64,000 nucleotides of DNA from Vulcanimicrobiales bacterium. Lineage in GTDB: Bacteria > Vulcanimicrobiota > Vulcanimicrobiia > Vulcanimicrobiales > Vulcanimicrobiaceae. Below the pieces are notes generated by a model. That model was not told where the DNA came from. It ran no database searches and saw nothing but the letters and a program-made list of their open reading frames with translations. The DNA lies in contig JBBQQR010000003.1 in the NCBI GenBank assembly GCA_038215615.1, positions 32,001 to 96,000 of the forward strand. Reading direction: 5' to 3'. The number at the start of each line of letters is the position of its first letter. Position 1 is the first letter of the stretch. The translations under genes and the position numbers were made by a program. Shown piece by piece: positions 1-64,000 of this stretch.

Positions 1-1441
1 CCGAGTCGCGGAGGTGGATGCCGTCCTTGAGTCGCGCTTTCGTTGTGCGTCTATCCTCGACGCCGTCTTTTTCGCTGAGCCGAATGGAAAATGGGTTCTT
101 TGGAAGAGGTTCTCGGTCGCCGTTATCTTTGCAGAAGGCAAGATAAGCCTCGTGAAGTGCGGCTACGGTTTCGGTGTACTGCGGTCCAATCTCGCAACGG
201 TCGGCGAGGAACCCGGCGACGCTATCTTGCTCGGCGCGGTAGGTTTCCGTCGCGGCGCGGACGGCCGACGCTTTTGGCAGGCCGTTCTCGTACCATGCCT
301 GCGCGCCGGAGGTCGCCCAGGTGAGGATTCCAGGCAGTTCGGCAATCAGCTTCTTGGTAAGGTCGCCGTCGCGTTCGGCTTCTGGAATAACGACATCGAA
401 GGGTATCTTTCGGATGCGGCGCCACATAGCGTCGGAGGTGTCGGTGATCTTCGGGTCATGGTTGGTCGCAAGCCAGATTGTGAACTGCGGGACATACGTC
501 TGGTTCGCGGCGTAGAGATGGCGCGCGGTGACCGGGTCTCCCCCCGTCAATGCTTTCATAAGTGCTGGAGCGAGTTTGCGGTGTTCTTCGGTCTCCGTAA
601 CCGTCACGAGCCGGGCGCCCTTCATCGCCGCGAGGTCATTCGTCGGCCTCTCGACTCGGTGTTGCATAAACGTCTCGGCGGCCGCGTGTTGCCCGTACGA
701 ACCGAACAACGCGCTGACGACGTTGAGGAAGGTGGACTTTCCGGTCGCGCCGCGTCCCATCAACATGAACCAGACCTGTTCTTCGGTCGATCCGGTAAGC
801 GAATATCCGACGGCGAGGCGAAGCAACTCGATAAGCTCGGGGTCACCGCCGCAGACGCGATGAATGAACGCATCCCATGTCGGCGCGACGGCATCTGGGT
901 CGTAGGCCGTTCCCGCGGATCTCGTGAGGTAGTCGGCCTGTCTAGCCGTTCGAGATTCGCCAGTCCGAAGGTCTACCACGCCGTTTTGAACCCCTAACAC
1001 ATAGGGATCGCTGTCGAACTCCACGTCTTTAGCGGAAAGCTTGAACTGCGCGATATTGAGCATGTTGTCGAGACCCTTGCGGCTGAGCGATTTGTTCGTC
1101 CAAATCGCCAACTTGAGCGCCGAGTCCGTCGGGAGCGTTGCCGCAGCCTGATACAATGCGCGGACGGCCTCTTCAGTTATGCGCCGCGCTTCTTCGTCAC
1201 AGTCTTCACGCCAGATCGTGCCGTCGAAAATGCGCCACCGCTTAAGCGGATGGTCGAAAAGCATTCGATCCCGGGCGTAAGCGACGAGCCAATCGCCGTT
1301 CCCGGCCTCGTTTGGCGACTTAAGAAGCCGGGCGACGGCATCCTGTGGGAATGCGGTCCGCACGACTTCATCTAAGGCGCGCAATGGCGCACTTTCGACG
1401 TTTGCCCCGGCGTGTGATAAACTGGATCTTGGATTCTTCAT
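1..1441 (-). CDS. Phage/plasmid P4-family D5-like SF3 helicase (D5_N + primase C-terminal ATPase); runs off window start
   Basis: Hand-translated, missing from ORF track: MKNPRSS...FDSDPYVLGVQNGVVDLRTG (D5_N)...GRGATGKSTF (Walker A)...LVTVTETE...MKALTGGDPVTARHLY...IWLATNHDP...AMWRRIRKIPF. Confidence 0.92.
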   Translation of the reverse strand, partial: MKNPRSSLSHAGANVESAPLRALDEVVRTAFPQDAVARLLKSPNEAGNGDWLVAYARDRMLFDHPLKRWRIFDGTIWREDCDEEARRITEEAVRALYQAAATLPTDSALKLAIWTNKSLSRKGLDNMLNIAQFKLSAKDVEFDSDPYVLGVQNGVVDLRTGESRTARQADYLTRSAGTAYDPDAVAPTWDAFIHRVCGGDPELIELLRLAVGYSLTGSTEEQVWFMLMGRGATGKSTFLNVVSALFGSYGQHAAAETFMQHRVERPTNDLAAMKGARLVTVTETEEHRKLAPALMKALTGGDPVTARHLYAANQTYVPQFTIWLATNHDPKITDTSDAMWRRIRKIPFDVVIPEAERDGDLTKKLIAELPGILTWATSGAQAWYENGLPKASAVRAATETYRAEQDSVAGFLADRCEIGPQYTETVAALHEAYLAFCKDNGDREPLPKNPFSIRLSEKDGVEDRRTTKARLKDGIHLRDS

Positions 1442-1450
1442 AGTCCACTC

Positions 1451-1478
1451 AGGCGGCGTCGTAAGCGCCGCCTTTTTC
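1451..1478 (+). terminator. Intrinsic terminator oriented antisense to the xis-helicase transcript
   Basis: AGGCGGCG-TCGTAAG-CGCCGCCT followed by TTTTT on + strand. Confidence 0.6.
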
Positions 1479-1540
1479 TATCGGTGACTCCCGTCGTGAG
1501 GCACGGAAGAGTGCGTCAGGAATCGCGGCGGTCTGGGAAT

Positions 1541-1783
1541 CTAGCCTTCAGCTTGTCGGCGCCGCGGGAAGACCCACTCTTCGCGTGGTCCGCGCTGTTC
1601 ACTCTGCGCAATAAAGGCCATCAAGGCGCTCTGACGGATGCGGCGGCGCTTACCGATCATGACGTAGCCCAACTCGCCAGAGTTCATGAATCCGTAAATC
1701 GTCGGCATACTCACGCCGAGTATTGCTGACGCTTCTTTTCCGCTCAGAAGCCTCTCCTCGGGCACAATAGCAAGTTTTGGCAT
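1541..1783 (-). CDS. Excisionase-like helix-turn-helix protein (HTH_17/Xis family)
   Basis: LLSGKEASAILGVSMPTIYGFMNSGELGYVMIGKRRRIRQSALMAFI; AAGGAG SD before ATG 1783. Confidence 0.88.
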   Translation of the reverse strand: MPKLAIVPEERLLSGKEASAILGVSMPTIYGFMNSGELGYVMIGKRRRIRQSALMAFIAQSEQRGPREEWVFPRRRQAEG

Positions 1784-1900
1784 ATCTTCTCCTTGGGGGG
1801 TTCGGCCGCAAAAGGCCGAGCCTCGCTTAAATGTTACCAAGTTTTACTGGCGAAAGGAAGATATTGTTCAATTGTGCCGAAAACGACTTTTCAGATAACT

Positions 1901-2821
1901 ATGAAAAAACGACCAGGTAGGCCAACCCGCCCCACCATCGAGGGCGCCCGAGCGGTACACATCCGGCGCCGTCTCATTGCCTTGTTGCTGCACTCGTCGC
2001 TCTCGTTTGAGGATCTCGCAGAACTGCTCGCGCCATTGGAGCAGGTCGCGGATCTTGTAGCACCCCCTAATCGTTCACTCGGCCTATCGCTCGCAAGCAT
2101 CGTGACCGACATACAGTTGCGAAAAGTCCTAGATCCAAAGACGCGCCGTAAGGCCGCCACAGCACCCATAGACGCGGAACGCGGCATTCTGTACGACCTT
2201 ATTTGCGACAAACTAGCGATGGGCGCCGACAACCCCTTACACGTCGCTATTGGTTTGGCACTCAAGGACGTAGACGATGACGAGCCTGCGAATCGCAAGA
2301 GTGCCCTAAAGTTCATCGATCACTATAGCCGGGCCGCGCGCACCGCCGCCTCGACGGACGGGGACAATCCATTTCCAACTACTAACACGCAAAAAAAGCA
2401 ACTAGAAAAATGGGGCGGCATTAGCGAAGTGATGCTGTTCGTTTTGGCACCCGGCTATCTGCGGCGTTCACTAGAGGTCTACGCAAGGCGCCTTAGGCAT
2501 CACGCCCTTCGTGGGTTTGAGAAAGAGTTACGCACTAGTAAGCGCGACATCGTGCTGTCTCTCTCCGAAGCGATGCCGCGCGCACAAACGGGGCGGACGC
2601 AAAAAGTCCATTTGGAACAGGACCTTAGCCGCCTAGACCGGATCGCCGACCGCTTCGAGAAGACGAGCGGAACCCTCGCAAAACTGCGCCGCAAAGGCGA
2701 TCCAAACACGTCGCGCCCCACCTCCGAAGCAGAACTTGAAATCAAACGGTTCATTTTCGGCCGTGACGCGGACGGGCATCCTCACCCAGACCTCTTAACC
2801 TTAAAAAGGGAGACCTCATGA
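1901..2821 (+). CDS. Hypothetical protein in the repressor position of the element
   Basis: 306-aa ORF divergent from xis, ATGA overlap with integrase; N-terminal KKRPGRP; no family recognised. Confidence 0.7.
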   Translation: MKKRPGRPTRPTIEGARAVHIRRRLIALLLHSSLSFEDLAELLAPLEQVADLVAPPNRSLGLSLASIVTDIQLRKVLDPKTRRKAATAPIDAERGILYDLICDKLAMGADNPLHVAIGLALKDVDDDEPANRKSALKFIDHYSRAARTAASTDGDNPFPTTNTQKKQLEKWGGISEVMLFVLAPGYLRRSLEVYARRLRHHALRGFEKELRTSKRDIVLSLSEAMPRAQTGRTQKVHLEQDLSRLDRIADRFEKTSGTLAKLRRKGDPNTSRPTSEAELEIKRFIFGRDADGHPHPDLLTLKRETS

Positions 2822-3954
2822 ATCGCAAACGGCGCGGAAACAACGAAGGCTCGATCTATCAGCGCAAGGACGGCTGGTGGGTTGCGGCGGTATCTGGCGG
2901 CTACGACGAAACGGGCCGTCATCTGCGCCGATCCGTCTACGGTAAGTCGAAGGCGGAAGTCCGCGAAAAACTGCTCGCGCTGCAAAGTCAGGTGAAGTCG
3001 GCGGGACGCGTCAAACGCCCGAGCGTCGAAACTTTGACTTCCTTTTTGACGGCGTGGGTCGATCATGTCGTGAAGCCGAAAGTGCGCGAGACGACCTATC
3101 GCAGCTATGAGATGACCATGCGAGTCCACATCTTCCCGCACGTCGGCAAAGTGCGGCTCGACGAGTTCCGCGTCGCCGATGTCAGGCAGTTGCAGAGAAG
3201 GGTGGCGGCGACCGCTAGTCCGCGCACTCAGCGGCTCGTTCACACAGTTCTGCATAGCGCCTTGAAAGAGGCTGTGCGTGACGAAAGAATATCGCTAAAC
3301 CCCTGCGGCCGAGAACTAGTTGACGCGCCGAGGTACACCCCTCAGCAGATAAGGCCGCTAACGACTGAACAGGCGCAAGCCCTGCTCGATGCTGCGCGCG
3401 GGGACCGTTTAGAGGCCCTGTACGTTCTCGCCCTGACGACTGGAATGCGCTCCGGCGAACTGTTCGCGCTTCATTGGGAGGACGTGGATTTGAACGTCGG
3501 GTCGCTGTCTGTCCGGCGCTCGTTACAAAATATCAATGGAAAAACGCTGCTGGTCGAACCGAAGACCAGGGCTGGTAAACGCCGCATCGACCTTGCGTCT
3601 CTTGCGGTCGCGGCGCTTCGAGAGCATCGCAAGCGCCTTCTTGCTGAGGGCCTGGCGGCGTCCGCTCTCGTCTTTCCAAGCAGTTCGGGGTCGCCGCTTC
3701 AAAGCCGGAACGTTACCAGGCGCAGTTTTGAGCCGCTCCTGGCGAAGGCCGGACTGCCGCGGATCCGTTTCCACGACCTGCGGCACACCTTCGCGACGAC
3801 GATGCTCACCCAGGGCGTCCATCCGAAAGTCGTGCAAGAAATGCTCGGTCACTCAAAGATCGTGGTGACGTTGGATACCTATTCGCATTGCGTCCCGTCG
3901 ATGCAAAAAGAGGCCGCGGCCCGGCTCGATTCCATCTTCTCACGAATGGGCTAG
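2818..3954 (+). CDS. Tyrosine recombinase/integrase (ICEBs1/phage-type)
   Basis: N-terminal RRGNNEGSIYQRKDG arm-binding domain; catalytic R (TGMRSGE), HDLRH, LGHS, Y (TLDTYSH). Confidence 0.97.
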   Translation: MNRKRRGNNEGSIYQRKDGWWVAAVSGGYDETGRHLRRSVYGKSKAEVREKLLALQSQVKSAGRVKRPSVETLTSFLTAWVDHVVKPKVRETTYRSYEMTMRVHIFPHVGKVRLDEFRVADVRQLQRRVAATASPRTQRLVHTVLHSALKEAVRDERISLNPCGRELVDAPRYTPQQIRPLTTEQAQALLDAARGDRLEALYVLALTTGMRSGELFALHWEDVDLNVGSLSVRRSLQNINGKTLLVEPKTRAGKRRIDLASLAVAALREHRKRLLAEGLAASALVFPSSSGSPLQSRNVTRRSFEPLLAKAGLPRIRFHDLRHTFATTMLTQGVHPKVVQEMLGHSKIVVTLDTYSHCVPSMQKEAAARLDSIFSRMG

Positions 3955-3962
3955 TCGGCGAC

Positions 3963-3986
3963 TTGCTGTAGACTATTGCTGTAAAC
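3963..3986 (+). repeat. Tandem direct repeat, probable integrase arm-type binding sites
   Basis: TTGCTGTAGAC at 3963 and TTGCTGTAAAC at 3976, between int stop and tRNA. Confidence 0.55.
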
Positions 3987-4050
3987 CGCCCGCAACAGGG
4001 CAACTATCAGAAAATAGAACGCCCATCCCCTTACAGGACGGGCGTTTTTA

Positions 4051-4126
4051 TGGCTCCGGATGTTGGACTCGAACCAACGACCCGCTGATTAACAGTCAGC
4101 TGCTCTACCAACTGAGCTAATCCGGA
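4051..4126 (-). tRNA. tRNA-Asn(GTT)
   Basis: Reverse complement TCCGGATTAGCTCAGTTGGTAGAGCAGCTGACTGTTAATCAGCGGGTCGTTGGTTCGAGTCCAACATCCGGAGCCA; cloverleaf, encoded CCA. Confidence 0.97.
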
Positions 4127-4153
4127 CTGCGCTCGGCCTGTTCTCCGCACACG

Positions 4154-4184
4154 AAAGCGGCACCCGTTTCCGGGTGCCGCTTTT
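4154..4184. terminator. Bidirectional terminator-like hairpin
   Basis: AAAGCGGCACCCG-TTTC-CGGGTGCCGCTTT perfect 13-bp stem. Confidence 0.75.
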
Positions 4185-4208
4185 GCACTTACGGGTTGGT
4201 GGAAGTGG

Positions 4209-4805
4209 TTACGGGCCCGCTTGGCGGCGGACCAGCAAGGGACGCGTGAGCGTCAACTGGATATTCGCCCCCGGCGAGAGCGTGAGGTTGGCTTTTTTGT
4301 TTTGGCCGATCAGGAATCCGCCGGCCGCGCCGATCAGGCCGCCGATTCCGGTGGCGGCGTGAAAGATCGTCTTGGCGACGATGTTGCCAGCGATCAATCC
4401 GCCGATCGTCGTCAGCACGGTATGGCCGCCGCTCTTCTTCTGTTGTGTCGTACCTGCGCCGGTCACTTCAGCATTAATCGGATAGGACGAGCCGTTTGCC
4501 AGCGTGATCGTCGAGAAGTTCAGAAGCAGCTCCGGGTTGCGCCCTTGGCCGGCCGGCGTCACCTTAACGACTTCGCCGCTGGCGACGGCATTGGCTAAGT
4601 CGGTGTCGCCCTCGGGATACGGCGGAACGACGCGCGCGGTGAAGCGCTCGCCGACGTAGGCCGAGCCCGTGTCGAGCGTGCTCTGCATCGAAAGGTTCAC
4701 ATTGTCGCCCTTGGCAAGTGTGACGGTCGTTTGCGCGAACGCGAACGACGGCGCCGCGAAAGCCGCGAGCATCGCGACGGCCGCGATTTTGCTGCTAAAA
4801 TTCAT
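4209..4805 (-). CDS. Secreted hypothetical protein (TrbI/VirB10-like beta domain + glycine zipper)
   Basis: Signal peptide MNFSSKIAAVAMLAAFAAPSFAFA; C-terminal GGLIGAAGG zipper; GGAGA SD. Confidence 0.7.
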   Translation of the reverse strand: MNFSSKIAAVAMLAAFAAPSFAFAQTTVTLAKGDNVNLSMQSTLDTGSAYVGERFTARVVPPYPEGDTDLANAVASGEVVKVTPAGQGRNPELLLNFSTITLANGSSYPINAEVTGAGTTQQKKSGGHTVLTTIGGLIAGNIVAKTIFHAATGIGGLIGAAGGFLIGQNKKANLTLSPGANIQLTLTRPLLVRRQAGP

Positions 4806-4862
4806 GCAGTCTCCTTTGGCTGGCAGCGTTTTAGGAAGTAACGTCACAGCGCCGCCGGGAGT

Positions 4863-6095
4863 TCAGTGCTTGGCGAAATCGGGGACTTTGAGCGCGTCGG
4901 CGCTCAGACCCGAGGCCGCGCGCAGCGCCTCGACCTTGTCGAGTTTCTCCCACGGCAGATCCAAATCGGGGCGGCCGAAATGCCCGTAGGCAGACGTTTG
5001 CCTGTAGATAGGGCGGCGCAAGTCGAGGCGGTCGATAATCGCCGCCGGCCGCAGGTCGAACGTCTTGGCGACGATCTCCGCGATGCGGTCCTCGGGAATC
5101 TTTGCCGTGCCGAACGTTTCGACCGAAACGTTCATCGGACGCGCGACGCCGATCGCATACGCGACCTGCACCTCGCAGCGGTCCGCTAAGCCGGCCGCTA
5201 CGATATTTTTCGCAACGTGCCGCGCGGCGTACGCGCCGGAGCGATCGACCTTGGTCGGATCTTTTCCCGAAAAAGCTCCGCCGCCGTGCCGCGCCATCCC
5301 TCCATACGTGTCGGCGATGATCTTGCGTCCGGTCAACCCGGCGTCGCCCTTGGGACCACCAATCACAAAGCGGCCCGTCGGGTTCACATAGATGCGCGTA
5401 TTCGCATCGCGCAGCGATGCCGGAATAACGTGATTGATCACTTTTTCCGTGATTTCGCTGCGGATCGTTTCCAGCGCGATGTCCGGATCGTGCTGCGTCG
5501 AAACGACGACCGCGTCGATCCGCACCGGTTTATCTCCGTCGTACTCGACGGTGACTTGGGATTTGCCGTCCGGACGAAGGTACGGAATATCGCCATTTTT
5601 GCGCAGCGCGGTCAGGTGGCGCACCAAATTGTGCGCCAGCACGATCGGCAGCGGCATCAATTCCTCGGTGTCGCGGCAAGCGTACCCGAACATCATACCT
5701 TGATCGCCGGCGCCCAGACGCTCGTAGCGGTCGTCGGGGTGCTCGCCGGCCTTGGCTTCGAGCGAATTGTCGACACCCAGGGCGATGTCGGCCGACTGCT
5801 CGTCGATCGAAACGCTGACGCCGCACGTTTCAGCATCGAATCCAACGGCAGACTTCGTGTAACCGATGTCTTCGATCACCTGGCGCACGATGCGCGGAAT
5901 ATCGATGTAGGTGTTGGTCGTAATCTCGCCGGCGATGTGAATCTGCCCGGTGATCGCAAACGTCTCGCAGGCGACGCGCCCTTGCGGGTCCGCTTTGAGA
6001 ATCGCATCGAGCACCGCATCCGAAATTTGGTCCGCGACTTTGTCGGGATGCCCCTCGGTTACGGACTCGCTGGTGAAAAGACGACGGAATCCCAT
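4863..6095 (-). CDS. metK: S-adenosylmethionine synthetase
   Basis: [35 protein letters not shown]. Confidence 0.99.
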
Positions 6096-6096
6096 C

Positions 6097-7980
<1,884 letters not shown>

Positions 7981-7995
<15 letters not shown>

Positions 7996-8787
7996 ATCGA
8001 GAAACGGGCGGATATCTTCTTCCGCCACTTCCATGCCGACGCCGCGCGTATTGTAGCGGATGTCGTGAAAATCCGACCCGCCCGTCATCACCAAACCGTA
8101 TTGTTGCGCGATCCCGCGGAAATGGTGCCGCAAATTGGCGTCGTGCGTCGGATAAAACACTTCCAAGCCGCGCAAGCCACGCTGCGCTAATTCGCCAATG
8201 ATCGATTCGTCCCGCAAACGTCCGGGATGCGCGAGCACGGGTACGCCGCCGGCCGCGAGAATTGCGTCGACAGCTTGGTGCGGCGTGATGTGCGTTGAGG
8301 GCACGTACCCCGGCGTTCCGCCGCGCAAGAATCCGCGAAACGCGCTCTCGATGTCGGAGACGATGCCTTTACGGATGAGCGCTTTACCAACATGCGGCCG
8401 GCCTAACGTTGCGTTGGGCGCTGCCTCCGCTTCCACGTCTGCGAAACTGATCTCGTGACCCGCTTCGCGCAGTTGCGTCACGATTTGGCCGACCCGCACA
8501 CGTCGCGCTTCGCGGTTTGCTTCGATGACCGCGGTCAACGGCGATGGACCCGTCTGCAGCCCGTATCCCAGGATGTGCACTTCGCCGCCGGAATGCGCGG
8601 CGTTAATTTCGATGCCGGTCACGACGCGCAGGCCGGGCACGGGTTCGAGCCGATCGAACGCGGCGAGCGTATCGTGATCGGTGATCGCGAAAATCTGCAC
8701 GCCCCGCGTGCGCATGAAGTCGCGAAGTTCGGAGGGTGAGAGGGTACCGTCGCTCTCGCAGGTATGCGAGTGAAAGTCGACTAGCGC
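7981..8787 (-). CDS. PHP-domain phosphoesterase (TrpH/YciV-like); start codon non-canonical or uncertain
   Basis: LVDFHSHTCESDG motif lies upstream of first ATG (8715); AITDHDT, HILGY, VLAHP, GGSDFH. Confidence 0.88.
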
Positions 8788-9092
8788 TGCGCTTCCCCTT
8801 CCAAACGGCGCTCGATCCGCAGCGAGATGCCGGTTCGCTCGTTGCCGTCTATTTGCACATCTATAAAGGAAGGCACGCAGCTTAAATCCATCTGACCGGC
8901 CAAGTAACTGCGCGCGATCGCGATCGCCTTGACCGCCTGATTGATGGCGCCTGCGCCGACCGCTTGCAGCTCCACACCGGGCCGTTCGCGCAGAACGGCC
9001 GCCAAGGCTCCCGCCACCGAGTTGGGATTGCTCTTGGCTGAAACTTTGAGGATATTGCTGGTGATGACCGGTTTTGACGGATCCTCTATCAT
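8781..9092 (-). CDS. spoVS: Stage V sporulation protein S family
   Basis: LKVSAKSNPNSVAGALA...QAVGAGAINQAVKAIAIAR; ATGA overlap with ymdB. Confidence 0.95.
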   Translation of the reverse strand: MIEDPSKPVITSNILKVSAKSNPNSVAGALAAVLRERPGVELQAVGAGAINQAVKAIAIARSYLAGQMDLSCVPSFIDVQIDGNERTGISLRIERRLEGEAQR

Positions 9093-9883
9093 GCTATGCC
9101 TCGCTGAAAAATTCGCTTGATCTCCGTCGCGCGCCCGGAGTCCACATCGATGATTACGACCGCCGCACAAAACTGTTTCGTGCCGGTCTTCTCGACTGAA
9201 AACCTATCCGAAAATCCAGTGATGAAGCGATCTAAGACGGCTTCCGACTCCATTCCGATGATGCCTTCGGTCGGCCCGGTCATGCCAACATCACTGATGT
9301 AGGCGGTTCCGCCCGGCAGAATATGTTCGTCCGCGGTCTGAACGTGCGTGTGCGTCCCGTAGACCGCCGCGACTTTGCCGTCTAAGTACCGGCCGAGTGC
9401 AACCTTCTCGCTCGTCGCTTCGGCGTGCACATCTACTACGATGACGCGCGCCTGCGCGCTCAGGTTTGCAAGCGCCGCATCCACGGCCCGAAACGGATCG
9501 TCCACCGGTGGCATGAACGTCCGGCCCATCACGTTTATGACTCCTATCGTCAAGCCATTGGCCGAAAACGTACCGGTGCCCCGGCCGGGAACGCCCGGCG
9601 GGTAGTTGACCGGACGGATGACTCGGTCACTCGATTCCAGGTACGTCTTGAAGTCGCGCTTGTCGAGAATGTGGTTTCCGCTTGTGATGAAATCGACGCC
9701 GGTCTCGAACATTTCTTCGGCGGTCAGCACCGTCAAACCGAATCCGCCGGCAGCGTTTTCTCCATTTGCGATGCACGCGTCGATCTTGTATTGATCGCGC
9801 GCCATCGGGAGGCAGCGTTTGAGCGTTTCTCGTCCCGGCGATCCGACGACGTCGCCCACCAGGAGCAGATTTAGTCTCTTTAT
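9089..9883 (-). CDS. ymdB: YmdB-like metallophosphoesterase (TIGR00282); start non-canonical (ATA 9883, CTA 9874 or CTG 9868)
   Basis: LNLLLVGDVVGSPG, NGENAAGGFG, TSGNH, HAEATSEK, GTHTHVQTAD, DVGMTGP. Confidence 0.93.
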   Translation of the reverse strand: MKRLNLLLVGDVVGSPGRETLKRCLPMARDQYKIDACIANGENAAGGFGLTVLTAEEMFETGVDFITSGNHILDKRDFKTYLESSDRVIRPVNYPPGVPGRGTGTFSANGLTIGVINVMGRTFMPPVDDPFRAVDAALANLSAQARVIVVDVHAEATSEKVALGRYLDGKVAAVYGTHTHVQTADEHILPGGTAYISDVGMTGPTEGIIGMESEAVLDRFITGFSDRFSVEKTGTKQFCAAVVIIDVDSGRATEIKRIFQRGIA

Positions 9884-10425
9884 CGGCGGGCCGGAGCCTT
9901 TTTCTTTCGCGATTTCAAGAAGTACACGAGCACATGTTTTTCCTCACGGAAGCCGACAAGACTCTTTGACTGCGCGGGATCCCGTAACGCTTCGACCGCG
10001 CACTCGACCAGTTCATCCTGCGCCACCGGATCCTCATCGGGATGTTCGTCGGGTACGGTGTTACGCACCAGCGCCGCTCCAAAGAGCTGCGCGAAGAGTC
10101 CGGTCAGCATGCCCAGTTCGTCTTTGGTGAAGGTATCGAGGTCGCGGCTCACATGCACGAAGCTCAGCGCCCGCTCGGATTCGCACTCCACGCTCAAGTC
10201 GCCGCCACCGCCCGAGAGTGCCTGGAAACCCTTGACATGCGCTTCGATCTCCTCGCCGATCGCGCGTTGAGTCTGCCGGTCCATCCGCTGCCCGATGGCA
10301 AAGGTGAACCGCACCATGCCCTCGCTGGGCATCGAGCGGATAGACGCAATCTCAGGATAGCGCACGAGCAGCGCGCACACCAAATTGACGGTATCGCTAT
10401 TCTCGACGGGCGGCCGGGCGGTCAT
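9880..10425 (-). CDS. Conserved hypothetical protein
   Basis: LLVRYPEIASI...LVGFREEKHVLVYF; GAAGGAAG SD; heads the ymdB operon. Confidence 0.75.
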   Translation of the reverse strand: MTARPPVENSDTVNLVCALLVRYPEIASIRSMPSEGMVRFTFAIGQRMDRQTQRAIGEEIEAHVKGFQALSGGGGDLSVECESERALSFVHVSRDLDTFTKDELGMLTGLFAQLFGAALVRNTVPDEHPDEDPVAQDELVECAVEALRDPAQSKSLVGFREEKHVLVYFLKSRKKKAPARR

Positions 10426-10593
10426 GATCGATGCTTCCTTCGTACCTGTCTTTGGGCTGTGAATCGCTGGGGGGTCCGGTCTCTTAGACATCCGCTCCAG
10501 AGCCCCCCTTTGCTATTCACGCCCTCTCCAACCAACAGCGAGGGGGGTCCGGTTGCCGGGGGGCCGCCACCGTCCCTCGCGAAGCCCCCAGCC

Positions 10594-11139
10594 GTGAGCA
10601 AACGCCTGCCGCTCTGGCTCGCCGCAGTCGTCCCATCGATGGCGGCCGGCCACGTCGCGGGCTACGCGCTATCGGGACTAAGCTCGGCCGACGGCCGGCA
10701 TGGCTGGCTCTCGCCCGCCCTTGAAGTCTGCGGAGCCGCGCTGATCGGCTTGGGCGCGCTCATCATCGCGAGCACCTTGCTGCGCGCCGGCGTCTTCCGT
10801 CGATCGCAGATCGAAAGCTCGGTGTTGGCGCTGGCGCCGCGGTTGGCGGCATCGCAGCTCGTGCTCTTCGTTGCGGCAGAGACATTCGAAGGGCGCAGCA
10901 TCACGCCGGCCGGCATCGCCACGCAGATCGTATCGGCGCTGCTCGCCGCGTATATGCTTTCGCTATTCAGCAGAATCATCGAACGCTGTATCGCCGGTGC
11001 CGCCGAAGCCGGCAGCTATCTCGACCGTCTTGCCGCGGTCACCGCGGCCTTCTCGCTCATCGAATCCGCGCCGCGATCCCTTGCGCTTTTCGCAAGTGCA
11101 GGCAACAGCCGTTTTCAGCGACCTCCTCCGTTCGCGTAG
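10594..11139 (+). CDS. Membrane leader protein with C-terminal RPPP (RAPP-like) motif
   Basis: GTG start; several hydrophobic segments, AAGHVAGY and GRHGW His motifs; ends RFQRPPPFA*. Confidence 0.75.
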   Translation: MSKRLPLWLAAVVPSMAAGHVAGYALSGLSSADGRHGWLSPALEVCGAALIGLGALIIASTLLRAGVFRRSQIESSVLALAPRLAASQLVLFVAAETFEGRSITPAGIATQIVSALLAAYMLSLFSRIIERCIAGAAEAGSYLDRLAAVTAAFSLIESAPRSLALFASAGNSRFQRPPPFA

Positions 11140-11171
11140 TCATTACGCTCTTGACTACACTCAAACGGAGG
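11125..11171 (+). promoter_or_regulatory. SD-sequestering hairpin (translational attenuator)
   Basis: CCTCCGTT (11125-32) pairs with AACGGAGG (11164-71); inner stem GTAGTCA (11136-42)/TGACTAC (11152-58). Confidence 0.7.
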
Positions 11172-11178
11172 TATTCGC

Positions 11179-12948
11179 GTGTTGCAACGCATTTTTGCAG
11201 CCGCAGTTCGCGCGACGTGCGCGACTGTGGCGATCACGGCAGCCCTCGCCGGCCGGGCTGAAGCCGTTCCCGTCTTTGCCAATGGGCAAGGCGTCTCGTG
11301 TCAAACCTGTCACACCACGTTCCCGGGCATGACGCGCTACGGCATGATGGTGATGATGACGAATTTTCAAATTCTCGACCGTCACTCTCAAGACCAAGCG
11401 CTGCCAATCGCAGTGCGTATGTACGTGGATTCGGTGCTCGGCACGGGAGATCAAAAGGGATACACGCAGCTCGGCGATCTCTCGCTGCTGGGCGGCGGTT
11501 TTCTCGGAAGAAACTTCACGTGGTACGGCGAGCAGCACATCGTCGATTCCGGCGTTATCGGCCAAACCGAACAGGTGTGGCTTTCCTGGAACGGCTTGTT
11601 CGGCGGCACCAACTCGCTGCAGGTCGGAAAATTCCACACGCCGTTCCCGTTCATGCCGGCGCACGCGTGGACGCCTTCAGGCTACCTCCTAGCATTACAA
11701 ACCACAGGGCAGAACGATTTCAATGCCGCTGAAGCGCGCTGGGGCGTTGCCTTTTCCGGCATGAGTAACGAATTCATGTACAACGCTTCGTACCTCACCG
11801 GAAGCGGTCCGACGGGCGAAGCGCTCAACTTCAACAAGAACTCGCATCCCCGCGCATACGACTTCAACGTCTCGTATGGCGGTATGCAGATTCCGTGGGA
11901 GCTGGGATTGGTGGCGATGCGCGGCGACGCGCCGGTGGTCGATCCGGACTCCGGCGATTTTCTCTTTAGCGATCAGTGGACGCGCCAGGGAGCCTATCTC
12001 TCGTATCAAGACAGCAAGTGGCACTTTCAAACGATGTACTATCGCGGAAACGACACACAGCCGGACGTCGATACCCTGAACACCACATCGAACGGCTTCT
12101 TCTTCGAAGCGGCCCGCGATTTCGCCAAAGACCACGTGCTGGTGCGGTACGACGTCGCCTCGAGCGATTCGCTCGACCGGCAATACCTGGTGGACGTTTC
12201 ACACAACTTCCAGCCGAATCTCGCGCTGATCGGTGAAGTCCGGATGGTGCCGGCGCAAAAACCGCAGATCATGTTTAGGCTTGCGTATGCCGGACCGTGG
12301 GAAAACGGACGGCGAATTCTTTCCAACGGACACGACGTCTCCACAAACTTCACAGCGCAGCCGCAGTTGCATCCTGCGCAAACGCTCCCGGGTGCCGTGG
12401 CTTCGCCCCTTCCCGCAACGCCGGCCGGCGGCGACGCAAACAATGGGGCGCAACTCGTGCAATCCAACGGCTGCGCGGGCTGTCACGGTGCGGGCCTGAA
12501 GGGCGGGCGAATCGGACCCGTGCTGTTCGGCATCGAACACCACATGTCGAACGATCAGATCGCGGACTTTATCATACATCCGCGCGCGCCGATGCCGAAC
12601 TTCGGTTTCAACACCGCGCAAGTCTCGGACATCGTAGCGTATCTCACGTCACTCGACGGCGGCATCAACAATACTGCGCCTGTCGTCACGTTCTCGCCGG
12701 CGGCGCCGACCGATTTCGCAACGATTAGCGTGACGTTCCCGGGAACTCCGCCGGAAAGCGTCCGGGTTCTTCCGGTCATGCGCATGGGAACCAGCACGCA
12801 CCACACGGCGATGGTCGAATTGCAACCGCTGCCGTCGGATCCGCACACGTTCACCGGCCGCGTCGCATTTTCGATGGGCGGCCCCTGGATCGTACACATC
12901 CAATACGGCCGGCAGGAGTTGGACGTCCCGCTCAACATCGGGACGTAA
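11179..12948 (+). CDS. Cyc2-like cytochrome c-porin fused to a second cytochrome c and a YtkA/FixH-like domain
   Basis: Signal peptide then AVPVFANGQGVSCQTCHTTFPGMTRYG; aromatic beta-rich middle; GCAGCHG...GPVL...MPNF cyt c; C-terminal FSMGGPW. Confidence 0.75.
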   Translation: MLQRIFAAAVRATCATVAITAALAGRAEAVPVFANGQGVSCQTCHTTFPGMTRYGMMVMMTNFQILDRHSQDQALPIAVRMYVDSVLGTGDQKGYTQLGDLSLLGGGFLGRNFTWYGEQHIVDSGVIGQTEQVWLSWNGLFGGTNSLQVGKFHTPFPFMPAHAWTPSGYLLALQTTGQNDFNAAEARWGVAFSGMSNEFMYNASYLTGSGPTGEALNFNKNSHPRAYDFNVSYGGMQIPWELGLVAMRGDAPVVDPDSGDFLFSDQWTRQGAYLSYQDSKWHFQTMYYRGNDTQPDVDTLNTTSNGFFFEAARDFAKDHVLVRYDVASSDSLDRQYLVDVSHNFQPNLALIGEVRMVPAQKPQIMFRLAYAGPWENGRRILSNGHDVSTNFTAQPQLHPAQTLPGAVASPLPATPAGGDANNGAQLVQSNGCAGCHGAGLKGGRIGPVLFGIEHHMSNDQIADFIIHPRAPMPNFGFNTAQVSDIVAYLTSLDGGINNTAPVVTFSPAAPTDFATISVTFPGTPPESVRVLPVMRMGTSTHHTAMVELQPLPSDPHTFTGRVAFSMGGPWIVHIQYGRQELDVPLNIGT

Positions 12949-14363
12949 TGCGGCGGTCGTCCTTCCTGATGGCGAGCGGCGGCGCGATGATCGTCGCCGC
13001 CTTGCCGCCGCTTTCCGAACGCGGGCGTGCGAGCGAGTTGGTGCAGTACACGCTCACTGCCGGCCCCGTTCGTTTCTCGCCGGTTCCCGGCCTCAATTTT
13101 GCCGGTCTCGGCTATAACGGCACTATTCCCGGTCCGCTTTTGCGCGTGGTTCACGGGCAGAAGCTGCGCGCGAGGTTCATCAACCAAACCGGACAAGGCT
13201 CGACCATTCACTGGCACGGCATGATCTTGCCGAACAAAATGGATGGATCGGAAGGGGTGACGCAGCCCGCCGTTCCGCCGGGCGGATCGTTTCTCTACGA
13301 GTTTTCACCCGAACCGCCCGGCACGCGCTGGTATCACGATCACGTCAGCGATGGTTTGCTGCGCGGACTCTTCGGCATGATTATCGTTGAGGATCCGCGC
13401 GACCAGCGCCCCGATGCGGAATTTGTGCTCGTTTTCCACGACGTTCCGAAAATGGCCACGGTTCAACCAGCGATGATGGGAGTGGGCAACGGCCCGATGA
13501 CCGATCCAACCGGTTCGCCCGAGCTCATGCAAATGTCCGACGACAAGATGGGCGACGAGGTCGCGTTCAGCGCGCATTGCATCAACGGCGCTTCATATCC
13601 GGATACCAAACGGCTGGCCGTAAAAGTCGGCCAGCACGTGCGTCTGCGCATACTCAACGCCAACCCGACGCAAACGCGCTACGTCCGGCTTGCCGGACAC
13701 CGCCTGATCGTCACGCATAGCGACGGCAATCCGCTTCCGCGGCCCGTGGAAGTCGACGCGCTTCGCGTGGGAGTCGCAGAACGGTACGACGCATGGTTCG
13801 AAGTCAGTGAGCCCGGCGCATGGCTGCTGCAAGGCCTTTCGAGCGACCCGCTCGCGTTCGAGCAGGCCGCCGTGATGCATACTCCGGGAATGGAAAACGC
13901 TCCGCCGCTCAGCAGCCCGCAATCGCTCGAAGGCGTGGACTATTTCACGTACGTGAAAGCCGGGGGAGCGGGAACCGCGACGCCGGCGCAGCGCGGGAAA
14001 CAGTACGATTTTATTTTGGACGACGGAAAATACGGCAGTTCGCGCTGGACGATCAACGGAAAGACCTATCCGAATACGCCAAGGATCGACGTGCACCGCA
14101 ACGATCTCGTCACCGTCCGTTTCACCAATAAGACCGATATGGACCATCCGATGCACCTGCACGGCCACGTTTTCGAAGTGACCGAAGTTGACGGGATCCC
14201 GCTCGCGCGGCCCCTGCCGAAAGACACCTCGCTGGTGCGTGGGAACGGAGGGACGCTGAGCTGGCGTTTTCGTGCGGACTCTCCCCCCGGCCGCTGGCTG
14301 CTGCACTGCCACAACGCGATCCACATGATGGACGGCATGATGACGCTGGTGCAGTACGGATGA
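12948..14363 (+). CDS. Multicopper oxidase, Tat-exported
   Basis: MRRSSFL Tat motif; IHWHG, WYHDH, HPMHLHGH, HCHNAIHMMDGM. Confidence 0.95.
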   Translation: MRRSSFLMASGGAMIVAALPPLSERGRASELVQYTLTAGPVRFSPVPGLNFAGLGYNGTIPGPLLRVVHGQKLRARFINQTGQGSTIHWHGMILPNKMDGSEGVTQPAVPPGGSFLYEFSPEPPGTRWYHDHVSDGLLRGLFGMIIVEDPRDQRPDAEFVLVFHDVPKMATVQPAMMGVGNGPMTDPTGSPELMQMSDDKMGDEVAFSAHCINGASYPDTKRLAVKVGQHVRLRILNANPTQTRYVRLAGHRLIVTHSDGNPLPRPVEVDALRVGVAERYDAWFEVSEPGAWLLQGLSSDPLAFEQAAVMHTPGMENAPPLSSPQSLEGVDYFTYVKAGGAGTATPAQRGKQYDFILDDGKYGSSRWTINGKTYPNTPRIDVHRNDLVTVRFTNKTDMDHPMHLHGHVFEVTEVDGIPLARPLPKDTSLVRGNGGTLSWRFRADSPPGRWLLHCHNAIHMMDGMMTLVQYG

Positions 14364-15469
14364 TGATTCTTCAGGCGCTGGAGCTGGCTGCGGGCATGTT
14401 TTGGCAAGTCGCCTGGAGTCTGGTGCTCGGTTTCTTTCTTTCGGCCGCGATTCAAACGCTGGTCTCGAAAGAGCGCATGACCGCGCAGCTCGGCCGCAAC
14501 GGCGTGCGCGAAATCGCGCTCGCAACCGTTTACGGTGCGGCGAGCTCTTCCTGTTCGTACGCCGCCGCGGCGATGAGCAAGTCACTCTTCAAAAAGGGCG
14601 CCGGATTTATTCCCTCGCTCGCGTTTCTCTTCGCATCGACCAATCTCGTCGTCGAGCTCGGCATCATTTTGTACCTGCTGATGGGATGGCAGTTCACTGC
14701 AGCGGAGTGGATCGGGGGCGTTCTGCTGATCGCGATCATGGCGCTGATCGTCAAAGCGACGTATCCCGCGGCGTTGATCGCGGAAGCTCGCCGTCATCTA
14801 GACGAGGCCACCGGCGAGGACGAAACCGTCGCCGGTGAAACATTTTGGGACAAACTGCGTAATCCGCAGACCCCGGTCACGATTGCGCAGACATTCGTGA
14901 TGGACGTTTCCATGCTGTGGAAAGATTTGGCAGCCGGGTTCTTGATCGCCGGCGCACTTGGCATTTTCGTGCCCGCCGGCGTGTGGGGCACATTCTTTCT
15001 GCATGGCGCGCCCGCGGGAGTTCAAATCGTCGCCAACGCGATCGCCGGACCGCTGGTGGCGATCGTTTCGTTCGTCTGCTCGATCGGCAACGTTCCGATG
15101 GCGGCGATCCTATGGGGGAGCGGGATCAGTTTCGGCGGCGTCTTGAGTTTCTTGTTCGCCGATCTGATCGTGTTGCCGCTGCTCGACGTCTACCGGCGCT
15201 ATTATGGCTTGAAGATGGCCGCCTACATCGGCGCCGTCTTTTTCGTGACGATGGTCGCGGCTGGGATCATCATGCAGTACGTCTTCGCAGCGTTCGGGGC
15301 GGTCCCGCATCCCAATCCGCATATCCGCACCGAACTCTCGCTCTTTGCGATCAACTACACGTTTTGGCTGAACCTCGCACTTGGCGCCCTGGCGATCGCG
15401 CTGTGGTACGTGAACGTCAAACATCCGATGTCGCACAGCTGCCCCGCTCACGAGGGCCACGCCCACTAA
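14360..15469 (+). CDS. Permease (ArsP/DUF318-like), probable metal transporter
   Basis: SSSCSYAA, FVCSIGNVP, multiple TMs, His-rich tail HPMSHSCPAHEGHAH. Confidence 0.85.
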   Translation: MMILQALELAAGMFWQVAWSLVLGFFLSAAIQTLVSKERMTAQLGRNGVREIALATVYGAASSSCSYAAAAMSKSLFKKGAGFIPSLAFLFASTNLVVELGIILYLLMGWQFTAAEWIGGVLLIAIMALIVKATYPAALIAEARRHLDEATGEDETVAGETFWDKLRNPQTPVTIAQTFVMDVSMLWKDLAAGFLIAGALGIFVPAGVWGTFFLHGAPAGVQIVANAIAGPLVAIVSFVCSIGNVPMAAILWGSGISFGGVLSFLFADLIVLPLLDVYRRYYGLKMAAYIGAVFFVTMVAAGIIMQYVFAAFGAVPHPNPHIRTELSLFAINYTFWLNLALGALAIALWYVNVKHPMSHSCPAHEGHAH

Positions 15470-15486
15470 CGGCAAACGTAAACCGC

Positions 15487-16515
15487 ATGCACTTTCTCGG
15501 ACGCGGACGCGTCGTGGTAACTGGCGGAGCCGGATTTATCGGCAGCGCACTGGTCTGGGCGCTCAATCTGCGCGGTGTCGACGACATCCTTATCGTCGAC
15601 AGACTCGACCAATCCGAAAAGTGGAAAAATCTCGTCCCGCTGCGCTACCGGGACTACATGGACGCAAGCGATTTCGAATCCGCGCTCCTTACGCGGCCTG
15701 GCGATTTTCGGGAAGTAAGTACGCTGCTGCATTTAGGCGCTTGCTCGTCGACCACCGAAACGGACACGGCGTTTTTGATGCGCAACAACTACGAGTACAC
15801 CAAGCACCTGGCACAGTGGGCGATCGAACACGACGTCCGTTTCGTGTACGCTTCTTCCGCAGCAACCTACGGCGGACTCGAACGCAACCTGCGCGACGAC
15901 TCCGAACTCGACGCGTTGCGGCCGCTGAACATGTACGCGTATTCGAAGCATCGCTTCGATCTATTCGCACGCGACAACGGCTGGCTCGACAAAATCACGG
16001 GCCTGAAATACTTCAACGTCTTCGGACCGAACGAGCAGCACAAAGGCGAGATGCGCAGCTTGGTCGACAAGGCTTTTCACCAAATCCAAGAGACGGGCAC
16101 CATACGTCTATTCAAAAGTTACCGCAGCGAGTACCGCGACGGCGAACAGCGGCGAGACTTTCTTTACGTCAAGGACGCGGCGGAGATGACCCTGCACGTG
16201 GCCGACCGCGAAGCTTTCGGACTGTTTAACCTCGGTTCGGGGCAAGCGCACACGTGGCTCGATCTGGTGCGCCCGATTTTCCGTTCACTTCGCGTGCCCG
16301 AGCGCATCGAGTTCGTCGACATGCCGGCCCAGCTGCGCGACAAGTACCAATACTGCACGTGCGCCACGATCGACCGGCTGCGTGCCGCCGGCTACGAGGG
16401 GCCCGTGACGGAACTCGATTGCGCCGTTGACGACTACGTTTCCAATTACTTGCTGCCCGGCCGCGGCCTCGACCCGCAGGCCGAATCGTCCGCCGCACTT
16501 AATCGCAGCGCATGA
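15487..16515 (+). CDS. hldD: ADP-L-glycero-D-manno-heptose 6-epimerase
   Basis: VTGGAGFIGS, HLGACSSTTE, YASSAATYG, PLNMYAYSK, YFNVFGPNEQHKG. Confidence 0.93.
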   Translation: MHFLGRGRVVVTGGAGFIGSALVWALNLRGVDDILIVDRLDQSEKWKNLVPLRYRDYMDASDFESALLTRPGDFREVSTLLHLGACSSTTETDTAFLMRNNYEYTKHLAQWAIEHDVRFVYASSAATYGGLERNLRDDSELDALRPLNMYAYSKHRFDLFARDNGWLDKITGLKYFNVFGPNEQHKGEMRSLVDKAFHQIQETGTIRLFKSYRSEYRDGEQRRDFLYVKDAAEMTLHVADREAFGLFNLGSGQAHTWLDLVRPIFRSLRVPERIEFVDMPAQLRDKYQYCTCATIDRLRAAGYEGPVTELDCAVDDYVSNYLLPGRGLDPQAESSAALNRSA

Positions 16516-17270
16516 GTTCTCGCGCAGATCGCCGCCGTCACCAGCGTGGCGGCTCGGGGCCGCCGGCGCGCCGCGATCCCATGGTCCCGGTGTACATTGG
16601 CCTCGCCGTCTTCATCGTTCTGGTATTCGTGGGCTTCGGCATCATGTCGGCCTTGCAAAATTCAAAGCGCAACGCCCAGCAAAGTTTCGTGACAGCAACT
16701 CCGACGCCGGGACCCAACGCAAGTTCCAAGCCGATCAAGCTCAAAGATGGCGGAGCCGTCGGCGCGCGAGTCTTTCCCACGCCCGACCCCGCGCATGGGT
16801 TCATCGGCGACACCATCGTGGGCGGCCGTAGCCTGCCCGTCGACAACATTCCATGCCAAAGTTCAGAGGCAGCCGTCCTGCACGTGCACACGCACCTCGC
16901 TGTCTTCAATCACGGCGTTCAAGTGCAAGTGGCCCCGTATCTGGGCATGGCGTCGCTCTCGCCAACGCAGGGCTGTCTGTATTGGATCCACACGCACGAT
17001 CCGAGCGGCATCATTCACATCGAAGCGGGCAGCATCGTTTCGCCCAACGGCGGAAACTACACGCTCGGAAACTTCTTCGACATCTGGGGCCAGCCGCTGA
17101 GCCGCACACAACTCGGCCCGTTCAAAGGCCCGGTCACGGCTTTCGTCAACGGATCGCAGTACAACGGCGACCTCGCATCGATTCCGCTCCGCGCCCACCA
17201 ACAGATCGTTTTAGAGGCCGGATCGCCGATCGTGCCTCCGCCGAATTACACGTTCCCCTTCGGGGACTAA
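16512..17270 (+). CDS. Membrane-anchored hypothetical protein with HxH motifs
   Basis: Single TM; HVHTHL, CLYWIHTHDPSGIIHIE, TLGNFFDIWGQ. Confidence 0.8.
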   Translation: MSSRADRRRHQRGGSGPPARRDPMVPVYIGLAVFIVLVFVGFGIMSALQNSKRNAQQSFVTATPTPGPNASSKPIKLKDGGAVGARVFPTPDPAHGFIGDTIVGGRSLPVDNIPCQSSEAAVLHVHTHLAVFNHGVQVQVAPYLGMASLSPTQGCLYWIHTHDPSGIIHIEAGSIVSPNGGNYTLGNFFDIWGQPLSRTQLGPFKGPVTAFVNGSQYNGDLASIPLRAHQQIVLEAGSPIVPPPNYTFPFGD

Positions 17271-17392
17271 GAGGGCACCATCCGCCATTCCCGCAAAATT
17301 TGCGACTTTTTAGAACTCGACAGGATGTCGACTTCAAAACTTTGTTTTCTCGAAAAAGCGCCTAAGTAGCAAAATTACACGGAGGTAATTTT

Positions 17393-18340
17393 GTGAACGT
17401 TTTTGTGGGAATGGTGGTTGGCGCACTCTTAACCATCATTCCGGTGCACGGTACCGTCCTTACGGTTACTTCGACGAACACCGCGATTGTAAGGACCGAA
17501 GCCGTGACCGGGATGCTGCCGTCGACGACACGTGCGTACCGGATCGAACCGCAGCTCGTTCTGAGCGCCGGCGCCGGCATCGACGGGTTCGTCGATAATC
17601 GGCCGCGCCCGTGGCGCCTGTACGATGCCGCATTGGCCGGCCCGTTTGTCGCCGGCCTCCCGCAGACCGGAAAAGTTATCGCATTCGATATCGGCTCGAA
17701 GCTGCCGCACACGCAGCTGGTCGATCAGCGCGGTAAGTTGGTTGACCTGGCGGCGTTCCACGGCGTATCGCTGACCAGTTTTATTTTCACGCGCTGCCGA
17801 GACGAGTGCCCACTCGTCGCGGCAAAATTTGTGGAGATGCAGAAGCAGCTCGATACGAGCCGGTTCCATCTCTTCTTGATCACCATAGATCCCATGTACG
17901 ATTCGCCGTTGGTGCTTGCGCGCTATGCGCGCCAATTCCGCATGAACCCGGCTTCGATCTCCGTGCTGACCGGGCAGCCGCACGATATCGCGACCTTACT
18001 CGACCAATTCGGCATCACGTCGCTCCAAAATGGCGATGCCACCTTCATTCATAGCGACAAAGTGTACTTGGCGTCACCGGACGGACGCGTCGCGCAGATC
18101 TTACAGACGACCGGTTTCACGCCGGGTTCGCTCGCGGCTGCGGCCCGGCATCTGGCAGGCATGGCGAGCAGCCCGTTCGGACGCTTTCAATTGTGGCTGG
18201 TCGCCGGGGTCACTGCTCTCTGCGGCGGAAACCAGTTTGCCGGAATCGTCGCGCTCGAGACCGTCTTGTTTTTGATTATCGCCGGAATCTCGTTCGTGAC
18301 GCTTGGGTGGGTGGTCCGAAGGATATGGGGGAGTACGTAA
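17393..18340 (+). CDS. SCO1/SenC family copper chaperone with N-terminal extra domain and C-terminal TM
   Basis: FIFTRCRDECP (CxxxC), ITIDPMYD, IHSD; GGAGG SD. Confidence 0.88.
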   Translation: MNVFVGMVVGALLTIIPVHGTVLTVTSTNTAIVRTEAVTGMLPSTTRAYRIEPQLVLSAGAGIDGFVDNRPRPWRLYDAALAGPFVAGLPQTGKVIAFDIGSKLPHTQLVDQRGKLVDLAAFHGVSLTSFIFTRCRDECPLVAAKFVEMQKQLDTSRFHLFLITIDPMYDSPLVLARYARQFRMNPASISVLTGQPHDIATLLDQFGITSLQNGDATFIHSDKVYLASPDGRVAQILQTTGFTPGSLAAAARHLAGMASSPFGRFQLWLVAGVTALCGGNQFAGIVALETVLFLIIAGISFVTLGWVVRRIWGST

Positions 18341-18572
18341 AAGCGCCGCTCACTGCGCGCACGCCTAACATTCCCCAGGCCAACATCGCCCCAACCACAA
18401 GCAACATGAGCGACATATTCGCAACCAACAGCTGCAGGAGCAACGAAACGTCGGTCGCGCGCTGCGCGAGCGCCAGATAGGTGTCGCGCAACAGAGGTAC
18501 GCCGCCAAGGACGATCGTCACGTCGGCGGCCAGAACCACCACCAACAAGAAGCGCGCGCGGATATTTTTCAC
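18276..18572 (-). CDS. Small membrane hypothetical protein
   Basis: GTGA overlap with upstream stop; two hydrophobic segments. Confidence 0.55.
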   Translation of the reverse strand: MKNIRARFLLVVVLAADVTIVLGGVPLLRDTYLALAQRATDVSLLLQLLVANMSLMLLVVGAMLAWGMLGVRAVSGAFTYSPISFGPPTQASRTRFRR

Positions 18573-19450
18573 TGCGACAGCATCGTTACGGCATGCCCAA
18601 GGGCGACAGCCGTTTCGTCGGGCGTTCCCAGAATCAGCCGGAAACAATGCACGCGGCGCAGCAATGCTATCGCGCGCGTGACGCGATCCATCAAATCGCC
18701 GCGCGCGTCAAACCAGCGCGTTATCGCGGGGAGCGCCTCGGCAGCGTCGATGTGCTCGAGCGTAGCCGAACCGCCCGAGCCGGCAATCACAAAGAGCGCG
18801 CCAATCGGGCGCGGTTGCGCCACGGCTTCGGATCCGAAACACATCTTCAGCGAAAGCTCGGGCGGATCGAGCGCGGCGTCCCGGTCGGCCAGCAGCAGCC
18901 GCGCGCCGGCGGCGCGCACCGACGAGCGGCGCAAGAACGGATGCACGGTGGTCCCGCGGATCAGCGCGCGTTCGTCGGAATAGACGTGCATTCCGCGACG
19001 CACGCACGCGAGCATCGCGCTCGTCTTTGCAGAGTTGGAATTTCCGGCGATCGCAATCGCCATGCCTTGGTATTCCAGGGCGGCGGCATGGATCGACGCA
19101 ATCTCCGAGTCGTATCGGATGACCGCCGAGACAATGACGGCGTCGGCTAGAAAGACGACCGCCTCGGCGGGCAGCGGCCCCTGTGTCCAGCGCCACGACG
19201 GCGCGTGGTCGGACCAGAACGCGTATCCCGCACGCGCGGTCGAGACGTAATACCGGAAGTCGGGTTCGCGCTGCGCGGCGTGATCGGCGTAACGCAATCC
19301 GAAGAGACGCGCGACTTCAGCGATGTCGGTGCGTAATTCCATAACGACGCCGGCGATTTCACAGCGCGCTGAATGAATGCAGCGGCGCGAAAGCTCCGCG
19401 TGCGATGCGTCGCCCGAACGGGTGAGCTGTTCGGCCCGAATCACTCGCAT
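18569..19450 (-). CDS. HPr kinase-related P-loop protein
   Basis: IHAAALEYQGMAIAIAGNSNSAKTS and VYSDE motifs. Confidence 0.7.
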   Translation of the reverse strand: MRVIRAEQLTRSGDASHAELSRRCIHSARCEIAGVVMELRTDIAEVARLFGLRYADHAAQREPDFRYYVSTARAGYAFWSDHAPSWRWTQGPLPAEAVVFLADAVIVSAVIRYDSEIASIHAAALEYQGMAIAIAGNSNSAKTSAMLACVRRGMHVYSDERALIRGTTVHPFLRRSSVRAAGARLLLADRDAALDPPELSLKMCFGSEAVAQPRPIGALFVIAGSGGSATLEHIDAAEALPAITRWFDARGDLMDRVTRAIALLRRVHCFRLILGTPDETAVALGHAVTMLSQ

Positions 19451-19570
19451 CGTTTTTCTCGCGCCATAGCATCTAACAATGTACCCAGTGCGAAAGGGGC
19501 CGGCGCGGACAAGCGGTAGCCTGCCGCCGCCGCACAGGGCATGGAGCAAGCGTACGGGTAAGACGAGGCG

Positions 19571-20143
19571 ATGGGAGTCCCGAGAAAGCCGGTTGCGCCG
19601 CCCACCCCGGAACAGTCGGCCTTTCTCGAGCGGGCGATCGAGCAATATGGCAAGGCGACCTATAACTTCGCCTACCGGCTGACCCATAACGAGGCGGATG
19701 CCCGCGATTTGACTCAGGAGGCCTTTATCCGGGTCTACCGGGCTTGGCGGTCATTCCAGCCCGGGACTTCGTTTCTATCGTGGATTTACCGGATCGTCAC
19801 GAATCTTCACCGGGACGAACTTCGCCGCCGAAAGGGACGTTATCAGGAAGAGATTCCCGAGGACAACGCTCCTCAGGAATTCGCGGGGGAACGCCCCCTG
19901 GCCGTGTCGCCCATCGAGGACTACGTCGAAGGCCAGCTGAGCGAACCGCTTGCGCGGTCGCTCGAGCAGCTCTCGGGGGACCAGCGCCAGGTGATCGTGC
20001 TCGCGGATATCGAGGAGTACAGCTATCAGGAAATCGCCGAAATCATGGGATGCTCGATAGGAACGGTCCGTTCGAGACTCCACCGTGCCCGGGCGCTACT
20101 TCGCAGACTCGTGCAGAGACAAATGGAGCAACAAAAATCATGA
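19571..20143 (+). CDS. ECF sigma-70 factor (RpoE/SigW-like)
   Basis: DARDLTQEAFIRVY, SFLSWIYRIVTN, YSYQEIAEIMGCSIGTVRSRLHRAR. Confidence 0.96.
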   Translation: MGVPRKPVAPPTPEQSAFLERAIEQYGKATYNFAYRLTHNEADARDLTQEAFIRVYRAWRSFQPGTSFLSWIYRIVTNLHRDELRRRKGRYQEEIPEDNAPQEFAGERPLAVSPIEDYVEGQLSEPLARSLEQLSGDQRQVIVLADIEEYSYQEIAEIMGCSIGTVRSRLHRARALLRRLVQRQMEQQKS

Positions 20144-20655
20144 CCGAGCATCTGAACAACCAGATCTTAATCGACTACATGCACGCAGGGCTCGCTCCCG
20201 AACAGGACGCGCACGTCTACGCGCACCTCGAAGCCTGTTCCGAGTGCCGCTCGGAATATGATGCTGAATTGGCGTTGACCGACCTGGTGCGATCTTTTGC
20301 CGCAGCCGACACGCGCGAGCTACCGTCGTCGGTCAAAGCCGAGATTTGGGAACGCATTCGCGCCGCCCGTCCTTCACCGTGGGGCACGTGGGCCACTTGG
20401 CTTCGCCCGGCGGTCTCGCTTCCGGTCGCAGCGGCTCTGGCGCTGGCCGCGTATTTCGGAACGTCTTATCTAGGACCGCACGGCGCCGCTTCAATCGATG
20501 CGGGTTATTATTTGCAAGACCACGCCGCACTCGACAGTACGGTGCCGTTTAGCGATCGCGCTACGGTAAGCGCCGCCGATCTCGAATCGGCCGCGCCAAA
20601 AGCGCCGAGTTCCGTCGCCATAACCGCTTCGTACACGGCGTACGCCAATCCATAA
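20140..20655 (+). CDS. Zinc-binding anti-sigma factor (ZAS)
   Basis: HLEACSEC (HxxxCxxC) plus one TM; ATGA overlap with sigma. Confidence 0.9.
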   Translation: MTEHLNNQILIDYMHAGLAPEQDAHVYAHLEACSECRSEYDAELALTDLVRSFAAADTRELPSSVKAEIWERIRAARPSPWGTWATWLRPAVSLPVAAALALAAYFGTSYLGPHGAASIDAGYYLQDHAALDSTVPFSDRATVSAADLESAAPKAPSSVAITASYTAYANP

Positions 20656-21655
20656 CACGCGTTGGGTCGCCCTCGCGCTGACCGGCACGCTCCTGCTGGG
20701 ATCGGCGCAGCGCAGCGATCCCACGCAGCTTTTGCGACAGGCCGCGCAGGCCTACTTCACGATCTCCTACGTCGGACAAGTTCAGAGCGTCGACTTTGGA
20801 ACCAACCGCGCCGACGCAGTGCTTTTCCGCGTCGAGCACCGCGCGCCCGACAAAACGCGCCGGTGGTATCTGGCTCCTGAATCGCTCTACGGCGATTCGA
20901 TCATCAGCCGCGGCACGATGGAATACGACCTCGACATGCACCGCCACCGGATCGTCGTTGCCCGCAACGACGCGCTCGACGACGTGGTCGCCTTCGAGGA
21001 CAACTTCGGCCTGCTGCTGCGCAACTACAATGCAGTCATGGCGCCGGACACGAGCGTCGCCGGCCGCCGCGCCTATCAAGTGCTTTTGGTGAACAAATAC
21101 ACGGGCGAGACCGTCATCCGGCTTTCGCTGGACTCAGAAACGAAGCTGGTGCTCGCTCGAGACCGCTTCGGCGCCACCGGCACGGTCACGAGTCAAATGC
21201 GCTTCGAGCAGATCCGGTTCACGTCGGCAATTCCCGAGGCGACGTTTGAAGTACCGTCGGGCTTTTCACGGGTGCGCGGACAGGATGAAGGCCCGCCCTC
21301 GAACGATTTGCGGGCCGTGGTGAAAGCCGCCGGCTTCCGGTCACTCGGGCCGAAATATTTGCCCGAGGGATTCTTGCCCATCGCCGGTGACTTGCATGAC
21401 GTCAAAGACGTGCGCACGCTGCACCTGTTGTATTCGGACGGACTGCGCACCGTCTCGCTCTTTGAAAACGCGCGCGGCGCAGCCGTCGACATGAGCCGCT
21501 ACACCGTTCACTCGACCAAACTTCAATCGCGCGACGCGCAGTACGTACGCGATGGCCCGACAACACTGCTTGCGTGGACCGACGGAAATCTCCACTTTGC
21601 GCTCGTCGGAGAACTGACGCTGGCCGAACTCACCCGTATCGGATCGTCAATCTAA
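20642..21655 (+). CDS. RseB/MucB-like periplasmic sigma-E regulator; start probably ACG 20642
   Basis: In-frame signal peptide RWVALALTGTLLLGSA precedes first TTG (20732); VAGRRAY, PKYLPEGF, HLLYSDGLRTVSLFE. Confidence 0.85.
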   Translation, partial: TPIHNTRWVALALTGTLLLGSAQRSDPTQLLRQAAQAYFTISYVGQVQSVDFGTNRADAVLFRVEHRAPDKTRRWYLAPESLYGDSIISRGTMEYDLDMHRHRIVVARNDALDDVVAFEDNFGLLLRNYNAVMAPDTSVAGRRAYQVLLVNKYTGETVIRLSLDSETKLVLARDRFGATGTVTSQMRFEQIRFTSAIPEATFEVPSGFSRVRGQDEGPPSNDLRAVVKAAGFRSLGPKYLPEGFLPIAGDLHDVKDVRTLHLLYSDGLRTVSLFENARGAAVDMSRYTVHSTKLQSRDAQYVRDGPTTLLAWTDGNLHFALVGELTLAELTRIGSSI

Positions 21656-22660
21656 GGTTTCGATCGTTTCGAGCAGCTCGCGCTGCGGCGCGGGAATCGC
21701 GGAGTCTTCCGCGCCGCTCAGATCGGTCGGCTGTGGCGCATCATGCGCTTCGATGATGCGCGCTACTGAATGCGCCAGCGCGTCCAAATCGTAGCCGCCT
21801 TCTAAGACGTAGGCCACACGTCCGTTGCAATACTCTTTTGCCACGCGCTCGATGAGCGCGCCCAGGTGCGACGCTGCCTCAACTTCTACGCCGAGATCGC
21901 CCGCCGGATCGCCTTTGACATAATCGAAGCCCGCGCTGACGATCATGAGGTCGGGCCGCACGCGCGCCACAGTGGCAACGAGCAAGCGCCCCCAAAGCGC
22001 GACGAACGCTTCGGTACCGAAATCGTGCGGCGGTAGCGGAACGTTGACGATCGCATCGCGCTGGGGCAACGCGTAGTTTTCGTCCCGGCCGCCCGTACCC
22101 GGATACGCGGGAAACGCATGCGTCGAAACGTAGGAGAGTCCGTCGCCGCTTACGGCTTGCGTGCCGTTTCCGTGATGGTAGTCGAAATCAACGATCAGCG
22201 TACGCGCTCCGAATTGCGCCTGCGCCGCGCGCGCCGCGATAGCGGCGTTATTAAAAACGCAAAACCCCATGCCTCGCCGCGCTTCGGCGTGATGGCCGGG
22301 CGGACGAACGATCGCGAAGGCGCTGCCGCTCTCGTGCATGGCGGTTTCCATCGCCACGACGGCACCGCCGGCAGCCCGGCGCGCAACATCAAACGATCGG
22401 AAATCGATGACCGTATCACCCGTGGAAAGATAGCCCGCGAAATCCGACATGCCCGCAACTTCGGCACGGACGAGATCGACGTACCCGCGCGCGTGCACCC
22501 GCTCGATCTCGACTGCAGTGGCGTCGCGCGGTGCTATCACATTTTCGAATGTACCGCTCCGGCGCAAAAAATTGGCGACCGCTTCAACGCGGCCCGGCGA
22601 TTCCGGATGGGGTATGCCGCGTAAGTGGTCGCCGTAGATTTCGTCGTAGACGATCCTCAA
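21647..22660 (-). CDS. Histone deacetylase family protein (AcuC-like)
   Basis: HPESPGR, RPPGHHA, GFCVFNN, DFDYHHGNGTQ, SAGFD, LEGGY. Confidence 0.93.
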   Translation of the reverse strand: MRIVYDEIYGDHLRGIPHPESPGRVEAVANFLRRSGTFENVIAPRDATAVEIERVHARGYVDLVRAEVAGMSDFAGYLSTGDTVIDFRSFDVARRAAGGAVVAMETAMHESGSAFAIVRPPGHHAEARRGMGFCVFNNAAIAARAAQAQFGARTLIVDFDYHHGNGTQAVSGDGLSYVSTHAFPAYPGTGGRDENYALPQRDAIVNVPLPPHDFGTEAFVALWGRLLVATVARVRPDLMIVSAGFDYVKGDPAGDLGVEVEAASHLGALIERVAKEYCNGRVAYVLEGGYDLDALAHSVARIIEAHDAPQPTDLSGAEDSAIPAPQRELLETIETLD

Positions 22661-22665
22661 GCCAT

Positions 22666-24198
22666 TTAGTGTTTCTTCGTGGCCGCAGGCATGCAGACTT
22701 TTGCCGCCGTTGCTGCTATCTGTTTGTACTGCGCCGTGCTCTTCTTCATCATCTTCAGAAGCCGCGTATAAGATTTGCAGGCTTTTGCCGGCTGCTTCGT
22801 GCTCGTGTACGAAACGCCCATCATGTAGAGATAGTCGGGGTGCTGATCGACGTATCCACGCAACTGTGTGTCGAGAATCGTGAAGAGCGCAGCGGATTCT
22901 TTGTAGTTCTTCATGCTGTAATCGGAGCCCGCGATGCACGCCAGCGTATCCGGATTGCGCACCATCTGAAACGATTGCGCACAAGCCGCGCGCGCCAGTG
23001 GGTACTGGTGGCTGGAAACGTACGCCTGACCGAGCAGTGCGAACGTCTGGCCGCTCGGTGCGACTTCGGAGAGCTGTTTGAGATAACGCGCTGCTTCGGC
23101 CGGTTTGGCCTGGCCCATCTTCAGCTGCGCGAGGTCGATCAGCGCGCTCGTGTCGTTCTTGTCGATGCGCACGGCTTGCAAGAATTGCTGTTCGGCGCGT
23201 CCCGGCTGACGATTCGCCATCCAGTATTCTCCGTAGGCAGTGTGCAAGCTCGAAATGGTCGGATACTGCCGGAAGGCGACATCGTAGACGGCTTGCGCTT
23301 GTGACGGCTGTTTTGCCGTCGCGTACATCAGCGCTTTTTGCACCACGATCGTCGCCTTCTCGTAATCGTTGGTCGAAACTGCAACGGCATCATCGAAGGC
23401 CTGTGCCGACGCGGTTATGTTGTTTTGTTTGGCAAGGATCCCGGCGCGAAAAATCAGCGCCCGGACGTTCTTGGGATCGAGAGAAATCGCGCGGTCGATC
23501 GCCGTCAGCGCATTGGGCAACGTATTTTGGGCCACCCACGTTTGCGCTTCCTGAATCAGCGGACTGGTATCTTTCGTGTCGAGCACGTAGGCCGCCTCGA
23601 ACTGTTTGCGCGCGTCGTCCCATTTCTGTTCCGCCGCGAGCACCATGCCGAGCGTGACGTATGCGCGCGGCTCGGTTTTATTAAACGTTACCGCACGGTT
23701 CGCAAGGCGTTCCGCATCGGCCGAGCGCGGCGGCTTCGACTGCAGATACAACTGCGCGAGCTGTCCGAGCACAGCGAGATTGGTCGGCTCGAGATTGGAG
23801 GCGGCTTCGAAGTCCGCGGTCGCGGGACCAAGACGGCCCAGGGCGAGTTGCCCTGACCCGTCCAGGAAATAGACCTGTGCGGTTTTCGTGCCGAGCTGCA
23901 TGACGTGTTGCGTCAGCTGAACCGCGGCTTGCGCGGCCTGCGGGGAACCTAATCCCAAAAATTGGCTTGCGAGTTCGATCATTGCATCGCGATCGTTGGG
24001 ATTCGCTTTCAACCGGGCCTGAAGCCGCGGAATCGCGATCTGAGGCGGCTCGGGCGAGGCCGTGGGAAGCGGAGCCGGCGTGGGCGAGGGAGTAGCCGTC
24101 GCGGCGGCGATCAGCGTCGCGTGCGCCGGCGCACCGGAGAAAGCAAGCGCCGAACCGAGTGCGGCTGCGAACGAGGCGAGCAAGAGGAAACGTTTCAA
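22666..24198 (-). CDS. Secreted tetratricopeptide-repeat protein
   Basis: Signal peptide, Pro-rich linker, many TPR-like helical repeats. Confidence 0.88.
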   Translation of the reverse strand: MKRFLLLASFAAALGSALAFSGAPAHATLIAAATATPSPTPAPLPTASPEPPQIAIPRLQARLKANPNDRDAMIELASQFLGLGSPQAAQAAVQLTQHVMQLGTKTAQVYFLDGSGQLALGRLGPATADFEAASNLEPTNLAVLGQLAQLYLQSKPPRSADAERLANRAVTFNKTEPRAYVTLGMVLAAEQKWDDARKQFEAAYVLDTKDTSPLIQEAQTWVAQNTLPNALTAIDRAISLDPKNVRALIFRAGILAKQNNITASAQAFDDAVAVSTNDYEKATIVVQKALMYATAKQPSQAQAVYDVAFRQYPTISSLHTAYGEYWMANRQPGRAEQQFLQAVRIDKNDTSALIDLAQLKMGQAKPAEAARYLKQLSEVAPSGQTFALLGQAYVSSHQYPLARAACAQSFQMVRNPDTLACIAGSDYSMKNYKESAALFTILDTQLRGYVDQHPDYLYMMGVSYTSTKQPAKACKSYTRLLKMMKKSTAQYKQIAATAAKVCMPAATKKH

Positions 24199-24251
24199 GT
24201 ATTCGTCCTTATCGAAATGCTACGGTGTTAACGGCCCAGGGGAGGCGAACG

Positions 24252-25238
24252 TCACGTATGTGCCGCTTTCGCCTGTTGGACCAGCGTGGTGAGCGCGGGA
24301 ATGATTTGAAAAAGGTCGCCGACCACGAGCAAATCCGCTGTTTCGCCAATTGGTACGGTGCCGTCCCGGTTGATCGCCACGATCGTCCCGGCAGTCTGCA
24401 TCCCGACTTTATGCTGGATGGCGCCGGAAATGCCTACAGCGATGTAGAGTTGAGGGCTGACGATCTTGCCCGTCTGCCCGATCTGAAGGCTGTAGGGCAC
24501 CCACCCTGCGTCGGCCGCAGCCCGTGAAGCGCCGACGGCGCCGCCCAGAGCCTCAGCCAGCGGTTTCAGAAGGGTCTCGAAGGGCTCCGGTCCGCCGAGG
24601 CCGCGACCACCGCTGACCACGACCGCTGCTTCCTCCAAGCCGATCTCGCCGGTCGCCTCTTCAACATCGCTTTCGACGACCACGCCGTAGGTTTTCCCGG
24701 CCGGCTTTTCGAGCGGCACCAATTGCGCGCCCATCGCTTGCGGCTGCGCGGCAAAAGCGTTGGGGCGCACGGTGATGACACCGTAATCTCCGCCTTTGAA
24801 AGCGCACGTGGTGATCGTCGATCCTTGCAGTTTCGGCGCGATGCATTGCACGCGACCGTTTTCGACGCGCAGCTCGGTGACGTCGGAAGCCAAGCCTGCG
24901 TCTAATCGCGCGGCGATCCGGCCGGCGACGTCACGCCCAAGCATCGTATTCGGCACTAAAAAAGCCGCAGGGCCTGTAATTTTTGCGACAGCTTCCAAAT
25001 AATCGACGAGCGGATCGAGCAAAAACTTGTCGACGTCGGCGTCATCGGTGTGAAAAATCTTATCGAGCGGATGATTTTGCAGTTGTTGCGCCAGCGCCGT
25101 CGATCCGGATCCGGCCACGAGCGCATGTGCTTTCCCGCCGAGGGCGTCAGCTAGACGGCGAGCCTCGGCCGCAAGTTCGAAAGTAACTTTGCGCGTTTGC
25201 CCGCCGTTGTGCTCGACGAAGATGATAACGTCGCGCAT
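24252..25238 (-). CDS. etfA: Electron transfer flavoprotein alpha subunit
   Basis: VVSGGRG, GASRAAAD, QIGQTGK, YIAVGISGAIQH. Confidence 0.96.
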   Translation of the reverse strand: MRDVIIFVEHNGGQTRKVTFELAAEARRLADALGGKAHALVAGSGSTALAQQLQNHPLDKIFHTDDADVDKFLLDPLVDYLEAVAKITGPAAFLVPNTMLGRDVAGRIAARLDAGLASDVTELRVENGRVQCIAPKLQGSTITTCAFKGGDYGVITVRPNAFAAQPQAMGAQLVPLEKPAGKTYGVVVESDVEEATGEIGLEEAAVVVSGGRGLGGPEPFETLLKPLAEALGGAVGASRAAADAGWVPYSLQIGQTGKIVSPQLYIAVGISGAIQHKVGMQTAGTIVAINRDGTVPIGETADLLVVGDLFQIIPALTTLVQQAKAAHT

Positions 25239-26029
25239 CAGACGAGTTTCCGTTCGCGCAGAAAATCGAAAATAGTTTGAGCGCCGGAGGCACCGTCGGC
25301 GGCTTCTACCACTCTTGCTTTTTCGCGTGCCTTCGGCGCAACGATCGTCACGACTTCCATTTTTGCGCCGTCGCTGCCGGCCGGACGGTCGAGGCCGCAA
25401 TCAGCGCCGGAGAGCGTGGCTATCGTTTTTTTCTTGGCGCCCATAATGCCTTTGAGCGACGCGTAACGCGGCTCGCCGACGGCCATCGTCACGGTTACCA
25501 ACGCCGGGAGCGGTCCTGACACAACTTGGTAGCCGCTATCGGTTTCGCGTTGCGCTTTAATGCGGCCGTCGCCGATCTCCTCAATCATTCGGACGTTGGT
25601 TAGGCCGGGCACGCCTAAATATTCAGCGATCGCCCCGGGCACGCCGCCGGTATTTCCGTCGTCGGAAAGAGCGCCGCAGAGAATCAGATCGAAACCGGTT
25701 TTCTTGAGCGCCTGCGCCATGGCATAGGACGTCACAGAAACGTCGCTGCCTTCCAGCGCCGCATCGCTCAGCACCACGGCGTCGTCGGCTCCCATGGCAA
25801 GCGCTTTGCGCAGCAACTCTTTCATGTTTTGCGGAGCCATCGTGAAAACGGTGACGGTCGTATCGCCACCGAGCCGCTCTTTCAATTGAAGAGCAGCTTC
25901 GATCGCGTATTCGTCGAACGGGTTGAGCGCGGTTTCAACGCCGGCGCGCACCAAACGCTTCGTCGTGGGATCGATGCGGCGGACGGCGTTCGGATCCGGC
26001 ACGAGCTTTACGGTTACGACGATCTTCAC
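25238..26029 (-). CDS. etfB: Electron transfer flavoprotein beta subunit
   Basis: KIVVTVKLVPD, NPFDEYAIE, ALAMGAD, EPRYASLKGIM. Confidence 0.96.
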   Translation of the reverse strand: MKIVVTVKLVPDPNAVRRIDPTTKRLVRAGVETALNPFDEYAIEAALQLKERLGGDTTVTVFTMAPQNMKELLRKALAMGADDAVVLSDAALEGSDVSVTSYAMAQALKKTGFDLILCGALSDDGNTGGVPGAIAEYLGVPGLTNVRMIEEIGDGRIKAQRETDSGYQVVSGPLPALVTVTMAVGEPRYASLKGIMGAKKKTIATLSGADCGLDRPAGSDGAKMEVVTIVAPKAREKARVVEAADGASGAQTIFDFLRERKLV

Positions 26030-26142
26030 GCGAGGAAAAGACCTCCAAGAAATGCAGAGACCCCGCAAGGGGTTCTGAGAGAACCCGGGTTCATTGGGCT
26101 CGCTGGAGGTGCGCCCCTGCCGTCACGGAACCTACGCATGTA

Positions 26143-26949
26143 ATGAATTTAGGAATCATTCTCATATTGGCGACGTTAGCGTCGCCCGCGCCGTCGCCGT
26201 CACCGAGCGCCGGCCCGGCGGCGGACCCCTGCGGGGGCGCGACAACCAATCTGTTGGCAACCCTGAACCGGCCGACGGTCGGTTTTAGCGCGTGCGCCGT
26301 GAAGCCGCGCGAAAGTTTGTGGGAACTCGGATACGCCAACCTGATTCAAAACGATGGATCGCACGCCGCCGTTTATCCGCAAGGTTTCATCCGTTTCGGT
26401 GCGTCGCCGCGGTTGGAATGGGACGTCGTCGGTCCGAACTATTTCACCCAAAAGGCCGGCGTTCTTCAGCGCGGCTTCCTCGACGGCGGAGTCGGCGCGA
26501 AGTATGAGTTTTTTAGCAGCCCATCCGATGTTGCCGCGGTCGATGTGCTCTACATTTTTCCGACCGGGTCGGCGCTGTTTACGGCCGGCGCGCCGGTTGC
26601 GACGCTGAATTTCGACTACGGACACTCGCTTTCACCGGTTGCGGGGGTTGCCACGACAATCGGCGTGCAATCGTCTTTCGCGCAAACGCTCGATGGACGC
26701 GCAGCGCGTTTTATGTCGCTGCTGCCGTCGGTGGCTTTCACGATTCAAAGTAATCCGCGCACGCAGTTTTATGCGGAGTGGTACGGCCAAACGCGGATCC
26801 GTCCCGACGGCGGAACGCTTTTTGGCGTGAACGGTGGCATTCAATTCTTGCTGCGACCGAACGTCGAGATCGACGCCGAACTGGGCCAAACCGTCACCGA
26901 TTTAGAGCGCGGGCATTATTTCGGCTTCGGCATAAGCGTCCGGCCCTAA
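26143..26949 (+). CDS. Putative outer-membrane channel (Phenol_MetA/transporter-like)
   Basis: Signal peptide, NRPT motif, alternating aromatic beta-strands. Confidence 0.6.
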   Translation: MNLGIILILATLASPAPSPSPSAGPAADPCGGATTNLLATLNRPTVGFSACAVKPRESLWELGYANLIQNDGSHAAVYPQGFIRFGASPRLEWDVVGPNYFTQKAGVLQRGFLDGGVGAKYEFFSSPSDVAAVDVLYIFPTGSALFTAGAPVATLNFDYGHSLSPVAGVATTIGVQSSFAQTLDGRAARFMSLLPSVAFTIQSNPRTQFYAEWYGQTRIRPDGGTLFGVNGGIQFLLRPNVEIDAELGQTVTDLERGHYFGFGISVRP

Positions 26950-26992
26950 CGCAGTCCATGAACGACGCAGGGGTACTTCCGCCTAGTATATA

Positions 26993-27034
26993 ATGTCGCG
27001 TATACTTGACATATAGTCATACATACGCTACATT
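26993..27034 (+). promoter_or_regulatory. Sigma70 promoter with overlapping palindromic operator
   Basis: TTGACA (27006-11), 17-bp spacer, TACATT (27029-34); palindrome ATGTC-GC-GTATAC-TT-GACAT (26993-27012). Confidence 0.75.
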
Positions 27035-27041
27035 ATGTCGC

Positions 27042-27443
27042 ATGAAGCCTGCATCCAACCCTACGTCTGCGGCCGGTCGCCGATATGCCGTCGAGTTCTC
27101 GATTTCGATGGTCGCCTATGCGGTCGTCCTGATTGTCAGCATCAACGCGATCGAGCACGCCTTGCCACCGGCCCTCAAACTTGTGTTCGCGCTTCTGCCG
27201 CTTATCCCGATCGCGTTCGTCTTTGCAGCGATCGTGCGGTACATGAGCAGCATCGACGAGCTGCAGCGGAGGATTCAGATCGAGTCACTTTCGCTTGCAG
27301 CGGGCATCACCGCGCTGCTCGCCATCACGTACGGATTCCTCGAGACCGTTGGATTGCCGCACCTGAGCGCATGGTACGCTTATGCGGCCGTTATGGTCGC
27401 TTGGCTGATCGCTCAGCCATTCGTGGCGCGACGGTATCGCTGA
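27042..27443 (+). CDS. Small membrane protein of the type paired with XRE regulators
   Basis: 4 TM; DELQRRIQIESL motif. Confidence 0.8.
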   Translation: MKPASNPTSAAGRRYAVEFSISMVAYAVVLIVSINAIEHALPPALKLVFALLPLIPIAFVFAAIVRYMSSIDELQRRIQIESLSLAAGITALLAITYGFLETVGLPHLSAWYAYAAVMVAWLIAQPFVARRYR

Positions 27444-27643
27444 TGCGCAACCGCATCCGCGTTCTTCGCGCCGAACGCGAATGGTCGCAGGCCGAAGTGG
27501 CCGATCGCCTCGGCATCGCGCGTCAAACGATAAATGCGCTCGAAACGGGGAAATACGCGCCGAGTCTTCCGCTCGCGTTCAAAATTTCGAAATTGTTTGC
27601 AAAACCGGTCGAAGAGATCTTCGATCCGGCTTCCGAGGAGTAA
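27443..27643 (+). CDS. XRE-family HTH transcriptional regulator
   Basis: MRNRIRVLRAEREWSQAEVADRLGIARQTINALETGKYAPSLPLAFKI. Confidence 0.95.
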   Translation: MRNRIRVLRAEREWSQAEVADRLGIARQTINALETGKYAPSLPLAFKISKLFAKPVEEIFDPASEE

Positions 27644-27646
27644 CAC

Positions 27647-28573
27647 ATGAAGCGCTTTCTTCTTGCGGCAGCCCTAGCCGCGATCGCATCGACGGGTTCC
27701 GCGCGAGCCACGGCGCCGCCACCGCTTCCAACTCCGACCAAGTCTTTCGAAGCAGGCTCAATTCACGTCGAGGTGTACGGAACTCCCGGAAGGCGCGCGC
27801 TGGTTTTCATTCCGGGGTTAACGTGCGGACCGTGGGAGTGGTCGGGCGAGATCGCGCAGCTCTCTCCGTATTATACGATTTATGCGCTCACGCTACCCGG
27901 CTTCGACGGGCATCCCGCAATCAAGACGCCGCTCTTCCAAACAGTCTCCGCCGACTTTTGGACGCTTCTGCAAACCGAGTCGATCGTCAAGCCGGCCGTC
28001 ATCGGACACAGTTTAGGCGGAACGCTCGCCATCATGCTCGCCGAACAGCACTCCGAAAAACTGGGCGGCGTGATATCGGTCGACGGGCTGCCGACCTTTC
28101 CCGGCATGGACAGAATGACGGCCGATCAGCGCGCGCAAGCGGCCGCGCAGATGACGACCGCCATGGCACAGGCTTCGACGCCCACGCAGTTCGCGGCCAT
28201 GGAAAAAATGTACGTTCTGCCCAACCTCATGACGTCGCCCGACGACATCGCAGCCGTAGCTCCCTTGGCCGCACGCAGCGATATTGCGGCGACTGCAGCC
28301 TGGACCGCCGAAGACATCGCGCTCGATCTGCGTCCGCAGCTCACCAAGGTCACGACACCGCTGTTGGTGATCGCGCCGTATGACGCGGCGTTCGAAAGTA
28401 AGGTGCTGCCGGATGCCGCAGCTAAGCGCGGCTACTACGAGTCGCTGCTCGCGAACGACCCCACGGCAAACGTGCAGATGATCGACCCCGCACGGCACTT
28501 CGTCATGTACGACCAGCCGCAGAAACTCCGCGACGCTATCGCGGCGTTTCTAAAACACTACCCGCCGGGCTAG
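27647..28573 (+). CDS. Secreted alpha/beta hydrolase
   Basis: Signal peptide; FIPGL, GHSLGG nucleophile, ARHFVMYDQP. Confidence 0.92.
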   Translation: MKRFLLAAALAAIASTGSARATAPPPLPTPTKSFEAGSIHVEVYGTPGRRALVFIPGLTCGPWEWSGEIAQLSPYYTIYALTLPGFDGHPAIKTPLFQTVSADFWTLLQTESIVKPAVIGHSLGGTLAIMLAEQHSEKLGGVISVDGLPTFPGMDRMTADQRAQAAAQMTTAMAQASTPTQFAAMEKMYVLPNLMTSPDDIAAVAPLAARSDIAATAAWTAEDIALDLRPQLTKVTTPLLVIAPYDAAFESKVLPDAAAKRGYYESLLANDPTANVQMIDPARHFVMYDQPQKLRDAIAAFLKHYPPG

Positions 28574-28722
28574 ACGTGCTCATCGGGTTCGGCGTGGTGA
28601 GCGTCCTTTTGGTCGTCGGCGTTCGGATTTAAATCGGTGTCGCCGTAGACGGCTTCAGCCGCCTCGACCTCGTCAGTTTCGCGCTCTGCTTTATCTTCGT
28701 CGTCGAGACGTTCGCGTTCCAT
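28570..28722 (-). CDS. 50-aa acidic hydrophilic protein (not in ORF track)
   Basis: AAGGAG SD + ATG; MERERLDDEDKAERETDEVEAAEAVYGDTDLNPNADDQKDAHHAEPDEHV. Confidence 0.7.
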   Translation of the reverse strand: MERERLDDEDKAERETDEVEAAEAVYGDTDLNPNADDQKDAHHAEPDEHV

Positions 28723-28808
28723 AGGAATCTCCTTATTCTTCACGCACGCCGAGTTTCGTCCAAGTGTAGGCGCATTTCTTCGAGATCGAAAATAAACGCG
28801 GGAAAGCG

Positions 28809-29003
28809 TTAGGGCTTCTTCGGTTCGTTCATGCCGAAGAGGTTTTGCTCCATATCGCGATCGTCTTCTTGTGAATCTACGTCGGGGTCAATTTTCTCGT
28901 TGCGCCCGGCATCCTCGCGGCGCGCTCCTCCCGGTTTGGTTTGGTTTTCGGTCAGGTCGTCTTGAAAGATCTCGCCGGCGCGGTCTTTGGGCAGTTTTTC
29001 CAT
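28809..29003 (-). CDS. Small acidic hydrophilic protein
   Basis: 64-aa ORF, D/E-rich, non-overlapping. Confidence 0.65.
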   Translation of the reverse strand: MEKLPKDRAGEIFQDDLTENQTKPGGARREDAGRNEKIDPDVDSQEDDRDMEQNLFGMNEPKKP

Positions 29004-29025
29004 GAAGCGGTCTTACCCGCTTTGT

Positions 29026-29361
29026 TTAAACTCGCGGGGTCGCGCGGAACGAACCCGAGCCGCAGATCTCAACGATCTGATCATTGCTCAGGCGGCGGAA
29101 GCTGACGTTGCAGTACTTGAACGCCTCGCCTGCCTCAGCGGCTTCATAGAGGCCCTGGGCTTCGGGATTGAGGCTCGGATGCTGGCGAACCGTACGGTTT
29201 TTGAAGTTGACGCGGTAGACGAGCTTCTCTCCGAAAAGTGAAACGTCGCCGCGCGCATTTTCATAGCCGCCGTAAATGGGTTCCTGGACCTCCTCGGCGC
29301 CCGCTTGTTTGGCTTTCATGAGAAGGACGTCGACAGGGGCGATTTCGGGTTCGCAGATCAT
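29026..29361 (-). CDS. Hypothetical protein
   Basis: 111-aa ORF co-oriented with neighbours; AGGTG SD-like sequence. Confidence 0.6.
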   Translation of the reverse strand: MICEPEIAPVDVLLMKAKQAGAEEVQEPIYGGYENARGDVSLFGEKLVYRVNFKNRTVRQHPSLNPEAQGLYEAAEAGEAFKYCNVSFRRLSNDQIVEICGSGSFRATPRV

Positions 29362-29419
29362 ATCGCTTCACCTAACCCACGCGGCATGACGAAGGTTGCA
29401 CTTCGGCGCAAATCCCGGC

Positions 29420-29812
29420 TCACGCCCGGGGCAGCGTGTTGAAGAGCAAGAAAATGTAGGAAACCGTCCACGCCAGGGTCGCCAATGCCACCGCCTGTTG
29501 GACGGCACTTTGGCGCAAGAAAATTGGCAGTGCGGTGATCGACGCAACCAGCAGCTTCAGACTAAAGTCGGCATTAAACGTCAGGTGCCCGTCGAGCAAA
29601 AATGATTGAACGAACGTGGCCAATATAACGATGACGAGCAGCGAGAAGAACCATTGCCGGTTTTCTTCGTAAGCCCGCCCCATATCTTCGACTCCCGGCG
29701 GCAAGATGAGACCGGAAATCACGTACAGCATCGCCGGCACCGTTATCGTGAAAACGAAAATCGCGAACGTCCAGCCGGTGTGGTTTGCGAGGCTGAAATC
29801 CGACCACTTCCG
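29420..29812 (-). pseudogene. 5'-truncated membrane protein gene
   Basis: Membrane-protein-like frame WSDFSLANHTGWTFAIF...RAYEENRQWFF extends upstream of GTG 29740 with no start before a stop inside the peptidase gene end. Confidence 0.55.
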
Positions 29813-29825
29813 GGTGCACGCCCCG

Positions 29826-32000
29826 CTATTCCATCAGTTTTTTCGTGAAATAGGTCCACTCCAATGCCGAGGTATGCGCGCGCTCCTTCAGATTGGCGCC
29901 CGATCCGTGGCCGCCTTCAGTGACTTCGTAAAACAGATAGGGCACCTGCATTGCAGACAGGATGGCGGCGAACTTGCGGGCGTGCTGCGGTCCAACGCGA
30001 TCATCCTTGGTCGTCGTCCAAATAAACGGCTCCGGGTAGGCGACCCCCGCACGAAGGTTGTTGTACGGCGAAATTTTCGCCAGGAACGCTTGTTCCGCCG
30101 GAACCGAGACACTGCCGTACTCACCAACCCACGATGCGCCCGCCTGAATTTTTTCGTAGCGCAGCATGTCGAGAAGCGGAACTTGTATGTCGACCGCGTT
30201 CCACATCGAGGGATGCTGCGTAAATTCGACGCCCATAAGTAGGCCGCCGTTGGAACCGCCTTCGATCCCTAAATAACGCGGAGAGGTGATCTTGCGCGCG
30301 ACCACATCCCGGCCCACCGCGTAGAAGTCATCGTAAATACGCTGCCGGTTCGTTTTCAGGCCGGCCTCGTGCCACGCCGGTCCGAACTCGCCGCCGCCGC
30401 GAATATTGGCAAGCACGAATACGCCCCCGCGCTCGAGCCACAGCTTGCCGAGGGTGCCTGAATAGAACGGCGTCTCCGATATCTGGAATCCGCCGTACGC
30501 ATTTATCACCGTTGGGTTGCGCCGGTTTGGTTTCAGGTTTTTAGGATGCACGATAAAGTACGGAATCTTGGTGCCATCGGCGGATGTTGCTTCGTGCTGT
30601 TCGACGACGTCAGCCGAGGCGTTGAACTGCGCGGGAAGCGCTTTCTCAACCGACGCCGTCCCCGTTGATGTATTGACGGCCCACAGGGTGGTCGGGGTCA
30701 AAAAGCTCGTCACTTGCAAGAACGCATTGCCGTTATGCTGGTCGGTGTCGACCAGATTAACCGCCGAGTTGTCGGGGAGATTCAGACGGCGCGAACTCCA
30801 CGTTCCGTTGGCGCGCGGTGAAAAGACGATCCCGCGTCCACGGACGTTTTGATACAGCGCGACCAAAAGCTGCGAACGGGTGGCTTGCACGCCGTCGATC
30901 GATTCCCGCGGTCCAGGCGCGTACACGAGTACCGGATTGAGGTGCGCGGGGTCCGCCTTGGTCGCGGCCAAGTCGATCGCAACGAGCGCGCCCGGCGCAA
31001 ACGCACGGCCGCCCGCCGTCCACGTTTCGTTGGGCGAGAGAATGATTTTTCCGGCCACCAGCGTGCGTATATCTGCCTTGAGCGGCACGGCCAGACGCTG
31101 CAGCCCATTCGCCGTGAAAATGTAGTATTGAGATGTAAAGAACGTCACGCCGCGCCGGATCAGGGTCGCGTGGTTACCGGATCCGTCTTGCAACGTAAAG
31201 GCGTCCGCACTGACATCGCTCTTTTCCCCGCGAAAGACCTCTACTGCGCTGGAAAGCGGCTGTCCGCGCTTCACGCGCTTGATGATGTAGGCGTATCCCG
31301 AGGACGTTAGCTCGCCGGGATTCCACTCGCGCGAAACCAGCAGCGTGTTTGCGTCCTCCCACGCTGCTTGCTGCTTGCCGCGCGCCAGGGTGAATCCGCC
31401 CGGGACAAATGATTGTGTGTGAAGGTCGAATTCGCGAATCGTTCGCGCATCTTCGCCACCGTCAGAAAGCGCCAGCAAACAGCGTTGCTCCGCCGGCCAG
31501 TAGCAATCCACGCCCTCCCACACCCAATTTGCCTTTTCGGATGCTGCCAGGGCGTCCAGGTCCAGCACCGTCGTCCAGTGCGGCGAAGCTGAAGCATAAC
31601 TGGAAGGAGTCGTCCGGCGATAAATGCCTCGCACGTGCTGATCGTCTTGCCAGAAATTATAGATCGCGCCATGAATGATCGACGGTACGGGAATCCGCCC
31701 TTTTGCCTGTGCTATTTTGAGCGCATCAGCGTATAGCGCCGCGTAGTGCGGGTCGCCTTGCAACACCGGAAGCGTTTTAGCATTTTCGGTTTGCACCCAC
31801 GCCATCGATTGCGCACCGTCTTTATCCTCAAGCCAGAGGTACGGATCCGCGCCTGCGGGCGTAACCGGCGGGGCCTGTGCGACGGTCGCCTGCGCGGCGA
31901 GCGCGGAAGATTGGGCGCCGGCCCGTAACGCGAGGTTCTGTCCGAAGATCAGGGCAACGATTAATGCTACGACGCCAAGCGAACGGATAACGCGATTCAT
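29826..32000 (-). CDS. Secreted prolyl oligopeptidase (S9A)
   Basis: DPYLWLE, YGGF, NIRGGGEFG, GGSNGG, DDRV, GGH; GGGAGG SD. Confidence 0.96.
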   Translation of the reverse strand: MNRVIRSLGVVALIVALIFGQNLALRAGAQSSALAAQATVAQAPPVTPAGADPYLWLEDKDGAQSMAWVQTENAKTLPVLQGDPHYAALYADALKIAQAKGRIPVPSIIHGAIYNFWQDDQHVRGIYRRTTPSSYASASPHWTTVLDLDALAASEKANWVWEGVDCYWPAEQRCLLALSDGGEDARTIREFDLHTQSFVPGGFTLARGKQQAAWEDANTLLVSREWNPGELTSSGYAYIIKRVKRGQPLSSAVEVFRGEKSDVSADAFTLQDGSGNHATLIRRGVTFFTSQYYIFTANGLQRLAVPLKADIRTLVAGKIILSPNETWTAGGRAFAPGALVAIDLAATKADPAHLNPVLVYAPGPRESIDGVQATRSQLLVALYQNVRGRGIVFSPRANGTWSSRRLNLPDNSAVNLVDTDQHNGNAFLQVTSFLTPTTLWAVNTSTGTASVEKALPAQFNASADVVEQHEATSADGTKIPYFIVHPKNLKPNRRNPTVINAYGGFQISETPFYSGTLGKLWLERGGVFVLANIRGGGEFGPAWHEAGLKTNRQRIYDDFYAVGRDVVARKITSPRYLGIEGGSNGGLLMGVEFTQHPSMWNAVDIQVPLLDMLRYEKIQAGASWVGEYGSVSVPAEQAFLAKISPYNNLRAGVAYPEPFIWTTTKDDRVGPQHARKFAAILSAMQVPYLFYEVTEGGHGSGANLKERAHTSALEWTYFTKKLME

Positions 32001-32030
32001 AATTCCTCCCGTGTTTGCAACTCCGTGATA

Positions 32031-32114
32031 TGGGACGGCCGGGACTCGAACCCGGACGGCCTTACGGCCAGCAAATTTTAAGTCTGCTGTGTCTACCGAT
32101 TCCACCACCATCCC
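32031..32114 (-). tRNA. tRNA-Leu(TAA), no encoded CCA
   Basis: GGGATGGTGGTGGAATCGGTAGACACAGCAGACTTAAAATTTGCTGGCCGTAAGGCCGTCCGGGTTCGAGTCCCGGCCGTCCCA; long variable arm. Confidence 0.93.
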
Positions 32115-32157
32115 AAAAAGAAGGGGCGGTCGACTCTTATCGAATCGGCCGCCCCTT
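32115..32157 (-). terminator. Intrinsic terminator abutting the tRNA-Leu 5' end
   Basis: AAGGGGCGGCCGA...TCGACCGCCCCTT + CTTTTT on minus strand. Confidence 0.7.
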
Positions 32158-32178
32158 TACTGCCTGGAAAGCAGTTCT

Positions 32179-32613
32179 TTAGGTCATCGAAGACGCGTCG
32201 TCGGGCATCATTTCCGCGGTTTGCAAACGGATGGAAGCCGTGGCGGCTTCTTTCGTGGCCTCGATGGTGTCCTTGATGACTTCGCCGCCGCGGCGCACGA
32301 TTTCACCGCCGGCTTCGCGCATTTTGTCTTTCATCTGATCGGTCATCGGTCCGATCCGTTCGGACTCGAAACGGGTGACCGGCAGCATCATACCAACCAG
32401 AAAACCGACCGCCATTCCGGCAAGCAGCATCCCGATCGGGTTCTCCACCGTCACGTCCCGCACGCGCATGCCTGCGCTGCCGATCGCATCCTTTGCGCCC
32501 TGGACGCGATCCATGACGGCTCCCTTCGCATCCTCGATTTTGTTCTGAGCCGCTTCTTTGCCGCGCTCGCGCACGTCTTCTACTTCGCGGGATTCGTACC
32601 GCTCTTGATCCAT
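32179..32613 (-). CDS. Hypothetical protein (DUF3618/ElaB-like)
   Basis: ENPIGMLLAGMAVGFLVGMMLP; GGAGG SD. Confidence 0.75.
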   Translation of the reverse strand: MDQERYESREVEDVRERGKEAAQNKIEDAKGAVMDRVQGAKDAIGSAGMRVRDVTVENPIGMLLAGMAVGFLVGMMLPVTRFESERIGPMTDQMKDKMREAGGEIVRRGGEVIKDTIEATKEAATASIRLQTAEMMPDDASSMT

Positions 32614-32678
32614 GCCATGTCCTCCTTCACGCTACGCGCAGTTTTGATCAAAATCCAGTGGTGTTGCGTCCCGAAATT

Positions 32679-33131
32679 TTATAGCCGCTCGTCGTGCCGG
32701 CCGCCATTCAGCGACGATTCGCCAAACGTGGGCTGTGATTGCGCGTAACTCTCGACATAATCGGGCTGCGCCCAATCACGCGGGCGGTTCGCACTACGGA
32801 CAGCGCGTGCGGCTGCCATGCCGCCGACCAAGCCAATGCCAGCCAAGAGCCACGTGCGTCCGCGTGCGAAGTCTTGCGCATCGCTCCAAAGCGACGTGCC
32901 GTCGCGCGACCGTAAGTAGCTCGCGGCATCGCTTACGCCGCCGGCCAACATATCCACAAGATCGGCCGCCTGGGGCTCGCCCTTTTCGCGCAAGACTTCG
33001 CCGACGTCACTCGCCACCGTGCCGTAATGCTCGACCCGGTCGGCCAGCATTTCAGCGCCGCGACCGACGGCCTGATTGATCACGCCCTGCGAGCGTTGCC
33101 ATAAATCACTGGGGTCCATACGTATCGCCAT
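32679..33131 (-). CDS. Hypothetical protein (ElaB-like tail-anchored)
   Basis: ASYLRSRDG...DAQDFARGRTWLLAGIGLVGG; GGAGG SD. Confidence 0.7.
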   Translation of the reverse strand: MAIRMDPSDLWQRSQGVINQAVGRGAEMLADRVEHYGTVASDVGEVLREKGEPQAADLVDMLAGGVSDAASYLRSRDGTSLWSDAQDFARGRTWLLAGIGLVGGMAAARAVRSANRPRDWAQPDYVESYAQSQPTFGESSLNGGRHDERL

Positions 33132-33240
33132 CTTGCTACCTCCATTATGGTGAGTCGTCCAGTACATACCCAAGCAAAAGACCAAAGGGCGGGCAGGCAA
33201 CCGTTTCCAACCCTACTACCTTGGAGAAACAACCGCTGCG

Positions 33241-33891
33241 ATGATCTTCCGAGATCGCGCCGATGCAGGCAAAGAGTTGGCTAGAAAACTGGCTCCTCAC
33301 AAAGGTAGCGGCGCGCAGGTGCTGGCGCTGCCGCGCGGCGGAGTGCCGGTGGCTTTCGAAGTTGCACGTGCGCTGCGCGCGCCGCTCGACGTTTTCGTGG
33401 TACGTAAACTGGGTGTTCCGGGGCATGTGGAGCTCGCCATGGGAGCAATCGCGTCGGGCGGCGTGCGCGTCCTGAACGAAGAGACGCTCGCAGAACTGCG
33501 CATCAACGACGCGACGCTAAACGCGGTCACGCAAGCGGAACTGGCAGAACTGCAGCGCCGCGAAAACGCTTACCGCGGCGGCTTACCCCCGCCGCAGGTT
33601 TCTGCGAGACCCGTGATTCTCATCGACGACGGACTCGCCACGGGCGCAAGCATGTATGCGGCCGTGCTTGCACTGCGCGCACTGTCCCCGAGCAAGATCG
33701 TCGTCGCGGTGCCGGTGGCGCCTGCCGATGCGTGCGCGAATATCGCGCGGTACGTCGACGAAATGGTCTGCGCCGCAACGCCGGAGCCGTTTCGCGGGGT
33801 TGGTGCTTGGTACGGCGACTTCCGGCAAGTGAGCGATGACGAAGTGCGTGCTATGCTGCGCAGCGCCAGGGATTGGCCGGGTACCGAATGA
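33241..33891 (+). CDS. Phosphoribosyltransferase family protein
   Basis: FRDRADAG, LPRGGVPV, RKLGVP, ILIDDGLATGAS. Confidence 0.93.
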   Translation: MIFRDRADAGKELARKLAPHKGSGAQVLALPRGGVPVAFEVARALRAPLDVFVVRKLGVPGHVELAMGAIASGGVRVLNEETLAELRINDATLNAVTQAELAELQRRENAYRGGLPPPQVSARPVILIDDGLATGASMYAAVLALRALSPSKIVVAVPVAPADACANIARYVDEMVCAATPEPFRGVGAWYGDFRQVSDDEVRAMLRSARDWPGTE

Positions 33892-34877
33892 GCGAACGCG
33901 AGATCGCATTGCGCGCGGATGGCAAGGTTTGCCGCACATCTGCCGGAAAGCCGCGCGCCGTGGGCCTGATTCCGAAGAATGTGGAAACTGCGACGATCAA
34001 GGTCGCGGGCAAGTCGCTTCCTCTGACAAACCTCAACAAGGTTTTCTGGCCGAAACTCGGCTTGCGCAAACGCGATCTGCTGGAATACTACGAGGGTATC
34101 GCCTCGGCGCTTTTACCGCACCTACGAGACCGCGCGATCGTCATGAAGCGTTATCCCAACGGTATCGGCGGCGAATTCTTCTTCATGAAGCGGACGCCGG
34201 CGTCGCGGCCGGCGTGGATCAAAACGTGTCCGGTCCAGCACGGTAAAGGCGTGATCGATTTTCCGCTCGCCAACGATGTCGCGTCGCTCCTCTGGCTCAT
34301 CAATCTGGGGTGCATCGATCTCAATCCCTGGTATGGTTTTTGCGATGCGCCGGATCAGCCGGATGTTCTTCACTTTGATCTCGACCCCGAGAAAGAGGCG
34401 CCCTTCGCGCTTGTGCGCGAAGCGGCGCTTATCGTGCGCGACGCGCTCGAAGTGCTCGGCATGACCGTTTTTGCCAAGACGTCTGGCGGCCGCGGCATGC
34501 ACATCTACACCGGAATCAAGCGCGGGCCGGCGCAGCACGAAGTCTGGGCGTTCTCAAAACAACTCGGACACGAACTCGCGCGCGCGCACCGCGACGTTTT
34601 CACGGTCGAATACAAAGTTGCAAACCGGCCGACCGGCAAAGTGCATCTCGACTACAATCAGAATCGCTCCGGGGCCACCCTCGCCTCCATCTATTCAGTG
34701 CGCCCCAATCAGTTTGCGGGCGTCTCCATGCCGGTGACGTGGAAAGAAGTCGAGGACGGGATCGAGCCGCACGACTTTACGATGCTGAATGCGGTTAAGC
34801 GCGTGAAAAACGTGGGCGATTTGTGGAAGCCGCTCACGCAGTCGCGCGGCCGCTTCGACCTGCGTTCCCTCCTTTAG
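33888..34877 (+). CDS. Stand-alone LigD polymerase (primase-polymerase) domain
   Basis: LTNLNKVFWP, KRYPNG, FDLDP, KTSGGRGMH, LDYNQN, YSVRP. Confidence 0.92.
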   Translation: MSEREIALRADGKVCRTSAGKPRAVGLIPKNVETATIKVAGKSLPLTNLNKVFWPKLGLRKRDLLEYYEGIASALLPHLRDRAIVMKRYPNGIGGEFFFMKRTPASRPAWIKTCPVQHGKGVIDFPLANDVASLLWLINLGCIDLNPWYGFCDAPDQPDVLHFDLDPEKEAPFALVREAALIVRDALEVLGMTVFAKTSGGRGMHIYTGIKRGPAQHEVWAFSKQLGHELARAHRDVFTVEYKVANRPTGKVHLDYNQNRSGATLASIYSVRPNQFAGVSMPVTWKEVEDGIEPHDFTMLNAVKRVKNVGDLWKPLTQSRGRFDLRSLL

Positions 34878-34923
34878 GAGTCTTCCGCTCGCGCCACCCA
34901 CGGCGTCGCCGGATTCCGCGCCT

Positions 34924-35448
34924 CTAGTCGCTGGTCAAACGCGGCGGGGAAATTTGCAGCAAGCCCAGGACGTGCGAGAGTTTTTCAGCGAGCTTGCTTT
35001 GACCGCCGCGTAGCGCTTCTTCGCGCAGCGCGCGCAGCTCTTCGACCGCGCGGCTCACGTTAGGGCGGTTCATTTCGCGAAAAACCTCACGCGCGCGATT
35101 GAAACGCGTCTCCTCATCTTCTTCGCGGGAGCGGCGCTCGAACGAAGGCAACTCGTCGGAGTGTCCGAGCACGATGTCGCCCGCGATCTCGATAATCGCG
35201 TCGGCGTGCACGCGTGCGCCCGTCGCGGCCAGATCGACATAGCGATCCTCGCGATCGTGCGCGGAGATCGCGATCAGGTTCGCCTCTACGCAGAGTTCGA
35301 TCAAGCCGCCGACATAAGGAATCGCCTCGGTGGCCGTCTCCAAATACGCCTCGTAAAGCTCTTCTTCGTCCTCTTCGGTCGCATCTAAGTAGTAGCTCCA
35401 CGCGCGCCGCGCGTCGAGCACGGCCCTGAAAACCTCGCTATCGCTCAT
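34924..35448 (-). CDS. Hypothetical acidic protein
   Basis: ORF co-oriented downstream of ppx; start uncertain (35448/35457). Confidence 0.65.
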   Translation of the reverse strand: MSDSEVFRAVLDARRAWSYYLDATEEDEEELYEAYLETATEAIPYVGGLIELCVEANLIAISAHDREDRYVDLAATGARVHADAIIEIAGDIVLGHSDELPSFERRSREEDEETRFNRAREVFREMNRPNVSRAVEELRALREEALRGGQSKLAEKLSHVLGLLQISPPRLTSD

Positions 35449-35481
35449 CGTGCGCACTTCTACGCACGGCCCTCCGGTCCG

Positions 35482-36351
35482 CTAGTGCCGCAGCAAATAG
35501 CCTAAGAGCAGATCGTTGGTTGTGACGAGCGCTTGCGAATGGCCCACCAAAATGTAGGCCTCGTCGAGAATCAGCGCGCCCGAGAGCAAAATGTCCGCGC
35601 GCTGAGCGACCATACCGGAAAGATCTTTGCGTTGTTCTACTGTAAGCAGCGACAACCGTTCGATAACGCTCGCCAGTTCGGCGCGCGCAAGCGCCTCGTA
35701 TGGCTCCGTCATTCGGCGGCCGGCCACAACCGCGCGCGATGTGGTTGCGCTTCCCCCTACCATTACCAAGCAATCGATTTTCGCGAAATCATGCAGCGGC
35801 CGGAGCATAATTTGTGCTTCCGCTCGGGCCTGTTTCATGTCACCGGCGGTAGCAACTTCGCGAAGTGATGGGAACCGCTCGGTCAAACGCACGGCGCCCA
35901 TCTCGAACGAAACGGAGGCGTCACGCGTCGCGTACTCCGAGCTGCCGCCGCCCACGTCGAGCACGCCGTAAGTCTGTTCGACAGGCAATCCCGAGATCGC
36001 ACCTTCATAGGAATACCGCGCTTCTTCTTCGCCGGTTATGATCTCCAGCGGCACGCCCGCAAGATCTTCGACGGCGCGTGCAAACTCTTCCGCATTGCCG
36101 GCGCGCCGCAGCGCGCTTGTAGCGATTGCTTTAAGCTCCGGATGAAACTCATGGATCGCGGCGACGTGCTCCTGCACAGCTTCCAACGTCCGGCGCATCG
36201 CGTCCTCGCGTAAGCGCCCGCTTTCGCGCAGGCCCTCGCCCAAGCGCGTTCCAGTCGAACGGTGAAGCAGTATCTTCGTCGCAGGATCGACCTCAACGGC
36301 GAGCGCTCTCGTCGAGTTCGTTCCGATGGAGATGACGGCTTTAACTGTCAG
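35482..36351 (-). CDS. ppx: Ppx/GppA phosphatase family; probable CTG start
   Basis: (L)TVKAVISIGTNS lies upstream of first TTG (36243); ATSALR, GEEEA, DVGGGSSE, GAVRLTE. Confidence 0.9.
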   Translation of the reverse strand: MTVKAVISIGTNSTRALAVEVDPATKILLHRSTGTRLGEGLRESGRLREDAMRRTLEAVQEHVAAIHEFHPELKAIATSALRRAGNAEEFARAVEDLAGVPLEIITGEEEARYSYEGAISGLPVEQTYGVLDVGGGSSEYATRDASVSFEMGAVRLTERFPSLREVATAGDMKQARAEAQIMLRPLHDFAKIDCLVMVGGSATTSRAVVAGRRMTEPYEALARAELASVIERLSLLTVEQRKDLSGMVAQRADILLSGALILDEAYILVGHSQALVTTNDLLLGYLLRH

Positions 36352-36706
36352 GGCTGTGGCGGGATTCGAAAAGTGCGGCGCGGCGTTTCTTGCGCAAAAA
36401 ATGACGCTCGTGCGCCGGCGCGGCGTCGGGCTTCTCCCACTCCTGCGTCATTTTGAGGTACTGCGCAATCTGCTCTTCGAGATCGGCGTCGTGGATTTGC
36501 GGCGCGAGCATGGCCAGCGGATGGCGCTCCTCGCCGGTCACGATGAACTCGGCAGGCTTGCGGCGCGCGAGCGCGCGGTCGTAGGCAGCGCGGTTCCGGG
36601 AGAGATCGGCGGCGGGAACCGTCGCTAAGCGGCCATCGTCTAGGCGGACGACCGCTCCAAATGCGTGGATGTTGATGACGACGCCTGGCTGCGTCTGGGC
36701 GTTCAT
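36341..36706 (-). CDS. S1-like RNA-binding protein (YabR/GSP13-like)
   Basis: GVVINIHAFGAVVRL; position between divIC and ppx as in Firmicutes. Confidence 0.65.
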   Translation of the reverse strand: MNAQTQPGVVINIHAFGAVVRLDDGRLATVPAADLSRNRAAYDRALARRKPAEFIVTGEERHPLAMLAPQIHDADLEEQIAQYLKMTQEWEKPDAAPAHERHFLRKKRRAALFESRHSPDS

Positions 36707-37047
36707 TGCCGAGGCGGTTTTACGTAAATGATCGTTTCGTTGGGACCGACCAAATGTAGCCGGTCGTGGATCTCGGGGACGGCGCCTTGCGGATCCATCA
36801 GACGCCGGATCTCACGCTGCTCGCTGCGCTTGCGGTGCGCGAGCGCGCCGATATCTTTTTGAACCGACGAAAGCGAGTGAGCCATCGCCACGTTTTCGTT
36901 GACGATGTGCGCGAACTGGATCGAGACGAGGGTGGCGGCTACAAGGACCATGGCGGCGACGGCAATGCGGCTCAGGAGACGGAAAACCTGGCCCGAGCGC
37001 TTTTTCACGGGCCGGTTCTTACTGTTTCCAGGCGCTCGGTTTGCCAT
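36703..37047 (-). CDS. Septum formation initiator (FtsB/DivIC)
   Basis: TM + coiled coil + RLHLVGPNETII. Confidence 0.8.
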   Translation of the reverse strand: MANRAPGNSKNRPVKKRSGQVFRLLSRIAVAAMVLVAATLVSIQFAHIVNENVAMAHSLSSVQKDIGALAHRKRSEQREIRRLMDPQGAVPEIHDRLHLVGPNETIIYVKPPRQ

Positions 37048-37985
37048 GCGCCTATTCGCCGGTACTTCTGATAGCGCGCCTCTTTCAGCTGCGCCGCCGG
37101 CAAGCTCGCGAGCTCATCGAGGGCGTCACCAATATTCTTCAACACGCGCGAGATCGTCCCCGCTGGATCGCGGTGCGCTCCGCCCGTCGGTTCGGGGACG
37201 ATTTCGTCGGCGATACCGAACTGCAGCAGATCTTGCGCGGTCAGCTTGAGCCGTGTCGCAGCTTCTTCAGCTTTCGACGCGTCGCTCCAGAGAATGGCCG
37301 CGCAACCCTCAGGGCTCGCCACCGAATAATAGCTGTGTTCGAGCATGATGATGCGGTCTGCGATGCTCATCGCGAGCGCGCCGCCGCTGCCGCCTTCGCC
37401 GATGACGGTTGCAACGATCGGGACGCGAGTGATCGTGAACTCGTACAGGCACGCCGCGATCGCCTCCGATTGGGCGCGTTCTTCCGAGCCTATGCCCGGA
37501 TCCGCTCCCTTGGTGTCGACGAAGGTCACAATCGGCAAGCCCAGATGCGAAGCCAAATGCGCCAAACGCTGAACCTTACGATAGCCTTCGGGCGAGGGCA
37601 TGCCGAAGTTGCGCCGCAGATTTTCCTTGGTATCGCGTCCACGCTGCTGCGCGATGGCCATCACGGAGCGCTCGCCGATTTTTGCGAATCCGCCGACGAT
37701 CGCATGATCGTCGCGGAAGTGCCGGTCGCCATGCAGTTCATCGAACTGCGCAAATTCCGCGATGTAATCCGCCGCGGTCGGACGATTGGGGTGGCGCGCC
37801 ATGTGCACTTTTTGCCACGGCGTCATCGAGCCGAATATCTCGCGCTGAATCTGCGAGTATTTCTCTTCGAGCGCGAGAATTTCGGGCGAAAGGTCGAGCG
37901 ACTGTTGGGCGTTGGCCGCGCGCAGCTCGGCAATGCGCTTTTCGAGTTCGAGCAGCCCTCTCTCGCGTTCCACGATCAAATTCAC
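37005..37985 (-). CDS. accA: Acetyl-CoA carboxylase carboxyltransferase alpha
   Basis: ARHPNRP, ELHGDR, NFGMPSPEGYRK, GEGGSGGA. Confidence 0.97.
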   Translation of the reverse strand: MNLIVERERGLLELEKRIAELRAANAQQSLDLSPEILALEEKYSQIQREIFGSMTPWQKVHMARHPNRPTAADYIAEFAQFDELHGDRHFRDDHAIVGGFAKIGERSVMAIAQQRGRDTKENLRRNFGMPSPEGYRKVQRLAHLASHLGLPIVTFVDTKGADPGIGSEERAQSEAIAACLYEFTITRVPIVATVIGEGGSGGALAMSIADRIIMLEHSYYSVASPEGCAAILWSDASKAEEAATRLKLTAQDLLQFGIADEIVPEPTGGAHRDPAGTISRVLKNIGDALDELASLPAAQLKEARYQKYRRIGAWQTERLETVRTGP

Positions 37986-38836
37986 GAGGCCGCGGTCCGC
38001 GCACGGTGGCCGGCAGCCGCGTAATCGAGCAGCCGCGTTAGCGTCGCTTTGAGATCGGCGCGCGAAACGACCATATCTATATGGCCCTTCTCCAACAGAA
38101 ACTCGGCGGTCTGGAATTGATCCGGGAGCTTTTGCCGGATGGTCTGTTCGATGACTCGCCGTCCGGCGAAGCCGATCATTGCCTTAGGTTCGGCTGCGAT
38201 CACGTCGGCCTGGAACGCAAACGAAGCCGAGACGCCGCCGGTCGTGGGATCGGTCAACACGGTCACCAAGAAATTTCCATCTTCGCGATAGCGCGCCACC
38301 GCCGCCGTCGTCTTCGCGAGCTGCATCAGCGCGAGCATGCCTTCTTCCATTCGTGCGCCGCCGCTCGCGGTGAAGATCACACACGGCAAACGAAGCTCGC
38401 GCGCCCGTTCGAGTAGCATGGTGATCCGTTCGCCGACGACCGTTCCCATTGTGCCGCCGCGGAAGTGAAAATCCATCACGCCGATCGCCGCTTCGAAACC
38501 GCCGATTTTTCCGGTTCCGCAGATCACGGCTTCGCTCAATTGCGATTTCTCGCGATCGCCGGCAAGCTTTGCGGCATACTTCCTTTTATCGACCCACTCC
38601 AGCGGATCGCCCGGCAAAACGTCTGCGCCGATTTCTCTGAAGTCGCCGTCTACGGTGATGTTGATCCGGTCAACCGCGCTCATGCGAAAGTGGTGGCCGC
38701 AGCGCGGGCAAACCCAGAGATTGGCCGCCAGATCGCGCCGGTACAATACCTCGGAACACTTCGGACACTTGCTCCACGTCGCTGCGTCTTCGGATTGTTC
38801 GTTTTTCGCGCGGCGGCGCGGCAGCCAATCAGGCAT
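37982..38836 (-). CDS. accD: Acetyl-CoA carboxylase carboxyltransferase beta
   Basis: CPKC...CPRC zinc finger, SGGARMEEG, DPTTGGVSAS, GFAGRRVIEQT. Confidence 0.97.
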   Translation of the reverse strand: MPDWLPRRRAKNEQSEDAATWSKCPKCSEVLYRRDLAANLWVCPRCGHHFRMSAVDRINITVDGDFREIGADVLPGDPLEWVDKRKYAAKLAGDREKSQLSEAVICGTGKIGGFEAAIGVMDFHFRGGTMGTVVGERITMLLERARELRLPCVIFTASGGARMEEGMLALMQLAKTTAAVARYREDGNFLVTVLTDPTTGGVSASFAFQADVIAAEPKAMIGFAGRRVIEQTIRQKLPDQFQTAEFLLEKGHIDMVVSRADLKATLTRLLDYAAAGHRARTAAS

Positions 38837-39547
38837 CTACGAGCTCGAAAATATCCGGCCGGCGTAAAGTTTACGCAGCTGCTTCAAGTAGTTGAGAATT
38901 TCTTTGTTGTTGAGCTTCGATTCGCCCAAAACGCGATCGGTAAACACATACGGCACTTCCAGCGCTTTGCCGTAATGTCCCTTAGCGATCACTTCGAGCC
39001 CGATCTTGAATCCGATCGGATCGAGTTCGACGCCCTCGATCGCTGAACGCCGCACCAAGAAGTATCCGCTGGTAATATCCTTGATGCGCGTCAGCGGCTG
39101 CGCCAATGCGCACGCGACCTTGGAGGTAACGATGCGCCTCCACGGCCAGTTGGTAATTCCGCCGCCGCGCACGTACCGGCTGCCGACCGCTAAACCGTAA
39201 CCATCTTCGAGCGCGCGCACGAGCTTTGGAAGAATCGCGATGTCGTGACTGAAGTCGGCGTCCATGGCGCCCAGCGCCTCGGATTCCGGCCGCGCGGCGC
39301 GCCACCCATCGATGACGCCGCTCGAAAGTCCGAGCTTGCCGGGGCGGTGCAAACAGCGGACCGGAAGCTCCAATGCGAGGCGGTCGGCGATCGCGCCGGT
39401 ACCGTCGGGTGAATTGTCATCAACGACGACGATCTCACCGTCGAGCGCGTTTTTCGTGAAGATGTCGTTCAGCTCGCGAATCAGGCGTTCGATGCCGCCC
39501 GCTTCGTTGTACGTCGGAATGACGATGGAAAATTTTAAGCTGGACAT
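38837..39547 (-). CDS. Polyprenol monophosphomannose synthase (GT2, DPM1-like)
   Basis: IPTYNE, DDNSPDGT, MDADFSH, GSRY. Confidence 0.9.
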   Translation of the reverse strand: MSSLKFSIVIPTYNEAGGIERLIRELNDIFTKNALDGEIVVVDDNSPDGTGAIADRLALELPVRCLHRPGKLGLSSGVIDGWRAARPESEALGAMDADFSHDIAILPKLVRALEDGYGLAVGSRYVRGGGITNWPWRRIVTSKVACALAQPLTRIKDITSGYFLVRRSAIEGVELDPIGFKIGLEVIAKGHYGKALEVPYVFTDRVLGESKLNNKEILNYLKQLRKLYAGRIFSSS

Positions 39548-39599
39548 GCCGTTCCCACAGGATACGACGCTGGAGCGTCCTGTCCCGGTCCGGGTCGTT

Positions 39600-39881
39600 C
39601 TAGGAGAGTCGTTTCAGCAGCGGGTTGGTCTGCGGGTCGTAGCCCGGCAGCACTTTATACATCTCGCGCGCGCTGCGCAGCATCACGCCCTCCTCGGAGA
39701 TCGAGAGCACCTCGTCCGCATCGAGGAGCGTCTCTTCTTTGGTGTCGTTCCAAAAAATGAGCAAACACTCCGGAACGCGCGTTTCTCCGATCGCAAAGAC
39801 GCCGCGAACCTCACCCAGCGCGCCTTCCGTCGAGTTGAGCACGGGCGTTCCATAAGCAAGATTTTCGAGCAGTTTAGGCAT
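39600..39881 (-). CDS. Hypothetical protein (PRC-barrel-like)
   Basis: GTPVLNSTEGALGEVRGV; within operon. Confidence 0.65.
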   Translation of the reverse strand: MPKLLENLAYGTPVLNSTEGALGEVRGVFAIGETRVPECLLIFWNDTKEETLLDADEVLSISEEGVMLRSAREMYKVLPGYDPQTNPLLKRLS

Positions 39882-39887
39882 GCCTTA

Positions 39888-40619
39888 TTATACCCCCGCC
39901 AGGTAATTCAGCAACGCAACGACCACCAACGCCGCAGTTTCGGTGCGTAAAATGCGGGTTCCCAAACCGATTACGCGTGCTCCGCGCAGCTTCGCCGCCT
40001 CAGCCTCGGAATGCGCGAAACCACCTTCCGGTCCGATCACCACCAAAATGCCGCGCGCACCCGCAATCATCGAGGGAAGCTCATCACGCAACGGCGCATC
40101 GCCGGCAAGCTCCCACGGAAAAAGCACGCAATCGTAGATTGAAAACGTCTCGAGCAGCGCTGCGAACTCGACCGGTTCGCGCACTTCCGGAATCTCGTCG
40201 CGGCCGCATTGCTCGGCAGCAGTTTTTGCCAAACGCCGCCAGCGATCGAGCTTCCCCTTACCGCTTTCGACGACAACCGAGCGCTCGGAATAAAATGGTA
40301 CGATCGCAGCAACACCGAGCTCGGTCAGCTTCTCTACCACAAAGTCCATTTTTTGGCCCTTCGGTACGCCTTGCGCAACGGTTACCTGCAGGCGCGTCGT
40401 CACCCGCGGTGCGACGGGCACGCTGAGCTGCGCGCGCACAGCACCGTTCTCTACTTCAAGTATGGCGTTGAATCGATTGGCCGTTGAATCGATGATCTGA
40501 ACTACATCACCCGATCGCTTTCGCAGAACGTGAACGATCTTGTGCGCGTCATCTCCGGCCAGCGTCACGGTTTGGCCCGCGCCGTAAACGCCTTCGACGA
40601 AAAATCGCGGCGCCGCCAT
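39888..40619 (-). CDS. rsmE: 16S rRNA m3U1498 methyltransferase
   Basis: HKIVHVLR, EKLTELGV, AAEQCGR, IGPEGGF, LGTRILRTETA. Confidence 0.96.
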   Translation of the reverse strand: MAAPRFFVEGVYGAGQTVTLAGDDAHKIVHVLRKRSGDVVQIIDSTANRFNAILEVENGAVRAQLSVPVAPRVTTRLQVTVAQGVPKGQKMDFVVEKLTELGVAAIVPFYSERSVVVESGKGKLDRWRRLAKTAAEQCGRDEIPEVREPVEFAALLETFSIYDCVLFPWELAGDAPLRDELPSMIAGARGILVVIGPEGGFAHSEAEAAKLRGARVIGLGTRILRTETAALVVVALLNYLAGV

Positions 40620-40621
40620 CG

Positions 40622-41761
40622 TTACTCCGGCCGGAACGCGTCTTTGACTTTGTCGAAGAACGACCGCTCTTGAACCCGATCTCCGCCCAGCCGCGCATAC
40701 TCTTCAAGCAGCTCCCGCTGGGCGTGCGTCAATTTTCCGGGGATTTCAACATGCACCGTTACGATGTGATCGCCCCGTTGCGTGCCGCGGACGGTCGGCA
40801 TGCCGCGTCCGCGCATTCTGATACTGACGCCGGATTGGGTGCCCGCGCCGATGCCGAGTTCGAGCTGCCCTTCGAGCGAAGGAACGCCGATCGCTCCGCC
40901 AAGCGCCGCCTGTGGAAAACTGATCGGCACCTCGACGTACGTGTCGAGTCCGTTGCGTCTGAAAACCTTGTGCGGCGCTATTGTAATGTAGACGTACAAA
41001 TCGCCGGCGCTGCCGCCGTGAGTTCCGGATGCGCCCGCTCCGCTGATGCGTATGCGGCTGCCCTCGTCGACGCCGGCCGGAATTTTTACGCTTAACGAAC
41101 GTTCGACTTCGCGCCGGCCGCGGCCGCCGCAATCGGGGCACGGATGCTCCACGACTTGGCCCTCGCCTCCGCACTTCGAGCATGCAGATTGCGTGACGAA
41201 TTGCCCGAGCGGCGTTTGGCGCACCGTCCGCATGACCCCGGTTCCGGAACAACGGTCGCAGGACGTTATCAGCGTGCCCACGGCCGCGCCCGACCCGCGG
41301 CACGTCTCGCAGGCCGCCAAATGCGAGAACTGGATCTCACGGGTGATGCCCGAGAACGCTTCTTCAAGTGAAATCTGCAGGTCGTAACGCAGGTCTTCAC
41401 CACGCGAGGGCCCATTGCGCCGCATCGTTTGCTGCGCGCCGCCGCGCTCGCCGAAGAACATATCGAAGATGTCGCCGAAGCCGCTCGAGCCGAAGCCCTG
41501 GCCGAAACCAAAGTCGCTGAAGCCCGCTCCCGAGCCCGCGCCGTTTCCAATCGTGCCGTATCGATCGTATTGCGCGCGTTTTTGCGGATCCGAAAGTACC
41601 TCGTAGGCTTGATTGATCTCTTTGAACCGGTGCTCGGCATCGGATTTGTCGGCCGCAACATCGGGATGATGCTTGCGGGCGAGCTTGCGGTACGCGCGGC
41701 GCACCTCGTCGGCATCCGCTGCCCGGCCTACGCCAAGCACTTCGTAGAAGTCGCGCGACAT
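40622..41761 (-). CDS. dnaJ: Chaperone DnaJ
   Basis: HPD J-domain, G/F region, four CxxCxGxG motifs. Confidence 0.98.
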   Translation of the reverse strand: MSRDFYEVLGVGRAADADEVRRAYRKLARKHHPDVAADKSDAEHRFKEINQAYEVLSDPQKRAQYDRYGTIGNGAGSGAGFSDFGFGQGFGSSGFGDIFDMFFGERGGAQQTMRRNGPSRGEDLRYDLQISLEEAFSGITREIQFSHLAACETCRGSGAAVGTLITSCDRCSGTGVMRTVRQTPLGQFVTQSACSKCGGEGQVVEHPCPDCGGRGRREVERSLSVKIPAGVDEGSRIRISGAGASGTHGGSAGDLYVYITIAPHKVFRRNGLDTYVEVPISFPQAALGGAIGVPSLEGQLELGIGAGTQSGVSIRMRGRGMPTVRGTQRGDHIVTVHVEIPGKLTHAQRELLEEYARLGGDRVQERSFFDKVKDAFRPE

Positions 41762-41764
41762 CGG

Positions 41765-42817
41765 TTACTTGATCTCGGCGTCGGAGAGACGCGAGGACAA
41801 CGTTTCCGCGGTGCCCGATGCGAGCGCCATCAAACGGGCGTACGGCATACGGCGCGGGCCCAGGACCGAGAGCATGCCGATCGCGCTTTCGCCGAAACGG
41901 TACGGTACGGTGACGATGCTGAAGTCGTTCATCTCGTCGACGCCCAGCTCGTGGCCAATCTTCACTTCGGGCGCTTCGGCCATCATCGAGTCGGCGACCA
42001 GATCGTAGAGCGTTTTCTGTTCTTCGACGATGTTGAGTATCGAACGCAGTTTGCGCGCGTCTTGAAACTCCGGCTGATCGAGCAAATTTTGCGCACCTGA
42101 CGCAGCGAGCGTAGATTGCTCCCCGGAGCGCGCGCTGCGTAGTGCGGTCATAATAACGGTTTTGAATTCCGCGGCCAAACCGAGTTCATCGACCGCCGCC
42201 GCAACGTCGCTTTCACGAATGTCGCGCAGCATCTTATTGCCGAGCCGCGAGTTGAGCGCGTTGGAAAGACACGTGAGTTCATCCGGGCCGATGTCAGCGG
42301 CGAGCTCGAAAAGACTTTGCGACGCTGCTCCCATGGAGGTCACAACGATCCCCATACCCGTTCGCGCGGAGAGCCAAATGAGCTGCAGATGGCGGAACAT
42401 CTGCGCATCGTTCGAAGGCTTGGTCGCAAACGCGAGATTTTTGGAAAGTCTGCCGAGTAAGCGCGTAGCGCTTTCGATCACTTCGTCGAGTTCACGGCTC
42501 GCGTCGCGCAGTTCGTCGCGGATGCGGCGGCGGTCGGCGGCCTGCAGCGTCTCCGGCTGCATCAGTTGATCGACGAACGTGCGGTAGCCGGCATCCGATG
42601 GAATGCGGCCGGCCGACGTGTGCGGTTGAACCAGGTACCCGCCCGCTTCCAGGTCCGCCAATTCGTTGCGGACCGTCGCCGAGCTTACGCCCAGGCTGTA
42701 TTTTTGGGTGAGCGTCTGCGACGCCACCGGCTCGGCCGTAGCGATATATTCGTAGACGACCGTCGCCAGGATATACGCTTTGCGCTTATCTAGGCCGCCG
42801 GGGCTCCCGGGGTTCAT
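41765..42817 (-). CDS. hrcA: Heat-inducible transcription repressor
   Basis: VSSATVRNELADLE, QPHTSAGRIPSD, LGPRRMPY. Confidence 0.97.
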   Translation of the reverse strand: MNPGSPGGLDKRKAYILATVVYEYIATAEPVASQTLTQKYSLGVSSATVRNELADLEAGGYLVQPHTSAGRIPSDAGYRTFVDQLMQPETLQAADRRRIRDELRDASRELDEVIESATRLLGRLSKNLAFATKPSNDAQMFRHLQLIWLSARTGMGIVVTSMGAASQSLFELAADIGPDELTCLSNALNSRLGNKMLRDIRESDVAAAVDELGLAAEFKTVIMTALRSARSGEQSTLAASGAQNLLDQPEFQDARKLRSILNIVEEQKTLYDLVADSMMAEAPEVKIGHELGVDEMNDFSIVTVPYRFGESAIGMLSVLGPRRMPYARLMALASGTAETLSSRLSDAEIK

Positions 42818-42826
42818 GGCTCTATC

Positions 42827-42853
42827 TTAGCAATCGCTGGCTAGGAGTGCTAG
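42827..42853. promoter_or_regulatory. CIRCE element
   Basis: TTAGCAATC-N9-GAGTGCTAG vs consensus TTAGCACTC-N9-GAGTGCTAA, directly upstream of hrcA. Confidence 0.9.
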
Positions 42854-42910
42854 GTCCTCGCACGGATTTTTTCGGCAGGCGCCGCACCCGGCTCCCGGTA
42901 AACTCGCGGC

Positions 42911-44872
42911 ATGAAGTCCGCCGAATCGATCGAGGCCCTCTCCCAAGAGAGCCGGCGCTTTCCGCCGTCCGCCGAATTTTCCGCCCAGGCCAACGCTCAG
43001 CCGGACATCTATAAGGAAGCCGAGCGCGACTACTTGGCATTTTGGGAGTCTTGGGCGCGCAAATTAGAGTGGTCGAAGCCCTTCAGTAAGATCCTTGAGT
43101 GGAACGAGCCGTTCGCGCGCTGGTTCAGCGACGGCGAGCTCAACGCGTCGGTCAATTGCCTCGACCGTCACGTTCGCGCCGGCAAGGGCGAGAAGGTCGC
43201 CTATTACTATGAAGGCGAGCCCGGCGACCGCCGGACGATCAGCTACCAACAATTACTCGACGACGTCTGCCGTTTTGCCAACGGCTTGCGCAAACTTGGC
43301 GTAAAGAAAGGCGACCGCGTCGCCATCTACATGCCGATGATTCCCGAACTTCCCGTTGCGATGTTGGCCTGCGCGCGCATCGGCGCCGCGCATTCCGTTA
43401 TCTTCGGCGGTTTCTCACCCGATTCCATCGTAGATCGCGTCAACGATGCCGAGTGCGTCGCGCTCATTACCGCCGACCAGGGCTGGCGGCGCGGTAACAA
43501 AGTTCCGCTTAAAAATAACTGCGATACGGCGATGGCGGGCACGCCGTCAATCAAGCACTGCATCGTCGCCAAACGCGTAGGCGATCCGGTCGAGATGCAG
43601 GCCGGGCGCGACGTGTGGTGGGAGGACGTCGTCAAGGACCAGCCTGCCGAGTGCGCGCCCGAAGCGATGAACGCGGAAGATTTGCTCTATCTTCTCTATA
43701 CCAGCGGAACCACAGCAAAGCCGAAAGGCATCAAACACACGACCGGCGGATATCTCACGCACGTTACGATGACACACAAGTTGGTCTTCGATTTAAAAGA
43801 AAATACCGACGTCTACTGGTGTGCGGCCGACATCGGCTGGGTCACGGGCCATTCATACATCGTCTACGGACCACTTGCCAATCAAGCGACGAGCGTCATT
43901 TATGAGGGCACACCGGATTTTCCCGACAAGGATCGCCTGTGGGAAATTGTGGAGCGTTATAAGGTCAACATTTTGTACACCGCGCCGACCGCCATTCGCA
44001 CGTTCATGAAGTGGGGCGACGAGTATCCCGGCAAGCACGATCTTTCGACGTTGCGGCTCCTAGGCTCAGTCGGCGAGCCGATCAATCCCGAAGCGTGGAT
44101 GTGGTACCGCGAGCACATCGGCGGCAACCGCTGCCCGGTCGTGGACACGTGGTGGCAAACGGAGACGGGCGGCATCATGATCTCGCCACTGCCGGGTGTC
44201 ACTGCGACACCGCCCGGCAGCGCAACCTATCCAATTCCCGGCATTGCGGCCGACATCGTCAACGATCAAGGCGAATCGGTACCGCTCGGAGGCGGTGGGT
44301 ACGCTGTGCTCACGCGTCCGTGGCCCGGGATGCTGCGCGGTATCTGGGGAGACGACGAACGCTATAAGCAAACGTACTGGTCGAAGTTTTCGCACAAGTA
44401 TCTCGCCGGCGACGGCGCGCGGCGCGATCTCGACGGCAATTTCTGGTTCATGGGCCGCATCGATGACGTGATGAACGTCAGCGGTCACCGTATCTCGACG
44501 ACCGAGGTTGAGAGCGCATTTGTGGAACATCCGAAGGTTGCGGAAACCGCCGTATGCGGGAAACTCGACGATGTCACGGGTCAAGCCATCTACGCCTTCG
44601 TTTCACTGCGCGGCGGCGAACTCGGCAGCATGGAACTAGCCGACGAACTGCGCCAGTATGTGGGAAACAAACTCGGCAAATTCACGCGCCCGAAGTACAT
44701 CACGTTCACGCAAGAGTTGCCGAAGACGCGCAGCGGCAAGATCATGCGCCGTCTGTTGCGCGACGTCGCCGAAGGCCGCACGCTCGGCGACACGACGACG
44801 CTTGCCGACGCTACGATTGTTAAAGACCTACAAGATCGCGCAAAATCCGAGGCCAGCTCCGCCGAGGAGTAA
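42911..44872 (+). CDS. acs: Acetyl-CoA synthetase
   Basis: YTSGTTAKPKG, DTWWQTETG, GRIDDVMNVSGHR, PKTRSGKIMRR. Confidence 0.98.
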   Translation: MKSAESIEALSQESRRFPPSAEFSAQANAQPDIYKEAERDYLAFWESWARKLEWSKPFSKILEWNEPFARWFSDGELNASVNCLDRHVRAGKGEKVAYYYEGEPGDRRTISYQQLLDDVCRFANGLRKLGVKKGDRVAIYMPMIPELPVAMLACARIGAAHSVIFGGFSPDSIVDRVNDAECVALITADQGWRRGNKVPLKNNCDTAMAGTPSIKHCIVAKRVGDPVEMQAGRDVWWEDVVKDQPAECAPEAMNAEDLLYLLYTSGTTAKPKGIKHTTGGYLTHVTMTHKLVFDLKENTDVYWCAADIGWVTGHSYIVYGPLANQATSVIYEGTPDFPDKDRLWEIVERYKVNILYTAPTAIRTFMKWGDEYPGKHDLSTLRLLGSVGEPINPEAWMWYREHIGGNRCPVVDTWWQTETGGIMISPLPGVTATPPGSATYPIPGIAADIVNDQGESVPLGGGGYAVLTRPWPGMLRGIWGDDERYKQTYWSKFSHKYLAGDGARRDLDGNFWFMGRIDDVMNVSGHRISTTEVESAFVEHPKVAETAVCGKLDDVTGQAIYAFVSLRGGELGSMELADELRQYVGNKLGKFTRPKYITFTQELPKTRSGKIMRRLLRDVAEGRTLGDTTTLADATIVKDLQDRAKSEASSAEE

Positions 44873-44897
44873 CGCCGTCGCGCCGCGCTTCCCCGGT

Positions 44898-44977
44898 GTC
44901 ATGGTGAGCCAGCCTGCCCTGAGCCGCGTCGAAGGGAACCACCCTGAGCAGCGCGCAACAGCGCGCTAGCCGAAGGG
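44898..44977 (+). repeat. REP-like palindromic units (CCCTGAGC...CGAAGGG x2)
   Basis: Units at 44917-36 and 44942-77, the first inside GTCATGGTGAGC...GAACCA; between convergent genes. Confidence 0.55.
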
Positions 44978-45072
44978 CACCGTTACTACGGCTGTGGGTT
45001 TTACCTTGACTTCAGCTGCCCGCGTCACACGCGACTGCGTTCGGACAACAACTTTTGCGCTTCACGCCCGCA

Positions 45073-46095
45073 CTAGTTGCTGCTGCCCTTTGGCGGTGGC
45101 GCTCCCTTCAGAATGTCGCGGACGCTCTGATACGGATAGCCGACTTGGGCGTTGAGGCTGTCGTACCATGCCAAGGTGATGAGATCGCGCAGTTCCTCCA
45201 CGCCGCGCGCGAGCTGCGTCGCCGTGAACTTAACGGCAGCCGGCGAGCCATTCGTGAAACCGCCCGCTTTCTCGATATCATAGAGCGGCCCGACACTTTG
45301 CAGTGAACCCTGAATGTAGCCGGCGATGAGCGTTGCTATTTGATCTTGCGTTAGAAGCTTATCCGGCGCCATCATCATCGAAGGAACCATAAGCTGCTTG
45401 ACTGCTCCGGGTGAAATGTAGCGATCGACAAACGTGCTCTCGAAAAACGAGTGCGTGTTTCGCGCATTCGTATAGCCGTTCGGATTGGGATAGTTCCCCC
45501 AACCGTTAAAATGAATAGTGACGTGCAGCGGCTGGCACGCGTCCTCGACAAAATGCCCCCAAACGCCGGCGTCGCGAAGAATCAGCGCCTGGTCGATGGC
45601 GCGATTCGTGGCCGCCTCGGCGCGAGCGCCCGAGCTCGATGCATGACTCGCGCGATAGTTGTCAACGCGCCAGTACGCAAAATCGTACCGTAGCTGTTCC
45701 CAACCCTCGATGATCGCGTAGGGTGAGTACCCTTGCCGGTACTGATCGGTACCCGCCGCACGTAGCGCTGTGTCGTAATCCTCGCGGCTCGCGGGCAATT
45801 TTCCGAGCGAGACAACCCCGGCCACCATGCCGTTATCGTCCAAATCGATATAATGTCCCGGATCGTTTTCCGCATCCCAAGCCGTGCCGGAACCCTTGAG
45901 GCGATCCAACTCCGGCCCCAGATACATGATTTCATATTGAGCCGGCATCGTCCGCATGAAGGCCGGCAGCGTCGACGGGAGCGACGAACCCGCCAGCTGG
46001 CCGATAATTTCGTGTCCCTTGGAGCCCCATGCGAACGCCGGCTCGGTGCAAGCAAAGATCAGCGCAAACAAACCGGCGATACTTTTACGAAGCAT
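45073..46095 (-). CDS. Secreted S1/P1-family nuclease
   Basis: Signal peptide ending AFA then WGSKGH; HYID, HFVEDACQPLH, HSFFE. Confidence 0.85.
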   Translation of the reverse strand: MLRKSIAGLFALIFACTEPAFAWGSKGHEIIGQLAGSSLPSTLPAFMRTMPAQYEIMYLGPELDRLKGSGTAWDAENDPGHYIDLDDNGMVAGVVSLGKLPASREDYDTALRAAGTDQYRQGYSPYAIIEGWEQLRYDFAYWRVDNYRASHASSSGARAEAATNRAIDQALILRDAGVWGHFVEDACQPLHVTIHFNGWGNYPNPNGYTNARNTHSFFESTFVDRYISPGAVKQLMVPSMMMAPDKLLTQDQIATLIAGYIQGSLQSVGPLYDIEKAGGFTNGSPAAVKFTATQLARGVEELRDLITLAWYDSLNAQVGYPYQSVRDILKGAPPPKGSSN

Positions 46096-46660
46096 TTCTC
46101 CCCTTTTCGGAAAATGGTTGGAAGGCATACCCGTGCTCGCGCGACCACGCCACGGTGCCGTTATATAAGAACTCAAAATTCTCGGCCTTGAGTTCGCTGA
46201 CTGTTTTTCGCTGGATGGCGAGCACGTCGGAAAGAGCCTCCCACGTCGAGAGTATCGTCGTCGGCACCACTGTGTAGATCAAAGCCCCGTCCAACAGGCC
46301 CTCTTTCACATAAGCACCCACACGTTCGAAAAACCTCATCACGATGTTCTCTTTGTGAACTGCGTCCGGCGCAGCTTCTGGGAACGCCACGCCCTCGCGA
46401 AATGCCGGATCCTGCATCTGAGCTTTAAGGTCGTGCACGACGAAGCGCACCGCTTCACGAAACTCGGCCTTGTCCATCTCGTCGAAGATGCGCATCGCGC
46501 CTTCGAGCTGCGTCGAGCGCCGCAGATGATTGAGTTGATCGTTGGTGAGCTGCGCTTGGCGCGCTCCCACCTTCACCTGGCGCGAAGCAAAGATCACCGT
46601 GACGGCAATAACCGTAGCCGACAACACCGAGCCGAGCGCCGCCACGGCCTCCCAGCTCAT
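46085..46660 (-). CDS. Membrane-anchored hypothetical protein (DUF4760-like)
   Basis: N-terminal TM; FFERVGAYVKEGLLD, ENFEFL. Confidence 0.7.
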   Translation of the reverse strand: MSWEAVAALGSVLSATVIAVTVIFASRQVKVGARQAQLTNDQLNHLRRSTQLEGAMRIFDEMDKAEFREAVRFVVHDLKAQMQDPAFREGVAFPEAAPDAVHKENIVMRFFERVGAYVKEGLLDGALIYTVVPTTILSTWEALSDVLAIQRKTVSELKAENFEFLYNGTVAWSREHGYAFQPFSEKGRNAS

Positions 46661-48564
46661 TAAGCGAAGAACCCCGTGAGTTCGTCCAGATGCGTGATCC
46701 GCGTGGCCGGCGGAAGCGCGCGCAGTATGAGCTCACCGTAGCGCGATGAAGCGGCACGCCCGTCGAGCAACGCCACCATGCCGCGATCGTTTTTGCTGCG
46801 CACGAGCCGCCCAAAGCCTTGTTTGAGCCGCACGATCGCCGATGGAATCATATAATTGTCGAAACCGTTCAAACCGCGCGCTTCCAAAGATTCGATACGC
46901 GCTTGCACGAGCGGATCGCCGGGCGAGGGAAATGGCAGCCTATCGATGATCACGCATGATAACTGCTCGCCGACCACGTCGATGCCTTCCCAAAACGTCG
47001 CCGTGGCGAAGAGCACGGCGTTGGGTGTCGTGCGGAACCATTCCAGCAGATGCATGCGCGGAAGTTCGCCTTGCAGACGGACCGGAAACGGGATCCGCTC
47101 CCGCAACAGCGCATAGACCTCGCGCAAGCGAGCGTGCGATGTGAAGAGCACGAACGCGCGGCCGCGGCTGCGGTCCAGGCACTCCTCGACCAACGGCGCG
47201 GCGAGCTTCGCGAAATGCGGCATCTTCGGATTGAGTTCGGGCGGCGCGACGTAGAGGCGCGCTTGCGACGGATAATCGAACGGCGAAGGCGCGACCAGCT
47301 CCTGCGCCTCGTTCACGCCTAGCGAACGTTTGAGAAACTCGAATGCGCCGTCTTGTGAGCCGGTGTCGGCGATGGTGGCGCTGGTGAGCACTACGCTCTG
47401 CGTCCGCTCGAAAAGCATTGTGCGCAGATACTCCGACACATCGTACGGCGCACTGTTGAGCTGATAGGAGCTGTCGGCTTCGGAGCGCTCGACCCAAGCT
47501 ATGGCGGTATCGCTCGGCGATTGCGCGCGCTCGATGGTAGCCTGATGCGCCAAAATCGCGCGCATGGCGAGATCGCGCCGGCGCTCGGCTTCCGCATCAT
47601 TCTGTGGCTTGCGTTTGAGTGCATCGTGCCAACTCGCGTACAGCCAGTTCTCTAACTTATACAGCGAATCACGCAGTGTCTCGAGCGCAGGCCAGGCCGA
47701 TTCGTTGGCCTGCAGCGGATACCGGTCGCCCGGCACGCTTGCCAGCGCCGATTCAAAGCCGCGCATGCCGCGATCGAACTCGGCGTCGAAATGTCCGGGA
47801 ACGGTATAGGAGCGGTGCAACTTGCGCATCATGCGCCCGATCGAGCCGCGCGAGAGCGTGGCCGTCAGCGCTGCCGTCGCCCAGCGTTCGCACTGATGCG
47901 CTTCGTCGAGTATCACATAGTCGTACGGCGGCAAGAGTCCGCCCCCCATCGCGAGATCCAGAAAAAACAACGCGTGGTTGACGATCACGATGTCCGCAAA
48001 CTTCGCCTCGTCGCGCTTCTTGAAAAAGAAACACTCGCGGAAGTGTTCGCAGTACTCGCCGACGCAGTCGTCCGCGTCCGCATCGAGTTGCTCCCATTCG
48101 TCGTATGCCGGCAAGAACAGCAACTCGGCGCGGTCGCCCGTCTGCGTGCGCGCGCCCCATTCCCACATCTGCTGCATCTTGCGCGAGGGCGCCAACAAGC
48201 GGTCCGCCCGCATGTTCTCGAGCTTCTGCTTGCAGAGGTAGTGATTGCGGCCTTTGAGCAGTGTCACTCGCGCGGGAATGTCGAGCGCCTGCGTCACGAG
48301 CGGAATATCTTTGTTGTAGAGCTGCTCTTGCAGCGCGATCGTGCCGGTCGAAATGACGATTTTCTTCCCACTGCGAAGCGCCGGCACGAGATACGCAAGC
48401 GATTTGCCGACGCCCGTCCCGGCTTCGACTATCGTGTGCATGCCTTCAAGAAAACCGCGTTCGATGAGCTGCGCCATCTGCAGCTGCCCAGGACGCGCTT
48501 CAAAGCCGGCGAGCGATTTTTCGATCGGGCCGCCGGGCGCGAAGACTTCGTCGATGGCCGTCAC
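46660..48564 (-). CDS. dinG: DinG/YoaA-family Fe-S DNA helicase
   Basis: EARPGQ, EAGTGVGKS, LKGRNHYLC, DEAH, FWEGID, QGFGRLVR; GTGA overlap start. Confidence 0.93.
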   Translation of the reverse strand: MTAIDEVFAPGGPIEKSLAGFEARPGQLQMAQLIERGFLEGMHTIVEAGTGVGKSLAYLVPALRSGKKIVISTGTIALQEQLYNKDIPLVTQALDIPARVTLLKGRNHYLCKQKLENMRADRLLAPSRKMQQMWEWGARTQTGDRAELLFLPAYDEWEQLDADADDCVGEYCEHFRECFFFKKRDEAKFADIVIVNHALFFLDLAMGGGLLPPYDYVILDEAHQCERWATAALTATLSRGSIGRMMRKLHRSYTVPGHFDAEFDRGMRGFESALASVPGDRYPLQANESAWPALETLRDSLYKLENWLYASWHDALKRKPQNDAEAERRRDLAMRAILAHQATIERAQSPSDTAIAWVERSEADSSYQLNSAPYDVSEYLRTMLFERTQSVVLTSATIADTGSQDGAFEFLKRSLGVNEAQELVAPSPFDYPSQARLYVAPPELNPKMPHFAKLAAPLVEECLDRSRGRAFVLFTSHARLREVYALLRERIPFPVRLQGELPRMHLLEWFRTTPNAVLFATATFWEGIDVVGEQLSCVIIDRLPFPSPGDPLVQARIESLEARGLNGFDNYMIPSAIVRLKQGFGRLVRSKNDRGMVALLDGRAASSRYGELILRALPPATRITHLDELTGFFA

Positions 48565-49193
48565 GACTCGAGTTGGGACTCGTACACGGCGCCGGTGCTC
48601 GGATCGTAGGCGCGCGTACGCACCGGTTTCGGCGGCCAGAAAAGTACGAGCGTTAAGAGAAAACCGGTAACGAGACCGCCGATGTGGGCTTGCCAGGAAA
48701 TGCCGGGAAACGAGAACGAGTAAATTAGATTCAGGATGAGGATTCCGATGTTGGAGCGCACCAGGTCGAAGCCCCGTTCGCCAAATTTTAGACCAATCGC
48801 AAACAACGCACCGAACAAGCCGAAGATCGCCCCGCTTGCGCCGAGCGTGGCAACATCGGGCGGCGAGAAATAGACGATCGCCACACCGGCACCGATCAGC
48901 GAACCAACATAGATGGCCAGCATACGCGGCGAGCCCAGCACGAGCTCGATGAACCGCCCAAGCATGTAGAGCGAAAACATATTGACGCCGATATGAATGA
49001 TGCTGCCGTGTAGGAACGCGGAGGTAAATATGCGGTAATACTGATGATCGTGAGTGATGGTAACCGGCGCCAGCATGCCGTCGTACACGCGCGAATTCGC
49101 GGCAATATTCCCGCCAAATACACCCGGGCCACCGGCGTACATTTCCCAAAGAAAACCGATGACGTTCAGCGCGATCAGCAGGCGAGTGATCAA
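48561..49193 (-). CDS. Rhomboid intramembrane serine protease
   Basis: FLHGSIIHIGVNM, GASGAIFG, AHIGG. Confidence 0.95.
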   Translation of the reverse strand: MITRLLIALNVIGFLWEMYAGGPGVFGGNIAANSRVYDGMLAPVTITHDHQYYRIFTSAFLHGSIIHIGVNMFSLYMLGRFIELVLGSPRMLAIYVGSLIGAGVAIVYFSPPDVATLGASGAIFGLFGALFAIGLKFGERGFDLVRSNIGILILNLIYSFSFPGISWQAHIGGLVTGFLLTLVLFWPPKPVRTRAYDPSTGAVYESQLES

Positions 49194-49855
49194 GCGGTCA
49201 CCATCACCATGCGCGCAAGTTCGAGTGAGATGGCGTGGCGGCGCTTCTCGACTTCAACGGTCATCGGTCCGCCGAGCGGAGCTTTTTCGTGCACGGTGAC
49301 GTGCGCCCCCGGGCGCAAGCCGACGTCGCCCAAGTAGCGCAAGATCTCCGGAACTTCTTCGGTGACGCCTTGCACGACCGCGTCGCTGCCGACATCGATC
49401 TGCGCGAGCGGAATCCCGGCGCGCTGCGGCGCGCTCAAGTCTTTGGGGGGAATCGGCAAGCCATGCGGACAGACTTTGGGATCGCCCAAGATGTCGATTA
49501 AGCGCGCTTCCATTTTTTCGGTGATCGCGTGTTCGAGCATACACGCTTCGGATTGCACTTCATCCCACGGCATGCCCAAAATGTTGGTGAGCAAGCACTC
49601 CGCCAGCCGGTGCCGGCGCAAGACGCGGACGGCAACTTCCAATCCCGTTTGCGTAAGTTTTACGTCCCCGCGCGCGACGTATTCGAGATAGCCTTCAGAC
49701 GAGAGCTTCTTGAGCATGCCCGAAACCGAAGCCGGCGCGACGCCCAATTCCGACGCCAGGCCCGACGTCGTGACGCCCGGCCCCTCGCGTTCTAGCCTAT
49801 AGACGGCCTCGAGATACTCCTCGGTCGATTCCGCGAAGTGGCTGTGCCCCGACAT
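49190..49855 (-). CDS. DtxR/MntR metal-dependent repressor with FeoA domain
   Basis: EEYLEAVY, RRHRLAE, EACMLEH, CPHGLPIP. Confidence 0.93.
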   Translation of the reverse strand: MSGHSHFAESTEEYLEAVYRLEREGPGVTTSGLASELGVAPASVSGMLKKLSSEGYLEYVARGDVKLTQTGLEVAVRVLRRHRLAECLLTNILGMPWDEVQSEACMLEHAITEKMEARLIDILGDPKVCPHGLPIPPKDLSAPQRAGIPLAQIDVGSDAVVQGVTEEVPEILRYLGDVGLRPGAHVTVHEKAPLGGPMTVEVEKRRHAISLELARMVMVTA

Positions 49856-49878
49856 GAACGGACCCTTCGACGCCCGGC

Positions 49879-50925
49879 TTAGGCTTCCAGGCTAAAGGAG
49901 CCGACGCGCTCGCGCAGCCGCGTTTTCGTTTGCGGCGACGCGAAGGCGGCTTCGATCGCATTGCGCATAAATCGGAGCGGCGCATCTTCGCCGGCAATTT
50001 CGGCCGCGTATGCAAGTTCGTCTGTCAGCGTCGCCTTAAAAATAGCGGGATCGTCCACATCGATTGTCACGATACACCCGGCGTCGTCGAGATCGACCAG
50101 CGGGTGCGGAGCTTCGCCTAGCGCTACGCCGGTCAGAAAATTCGAGGTCGGACAAATTTCGAGCGGTACCTTCTTCTCAACCAATAGCCGCACGACATCG
50201 GGATCTTCAAGCGCCCGAATACCGTGACCGATCCGTTCGGCGCGAAGCACCTCGACGGCCGCGCGCACGCTGGAGGCGCCGGCGCTCTCGCCGGCATGGG
50301 CGACGCAATGCAAACCGTTGGCGCGCGCGAAATCGAAGCACGCTTCGAATATCTCGGCCGGATAGTGGGCTTCGTCGCCGCCTAAGCCGACGCCAATCAC
50401 GCCCAAGTCTTGCATGCGGACGGCGAGTCTAGCCGTTTGCATCGCGCTCTCGACGCCGAAGTTGCGCGTCAAATCGACGATGAGCGCGATTTCGATGCCG
50501 TTCGATTTTAGCGCGCCGTCGCAAGCATCGCGAATGGCGGCCATGCACGCCCGCACGTCGATGCTTTTGTGAAAGAACCGCCAGACCGACGGCGAGACGA
50601 ACAGCTCGGCGTACATGACGTTCTGCGCGACTGCGTCCTGAATATATTGCGATGCGAGCAGCCGGTAATCGGCAGGTTCTGCGAGCGAGCGGCTCACGGC
50701 CGCGAAGGTCAGCAAGAAACCTTCGAAATCTTTAAAAGCGTACGGATCGGCCGGATTGGCGGGCGGCTCGTCGGCGGGGAACGGCCCGGCATCACGGGGG
50801 CGATAGGTCAGTGCAACCCCATGCTTGTTCGCAAGGTCTATGAACGTGGCCGCGCGCAGCGTGCCCTCCAGGTGACAGTGTAACTGGACCTTGGGCATGG
50901 TCCGCAGGAGTTCAGGCGTCATCAT
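49879..50925 (-). CDS. add: Adenosine deaminase
   Basis: PKVQLHCHLEG, HAGE, RIGHG, EICPTSN, DDP. Confidence 0.92.
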   Translation of the reverse strand: MMTPELLRTMPKVQLHCHLEGTLRAATFIDLANKHGVALTYRPRDAGPFPADEPPANPADPYAFKDFEGFLLTFAAVSRSLAEPADYRLLASQYIQDAVAQNVMYAELFVSPSVWRFFHKSIDVRACMAAIRDACDGALKSNGIEIALIVDLTRNFGVESAMQTARLAVRMQDLGVIGVGLGGDEAHYPAEIFEACFDFARANGLHCVAHAGESAGASSVRAAVEVLRAERIGHGIRALEDPDVVRLLVEKKVPLEICPTSNFLTGVALGEAPHPLVDLDDAGCIVTIDVDDPAIFKATLTDELAYAAEIAGEDAPLRFMRNAIEAAFASPQTKTRLRERVGSFSLEA

Positions 50926-50945
50926 ACCGTATAAGAGTCTTCCGC

Positions 50946-51022
<77 letters not shown>

Positions 51023-51057
51023 AAAGAAGCCCCTCGTCTTCGAGGGGCTTCTATTTT
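51023..51057. terminator. Bidirectional intrinsic terminator
   Basis: AGAAGCCCCTCG-TCTT-CGAGGGGCTTCT flanked by A/T runs. Confidence 0.85.
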
Positions 51058-51066
51058 CGTCAGCCG

Positions 51067-52149
51067 CTAACGCGTCACCCGATACCGGGCGACCATACCG
51101 CCCTGCAAATGGAAATTGACGTGGCAATGAAAAAGCCATATGCCCGGATTGTCGGGCACCATGTCCGCAACCGCCATGCCCGCGGGCAGCACTTGGACGG
51201 CGTCGGTGCGCATGCCGTTGCTCGAGGCATCGTTTCCGTGCCAGTGAATCACGTGAATGTCAAACGCGTCGCTGGCGTCGGCCATCAGATACCAGCGCAC
51301 GTGCTGGCCTACGCGCAGCTCCGGCATCGGCATCGTGCCGTAGACAAAGCCGTTGATGCTCGGGATCTCATTGGTCGGATAATACGGGCCGAACGGATTG
51401 AATTGATCCTGCGGAGATATCTGTGAGGGGTTTTTAACGCGTTTGAAATTTTGCGGCATATACGGACTTTGATTTTCGTCGTCGAGCGCAAACATCGCAA
51501 AGACTTCGCGATCGACATCCTTAGGCGAGCCGTCCGCGCGCGCCATGCCCTTGCGTGTAATGACCATCGGCCCGATGAGTCCGGCGCTGATGCCGGCGAC
51601 TTCATCCACGTGCGCGTGATACATCCACAAGACTGAACTCTGATCCATGCGGTCGGGCCCGGCGCGTGCGGGTACTCGCCACACGTAGCGGAACGTCGCG
51701 CCCGGCGCGACTGAGTCGCCGCCCTTTTTTGCCGCGCTCACGCCATCTTGGTATGGCGCGCCTTCGGAGGCCTTATCGTAGAAGACGCCGTGCGCATGGA
51801 TACTCTGCGGGAAGTGCGTGTCGTTCTTGAAGTACACGAGGATCGTATCGCCGACTTCGGCGCGAATCACCGGCCCAAGGATGCCGAAGTACGACGGCTT
51901 GGCTACCGGCTTCGTGAACGCGCGGTCGGCGTACTGAAAGTACAGCGCCTTCGTGTACGTCCAGCCGACGGGATCGTTGGGGAACGGTTTTACGGCGGGG
52001 CGGCCGGTAAGCTTATTGATGCCGCCGGGCGCGTAATTCCACTGCACTTCCTGCGCCGCAATGTAATAAGTGCGGGTCCGCGCAGCGGCGGGAGCGACCG
52101 CCAAACAAAAGACCGCGGCCGTACATACGGCCAGACCGACGTATTTCAA
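51067..52149 (-). CDS. Two-domain multicopper oxidase with ceruloplasmin-like sequence
   Basis: TRTYYIAAQEVQWNYAP, GILGPVIRAEVGD, SIHAHG, WMYHAH, HVIHWHG, HCHVNFHLQGGM; GGAGG SD + TTG. Confidence 0.9.
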   Translation of the reverse strand: MKYVGLAVCTAAVFCLAVAPAAARTRTYYIAAQEVQWNYAPGGINKLTGRPAVKPFPNDPVGWTYTKALYFQYADRAFTKPVAKPSYFGILGPVIRAEVGDTILVYFKNDTHFPQSIHAHGVFYDKASEGAPYQDGVSAAKKGGDSVAPGATFRYVWRVPARAGPDRMDQSSVLWMYHAHVDEVAGISAGLIGPMVITRKGMARADGSPKDVDREVFAMFALDDENQSPYMPQNFKRVKNPSQISPQDQFNPFGPYYPTNEIPSINGFVYGTMPMPELRVGQHVRWYLMADASDAFDIHVIHWHGNDASSNGMRTDAVQVLPAGMAVADMVPDNPGIWLFHCHVNFHLQGGMVARYRVTR

Positions 52150-52254
52150 GGTTCCCTCCTGCGAAGCGAGCAACGGTTCGATAGACTTGTCCATCGAAGG
52201 CGCGCTCGCCTTGAGTACCCTTAACGGGCGAGAGGATTCTCGCTTGCGCGGCTT

Positions 52255-53220
52255 CTAGGGAAAGGGCAGAGGCGTCGACGACGGCGAGGGCAACGGTGCG
52301 CCGCCGCAGAGCGTACGCATGGATTGCTGCGCTCCCGTATCGGTGTAGCTCGACGGATGCAGATACGAGAGTACGAACGTGCCGTCCATGCCTTGCGCGG
52401 CCGCCACGGTATATGTCATGCCGAAGCCCGGCGGAACGGTGAACTGCGCCGTGGCCAGTAAACCAGGCGTTCCACAAAACTTCAGTTTTTGAACCGCCGC
52501 GCGATATTTCACTGAATGCTGCGTGCCGGACGTCGTCGTCGGCGCCATCTGCTCGGCCGACATAAGATCGGGAATTCCGCGTGCTTTCAGCATCGTCATG
52601 ATCTGCAATGGCGCGTTTCCGAGCCAAATGCCGCCCAGTTCGAAGTCTAAACCCTTCTGCACGGCGTTCCACCCGGACGGCGGAGTCGCGTCGGGTAGCC
52701 CGCCGGTGGGCAATGGACACGCGGAACGCAGCGCCGATTCGATTCCGGGTTCGGGTTTGCCCGTTGTGCGCACGTAAATCGTCGCATACGTCAAACCGCG
52801 CTGCGAGAGCGTCGTCGTCTCGATGATCGCCGGCCTCTTGCCGCCAAGATTCACCGTCGAAACGCTGGCCGTTGCCCCGCAGATCTTCGCGGGAGCTGTC
52901 GCCGTCTTGATTTTGGTCTTCGAATTCGCGAGCGCGCTTCGCAGCTGAACCAAGAGAGCGCCGACGATGCCCGATGGAATCGGAAGCACGGCTTGCCCGA
53001 AAATTCCCCCGCTGCCCTTGCCTTTTTTCGGACCTTGCCAGAGATTTTTGATCTCCGTGAGCGTAAATCCGCGCGGCATTTGCACCCAATCGGACGGCGC
53101 GGTAAAAGGCGCCGGCGCAGAGGTGGGGGCCGGTGAGGGTGCGGGCGTGGACTGCGCAGACGACGGAAGTGCGTTGCTCAGCATCAATGCGCCGATTAAG
53201 AGTGCGTATAAGCTCCTCAT
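52255..53220 (-). CDS. Secreted hypothetical protein with two tandem Cys-paired domains
   Basis: Signal peptide; repeated P..W...KxCG...C pattern. Confidence 0.7.
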   Translation of the reverse strand: MRSLYALLIGALMLSNALPSSAQSTPAPSPAPTSAPAPFTAPSDWVQMPRGFTLTEIKNLWQGPKKGKGSGGIFGQAVLPIPSGIVGALLVQLRSALANSKTKIKTATAPAKICGATASVSTVNLGGKRPAIIETTTLSQRGLTYATIYVRTTGKPEPGIESALRSACPLPTGGLPDATPPSGWNAVQKGLDFELGGIWLGNAPLQIMTMLKARGIPDLMSAEQMAPTTTSGTQHSVKYRAAVQKLKFCGTPGLLATAQFTVPPGFGMTYTVAAAQGMDGTFVLSYLHPSSYTDTGAQQSMRTLCGGAPLPSPSSTPLPFP

Positions 53221-53239
53221 GCTGAAGTGGCTCCCTCTC

Positions 53240-54430
53240 TTAGATTAAGCCGACCTCATTCCCGACGCCGGCAAATGCCGCCAAGGCGCGATCCATCTCG
53301 TCCTTGGTAAGCTTGGCGCTGATTTGCACGCGAATGCGGGCCGTGCCTTCGGGCACGATGGGGAAGCCGAATCCCGTCACAAAGACGCCCCGCTTCAATA
53401 GCCGGTCGCTCATCGCGATCGCGAAGGCGGTCTCCCCGACGATGATCGGAACGATCGCGCTCTCACCTTCGAGCGGCTTGAACCCAAGCGTCATCAGGCG
53501 CTCGCGAAAATACCGCGTATTATCGCGCAGTCGATCGACCAATTCGGGATGCGCGTCGAGATAATCGATGGCCTCAAGCGAGCTGCACGCTACGGTCGCC
53601 GGCAACGCATTTGAAAAAAGTTGCGGCCGCGACTTCTGAATCAGCATATCGACGAGCGCCGCGCTGCCTGCAACAAATCCGCCTGCGGCCCCGCCCAACG
53701 CTTTGCCGAGCGTACCCGTGATGATGTCGACTTGGCCATCCAAACCGAAATGCTCGATCGTGCCGCGTCCGGTCTTTCCCATGACGCCGGTGCCGTGCGA
53801 ATCGTCAACCACGGTGACCGCGCCATATTTCTTTGCGAGCTCTACGATCTGCGGGAGCTTTGCGAGGCTGCCTTCCATCGAAAACACCCCGTCCGTAACA
53901 ACGAGGACGGGCGCCGAGCCCTGCACGACTTTGAGTTTCTCTTCCAGATCGCCCATGTCGCTGTGTTTGTAGCGCTCGCGCCGCGATTTGGAAGCAAGCC
54001 GGCAGCCGTCGATGATCGACGCGTGGTTCAACTCATCGGAAATGATCGCCGAGCCGGTATCGCAGATCGTCGGAAAGAGTCCGGTATTAGCGTTCCAGCA
54101 TGAAACATACGTAAGCGATGCTTCCGTCCGCAGAAACTCCGCGATGCGATCTTCGATCTGCCGGTGGATATCGAAAGTGCCGCAAATAAAACGCACCGAC
54201 GCCGTGCCGGCGCCATACTTGTCTAAGCCGCGTTTGCCCGCTTCAATTACCGCGGCTTCGTCGGATAAGCCGAGGTAGTTGTTGCTGGAAAGAACGATGA
54301 CGTCGCCCGCTTCTTCCATGTGCACTTCGGGAGCCATCGGCGTGGTCAGGTGGCGCAGCGTCTTATACGTGCCGGCGGCCTTCAGTTTTTCAAGCTCACT
54401 TTGAAGACTCTGTTCGAATGCCGCGTTCAC
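53240..54430 (-). CDS. kbl: 2-amino-3-ketobutyrate CoA ligase
   Basis: SNNYLGL, SVRFICGT, NHASIIDG, DDSH, TLGKALGG. Confidence 0.95.
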   Translation of the reverse strand: MNAAFEQSLQSELEKLKAAGTYKTLRHLTTPMAPEVHMEEAGDVIVLSSNNYLGLSDEAAVIEAGKRGLDKYGAGTASVRFICGTFDIHRQIEDRIAEFLRTEASLTYVSCWNANTGLFPTICDTGSAIISDELNHASIIDGCRLASKSRRERYKHSDMGDLEEKLKVVQGSAPVLVVTDGVFSMEGSLAKLPQIVELAKKYGAVTVVDDSHGTGVMGKTGRGTIEHFGLDGQVDIITGTLGKALGGAAGGFVAGSAALVDMLIQKSRPQLFSNALPATVACSSLEAIDYLDAHPELVDRLRDNTRYFRERLMTLGFKPLEGESAIVPIIVGETAFAIAMSDRLLKRGVFVTGFGFPIVPEGTARIRVQISAKLTKDEMDRALAAFAGVGNEVGLI

Positions 54431-55467
54431 GCGATTCCTTTCAGATCAAGGACGATCTTCGCAGCCTCGCCGCTGCGCATCAAATCAAATCCGCGTTCGA
54501 ATTCTTCAAACGGCAGCACGTGCGTAATGATCGGCTTGAGATCCACCCGGCCGCTGCGCACAAGCTCCTCGGTTTGATACCACGTTTCGAACATGCGCCG
54601 CCCGTTGATGCCCAGCAGCGTCAGGCCTTTGAAAATCACGCGGTTCGCCAGGTCGATAGTAATGGGGTCCGATGGAAGACCCAGGAGCGCGACGCATCCG
54701 GCCTTCCGCACGGCTTGCAGCCCCATATCGAGGGCCTGCGCGCTGCCGGACATCTCCAGCAGCACGTCGGCGCCGTCGCCGCGCGTGCGCGCACGAATTT
54801 TTTCTACGATCTCCGGATCCTTCGCGTCGAACGTTTCGTCCGCGCCTAATTTCTTTGCCAGCGCGAGCTTGGCCGGATTGACGTCGACGGCAAATACCGC
54901 CGACGCGCCCGCCGCGCGCGCGACCGGAATCGCCATGAGCCCGATCGACCCCACGCCGGTAATCAGCACCGATTTCACGCTAACGCCGGCCGCCATAACC
55001 GTATGCACGGCATTGCCGAGCGGATCGAAGACGGCGGCAAATTCGTCCGGAATTGCCGGATCGAGTTTCCAGACGTTGCTTTCGGGCATCGCGATATATT
55101 CAGCGAACGCACCGTCGCGATCGACGCCGATAATCTTCAAGTTTTCGCAGAGATGCGCTTGCCCGGTGCGGCACAAAAAACAGGTGCCGTCGGCAATGTG
55201 TCCCTCGGCCGACACGCGGTCGCCTTTTGAAACCATCCGCACCGCGCTGCCGGCATCCGCGACGCGCCCCATAAACTCGTGGCCCATCACCAGTGGCGGT
55301 TTTATCCGGCTCTGCGCCCATTTGTCCCAAGAAAAAATGTGGAAGTCGCTGCCGCAAATCCCGGCCTTCTCTACCCGGATGAGGACGTCGGAAGGCCCCA
55401 GCACGGGAACCGGAACGTCACGAATTTCAAACCCCGGCTTGGGCGCCGTCTTGCAGAGCGCGCGCAT
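54427..55467 (-). CDS. tdh: L-threonine 3-dehydrogenase
   Basis: GICGSDFH, GHEF, DPLGNAVH, GINGRRMFETW; coupled to kbl. Confidence 0.95.
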   Translation of the reverse strand: MRALCKTAPKPGFEIRDVPVPVLGPSDVLIRVEKAGICGSDFHIFSWDKWAQSRIKPPLVMGHEFMGRVADAGSAVRMVSKGDRVSAEGHIADGTCFLCRTGQAHLCENLKIIGVDRDGAFAEYIAMPESNVWKLDPAIPDEFAAVFDPLGNAVHTVMAAGVSVKSVLITGVGSIGLMAIPVARAAGASAVFAVDVNPAKLALAKKLGADETFDAKDPEIVEKIRARTRGDGADVLLEMSGSAQALDMGLQAVRKAGCVALLGLPSDPITIDLANRVIFKGLTLLGINGRRMFETWYQTEELVRSGRVDLKPIITHVLPFEEFERGFDLMRSGEAAKIVLDLKGIA

Positions 55468-55554
55468 GAAGGCCATCCTATTCGCAAGCGCGATAGGATT
55501 ACATCCCTTGCTTACCCAAGCGCCCTTCGAGCAAGCGCTGCCTGTCGCGAACCG

Positions 55555-55848
55555 ATGGACGATACAGAAAAAACCAATAAAATCGAAGCGATTTACGATT
55601 TGCGAGAAGCCGTAGAGCATAAGGTCAACGCCGAGAACGAGCTCGAGGCACGACCTTCGGCGGAAAATCGCGACGCGTTGCTCGATGCCCAGCTCGCGGT
55701 CGAAGCGAAGACGCAAGACGCAATCGAGTCCTGCCTTGAATGCGGAACCTGTCATGCTGCTCAAGAGCCGCACCGCGGGGTCGTCGAGCGCGACGGAAAC
55801 GTCCTAGGCGTAAATTTTAACGACGCGCCGCAGAAGAACGGCGACTAA
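55555..55848 (+). CDS. Hypothetical helical protein with CxxCxxCH motif
   Basis: MDDTEK...SCLECGTCHAAQEPH; no signal peptide. Confidence 0.65.
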   Translation: MDDTEKTNKIEAIYDLREAVEHKVNAENELEARPSAENRDALLDAQLAVEAKTQDAIESCLECGTCHAAQEPHRGVVERDGNVLGVNFNDAPQKNGD

Positions 55849-56267
55849 GCGCGTCTGCGCTCTCCACACGAGCTGCCGGCCGGCAGGCGCTTGCACAGCC
55901 GTAAGCGTGTCCCATGCTCGCTGTACTCCATTTCGTCCATGAGTTCTCGCATGATGAACGTGCCGTACCCGCGCGCGGCACTTGACATCGGCTGAACGTA
56001 ATCGGATGCGTTCCACCGCGCGAAACCGGCCCCGCTGTCTTTGACCTCAACGACCAGTTCCCGGCCATCGCACTTGCAGTAAATTTCGATCGCCGTGCCG
56101 TTCGTGTGCCCGTGTTCGGCGGAATTCGAGAGCGCTTCGCCGACAGCATACTCGATGTCGCCCAAATCCTCGCCCGAAAACCACCGCTGGGCAAAATCCA
56201 CCACGGCGCGCCGGGCCGGCCCGACGCACTCGTACGCGCTGGGAAAATGCTTCCGGTACTCCGCCAT
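55845..56267 (-). CDS. RsbW-like anti-sigma Ser/Thr kinase (HATPase_c_2)
   Basis: AVGEALSNSAEHG, VKDSGAGF, RGYGTFIMRELMD. Confidence 0.88.
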   Translation of the reverse strand: MAEYRKHFPSAYECVGPARRAVVDFAQRWFSGEDLGDIEYAVGEALSNSAEHGHTNGTAIEIYCKCDGRELVVEVKDSGAGFARWNASDYVQPMSSAARGYGTFIMRELMDEMEYSEHGTRLRLCKRLPAGSSCGERRRA

Positions 56268-56339
56268 GCCGGGTAAAGAATTCCCGGGGGACCCGCCCAC
56301 CTAAACCTGCGAAGCCCGGGAATCTTGGGGGATAGCGCC

Positions 56340-57149
56340 CTAGCGGTTTGTCTCTTTCACCTTCATGTGCGTGATTGGAATGTAACCGAGTTTTTCGAGC
56401 ACGGCTTGGTTCGAGGCGATAAAGCGAATGAAGTTCTCGATCTCGGCCGTCGGCTTGCCTTTGGTAAAAATGTGCTCGTACGACCAGATGGGATACTTGC
56501 CGTTTACAATGGCCGCTTCGTTCGGCGCAACGCCGTTGATCTTCAGCACCGTGATCGGGTGATTGCATGTGTAGCCCACGGCCACGTAGGAAACGGAACC
56601 CGGCGTCGCACCGACGGTCGTGACCACGGTCCCCGAACTGTCCACCGTTAAGCCCGATTCGTTGATCTTCGAGACGCCCATGATCGTCGCGTTGAAGACC
56701 GCCCGCGTCCCCGACGCATGCGGCCGGTTGATGAGCACTATCCCTTGATTGGCGCCACCCACATCCTTCCAATTCGTGACGCGACCGGAAAAAATACCGC
56801 GTATTTGGCTGGCCGTCAGATTCGTAACGTGCGCGGACGGATTAGCGATGACGGCGAATCCGACGACGGCGACTCTGTGATCGGTCAAGCCCGAATTCCC
56901 CGGTGCGATGACGTCGGAATCGCCAAGCGATGCGATGCCCGACTGGGCTTGCGCGATCCCCTGATAAGATCCGCCTCCTGAAACGGAGATGCGCACGTCG
57001 CCGTGCTGCTCCTGATACTGCGTCGCAGATTCCTTGACGAGCGGCAGCAGCGCGGTCGAACCGACCGCCGTGATTTGCGTTTCAGCAAACGCGCTCGCCG
57101 GAAAGGCCACGACAATCAGAGCGATCGCCGTCAGCAGCCGTTTGAACAT
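56340..57149 (-). CDS. pstS: Phosphate ABC transporter substrate-binding protein
   Basis: GSTALLP, GGGS, SGTR, YPIWSYEH. Confidence 0.93.
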   Translation of the reverse strand: MFKRLLTAIALIVVAFPASAFAETQITAVGSTALLPLVKESATQYQEQHGDVRISVSGGGSYQGIAQAQSGIASLGDSDVIAPGNSGLTDHRVAVVGFAVIANPSAHVTNLTASQIRGIFSGRVTNWKDVGGANQGIVLINRPHASGTRAVFNATIMGVSKINESGLTVDSSGTVVTTVGATPGSVSYVAVGYTCNHPITVLKINGVAPNEAAIVNGKYPIWSYEHIFTKGKPTAEIENFIRFIASNQAVLEKLGYIPITHMKVKETNR

Positions 57150-57168
57150 GTTGCGCTTCTCCTTTCAT

Positions 57169-58698
57169 TTAGAAGTCGTATTCGAGTTGGGTGCGGTTGT
57201 ATTTGAACAGCGGCGTGCCGCCGAACAATTGTGTGTTGCTCTGCGTGCGTTCCGCATAGCGGTGGCGCAGTGAGAATCCATGGTACGCGCCGATCCCGGG
57301 CTTGCGGAAAAACCACGTGCCGTCGAGATCGGTCTCTTGCGTCGGCGAGAGACCCGCGCTCGCCAATCCGTAGCTGTAAAACCCGCGGCTGGCAATAAAC
57401 TTGAAACGCTTGTCGTTGGTCTGCCACGTCGCGCTGAGCTTCCAAGCCGATCCCGGGCTGCGGCGGTCCGCCATGCCTTGGCTGATGCTCGTCGTGAAGA
57501 GCGGATCGGTGGCGTACGAATCCGTGTACGGGCTCGCCCAGCCGCCGTAGTACACCGTCGCGCTGCCGTCGGCGTTGGCGATACAGTTCGTCGTGCCGCC
57601 CGAGGGCAAGAAGTAAGGAAACGTAACGCCGGCGCCGGTCTTGATCTGGTTGTTGGAGCCGCAGCTGACACCTGCGGGAAGCGTCAGCGTATCGCTGCGC
57701 TGCGGTGCGGCGTCGTAGGAGACGGCAAGGTCGAGGTTGCGCAGGGGCGTGATGCCGGCTTGGATGCCGAAGATCCGGCTGCGAATTTTGCCGATGACGG
57801 CTCGGCCCGAATCATTTTCCGATCCGGCCTGAATCGCAACGAACGGCTTGTGCGGATTGGCCCAGGCGTATTTCGCATCGAACCACAGTGCACTGGCGAT
57901 ATCGGCAAAGCCGTAAAAGTGCACATTCGCGCTGAGGTTGCCGGCCGCAAAACCAAGGTGCGCATATCCGAATCCGGACGTCGCGATCGACGTGCCGCGG
58001 GGCGTAAAGATATTGGCCGCGACTCCGGGTGCATCCGCCGGATGGCTCGTGAGTAACGTCGCGTTATCGAAAGCCGAGCTGGCGCGGCCTTCGAAGCGCG
58101 GCATGAAAAGCGCCTCAGCGGTCCACCGCGCGCTGAATTTGTAAGCGCCGTACAATCCCTGAAACGCGACCGGTTTCAGCCGCGAATCCGAGGGGTTGGC
58201 CCAAGGCGTAACGATCACTTGGTTGCCCAACCGCAGCGTGGCGCGGGGATCCTTATACTGAAGGTATGCCTCGTACAGCGTGCTCATCGCGAAACCGGGA
58301 AGCGTATCGTCGGGATTGACCGGTTCGCTGCCGTCGGCGATAAACGTATGTCGGCCGCATGGCGTCGAGAGATGCGACGCAGCTTGTATGCAGGCTCCGG
58401 GGTTTGCGTATAAATACATGGCCGCGAACGAGAGCGGACCGTTGTTAAAACGGTAGGCACCGCGCAAACTCACGGCCGTATTGACCGAGGCCTGATTCAT
58501 CGCTTTAAACGTTTGCGCGAACCCACTGGCGTTCTGGCGCGTAAAATCATAGGAGCGAACAAAACCGCCGAAAGTAAACGGCGGCGGTTTGGGAGAGGGT
58601 TTGATTTTCGGCGGGCTATCTGCCGATGCGCTCGCAAGGGCGGTCGCGGCCAGCGCCAAGGTCGAGCCGGCTAGAAGCATGCATCTGGAAAATCGCAT
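57169..58698 (-). CDS. Outer-membrane beta-barrel protein, putative phosphate porin
   Basis: Signal peptide, LYEAYLQY/OprD-like strands, C-terminal QLEYDF. Confidence 0.7.
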   Translation of the reverse strand: MRFSRCMLLAGSTLALAATALASASADSPPKIKPSPKPPPFTFGGFVRSYDFTRQNASGFAQTFKAMNQASVNTAVSLRGAYRFNNGPLSFAAMYLYANPGACIQAASHLSTPCGRHTFIADGSEPVNPDDTLPGFAMSTLYEAYLQYKDPRATLRLGNQVIVTPWANPSDSRLKPVAFQGLYGAYKFSARWTAEALFMPRFEGRASSAFDNATLLTSHPADAPGVAANIFTPRGTSIATSGFGYAHLGFAAGNLSANVHFYGFADIASALWFDAKYAWANPHKPFVAIQAGSENDSGRAVIGKIRSRIFGIQAGITPLRNLDLAVSYDAAPQRSDTLTLPAGVSCGSNNQIKTGAGVTFPYFLPSGGTTNCIANADGSATVYYGGWASPYTDSYATDPLFTTSISQGMADRRSPGSAWKLSATWQTNDKRFKFIASRGFYSYGLASAGLSPTQETDLDGTWFFRKPGIGAYHGFSLRHRYAERTQSNTQLFGGTPLFKYNRTQLEYDF

Positions 58699-58721
58699 GT
58701 TTCCATCGTAGCGGCGCTGTA

Positions 58722-58760
58722 TTAAGGCGCCTTTATATTTATCTTAAGGTTGGATTTAAC
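58722..58760 (-). promoter_or_regulatory. Putative Pho box
   Basis: + strand TTAAGG 58722, TTATAT 58733, TTAAGG 58744 (11-bp period). Confidence 0.65.
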
Positions 58761-59565
58761 CGTATCGGCCCGTTATATAATCCTCAGTCCGTTTGTCGGT
58801 GGGCTTGAAGAAAATGTCGCGGGTTTTGCCCGTTTCGATCAGCTGCCCCATGAGAAAGAACGCCGTGTAGTCGGAGATGCGCGCCGCCTGCTGCATAGAG
58901 TGCGTAACGATGACGACGGTATAATCTTTCTTCAAATCGCCGATGAGGTCTTCGATTTTGCTGGTCGCAATCGGGTCGAGAGCGGATGCCGGCTCGTCCA
59001 TCACGATGACCTCGGGTTCCACCGCGAGCACGCGTGCGATGCAGAGGCGCTGCTGCTGTCCACCCGAGAGTGCAAGGGCTGAGAGGTTGAGGCGATCCTT
59101 CACCTCGTCCCAAAGCGCCGCGTGGCGCAGGCTGCGTTCGGCCAACTCCATCAGCCGTTTCCGCCCGCGGATACCATGGATGCGCAAGCCGTAGACGACG
59201 TTTTCGAAAATCGATTTCGGAAACGGATTCGGGCGTTGGAACACCATGCCTATGCGATGGCGGATAGAAACGGGATCGATGTCCTTAGCGTAGATGTTCT
59301 CGCCGTCAAGAATCACCGCGCCCTCGACGCGCACGCCCGGCGTTAGGTCGTGCATCCGGTTGAGCGCGCGCACGAACGTCGACTTCCCGCACCCCGACGG
59401 CCCGATCAGCGCCGTAACACGATTTTCGCGCACGTTGAGTGACGCGTGGTTGATCGCTTGGACGGACCCGTAATAGACACTCAAGTCTTCCACGCGCAGT
59501 TTGGGCGCGGTTTCGGGAAGCGTTTCTCCCCCTGTCCCGGGGCGCATGCTTATCATCGCATTCAC
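58756..59565 (-). CDS. pstB: Phosphate ABC transporter ATPase
   Basis: [39 protein letters not shown]. Confidence 0.97.
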
Positions 59566-60467
59566 TTTCCCATGAACCGTTTGCTCAGGCCAAATCCAAT
59601 CAGACGCGCGCTCATATTGAAGAGAAGCACCATTACGAGCAAGACGAGCGCCGATCCGTTTCCGACGCGGGCAGCATCAGGCACCAAGCTTTCAGAATGC
59701 GTGTACCAGAGGTGCACCGAGAGAGTCTCCGCCTGGTGAAATAAGCCGAGGTCATAGGCCGATCGTCCGGCCGAGACGCTGACACCAGCTGTGAAAATCA
59801 GGGCGGCGGTCTCGCCGAAGATGCGCCCGGCAATGAGAACGATTCCCGTCGTGAGCGGCGCGATCGCGCTGGGCAGCACGACTTTCCTAATCGTTTGCCA
59901 CTTGGTGGCGCCCAGCGACATCGACGCTTCGCGTAGCGCTCCGGGCACCGAAGCCAGCGCCTCTTGCGTCACGCGCATGAGCGCCGGCAGATTCAGCAGC
60001 GTCAGCGTCAGTGCGCCGCCGATCGCCGTAAACTTCCAGTGGAACATGGTCACGAAGACGAGCAGTCCGAAGAGGCCCATGACGATCGAGGGAACAGTCG
60101 CCAGCGATTCGGCGCAGAACTGCACGAGCGACGTAAAAAGACCGGGCCGCGCGTACTCTTGGAGATAAATTCCGCCCGCCATCGCGATCGGTGTCGTAAA
60201 GACCAGCGTCAGAATCAAGATGTAGAACGAATTGAAGATTTCGGGTCCGATGCCGCCACCGGCTGAAACTTCGCTCGGCGGCGAGGTAAGGAAGTGCCAC
60301 GAGATCACCGGTAGCCCCAAATAAAAGATGTAGCCGACGAAAAACGCCAGCAGCACGATGATCGAAAGCGCAGCTGCCCAAAGTACGCCTGTCATGAAGG
60401 CATTGGCCGCGCGACGTCGCGCCGTCGTGCTCGCCCGTGCCTGGAAGGTCGTCGCCACGGTTGCCAT
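59562..60467 (-). CDS. pstA: Phosphate ABC transporter permease
   Basis: [31 protein letters not shown]. Confidence 0.95.
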
Positions 60468-61351
60468 CAGACGCTCCGCCTTAACGCCAGACGTACGGCG
60501 ACTATCAGCACCATCGCGATGAGCAGCAGTAAGAGCGCCATCGAAAAGAGCGAGTGATAGAGAATCGTGCCTTCCTGCGCACTGCCCATGTCCGTCACGA
60601 TCTCCGTCGTCAGCGCCGCGGTCGGTGCGAGCAAACCTTTAGGAAGCACGGCGCTGTTGCCAATGACCATTTGCACCGCGAGCGCCTCGCCAATCGCGCG
60701 GGCGATACCGAGAATCACCGCGACGGTCAGTCCGCTGCGCGCCGCGGGCAGCAGCACGTTCCAAATCGTTTGCCATCGCGTCGCACCTAGCGACATCGAG
60801 CCTTCCTGAATCGCAACCGGAACCGCGCGCAGCGCGTCTTCGGAAAGTGAAATAACCGTCGGCAAGATCATGATCGACAACACGATGCCCGCAGTCAGCA
60901 ACCCAAAGCCGGTTTGGCTGCCCACATGTTCGCGGACGAGAGGCACGAGCAGCGTCAGCCCCAGCCAGCCGTAAACAACCGACGGGATGCCGACCAAAAT
61001 TTCGATCGCCGGTTTCATCGCGTTTGCCAGGCGCTGAGGTGCTAACAGCGACAAGAAAATCCCGACTGCCACGCCGAGCGGCCCGCCTACGCCGATCGCA
61101 AACAGCGTGATGCTCACAGAACCTATAATAAAGACGAGCGCGCCCGGGTGCTTCTCATCTGGCGCAAAGTTCGGAGAAAAGAGAAATGTAAGCGGCGAGA
61201 CGTGGTCCACCAGGAACAGCTGCAGCCCCATGTACGCCAAATAGACGATCAGCGCGCCCATGGCGACGATCACAAAAGCGCTCGCCGAAAAAAGAGTCCC
61301 TGACGCGATCCGCTCTTCAGCGTGCGCGTATGCGGCCCGGCGCGAGATCAA
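60467..61351 (-). CDS. pstC: Phosphate ABC transporter permease
   Basis: GIPSVVYG, RAIGEALAVQMVIGN; AAGGAGG SD. Confidence 0.95.
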   Translation of the reverse strand: MISRRAAYAHAEERIASGTLFSASAFVIVAMGALIVYLAYMGLQLFLVDHVSPLTFLFSPNFAPDEKHPGALVFIIGSVSITLFAIGVGGPLGVAVGIFLSLLAPQRLANAMKPAIEILVGIPSVVYGWLGLTLLVPLVREHVGSQTGFGLLTAGIVLSIMILPTVISLSEDALRAVPVAIQEGSMSLGATRWQTIWNVLLPAARSGLTVAVILGIARAIGEALAVQMVIGNSAVLPKGLLAPTAALTTEIVTDMGSAQEGTILYHSLFSMALLLLLIAMVLIVAVRLALRRSV

Positions 61352-61367
61352 AGCCTCCTTATGGTAC

Positions 61368-61416
61368 GTAAAGGAAGTCTAAGGTTATCTTAAGGCTATC
61401 TTAAGAAGTATTAAGA
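61368..61416 (-). promoter_or_regulatory. Putative Pho box array
   Basis: + strand GTAAAG 61368, CTAAGG 61379, TTAAGG 61390, TTAAGA 61401 (11-bp period), TTAAGA 61411. Confidence 0.75.
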
Positions 61417-62538
61417 AACGCGCGCTATCATGGGAATCCGGATCGTGAATTGCGTGCCCGCGTCGAGTACCGACTGCACATCAATCGTTCCTCCGTGCGT
61501 TTCGACGATCTGTTTTACGATGGAAAGGCCTAAACCGGCGCCGCTAATTCCGCGCGCCCGCGAGCGGTCCGCCACGAAAAATCGCTCGAAGATAAACGGC
61601 AGATCTTTGTACGGAATGCCGATGCCCGTATCGGAAAGAACGATACGCGCATAGCCGTCCTCGACGCCGAGATCTACCGTCACAGCCCCGCCTTCGGGCG
61701 TGAATCGCAGGCCGTTGTCAATCAGGTTCACGAGAATCTGGGAGAGCTGCTGTTCGTCGGCTTCCACGACGACCGGGCGATGCGCGCGCAATTCGAGCGA
61801 TATCTCCTTCGCGGCCGCCTGTTGCTCGAACGAGCGCAGCGCCGAACGCGCCACCCCCTCGAGATCGACCTCCTGGATGCGCAGCGCCGGAGTGCCCGAC
61901 TCCGCACGCGCCTGTTCCAAAAAGCGCTGCACGAGCGATGAGAGCCGATCGATCTCCGCAAGCGCCTGCGGAAGAAAATACGCGCTCGCGTCGTCATCAC
62001 CGCCTGCGACGAGCGTTTCGAGCATGAGTTTTACTGATGAAAGCGGAGTGCGCAGTTCGTGCGAAACGTTTGAAAGAAACTCTTGACGCGTTCGCTCTAA
62101 AGCCAATCGCTCGGTTTGATCTTCCGCGATGACGAGCGCGCCGGATATCTCGCCACTCTGCTCGTCGTCGCCGCGCAGCCCCGTTCGCAGGGGGTAGATC
62201 GAGACCGCATAACTGCGGTCGGTGCGTTTCCCGGAGACGATCAGCGGAGCCGCCGCCAAGGCTTCGCCGCCCAGCACGCCGTCGACGCGCCGCTCGAGTT
62301 CTATCGACGGAATGACTTCGATCAGATGCAGACCCTTTGCACGCGAACGGTCGAACCCGAAGATCGCTGCCGCCGCTCGATTGGCAAACCGCAAACGCTT
62401 AGTGCGCCGTAGCATCATGACCCCGAGCGGCAACGCCCGCACGAGCGCGTCGAAGCGATCGTCGAGGCGCGCTTCGTTACGTTCGGCGTCCTCCGGCTGC
62501 GGTTCGGGCGACGCGCGCGATCGTCTGAACCAGCGGAT
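61411..62538 (-). CDS. phoR: PhoR-like PAS-histidine kinase without TM segment; probable ATC start
   Basis: FLSNVSHELRTPL, NLIDNG, DTGIG, GAGLGL; AAGGAG SD 7 nt before in-frame ATC 62538. Confidence 0.88.
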   Translation of the reverse strand: MRWFRRSRASPEPQPEDAERNEARLDDRFDALVRALPLGVMMLRRTKRLRFANRAAAAIFGFDRSRAKGLHLIEVIPSIELERRVDGVLGGEALAAAPLIVSGKRTDRSYAVSIYPLRTGLRGDDEQSGEISGALVIAEDQTERLALERTRQEFLSNVSHELRTPLSSVKLMLETLVAGGDDDASAYFLPQALAEIDRLSSLVQRFLEQARAESGTPALRIQEVDLEGVARSALRSFEQQAAAKEISLELRAHRPVVVEADEQQLSQILVNLIDNGLRFTPEGGAVTVDLGVEDGYARIVLSDTGIGIPYKDLPFIFERFFVADRSRARGISGAGLGLSIVKQIVETHGGTIDVQSVLDAGTQFTIRIPMIARVS

Positions 62539-62542
62539 GCTC

Positions 62543-63277
62543 TTACTCCTTGAAGATGTAGCCGCGGCTGCGCACGGTCACGATATGGCGCGGACTGCGC
62601 GCGTCTTCTTCAATTTTTTCGCGCAGCCAGCGGACGTGGACGCTGACGGTTTGCTGCTCGCCTTCGAAGTCGTAGCCCCATACCTTATCGAGCAATATCT
62701 GGCGCGTGACGACGCGGCCGTGATTTTCCATCAGCGCACGGAGCAGCGCAAACTCCTTCGGTGCCAGCGCGACTTCTTTGCCGCGCACCGTCACGTGCTG
62801 GCGCGACGGATCCAGCACGATGCCGCCCAGCACGATTGCCTGATCGCGATCCGGTTTCGGCGGAGTAGGGCGCCGCAGCCGCGCTTTAACCCGCGCGAGA
62901 AATTCGTGCAGCGCAAATGGCTTGGTGACGTAATCGTCCGCCCCGAGCTCCAAGGCCAGCACCTTGTCGATTTCCTGATCCTTTGCGGTCAGCATGATAA
63001 TGGGAACGGAACTCGTCTTGCGGATTTCCTTGCAGGCTTCCATGCCGTCGAGAACCGGCAGCATGATATCCAAGACAATAAGGTCCGGCTCTTCGTTTTG
63101 CGCCATCGCGATCGCGGTGCGACCGTCGCTTGCGGTCAAAACTTCGTAGCCGCTGCGCTCGAGATTGTACCGCAGCGTTTGCAATATCGCAGCCTCATCG
63201 TCAACGACGAGGATTTTTTTGTTGAAGTCGGGATGCTTGTTGAAGCTTCCCCGTTTGGTCGGCAGAGTAGTGCTCAT
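62543..63277 (-). CDS. phoP: OmpR-family response regulator (PhoP/PhoB)
   Basis: [27 protein letters not shown], winged helix; pst context. Confidence 0.9.
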
Positions 63278-63341
63278 CCTAGTCTCCGGCATGATTTGGC
63301 GGCCCTCAATCCAATCTTCCTTTAGGCAAGGGGGAGCGAGC

Positions 63342-64000
63342 ATGCTAGCACCGGTCCGCCGACCGACATTTGACGAACTGAACCTTTCGACCGGAAAGCG
63401 CGTGCGGCTGCATCGTTTTATGTACGAGCACGGTCCGGCCAACGGCACGCTGATGCTTCTGCCGATCGATCAGGGACTCGAACACGGCCCGATTGACTTC
63501 TTCAGCAACCCGGAATCCATCGATACCGACTGGATCTACCGCCTGGCGGTCGCGGGCAATTTCTCGGGTATCGCGCTGCATGTCGGGCTGGCCGAGAAGT
63601 ACCACAAGCCGTATGCCGGCAAAGTTCCGCTGATCCTCAAGATCAACGGCAAAACGAACGTTCCCAGCGACGACGAAGCCTTCAGTTCGCTGACGGCATC
63701 GGTCGAAGACGCGGTGCGCCTGGGTGCGGATGGGGTCGGGTACACGCTCTACGTCGGAAGTCCGGCGCAAGACGTGGATATCGCGCAGTGCGGCGAAGTG
63801 CGCCGCGACTGCGAGCGTTACGGTATGCCGCTGGTCATTTGGGCCTATCCGCGCGGTTCGGGGATCAAAGCCAAGGGCGGTATCGATTCGCTCTACGCCG
63901 TCGACTATGCGGCGCGCGTAGCATGCGAAATGGGCGCCGACGTCATCAAACTCAACGTGCCGAAGTGGGATGCCGCCACGGCCAAAGCGGAGCCGAAACC
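63342..64000 (+). CDS. Class I fructose-bisphosphate aldolase (FbaB/DhnA family), truncated by window end
   Basis: Hand-translated: [45 protein letters not shown]. Confidence 0.92.

Follow-up and report, generated by a model that had tools for sequence, protein, structure and literature searches.

What is the role of a 181-residue membrane protein of no named family that is encoded at the head of an operon with a copper-type oxidase, and whose last codons are complementary to the ribosome-binding site that serves the next gene? We addressed this question in the 64,000-nucleotide window, that is, the whole stretch of Vulcanimicrobiales DNA that was analysed. Considering that the protein has a stalling-like tail and that its Pro codons pair with the next Shine-Dalgarno sequence (SD), the leader probably works as a translational switch built into the operon; switches of this kind have been described since 2022, and the family here is new and unannotated. 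On the comparison of sequences, we think it reasonably likely that the 181-residue protein is a cis-acting leader in which arrest at RF-x-RPPP frees the SD of the downstream operon. The features on which this reading is built are the following.

10594..11139, + strand: leader gene, 181 residues, four-helix membrane protein ending RFQRPPPFA-stop (ORF reading; homologues of near-constant length)
10642..10701, + strand: conserved His region; helix 1 carries G19-H20...Y24, and the first loop facing outward carries D33...H36 (invariant columns, alignment A1)
10855..10890, + strand: Q88...F92...E96-x-x-E99, where helix 3 ends on the outer side (invariant in alignments A1 and A2)
11110..11130, + strand: putative arrest motif R173-F174-Q-R176-P-P-P179 (invariant in 20/20 loci; the preceding 30 residues diverge)
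11125..11132, + strand: anti-SD CCT-CCG-TT, CCTCCGTT, made up of Pro codons two and three and 2 further nt (exact complement of 11164-71; paired in the MFE and centroid structures)
11136..11158, + strand: inner hairpin, GTAGTCA 11136-42 with TGACTAC 11152-58, 7 bp across the TAG stop (sequence and fold)
11164..11171, + strand: SD region AACGGAGG of the downstream gene, 7 nt before GTG 11179 (pairing probability with the Arg-to-stop segment 1.0)
11179..12948, + strand: proposed regulated gene 1, 589-residue secreted haem protein, loosely Cyc2-like (N-terminal CQTCH, C-terminal cytochrome c domain PF13442)
12948..14363, + strand: proposed regulated gene 2, multicopper oxidase (PF07732, PF07731, PF00394)
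14360..15469, + strand: proposed regulated gene 3, ArsP_1-type permease whose start overlaps the stop of the multicopper oxidase (PF03773, E 4e-61)

The leader, the hairpin and the downstream operon

The leader runs from GTG 10594 to TAG 11137-39. Upstream of this GTG there was no obvious SD, and a sigma-70-like promoter was sought on the + strand 5' of the leader and none was found. The initial annotation had described a 181-residue ORF ending in R-P-P-P-F-A-stop with two His motifs, and all of this is read directly in the sequence, the motifs being AAGHVAGY (residues 17-24) and GRHGW (residues 34-38). Four hydrophobic or helical segments were found, and the AF2 model (pLDDT 72) has helices at residues 8-26, 37-64, 77-99 and 105-154; we propose an inner-membrane four-helix protein with N-in/C-in topology. 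In the distant alignment A2, too, the H, Y, and H of the His region show little or no variation. CxxC is absent from the protein, which has one near-invariant Cys, Cys132. Pfam and NCBIfam searches with the leader returned no family (Pfam, E≤0.01), a Foldseek comparison of the AF2 model with PDB structures yielded nothing at E≤0.001 (best E 2.1), and the matches in the protein atlas were solely unnamed clusters from Vulcanimicrobiota and Actinomycetota.

The leader ends with the codons CGA (11119-21), CCT (11122-24), CCT (11125-27), CCG (11128-30), TTC, GCG, and TAG. The exact complementarity of CCT-CCG-TT to the SD region and the 7-bp inner stem over the stop codon, both claimed earlier, are likewise present as described, and a further stem, GCGA 11118-21 with TCGC 11175-78, closes the hairpin up to the start codon. 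The folding calculation on 11100-11200 agreed with them: the MFE was −36.2 kcal/mol versus −22.2 ± 2.9 for 200 dinucleotide shuffles (z = −4.82), none of which was as stable. An Rfam search with the hairpin found no family. An intrinsic terminator was ruled out, with 0 terminator-like sites and no U-tract.

The protein encoded next had been called Cyc2-like, after the fused cytochrome-porin whose haem domain is followed by a 16-stranded beta-barrel, and the name stands in part. By comparison with the motif described for Cyc2, in which a single CXXCH is preceded at 5 aa by AXPXFAR[Q/K][T/Y] and followed at 4 aa by PXL (PMC8406198), the 589-residue protein reads AVPVFANGQ-GVS-CQTCH-TTF-PGM: AXPXFA is kept, whereas R[Q/K][T/Y] is absent, the spacing to CQTCH is 3 and not 5, and PGM stands where Cyc2 has PXL. 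It also has a second haem site in its C-terminal cytochrome c domain, versus the single CXXCH of Cyc2. The likeness to Cyc2 is a loose one. The multicopper oxidase matched TIGR01480 (copper_res_A) partially and under its cut-off, and the permease is distantly like the SO_0444 Cu/Zn efflux transporters (NF033936, E 1.7e-15, under its cut-off). A homologue of the haem protein follows the leader in 18 of 20 loci, and of 7 relatives scanned, 6 have a multicopper oxidase after the haem protein.

Conservation of the tail and of the pairing

The motif RF-x-RPPP was unchanged in all 20 homologous Eremiobacterota loci, at identities from 31 to 100% and with 0-9 residues after it; 18 of these homologues are 179-183 aa long, and the weak partial matches L021, L022, and L024 were left out of the set. 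Arg176 is written with four different codons across the loci (CGA, CGC, CGT, and CGG), which points to selection on the peptide. The profile search extended the family to a superfamily of 132 matches with no Pfam family, 123 of them with RxPP within the last 20 residues (44 RPPP, 40 RAPP, 36 RGPP, and 3 RSPP), always 0-14 residues from the protein end. The initial annotation had looked to conservation of RxPP in homologues, and it is found, with RAPP, RGPP, or RSPP in the same place in distant relatives; in the close group, 3 members have RAPP in place of RPPP. We count the four variants as known arrest cores, RPPP, RAPP, and RGPP as reported in PMC4176338 and PMC12992588. Alignments A1 and A2 matched by hhalign at 99.6% over columns 1-141. 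Taking into account that this match, and the HMM match in most of the distant members, cover the membrane domain and not the tail, the C-terminal motif is an independent observation. The second Glu of ExxE lies 74-79 residues from the core Arg in 42 close matches and 76-86 in 74 of 75 distant ones; a fixed spacing from CxxC to RAPP is known for CruR, as described in PMC9426467. One candidate, L054, was dropped as a spurious match inside a 1122-aa frame, L050 had no downstream gene under the rule applied, and the single-protein queries P0094 and P0168 found no match in the genome contigs.

The tail has three Pro in a row with Arg at −1, as in an XPPP stall site, and of the XPPP contexts examined in E. 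coli, the one with Arg at −1 is reported to stall most strongly (PMC4176338). According to PMC4176338 and PMC12992588, RPPP belongs to the EF-P-sensitive class, unlike RAPP and RGPP. The RQH (RAPP-like) core is given as (R/Q/H)-(A/G/D)-(P/G/S)-(P/G) near the C-terminus (PMC10987492); Pro at position 2 is outside the listed set, and the homologues have there RAPP (40), RGPP (36), or RSPP (3). The stall expected of peptides in this group has the third core codon in the P site.

The genome encodes EF-P (PF01132, E 1.3e-22), which counts in favour of the proposed arrest. This factor is also normally the reliever of PPP stalls, and in that respect its presence here counts against the arrest reading.

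Conservation of the pairing, also looked for in homologues, was observed: 19 of the 20 close loci (all but L012) have an SD paired at P≥0.5 with the segment from Arg to stop, and the complementarity is locus-specific. Pairing at this level was also seen in 13 of 17 loci of other subfamilies, one of them with CCCCCC against a GGGGGG SD, the pairing being absent or weak in L040, L044, L046, and L049. Relatives with different sequences again have an inner stem over or just past the stop codon. CCTCC occurs in 18 of the 20 loci and CCT is used in 27 of 40 first and second Pro codons, although it makes up 7% of Pro codons genome-wide. Each arm paired with its own SD at a calculated −16.8 kcal/mol versus −13.9 across loci, and 0 of 20000 permutations was as good; CCT enrichment and locus-specific complementarity together argue for selection on the RNA. 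When the close loci were recoded synonymously, however, the SD still paired with the segment at a mean probability of 0.68-0.79, and the observed pairing was within the top 5% of recodings in just 11 of 20 loci, so that much of the pairing is automatic from encoding PPP near GGAGG. Covariation of Pro codons and SD was seen in the fit of each arm to its own SD and was modest by column: the helix extension had 2 compensatory pairs, with a covariation score reached by 10 of 500 shuffles, and RNAalifold on 14 loci recovered the invariant CCUCC/GGAGG core alone, with no covariation.

The superfamily neighbours are mostly copper-related (multicopper oxidase, CopC/CopD, and YcnI), with TonB-type receptors and LCP genes too. 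In genome G019 the order is leader, unknown gene, CopC, CopD, and in an uncultured actinomycete an RGPP member is followed by DUF1775/YcnI and CopC-CopD. Copper genes recur beside three subfamilies. The LCP-linked subfamilies lack the two His and have ExxE and helix 4. What the analysis shows is the motif and the hairpin, both conserved and covarying, together with the genes around them; the comparison across loci supports the reading of an arrest leader.

Proposed mechanism and alternatives

We infer the stalling, the direction of regulation, and the signal as follows. The pausing ribosome would have Pro codon two in its P site and Pro codon three in its A site, and would cover CCUCCGUU as well as the inner stem's 5′ arm. 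It is proposed that with a paused ribosome on CCUCCGUU the hairpin that buries the SD, up to the start codon, cannot form, and the 30S subunit could then initiate on the haem-protein/multicopper-oxidase/permease operon. If the pause were short, termination would occur 3 codons on, the hairpin would refold and the operon would stay low. Probably it is the nascent membrane domain that determines how long the pause lasts. In the stalled state, helices 1-3 would lie within the membrane, and helix 4, some 50-70 residues away from the peptidyl-transferase centre, is proposed to be just inserting. The preferred signal would be a metal, most likely copper, on the outward-facing His20/His36/Glu96/Glu99 cluster; the bound metal may reduce the pull by which the stall is normally released, in line with the model for CutF, and EF-P would shorten the pause. 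The metal is the weakest part of this explanation, because there are LCP-linked subfamilies without the two His and the TonB-type receptor contexts would call for the opposite logic.

It could also be considered that the leader has an ordinary function in the haem-protein/multicopper-oxidase system, as a stable subunit in the inner membrane or as a protein that handles metal, in which RPPP is a structural or interaction motif and the hairpin tunes coupling or protects the mRNA, with no regulated stall. A length of 181 aa is long for a leader, its four-helix domain with the His and Glu residues is well conserved, and the synonymous controls make the pairing of PPP codons with a GGAGG SD largely a default. 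However, the same domain and tail head unrelated operons (haem protein/multicopper oxidase, TonB-type receptors, LCP, and YcnI-CopCD), the tail varies just among RPPP, RAPP, RGPP, and RSPP at 0-14 residues from the end, and the CCT enrichment with locus-specific complementarity shows selection at the RNA level. We regard a stable subunit as unlikely.

An arrest leader might instead sense the capacity for membrane insertion or secretion (Sec/YidC, proton-motive force), or EF-P/proline status, and make the production of envelope proteins depend on the condition of the export machinery. This would agree with the position of helix 4, at a force-sensitive distance from the stall, with the LCP-linked subfamily that lacks the His pair and keeps ExxE and helix 4, and with the EF-P sensitivity reported for RPPP and not for RAPP/RGPP (PMC4176338; PMC12992588). 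Moreover, the first downstream genes examined, where they had a readable family or N-terminal leader, all look exported or envelope-related (haem-porin-like proteins, Plug/CarboxypepD_reg receptors, LCP, and YcnI). The monitoring substrates described in PMC10987492, in contrast, regulate the machinery genes secA, secDF, and yidC and not the cargo; the recurrence of copper genes in three subfamilies and an invariant His/His/Glu/Glu set typical of metal ligands also speak for a metal, so that sensing of secretion or of EF-P/proline status seems improbable. That the stall acts on transcription, the paused ribosome blocking Rho loading or termination between the two genes with the hairpin as a secondary element, as proposed for CruR (PMC9426467), is very hard to sustain with a spacer of 39 nt here (24-66 nt in the 20 loci) versus 162 nt in cruR-bfrG, an SD and start region directly sequestered in the fold, and no intrinsic terminator found when sought.

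Returning to the translational arrest leader, a broader proposal can be put forward tentatively. An ancient four-helix scaffold (His...His...Q-F-ExxE), at a fixed distance from interchangeable RPPP/RAPP/RGPP/RSPP cores, may have radiated in Eremiobacterota and soil Actinomycetota as nascent-chain sensors, which would turn on different envelope and metal regulons with their own Pro codons serving as the anti-SD. The RPPP version would be EF-P-tunable, unlike the EF-P-refractory RAPP/RGPP, and would join a periplasmic metal signal and translation status in the control of a module, made of an outer-membrane haem protein and a multicopper oxidase, for the oxidation of metal outside the cell (Cu, possibly Fe or Mn).

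If the arrest reading is true, nascent-chain sensing as in CruR, CutF, and the Streptomyces leaders of 2025 would extend to an uncultured phylum, with a polytopic sensor that has His/Glu instead of Cys ligands, an RPPP core linking the polyproline class of stalling sequences to the RAPP class, and, as a new target, a haem protein of the outer membrane accompanied by a multicopper oxidase. Within the family, RPPP, RAPP, and RGPP are naturally exchanged on a single scaffold, so that core identity and EF-P can be set against stall strength. A small membrane ORF ending in RxPP, with Pro codons that pair with the next SD, could serve as an annotation rule for operons regulated translationally and not transcriptionally.

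Comparison with known arrest leaders

Like the leader, SecM, MifM, ApdA/ApdP, and the RQH monitoring substrates combine a membrane or secretion signal with a C-terminal arrest of R-x-P-P type, and their stall frees a downstream SD (PMC10987492; PMC10951233), as proposed here. They differ in that they regulate secA, secDF, or yidC, are for the most part short proteins that have one signal or TM, and are not known to have a core with P at the second position.

CruR (Bp2923) of Bordetella pertussis, a DUF2946 protein, is described as a metal-sensing leader with RxPP three residues before the end and a fixed spacing from sensor to arrest, located upstream of an outer-membrane receptor, as are several Eremiobacterota subfamilies of the present superfamily (PMC9426467); its arrest was demonstrated (PMC12992588). 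In contrast to the leader, it has RAPP, CxxC, and a signal peptide, EF-P is reported to play no role, and it acts via Rho-dependent termination across the 162-nt cruR-bfrG spacer (PMC9426467). The initial annotation had set the leader apart from CruR and CutF as polytopic and without CxxC, and this distinction was borne out: membership in DUF2946 (PF11162) was rejected, with 0 of 18 members matching at E≤10. DUF2946 proteins are small and exported, with a Sec signal peptide and, in the CutF survey, <150 aa, a description that the leader, with 181 aa and four hydrophobic or helical segments, does not fit. Instead of CxxC/CxxxC, it has the fixed spacing from ExxE to Arg. It does have a C-terminal PPP near the stop (RPPP and 2 residues) at the head of a metal operon, with the multicopper oxidase and the permease downstream.

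The 4-TM RAPP/RGPP leaders of Streptomyces lividans (SLIV_18480, _27375, _33595, and _33605) are reported to stall in vitro (Fujiwara et al. 2025, PMC12992588). With the TM-type uORFs upstream of YcnI they share with the leader a polytopic protein, a C-terminal arrest core, and metal-related genes downstream, and their conserved His were proposed as a copper site (PMC12992588). Distant members of the present superfamily precede YcnI-CopCD, as the Streptomyces TM-type uORFs precede YcnI. Polytopic RAPP/RGPP arrest leaders before metal genes having been published in 2025 (PMC12992588), a point that the initial annotation had missed, the novelty of the present family is lowered; its core here is RPPP, a string that occurs 0 times in the main text of that paper. 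Our family is set beside the four SLIV proteins by their published description and not by sequence. The RGPP protein upstream of YcnI in Streptomyces sp. MMG1121 is probably of the 2025 4-TM type; its homology to the leader was rejected (hhalign probability 1.8% with A2 and 0.4% with A1), and a scan of that genome with the A2 profile, in which 150 of 300 candidates were scored, gave no match at E≤0.01.

CutF of Rhodobacter capsulatus (cutFOG), as described in PMC9973294 and 10.1101/2025.02.05.636593, is, like the leader, encoded by the first gene of a multicopper oxidase operon, and a stem-loop shields the next SD, as here. It needs its PPP, the stem-loop over the cutO SD, and EF-P, and in the logic proposed for it the stem-loop is melted by the stall and the oxidase can be produced. 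The CutF tail by itself gave no stall in a LepB reporter (PMC9973294), which counts against the arrest reading of the leader, and CutF is reported as not detected at steady state. CutF has 118 aa, a cleavable Sec signal peptide, CxxxC, and DUF2946, whereas the leader has 181 aa and four helices without CxxC; the stem-loop of CutF is described as intergenic, whereas in the leader the Pro codons themselves are the anti-SD; and the first regulated gene encodes the oxidase in the CutF system and a haem protein here. In both proteins, GPPPRL in CutF and RPPPFA in the leader, PPP stands two residues before the stop.

Proposed leader ORF and hairpin in the window

The features at and around the 181-aa ORF, a probable ribosome-arrest leader, are the following.

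9880-10491, divergent gene of 203 aa, with no Pfam family
10594-11139, + strand, leader ORF, from GTG 10594 to TAG 11137-39; 181 residues, end SRFQRPPPFA
11118-21 and 11175-78, closing stem GCGA/TCGC, reaching the start codon of the next gene
11119-21, CGA, codon of Arg176, followed by CCT, CCT and CCG for Pro177-179 (codons of the putative arrest motif)
11125-32, anti-Shine-Dalgarno (anti-SD) segment CCTCCGTT, perfect complement of AACGGAGG
11136-42 and 11152-58, inner stem GTAGTCA/TGACTAC, spanning the stop codon
11164-71, SD region AACGGAGG, 7 nt 5' of GTG 11179
11179-12948, + strand, secreted haem protein of 589 aa, first gene after the leader; CQTCH near the N-terminus, PF13442 at the C-terminus
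second gene after the leader, multicopper oxidase (MCO)
third gene after the leader, ArsP_1 permease with a distant likeness to Cu/Zn efflux transporters; its start and the oxidase stop overlap

The initial annotation had described the RPPP tail, the complementarity between its codons and the next SD, and an inner stem over the stop codon; all of them were confirmed by direct reading, the complement being perfect. Folding of 11100-11200 supported the hairpin, with a minimum free energy of -36.2 kcal/mol vs -22.2 +/- 2.9 kcal/mol for shuffled sequences (z = -4.82; 0/200 as stable). Neither a U-tract terminator nor an Rfam family was found for the hairpin. The 100-nt gap between the divergent gene and the leader (10492-10593) is rich in G/C tracts (GAGGGGGGTCCGG...GCCGGGGGGCC), and within it neither a clear SD 5' of GTG 10594 nor a sigma-70-like promoter on the + strand was found.

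Conservation of the pairing and of the peptide

The leader was present in 22 of the 61 related genomes searched, and 20 leader loci were analysed. One of them, L020, whose leader has a loop insert, comes from the unpublished genome G030; claims including it rest partly on that genome and none depends on it. The length is 179-183 aa in 18/20 loci and the spacer to the next gene 24-66 nt. In locus L004 (genome G006) one extra base before the usual TAG adds six codons (RPPPFAVVLPSS) and places a TGA inside the hairpin, which could be a genuine variant or an assembly error. The leader stop is TAG in 15/20 loci vs 31% of the genome's long ORFs, a count that is not independent since the loci are related, and in many of them this TAG lies within the inner stem.

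CCT makes up 7% of the Pro codons in the window's genome and 8% of the first codons in Pro-Pro pairs, and of the 40 codons for the first two Pro of the putative arrest motif, 27 are CCT; CCTCC is found in 18/20 loci (17/19 without L020). Partition-function folding paired the five core bases of the SD with the Arg-to-stop segment at a probability of at least 0.5 in 19/20 loci; in L012, the exception, the partners of the SD are codons further upstream. As a control, the last codons were recoded synonymously by genome codon usage, 200 times per locus, and the observed pairing ranked among the highest 5% for 11/20 loci and the highest 10% for 17/20. The mean of the recoded control was already 0.68-0.79 in the close loci, so much of the pairing is inherent in PPP near GGAGG and codon choice merely sharpens it. 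The locus-specific fit between arm and SD is a stronger test than recoding: among 14 nonredundant loci the 5' arm gave -16.8 kcal/mol with its own SD region vs -13.9 kcal/mol with those of other loci (0/20000 permutations), with matched helix extensions such as GUU/AAC, GC/GC, GG/CC, and GAUCGGC/GCCGAU. Counting column by column on the MAFFT alignment gave 84% of cells paired vs 38-58% for slid registers, with compensatory change in two pairs only, and RNAalifold retained only the invariant core. Given the 19/20 loci and the permutations, the pairing is conserved in homologues.

The leader has four hydrophobic segments, and an N-in/C-in topology fits the charge distribution; an AF2 model from an 18-sequence alignment (pLDDT 72) placed helices at 8-26, 37-64, 77-99, and 105-154. 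G19, H20, Y24, D33, H36, Q88, F92, E96, E99, A115, A119, and R145 are invariant, as are G170, R173, F174, R176, and P177-179; the 30 residues preceding R173 otherwise vary strongly. Four different codons are used for Arg176, so selection acts on the peptide and not on the RNA alone. With R176 and P177-179 invariant, and RxPP in 123 of the 132 profile hits described below, the predicted motif is kept in homologues as well, and the reading of the ORF as a putative arrest leader survives on sequence grounds. That ribosomes stall, which way control runs and what is sensed are inferences.

A superfamily with interchangeable putative arrest cores and its neighbouring genes

A profile of 18 leader sequences was searched against 1.84 billion representatives. 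The 132 hits carried RxPP within the last 20 residues in 123 cases, and the nine lacking it were mostly fragments.

Putative arrest cores among the profile hits
Close group, 46 hits: RPPP 39, RAPP 3, RGPP 0, RSPP 0
Distant group, 86 hits: RPPP 5, RAPP 37, RGPP 36, RSPP 3

The HMM match spans only residues 10-140 or so in most distant hits, and hhalign joined the close and distant alignments with 99.6% probability over columns 1-141, so the tail motif is independent evidence. Both share the invariant H, Y, H, Q, E-x-x-E, and R-x-P-P, and from the second Glu of ExxE to the Arg there are 74-79 residues in the close group and mostly 76-86 in the distant one. When the phylum was searched with the distant alignment, 36/201 genomes matched, the window's leader was recovered (E 4.5e-18), and further subfamilies appeared with tails NRPPP, ERAPP, NRAPP, GRAPP, and KRGPP. 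The SD pairs with the Arg-to-stop segment in 13/17 of these further loci, the automatic choice of SD core being poor in three; in one, CCCCCC is paired with a GGGGGG SD. A crude genome scan gave only one other coding-looking C-terminal RxPP candidate, a 421-aa open frame on the - strand of contig C1 of genome G000, ending in ...FAQRRGPPKPQRGRIH with RGPP 8 residues from the end.

In 18/20 loci (18/19 without L020) the leader is followed by a homologue of the haem protein. The order leader, haem protein, MCO was found in 6/7 relatives scanned downstream, an eighth locus has genes of the same sizes, and in genome G027 a helicase follows. In the sister order (L222 in G038, L223 in G040) a 396-aa part with the N-terminal haem site and a 202-aa cytochrome c (PF13442) are separate genes, so the window's 589-aa protein appears to be the two fused. 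In L224 (genome G019) the leader precedes an uncharacterised 337-aa secreted protein, CopC, and a CopD-cytochrome c fusion, itself unusual. Other subfamilies stand 5' of CarboxypepD_reg/Plug (TonB-type) receptors, LytR_cpsA_psr (LCP) proteins, or uncharacterised secreted proteins of ~300 aa. The LCP-linked members (L045, L046, L047, and L052, from the Eremiobacterota genus g39 and relatives) have IGERAPP or IGNRAPP tails directly 5' of the envelope gene, an unexpected target, and lack the two conserved His while keeping METxEQ. An RGPP member from an uncultured actinomycete stands 5' of DUF1775 (YcnI) and CopC-CopD, and RAPP members from soil metagenomes stand 5' of an unannotated protein that is secreted and anchored at its C-terminus; one of these loci has a CopC-CopD gene further downstream. 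Copper is the commonest theme of these contexts, not the sole one.

Comparison with known arrest leaders

CutF, described as ending in GPPPRL and heading cutFOG (MCO), depends on its PPP, on EF-P and on a stem-loop covering the cutO SD (PMC9973294; 10.1101/2025.02.05.636593), and CruR, with CxxC and RAPP at fixed spacing, controls a TonB-dependent transporter (PMC9426467). The two belong to DUF2946, are small and have signal peptides, whereas the leader family gave no DUF2946 hit (0/18 members at E<=10); the leader is a new, unannotated family. Among XPPP contexts in E. coli, RPPP is reported to stall most strongly, and it is under-represented there (PMC4176338), and RAPP, RGPP, and RSPP are among the arrest cores listed by Fujiwara et al. 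2024. RAPP/RGPP are also found close to the C-terminus in small membrane or secretory proteins 5' of TonB, YcnI, PCu(A)C, and PepSY genes (Fujiwara et al. 2025, PMC12992588), where arrest was demonstrated for S. lividans proteins, four being predicted with four TM segments; the main text of that paper does not mention RPPP. In Streptomyces sp. MMG1121 (L215, 386-1249, + strand; L216, 2072-2701, - strand) a membrane protein with the tail RRGPP plus 7-9 residues stands 5' of each of the two DUF1775/YcnI genes, and one of these proteins has a His/Met-rich loop. They resemble the window's leader by analogy; no homology to the leader superfamily was detectable. The proposed switch is of a kind already described, and what is new is the putative polytopic His/Glu sensor, the RPPP core, the Pro codons as anti-SD, and the haem-protein/MCO target.

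Follow-up and report, generated by a model that had tools for sequence, protein, structure and literature searches.

Cyc2-type cytochrome-porins are the main genetic marker by which microbial iron oxidation is inferred from genomes. In the rus operon of A. ferrooxidans, Cyc2 is encoded together with Cyc1, rusticyanin and an aa3 oxidase, and to our knowledge the hand-off of electrons from Cyc2-type proteins to the periplasm is still modelled only. The usual electron source of multicopper oxidases, a group to which Mn(II) oxidases and laccases belong, is a small substrate that the enzyme oxidises directly, and they are not known to require a cytochrome donor. The inclusion rule for Cyc2, as set out in the accessible part of Keffer et al. 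2021 (PMC8406198), combines AxPxFAR[QK][TY] before CxxCH, PxL four residues after it, a single haem and a length of at least 365 aa. Electrons also cross the outer membrane via haem held in a barrel in MtoAB, PioAB and MtrCAB; theirs are 26-strand barrels around separate decahaem proteins (PMC8406198, in part), whereas the locus described here encodes one chain with a predicted 16-strand barrel and two monohaem units. The locus lies in a window of 64,000 nucleotides, the whole stretch of DNA that was analysed, from a Vulcanimicrobiales bacterium of the phylum Eremiobacterota. This DNA stretch was present in one of three listed runs, all from one sample and study; it is a DNA run and may represent the source sample. 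No RNA run containing the stretch was listed.

Architecture of the fusion gene

The open reading frame at 11179..12948 encodes 589 aa from a GTG start codon, and every sequence element quoted in the original prediction of a four-part architecture was found in its translation. The features are as follows.

11167..11171, + strand: GGAGG, ribosome-binding site, 7 nt upstream of the GTG start codon (sequence)
11179..12948, + strand: fusion gene, haem-porin plus cytochrome c plus sandwich (ORF translation)
11179..11262, + strand: predicted Sec signal peptide, residues 1-28, ending AEA before VPVF (translation; model)
11263..11394, + strand: N-terminal haem segment, residues 29-72 (translation; alignment of 35 sequences)
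11395..12321, + strand: predicted 16-strand porin-like beta-barrel, residues about 73-381 (AF2, Foldseek, hhalign)
12322..12432, + strand: Pro/Ala-rich, probably flexible linker, residues about 382-418 (translation; low pLDDT)
12433..12654, + strand: class I cytochrome c domain, residues 419-492 (PF13442, PF00034)
12667..12945, + strand: predicted C-terminal Ig-like beta-sandwich, YtkA/FixH/CrdA-like, residues 497-589 (AF2; YtkA profile)

The signal peptide contains a hydrophobic helix at residues 2-22 in the AF2 model, and A29 is nearly invariant in alignment A1. The linker has a pLDDT below 50 at residues 389-416 (AF2) and varies in length in the same alignment. The fusion frame is continuous in all 30 genome loci that gave the best full-length matches to the fusion protein, and of 210 protein clusters, the 120 best have the same unbroken architecture (53-89 % identity). 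Two genes misread as one, through an assembly or annotation artefact, were ruled out by this continuity, and the fusion architecture is neither chance nor an assembly artefact.

Searches of Pfam and NCBIfam returned nothing for residues 1-400 of the fusion protein or for seven relatives, and a PDB sequence search with the fusion protein gave weak cytochrome c matches only. Cluster names were limited to "hypothetical", "cytochrome c" and "cytochrome c oxidase subunit 2". The Atlas matches were unnamed clusters, one of which, among those listed, carries Porin_O_P on 20 % of its members.

The cultured member of the Eremiobacterota is diderm, with a typical Gram-negative envelope (PMC9758169, in part), and the genome encodes Omp85/BamA, a cytochrome c assembly protein and TatC. 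A monoderm host was ruled out by the Omp85/BamA gene and by the Gram-negative envelope of the cultured relative. The names of protein clusters and the run label place the hosts in soil, peat and sediment.

Relation of the haem-porin to Cyc2

The haem segment opens with AVPVFANGQGVSCQTCHTTFPGMTRYG (residues 29-55 of the fusion protein), in which AVPVFANGQ is followed by three residues, by CQTCH (residues 41-45; 11299-11313) and then by PGM. A Met-rich stretch, GMTRYGMMVMMTNF, occupies residues 50-63 (11326-11367). M51, M56, M59 and M60 are invariant among the 35 sequences aligned, the haem site C41/C44/H45 is invariant or nearly so in alignment A1, and the haem segment was modelled with a pLDDT below 50 (AF2).

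The beta-rich region noted in the original prediction took the form of a membrane barrel, with 16 strands between residues 77 and 372 at a pLDDT of about 60-86 (AF2). Foldseek gave 219 matches to the barrel at E<=0.001, with 16-strand general porins that include OmpU (6ehb; E 8.2e-10, target TM 0.64), Omp32 (2fgq; E 1.9e-9), OmpF and PorB. Homology was likewise recovered at the level of Cyc2-type cytochrome-porins, in that hhalign of 35 fused proteins against 8 proteins satisfying the published Cyc2 motif gave a probability of 99.7 %, an E-value of 1.3e-25 and 342 aligned columns (within 12-360). A scan of genome contigs gave 80 loci of motif-bearing relatives, from MAGs or unnamed bacteria, none of them Mariprofundus, Gallionella or Acidithiobacillus.

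At E<=0.001 there were 201 haem-porin relatives, many of which are stand-alone cytochrome-porins of 370-450 aa. Among 30 relatives scanned, six carry one or two C-terminal cytochrome c domains and one a cupredoxin. These forms, and split forms in which the cytochrome-bearing gene has its own signal peptide, fit the earlier suggestion that the porin has gained its acceptor from the periplasm by gene fusion.

Set against the inclusion rule (PMC8406198, in part), the fusion protein has a signal peptide followed by an N-terminal CxxCH, a predicted 16-strand porin barrel and, with 589 aa, a length within the bound. It departs from the rule in carrying two CxxCH sites (residues 41-45 and 432-436) rather than a single haem. 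AxPxFA and its spacing are retained, R[QK][TY] is replaced by NGQ, in which N35, G36 and Q37 are nearly invariant across 35 orthologues, and PxL is replaced by PGM, with the Pro in place and the Leu exchanged for the invariant M51. The published rule would not admit it as a Cyc2. We read the fusion protein as a divergent relative within the Cyc2 superfamily and not as a Cyc2 member, because it is homologous to motif-bearing proteins yet lacks their signature and has two haems.

With A. ferrooxidans Cyc2 and Mariprofundus ferrooxydans Cyc2PV-1, as far as these are described in the accessible part of PMC8406198, the protein shares a signal peptide, CxxCH a few residues past the cleavage site, AxPxFA at an unchanged distance before the haem site, a Pro at the fourth position beyond that site, a 16-strand barrel, periplasmic termini and significant profile homology to motif-bearing members. 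It differs from them in NGQ and PGM, for which the published screen (PMC8406198, in part) would drop it, in the Met-rich stretch after the haem and in about 210 additional C-terminal residues that hold the linker, the second haem domain and the copper-type sandwich. Its partner is a multicopper oxidase and not Cyc1, rusticyanin or a haem-copper oxidase.

As in the rus operon, genes for an outer-membrane cytochrome-porin, for periplasmic carriers and for an enzyme that reduces O2 occur together here. Relatives carry a fused cytochrome c or cupredoxin, and one paralogue lies beside COX genes. Two further haem-porins are encoded in the genome, of which one, itself a porin-cytochrome c fusion, adjoins a COX1/COX2 oxidase cluster and the other adjoins a cupredoxin lipoprotein. 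Unlike in the rus operon, the carrier is covalently tethered, the presumed O2 reductase is a soluble multicopper oxidase and no proton-motive gain is expected.

The cytochrome-sandwich module and its multicopper oxidase

The class I cytochrome c named in the original prediction was recognised at residues 419-492 by PF13442 (43.9 bits, cut-off 27) and also by PF00034 (34.7 bits, cut-off 21.3). Its haem site, CAGCH, comprises residues 432-436 (12472-12486) and its Met ligand lies in PMP at residues 471-473; C432, C435, H436 and M472 are invariant in alignment A1.

The sandwich was modelled at a pLDDT of 93.9 (AF2), and M534, M536, M566 and W570 are invariant, the last two within FSMGGPW (residues 564-570). 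As to the earlier assignment to YtkA (PF13115), 31 of 33 members of the present sandwich family matched that profile at E<=1 (best 5e-6), FixH also matching 10 of the 33. The domain of this protein scored below the cut-off, with an E-value of 0.0021 and 19.1 bits against a cut-off of 25.9 when searched alone and a weak E-value of 0.053 when the whole protein was searched. YtkA/CtaK of Bacillus subtilis is likewise an extracytoplasmic Ig-like domain tied to copper delivery (PMC13344008, in part), and the sandwich differs from it in its sub-threshold score, its fusion to cytochrome c and its pairing with a multicopper oxidase instead of a CuA oxidase.

In a structural search with the sandwich, the best of 48,161 chains was CrdA of Helicobacter pylori (9ll2), with Z 10.4 and an rmsd of 2.3 over 88 aligned residues; the next unrelated Ig fold reached Z 9.6, which is 0.8 lower, and CopC (5icu) gave Z 8.3. 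Foldseek with the sandwich gave generic Ig folds only, such as PD-1. In a profile alignment against the PDB, which at E 0.16 is not significant alone, M536 pairs with Met69 of CrdA, M566 with Met99 and W570 with a Trp, and these positions fall on the proposed Cu(I) Met cluster of CrdA. The C-terminal domain is probably a copper-binding domain of YtkA/CrdA-like type with a Met3-Trp site.

The original prediction did not include the dedicated partner of the fused part, which is the next gene, a multicopper oxidase, nor the persistence of that pair without the barrel. The neighbouring genes are as follows.

10594..11139, + strand: small membrane protein gene, about 181 aa, start codon uncertain (conservation)
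12948..14363, + strand: three-domain multicopper oxidase, 471 aa, with twin-arginine leader MRRSSFL (Pfam, motifs, synteny)
14360..15469, + strand: permease of the ArsP_1 family, tail His-rich (PF03773, 207 bits)

The upstream gene forms the C-terminal half (residues about 185-363) of an open reading frame at 10042..11139 and lies directly upstream in most related loci; a Pfam search with its product gave no match, and in the Atlas the clusters closest to it consist of hypothetical proteins of 183 aa from Vulcanimicrobiota. The oxidase scored above cut-off for Cu-oxidase_3 (PF07732), Cu-oxidase (PF00394) and Cu-oxidase_2 (PF07731), holds all four copper-ligand motifs (HWH, HDH, HxHxH and HCHxxxHxxxxM) and has a conserved Met-rich loop at residues about 170-205. 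Its scores against the equivalogs CopA (181.7 against 478.95) and CueO (123.3 against 525) were both far below cut-off. The genome has other multicopper oxidases. The permease start overlaps the oxidase stop (ATGA); the permease matches the SO_0444 Cu/Zn efflux family weakly (57 bits against a cut-off of 300) and is linked in close relatives only, lying downstream in 5 of 28 metagenome loci. A SCO1/SenC gene is located 4.4 kb downstream.

The stop of the fusion gene overlaps the start of the oxidase gene (TAATG), and the oxidase is predicted to be translationally coupled to the fusion gene. The oxidase directly follows the fusion gene in 28 of 30 genome loci, a count that takes in L108 from the unpublished genome G177, and it follows in all 22 of the metagenome loci (28 in all) that reach past the fusion gene. 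In all 11 genomes examined that have the cytochrome c-sandwich module without a barrel, the module immediately precedes the orthologous oxidase, and in L121, L122 and L128 the cytochrome c-sandwich forms a gene of its own, flanked by porin and oxidase; the split-form genes carry their own signal peptide. The constant unit, judged by gene order, is the cytochrome c and sandwich together with the Tat multicopper oxidase, and the barrel has repeatedly been fused, split off or deleted. Because the pair of module and oxidase persists in many genomes with no adjacent barrel, the barrel is dispensable for the function of that pair.

Among the loci compared, forms with a Met-rich segment after CxxCH have the oxidase in 51 loci and lack it in 6, five of them truncated at the end of a contig, and forms that are not Met-rich have it in none and lack it in 83, so that the Met-rich haem segment is confined to the oxidase-linked clade. 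Because Met-richness here characterises a single clade, or two sub-clades, this association amounts to very few independent events.

This gene order bears on canonical Cyc2-style Fe(II) respiration, in which the barrel haem would oxidise dissolved Fe2+, the tethered cytochrome c would feed a haem-copper oxidase or bc complex, and the neighbouring oxidase would be unrelated or an auxiliary ferroxidase. Homology to Cyc2-type proteins speaks for such a role, the fusion of cytochrome c mirrors the pairing of Cyc2 with Cyc1, and Eremiobacterota MAGs recovered from tailings and acid mine drainage were credited with iron oxidation on the strength of Cyc2-like gene calls (PMC8357290 and PMC13594681). 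The link to the multicopper oxidase is, however, near-universal, apparently translationally coupled and kept even without the barrel, the separate porin-cytochrome c fusion beside the COX genes suits a respiratory role better, and the strict Cyc2 motif is absent, and we regard Fe(II) respiration as improbable.

The same set of genes invites comparison with PcoABCD/CopABCD, with which it shares a multicopper oxidase, an outer-membrane barrel and a Met-rich periplasmic beta-sandwich; with the His-tailed permease of close relatives, the parts parallel PcoA, PcoB, PcoC and PcoD. In a copper resistance system of this type, the sandwich would capture periplasmic Cu(I), the oxidase would oxidise Cu(I) directly, the barrel would be a PcoB-like copper channel and the haems would be accessory, for example in electron buffering. 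The leading structural match to CrdA, whose proposed Cu(I) methionines align with invariant ones here (sequence E 0.16), the match to CopC, the Met-rich loop of the oxidase, the nearby SCO1/SenC gene and a genome (100 % estimated completeness) in which Pfam found no match to CopB/PcoB all agree with this. Against it, a Pfam search of the fusion protein gave no match to CopB/PcoB (PF05275) at E<=0.1, and the barrel is instead homologous to cytochrome-porins and bears a haem, with a cytochrome c inserted before the sandwich. The residues of both haem sites (C41/C44/H45 and C432/C435/H436/M472) show little or no variation, which speaks for redox chemistry as a core function; linkage of the permease is confined to the closest relatives, and the oxidase lies far below the CopA and CueO cut-offs. 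We regard a Pco/Cop-like system as possible but unlikely.

Copper could also be brought in for the enzyme itself, if the haem-porin reduced external Cu(II) with electrons from the periplasmic cytochrome pool, Cu(I) crossed a Met-lined pore and the YtkA-like domain loaded the Tat-exported apo-oxidase. YtkA-domain proteins have been implicated in copper delivery to CuA centres (PMC13344008, in part), there are three Met-rich elements, and the module is constant beside the oxidase. A chaperone role leaves the constant fusion of cytochrome c to the sandwich unexplained, however, and no uptake transporter is conserved in the cluster; metallation of this kind is considered a poor candidate.

The oxidase may instead act on Mn(II) or on phenolic or humic substrates, with the dihaem fusion as an auxiliary electron shuttle or substrate porin. 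Multicopper Mn(II) oxidases exist, of which MnxG, McoA and MoxA are named in the accessible part of PMC10732223, a role in Mn(II) oxidation has been suggested for Cyc2 of Manganitrophaceae (PMC9040806, in part), and the hosts inhabit soil, peat and sediment. Features peculiar to Mn oxidases or phenol oxidases were not found, and the Met-rich elements suggest a soft metal like Cu(I) rather than Mn(II). We consider this the least probable of the readings.

Proposed electron relay and its implications

The reading preferred here, held tentatively and with slightly more doubt than confidence, is that of an electron relay: a metal in its reduced state, Cu(I) or Fe(II), would give up electrons at the pore, and these would travel by way of both haems to the oxidase and on to O2. 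In the mechanism that we infer, the 16-strand outer-membrane barrel would hold one c-type haem on the N-terminal segment, and the flexible linker would prolong the periplasmic C-terminus into the class I cytochrome c and the Met-lined Ig-like domain of YtkA/CrdA type. The first haem would oxidise a reduced metal ion at or inside the pore; Cu(I), at which the original prediction hinted, is favoured on circumstantial grounds, namely the Met3-Trp site and the richness in Met of both the haem segment and the oxidase loop, and Fe(II) is the alternative. The electron would pass from the barrel haem to the tethered cytochrome c and on to the type-1 copper of the oxidase, which would reduce O2 to water in the periplasm, and the sandwich would either hold Cu(I) for oxidation or dock the module on the oxidase. 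Since the electron sink would be a soluble oxidase, the role would be that of a protective or metal-conditioning device and not of energy-conserving respiration.

Counted in favour of the relay are the architecture, the fold and the homology to motif-bearing Cyc2-like proteins, together with a diderm host that encodes Omp85/BamA, a cytochrome c assembly protein and TatC. Oxidase synteny, the gene overlaps and the occurrence of the module beside the oxidase without a barrel point the same way, and by these the cytochrome-plus-sandwich module is the apparent fixed partner of the Tat-exported multicopper oxidase. Relatives fused to other periplasmic carriers, paralogues beside COX and cupredoxin genes, the co-occurrence of the Met-rich segment with the oxidase, the CrdA match and the copper ligands and Met-rich loop of the oxidase add to this. 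Counted against it are the habit of multicopper oxidases to work without a cytochrome, the persistence of the module-oxidase pair in many genomes with no adjacent barrel, the few independent Met-rich events, the haem segment pLDDT below 50, the missing strict Cyc2 motif, the CrdA lead of only 0.8 Z with its E-value of 0.16 and the YtkA score below cut-off. A more specific form of the relay, an outer-membrane cuprous oxidase in which the Met-lined haem segment of the Cyc2-like pore would capture and oxidise Cu(I) before cell entry and pass the electron through the tethered cytochrome c and Cu-binding adaptor to the multicopper oxidase and O2, is possible and on balance unlikely.

In the literature searched on Cyc2, fused cytochrome-porins, Eremiobacterota and multicopper oxidases, including the accessible parts of PMC10654088, PMC13741234, PMC10732223 and PMC9040806, no description of the fusion or of a porin-oxidase link was found; a member of the clade may be present in the Cyc2 tree of PMC8357290 (File S2). 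What appears to be new is the constant unit of cytochrome c, sandwich and oxidase and the repeated fusion, splitting and deletion of the barrel.

The natural fusion of a porin to cytochrome c provides a "Rosetta stone" argument for hand-off to the periplasm, as do the sister forms with two cytochromes or a cupredoxin. Automatic iron-oxidation calls exist for Eremiobacterota MAGs (PMC8357290 and PMC13594681, in part), and the strict coupling to a multicopper oxidase and a copper-type domain shows that this clade, at the least, should not be scored as iron-oxidising by default. If the cuprous-oxidase reading is true, hardware of extracellular electron transfer would have been repurposed for copper defence, with a multicopper oxidase that has a protein electron donor. 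The locus suggests a putative route for electrons from cell-surface metals to oxygen by way of a haem-porin and a copper oxidase. If the relay is true, multicopper oxidases would gain a protein redox partner, and a new, non-respiratory metal oxidation would take place at the cell surface in a phylum that is widespread in soil and peat and of which hardly any members have been cultured.

Fusion gene, domain order and predicted fold

The fusion gene lies on the forward strand (11179 to 12948) of a window whose G+C content of about 60% is even along its whole length. It begins with a GTG start codon 7 nt past a GGAGG sequence and encodes 589 amino acids, arranged as a haem segment, a barrel, a Pro/Ala linker, a cytochrome c and an Ig-like sandwich. 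Its stop codon overlaps the ATG of the multicopper oxidase gene (TAATG), and the oxidase stop codon overlaps the start of the third gene (ATGA). The opposite-strand genes upstream are housekeeping genes (SpoVS, YmdB, SAM synthetase and AdoHcy hydrolase). In most relatives the gene immediately before the fusion gene encodes, as here (10594-11139, forward strand), a conserved membrane protein of approximately 181 amino acids that matched no Pfam family; where its translation starts is uncertain, and the gene overlaps a longer, spurious-looking ORF (10042..11139).

Genes downstream of the fusion gene (the first three from a Pfam/NCBIfam scan)
Directly downstream (12948-14363): three-domain multicopper oxidase with a twin-arginine leader
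Second gene downstream: ArsP_1 permease with a His-rich tail
Third gene downstream: NAD-dependent epimerase/dehydratase-family gene
17393-18340, forward strand: SCO1/SenC copper chaperone, 315 amino acids

The SCO1/SenC gene is preceded by a gene for an unannotated 252-amino-acid protein with a transmembrane segment (together 16512-18340, forward strand), and both are located 3.5-5 kb downstream of the cluster. A second multicopper-oxidase-domain gene, with an open frame of 395 amino acids, is present in the window at about 51550 on the reverse strand (G000:C3:83550-83882).

All strings quoted in the original prediction were found in the translation at the places it named. The C-terminal cytochrome c that it proposed was matched by Pfam at residues 419-492, and a weak YtkA match was the only other result of the Pfam and NCBIfam scans, residues 1-400 having no match in either. 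The AF2 model, based on 35 orthologues (mean pLDDT 65), placed 16 beta strands within residues 77-372 (pLDDT about 60-86) and also has a helical cytochrome domain and a confident C-terminal sandwich; the haem segment (residues 22-71) and the linker (389-416) are at low confidence. Foldseek comparison of this model with the PDB gave 219 matches at E<=0.001, led by 16-strand general porins (OmpU 6ehb, E 8.2e-10, target TM 0.64; Omp32, 1.9e-9; then OmpF, OmpC and PorB), and the model thus bears out the membrane barrel originally predicted. In the standard porin topology a 16-strand barrel has both ends facing the periplasm, and the linker, cytochrome c and sandwich would therefore be periplasmic according to the model. 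The same topology argument has been made for Cyc2 by Keffer et al. (PMC8406198).

Of 210 related protein clusters, the best 120 resemble the fusion protein over its full length (53-89% identity), and their named members (Candidatus Rubrimentiphilum, Baltobacteraceae and Vulcanimicrobiaceae) belong to the Eremiobacterota. Genes for an Omp85/BamA protein, for TatC and for a cytochrome c assembly protein are present in the assembly (2.21 Mb, 54 contigs, marker completeness 100%). The phylum's sole cultured member is described as having the envelope typical of Gram-negative bacteria, its outer membrane covered with LPS (PMC9758169). It is thus plausible that this host can build an outer-membrane barrel, attach haem and export proteins by the Tat route.

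Relationship to Cyc2 and other haem-porins

Residues 1-398, searched against 1.84 billion representatives, retrieved 201 relatives at E<=0.001, many of them stand-alone proteins of 370-450 amino acids. Their N-termini form a graded series from AVPVFANGQGVSCxxCHTTFPGM in the fusion protein, through AMPPFAQAYGxxCxxCHTxVPALN, to AIPAFARKYxTSCxTCHxxFPKLN. As set out by Keffer et al. (PMC8406198), Cyc2 has a signal peptide, a single CxxCH, a 16-strand porin and a length of at least 365 amino acids, with AxPxFAR[Q/K][T/Y] upstream of CxxCH and PxL four residues downstream, and sequences without PxFAR[QK][TY] are discarded. A genome scan for motif-bearing relatives returned MAG relatives only, and the reference alignment (A4) consisted of eight relatives meeting this rule, not named Cyc2 sequences. 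The alignment of 35 fusion orthologues matched A4 with a probability of 99.7% (E 1.3e-25) over 342 columns spanning the haem segment and barrel; including intermediates gave E 2.7e-55 in a partly circular test. As judged from the match to the eight rule-meeting relatives, the fusion protein is homologous to Cyc2-type cytochrome-porins. The Cyc2 likeness originally proposed is upheld to that extent, although the protein breaks the published rule in three defining features, having NGQ for R[QK][TY], PGM for PxL, and two haem sites; it belongs among the cytochrome-porins as a variant.

Canonical respiratory Fe(II) oxidation is one main rival explanation, and Cyc2-like genes called in Eremiobacterota MAGs have been interpreted as iron oxidation; the fusion architecture is not described in the available text of either study (PMC8357290, PMC13594681). 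The original prediction had allowed that the architecture might already be known, but in the accessible portions of the full-text Cyc2 literature, reviews included, no Cyc2-like porin extended at its C-terminus by cytochrome or copper domains and no fixed multicopper-oxidase partner was described, and a 2026 review, in its accessible part, still has the family as monohaem. The stand-alone module-oxidase pairs, deletion remnants, oxidase tree, CrdA match with aligned methionines, link between Met-rich stretch and oxidase, and two genome paralogues reported here were worked out in this analysis.

Pfam scanning of 30 barrel relatives gave six with one or two C-terminal cytochrome c domains, 21 without a Pfam family, and one each of a cupredoxin fusion (Baltobacteraceae), a BBP2 porin-family match and a chemoreceptor fusion. 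The cupredoxin fusion P0139 (513 amino acids, Baltobacteraceae) is annotated in one source as cytochrome c oxidase subunit 2, and P0254 (1043 amino acids) is a methyl-accepting chemoreceptor (HAMP and MCPsignal) with a Cyc2-like porin at its C-terminus. A trihaem sister class (L124, L125 and L155; frames of 638-671 amino acids) comprises a porin and two cytochrome c domains, retains FPGMTNYGMMVMM, and has a multicopper oxidase gene (only ~30% identical) next downstream; no sandwich was detected in these three forms. An ArsP permease (49% identical) occurs near L124.

Two further haem-porins are encoded in the genome of the window.

Further haem-porins in the same genome
L123:3755-5365 (contig C22), reverse strand: 536 amino acids, fused via a Met/Pro-rich linker to cytochrome c
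L158:1447-2577 (contig C5), reverse strand: 376 amino acids, stand-alone, FAQRY...PEL

The 536-amino-acid protein adjoins, divergently, DUF302, COX2, COX1 and a membrane-anchored cytochrome c, and may be a respiratory counterpart to the oxidase-linked fusion. The FAQRY...PEL of the 376-amino-acid protein is nearer the canonical Cyc2 motif; as read from sequence, its gene is preceded by those for a cupredoxin-like lipoprotein (2567-3025) and an SCO-like thioredoxin-fold protein (3022-3555), and it is followed by a response regulator and histidine kinase. Genes for classical periplasmic electron carriers thus accompany each pore, which gives the strongest indirect reason to think that the barrel haem may exchange electrons with the periplasm.

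The cytochrome c-sandwich module and its oxidase

The oxidase gene directly follows the fusion gene in 28/30 genome loci (L108, among them, comes from an unpublished genome), the exceptions being L089, which ends at the gene, and L095, without an oxidase within 1.5 kb. The same holds for 22 of 28 metagenome loci, the remaining six ending before or just past the gene. The permease is linked in close relatives only (5/28 metagenome loci).

When 301 genomes of the phylum were searched (nine of them unpublished), matches were obtained in 229, distributed over three families (f1, 201/206; f2, 3/3; f3, 22/22) with almost none in other families. Many span residues about 410-588 only, in open frames of ~200-240 amino acids, and in all 11 fetched loci of this type the stand-alone cytochrome c-sandwich gene is directly upstream of an orthologous oxidase (56-72% identity). 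The porin is a separate gene ahead of the module gene in L121, L122 and L128, the last with its own signal peptide on the module. The stand-alone module gene L112:3995-4654 (reverse strand) retains the fusion protein's signal peptide and APVFA start, and L113:3995-4609 (reverse strand) carries the haem-segment remnant HATFPGMTPY joined straight to the linker; judging by these remnants, both seem to derive from a fused ancestor by internal deletion of the barrel.

A maximum-likelihood oxidase tree (50 rows, excluding L108 and partial sequences) interleaved fused, split and stand-alone forms and nested L112 and L113 among fused forms, and its well-supported branches force at least three changes for "fused" and at least five for "stand-alone". 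From the stand-alone pairs, the split forms and this tree it follows that the invariant unit is the module with its oxidase, the barrel having been attached, detached or lost repeatedly.

At L130:5025-7040 (forward strand), a porin fused to cytochrome c (514-amino-acid frame, two CxxCH) is followed by a separate cytochrome c-sandwich gene and then the oxidase. In the L128/P0121 cluster, an identical member is labelled Candidatus Dormibacteraeota in one source; its oxidase nevertheless groups with Eremiobacterota rows in the oxidase tree, which points to a mis-binned contig or transfer.

Copper signals and a possible electron relay

In the orthologue alignment, M51, M56, M59 and M60 are invariant in PGMTRYGMMVMMTNF, the stretch following the first haem. 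With Met-rich defined as at least four Met within 22 residues past CxxCH, an oxidase was present in 51 Met-rich loci and absent from six (five cut by a contig end), and was present in 0 and absent from 83 loci without the stretch. The Met-rich forms are one clade, and the association is therefore a clade trait, not 51 independent events.

For the YtkA-like domain originally proposed, YtkA matched 31/33 family members at E<=1 (FixH 10/33), and the fusion protein itself falls below the YtkA cut-off. The sandwich alone (residues 497-589) was predicted with pLDDT 93.9, and its invariant residues include M534, M536, M566 and W570. Against 48,161 PDB representatives, the Helicobacter pylori copper-resistance protein CrdA ranked first (Z 10.4, rmsd 2.3, 88/93 residues aligned), followed by an unrelated Ig fold (Z 9.6), with CopC at Z 8.3; Foldseek gave generic Ig folds only, and in a profile search of PDB sequences CrdA shared first place, with an E of 0.16 that is not significant. 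Counted along that E 0.16 alignment, M536 is paired with Met69, M566 with Met99 and W570 with a Trp of CrdA (CrdA paper numbering), and in that paper Met69 and Met99 are part of a Met cluster proposed to bind Cu(I) (PMC9182242).

Copper import with metallation of the oxidase is a further main rival, and YtkA domains have been implicated in delivering copper to CuA (PMC13344008). In a Pco-like system, also a main rival, the oxidase would simply be supplied with Cu(I) by the sandwich, the barrel serving as a channel; one CopC-domain ORF and four oxidase loci occur in the genome, across which no CopB/PcoB match was found. Mn or phenol oxidation is likewise a main rival. All four copper-ligand motifs are present in the oxidase, as is a conserved Met-rich loop (AM.G....PM.DP.GS.E...M...D[KR]MGDE); its scores fall far short of the equivalog cut-offs for CopA and CueO.

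The preferred reading of the fusion protein and oxidase is an electron relay from a reduced metal to O2. Counting against it, the barrel is dispensable for the conserved module-oxidase pair, and multicopper oxidases are not known to need a cytochrome donor. In the relay, a reduced metal at the pore would give an electron to the barrel haem, which would pass it to the tethered cytochrome c and so to the multicopper oxidase, the putative electron sink, and O2. The metal could be Cu(I) or Fe(II), and Cu(I) is favoured because of the three Met-rich elements.
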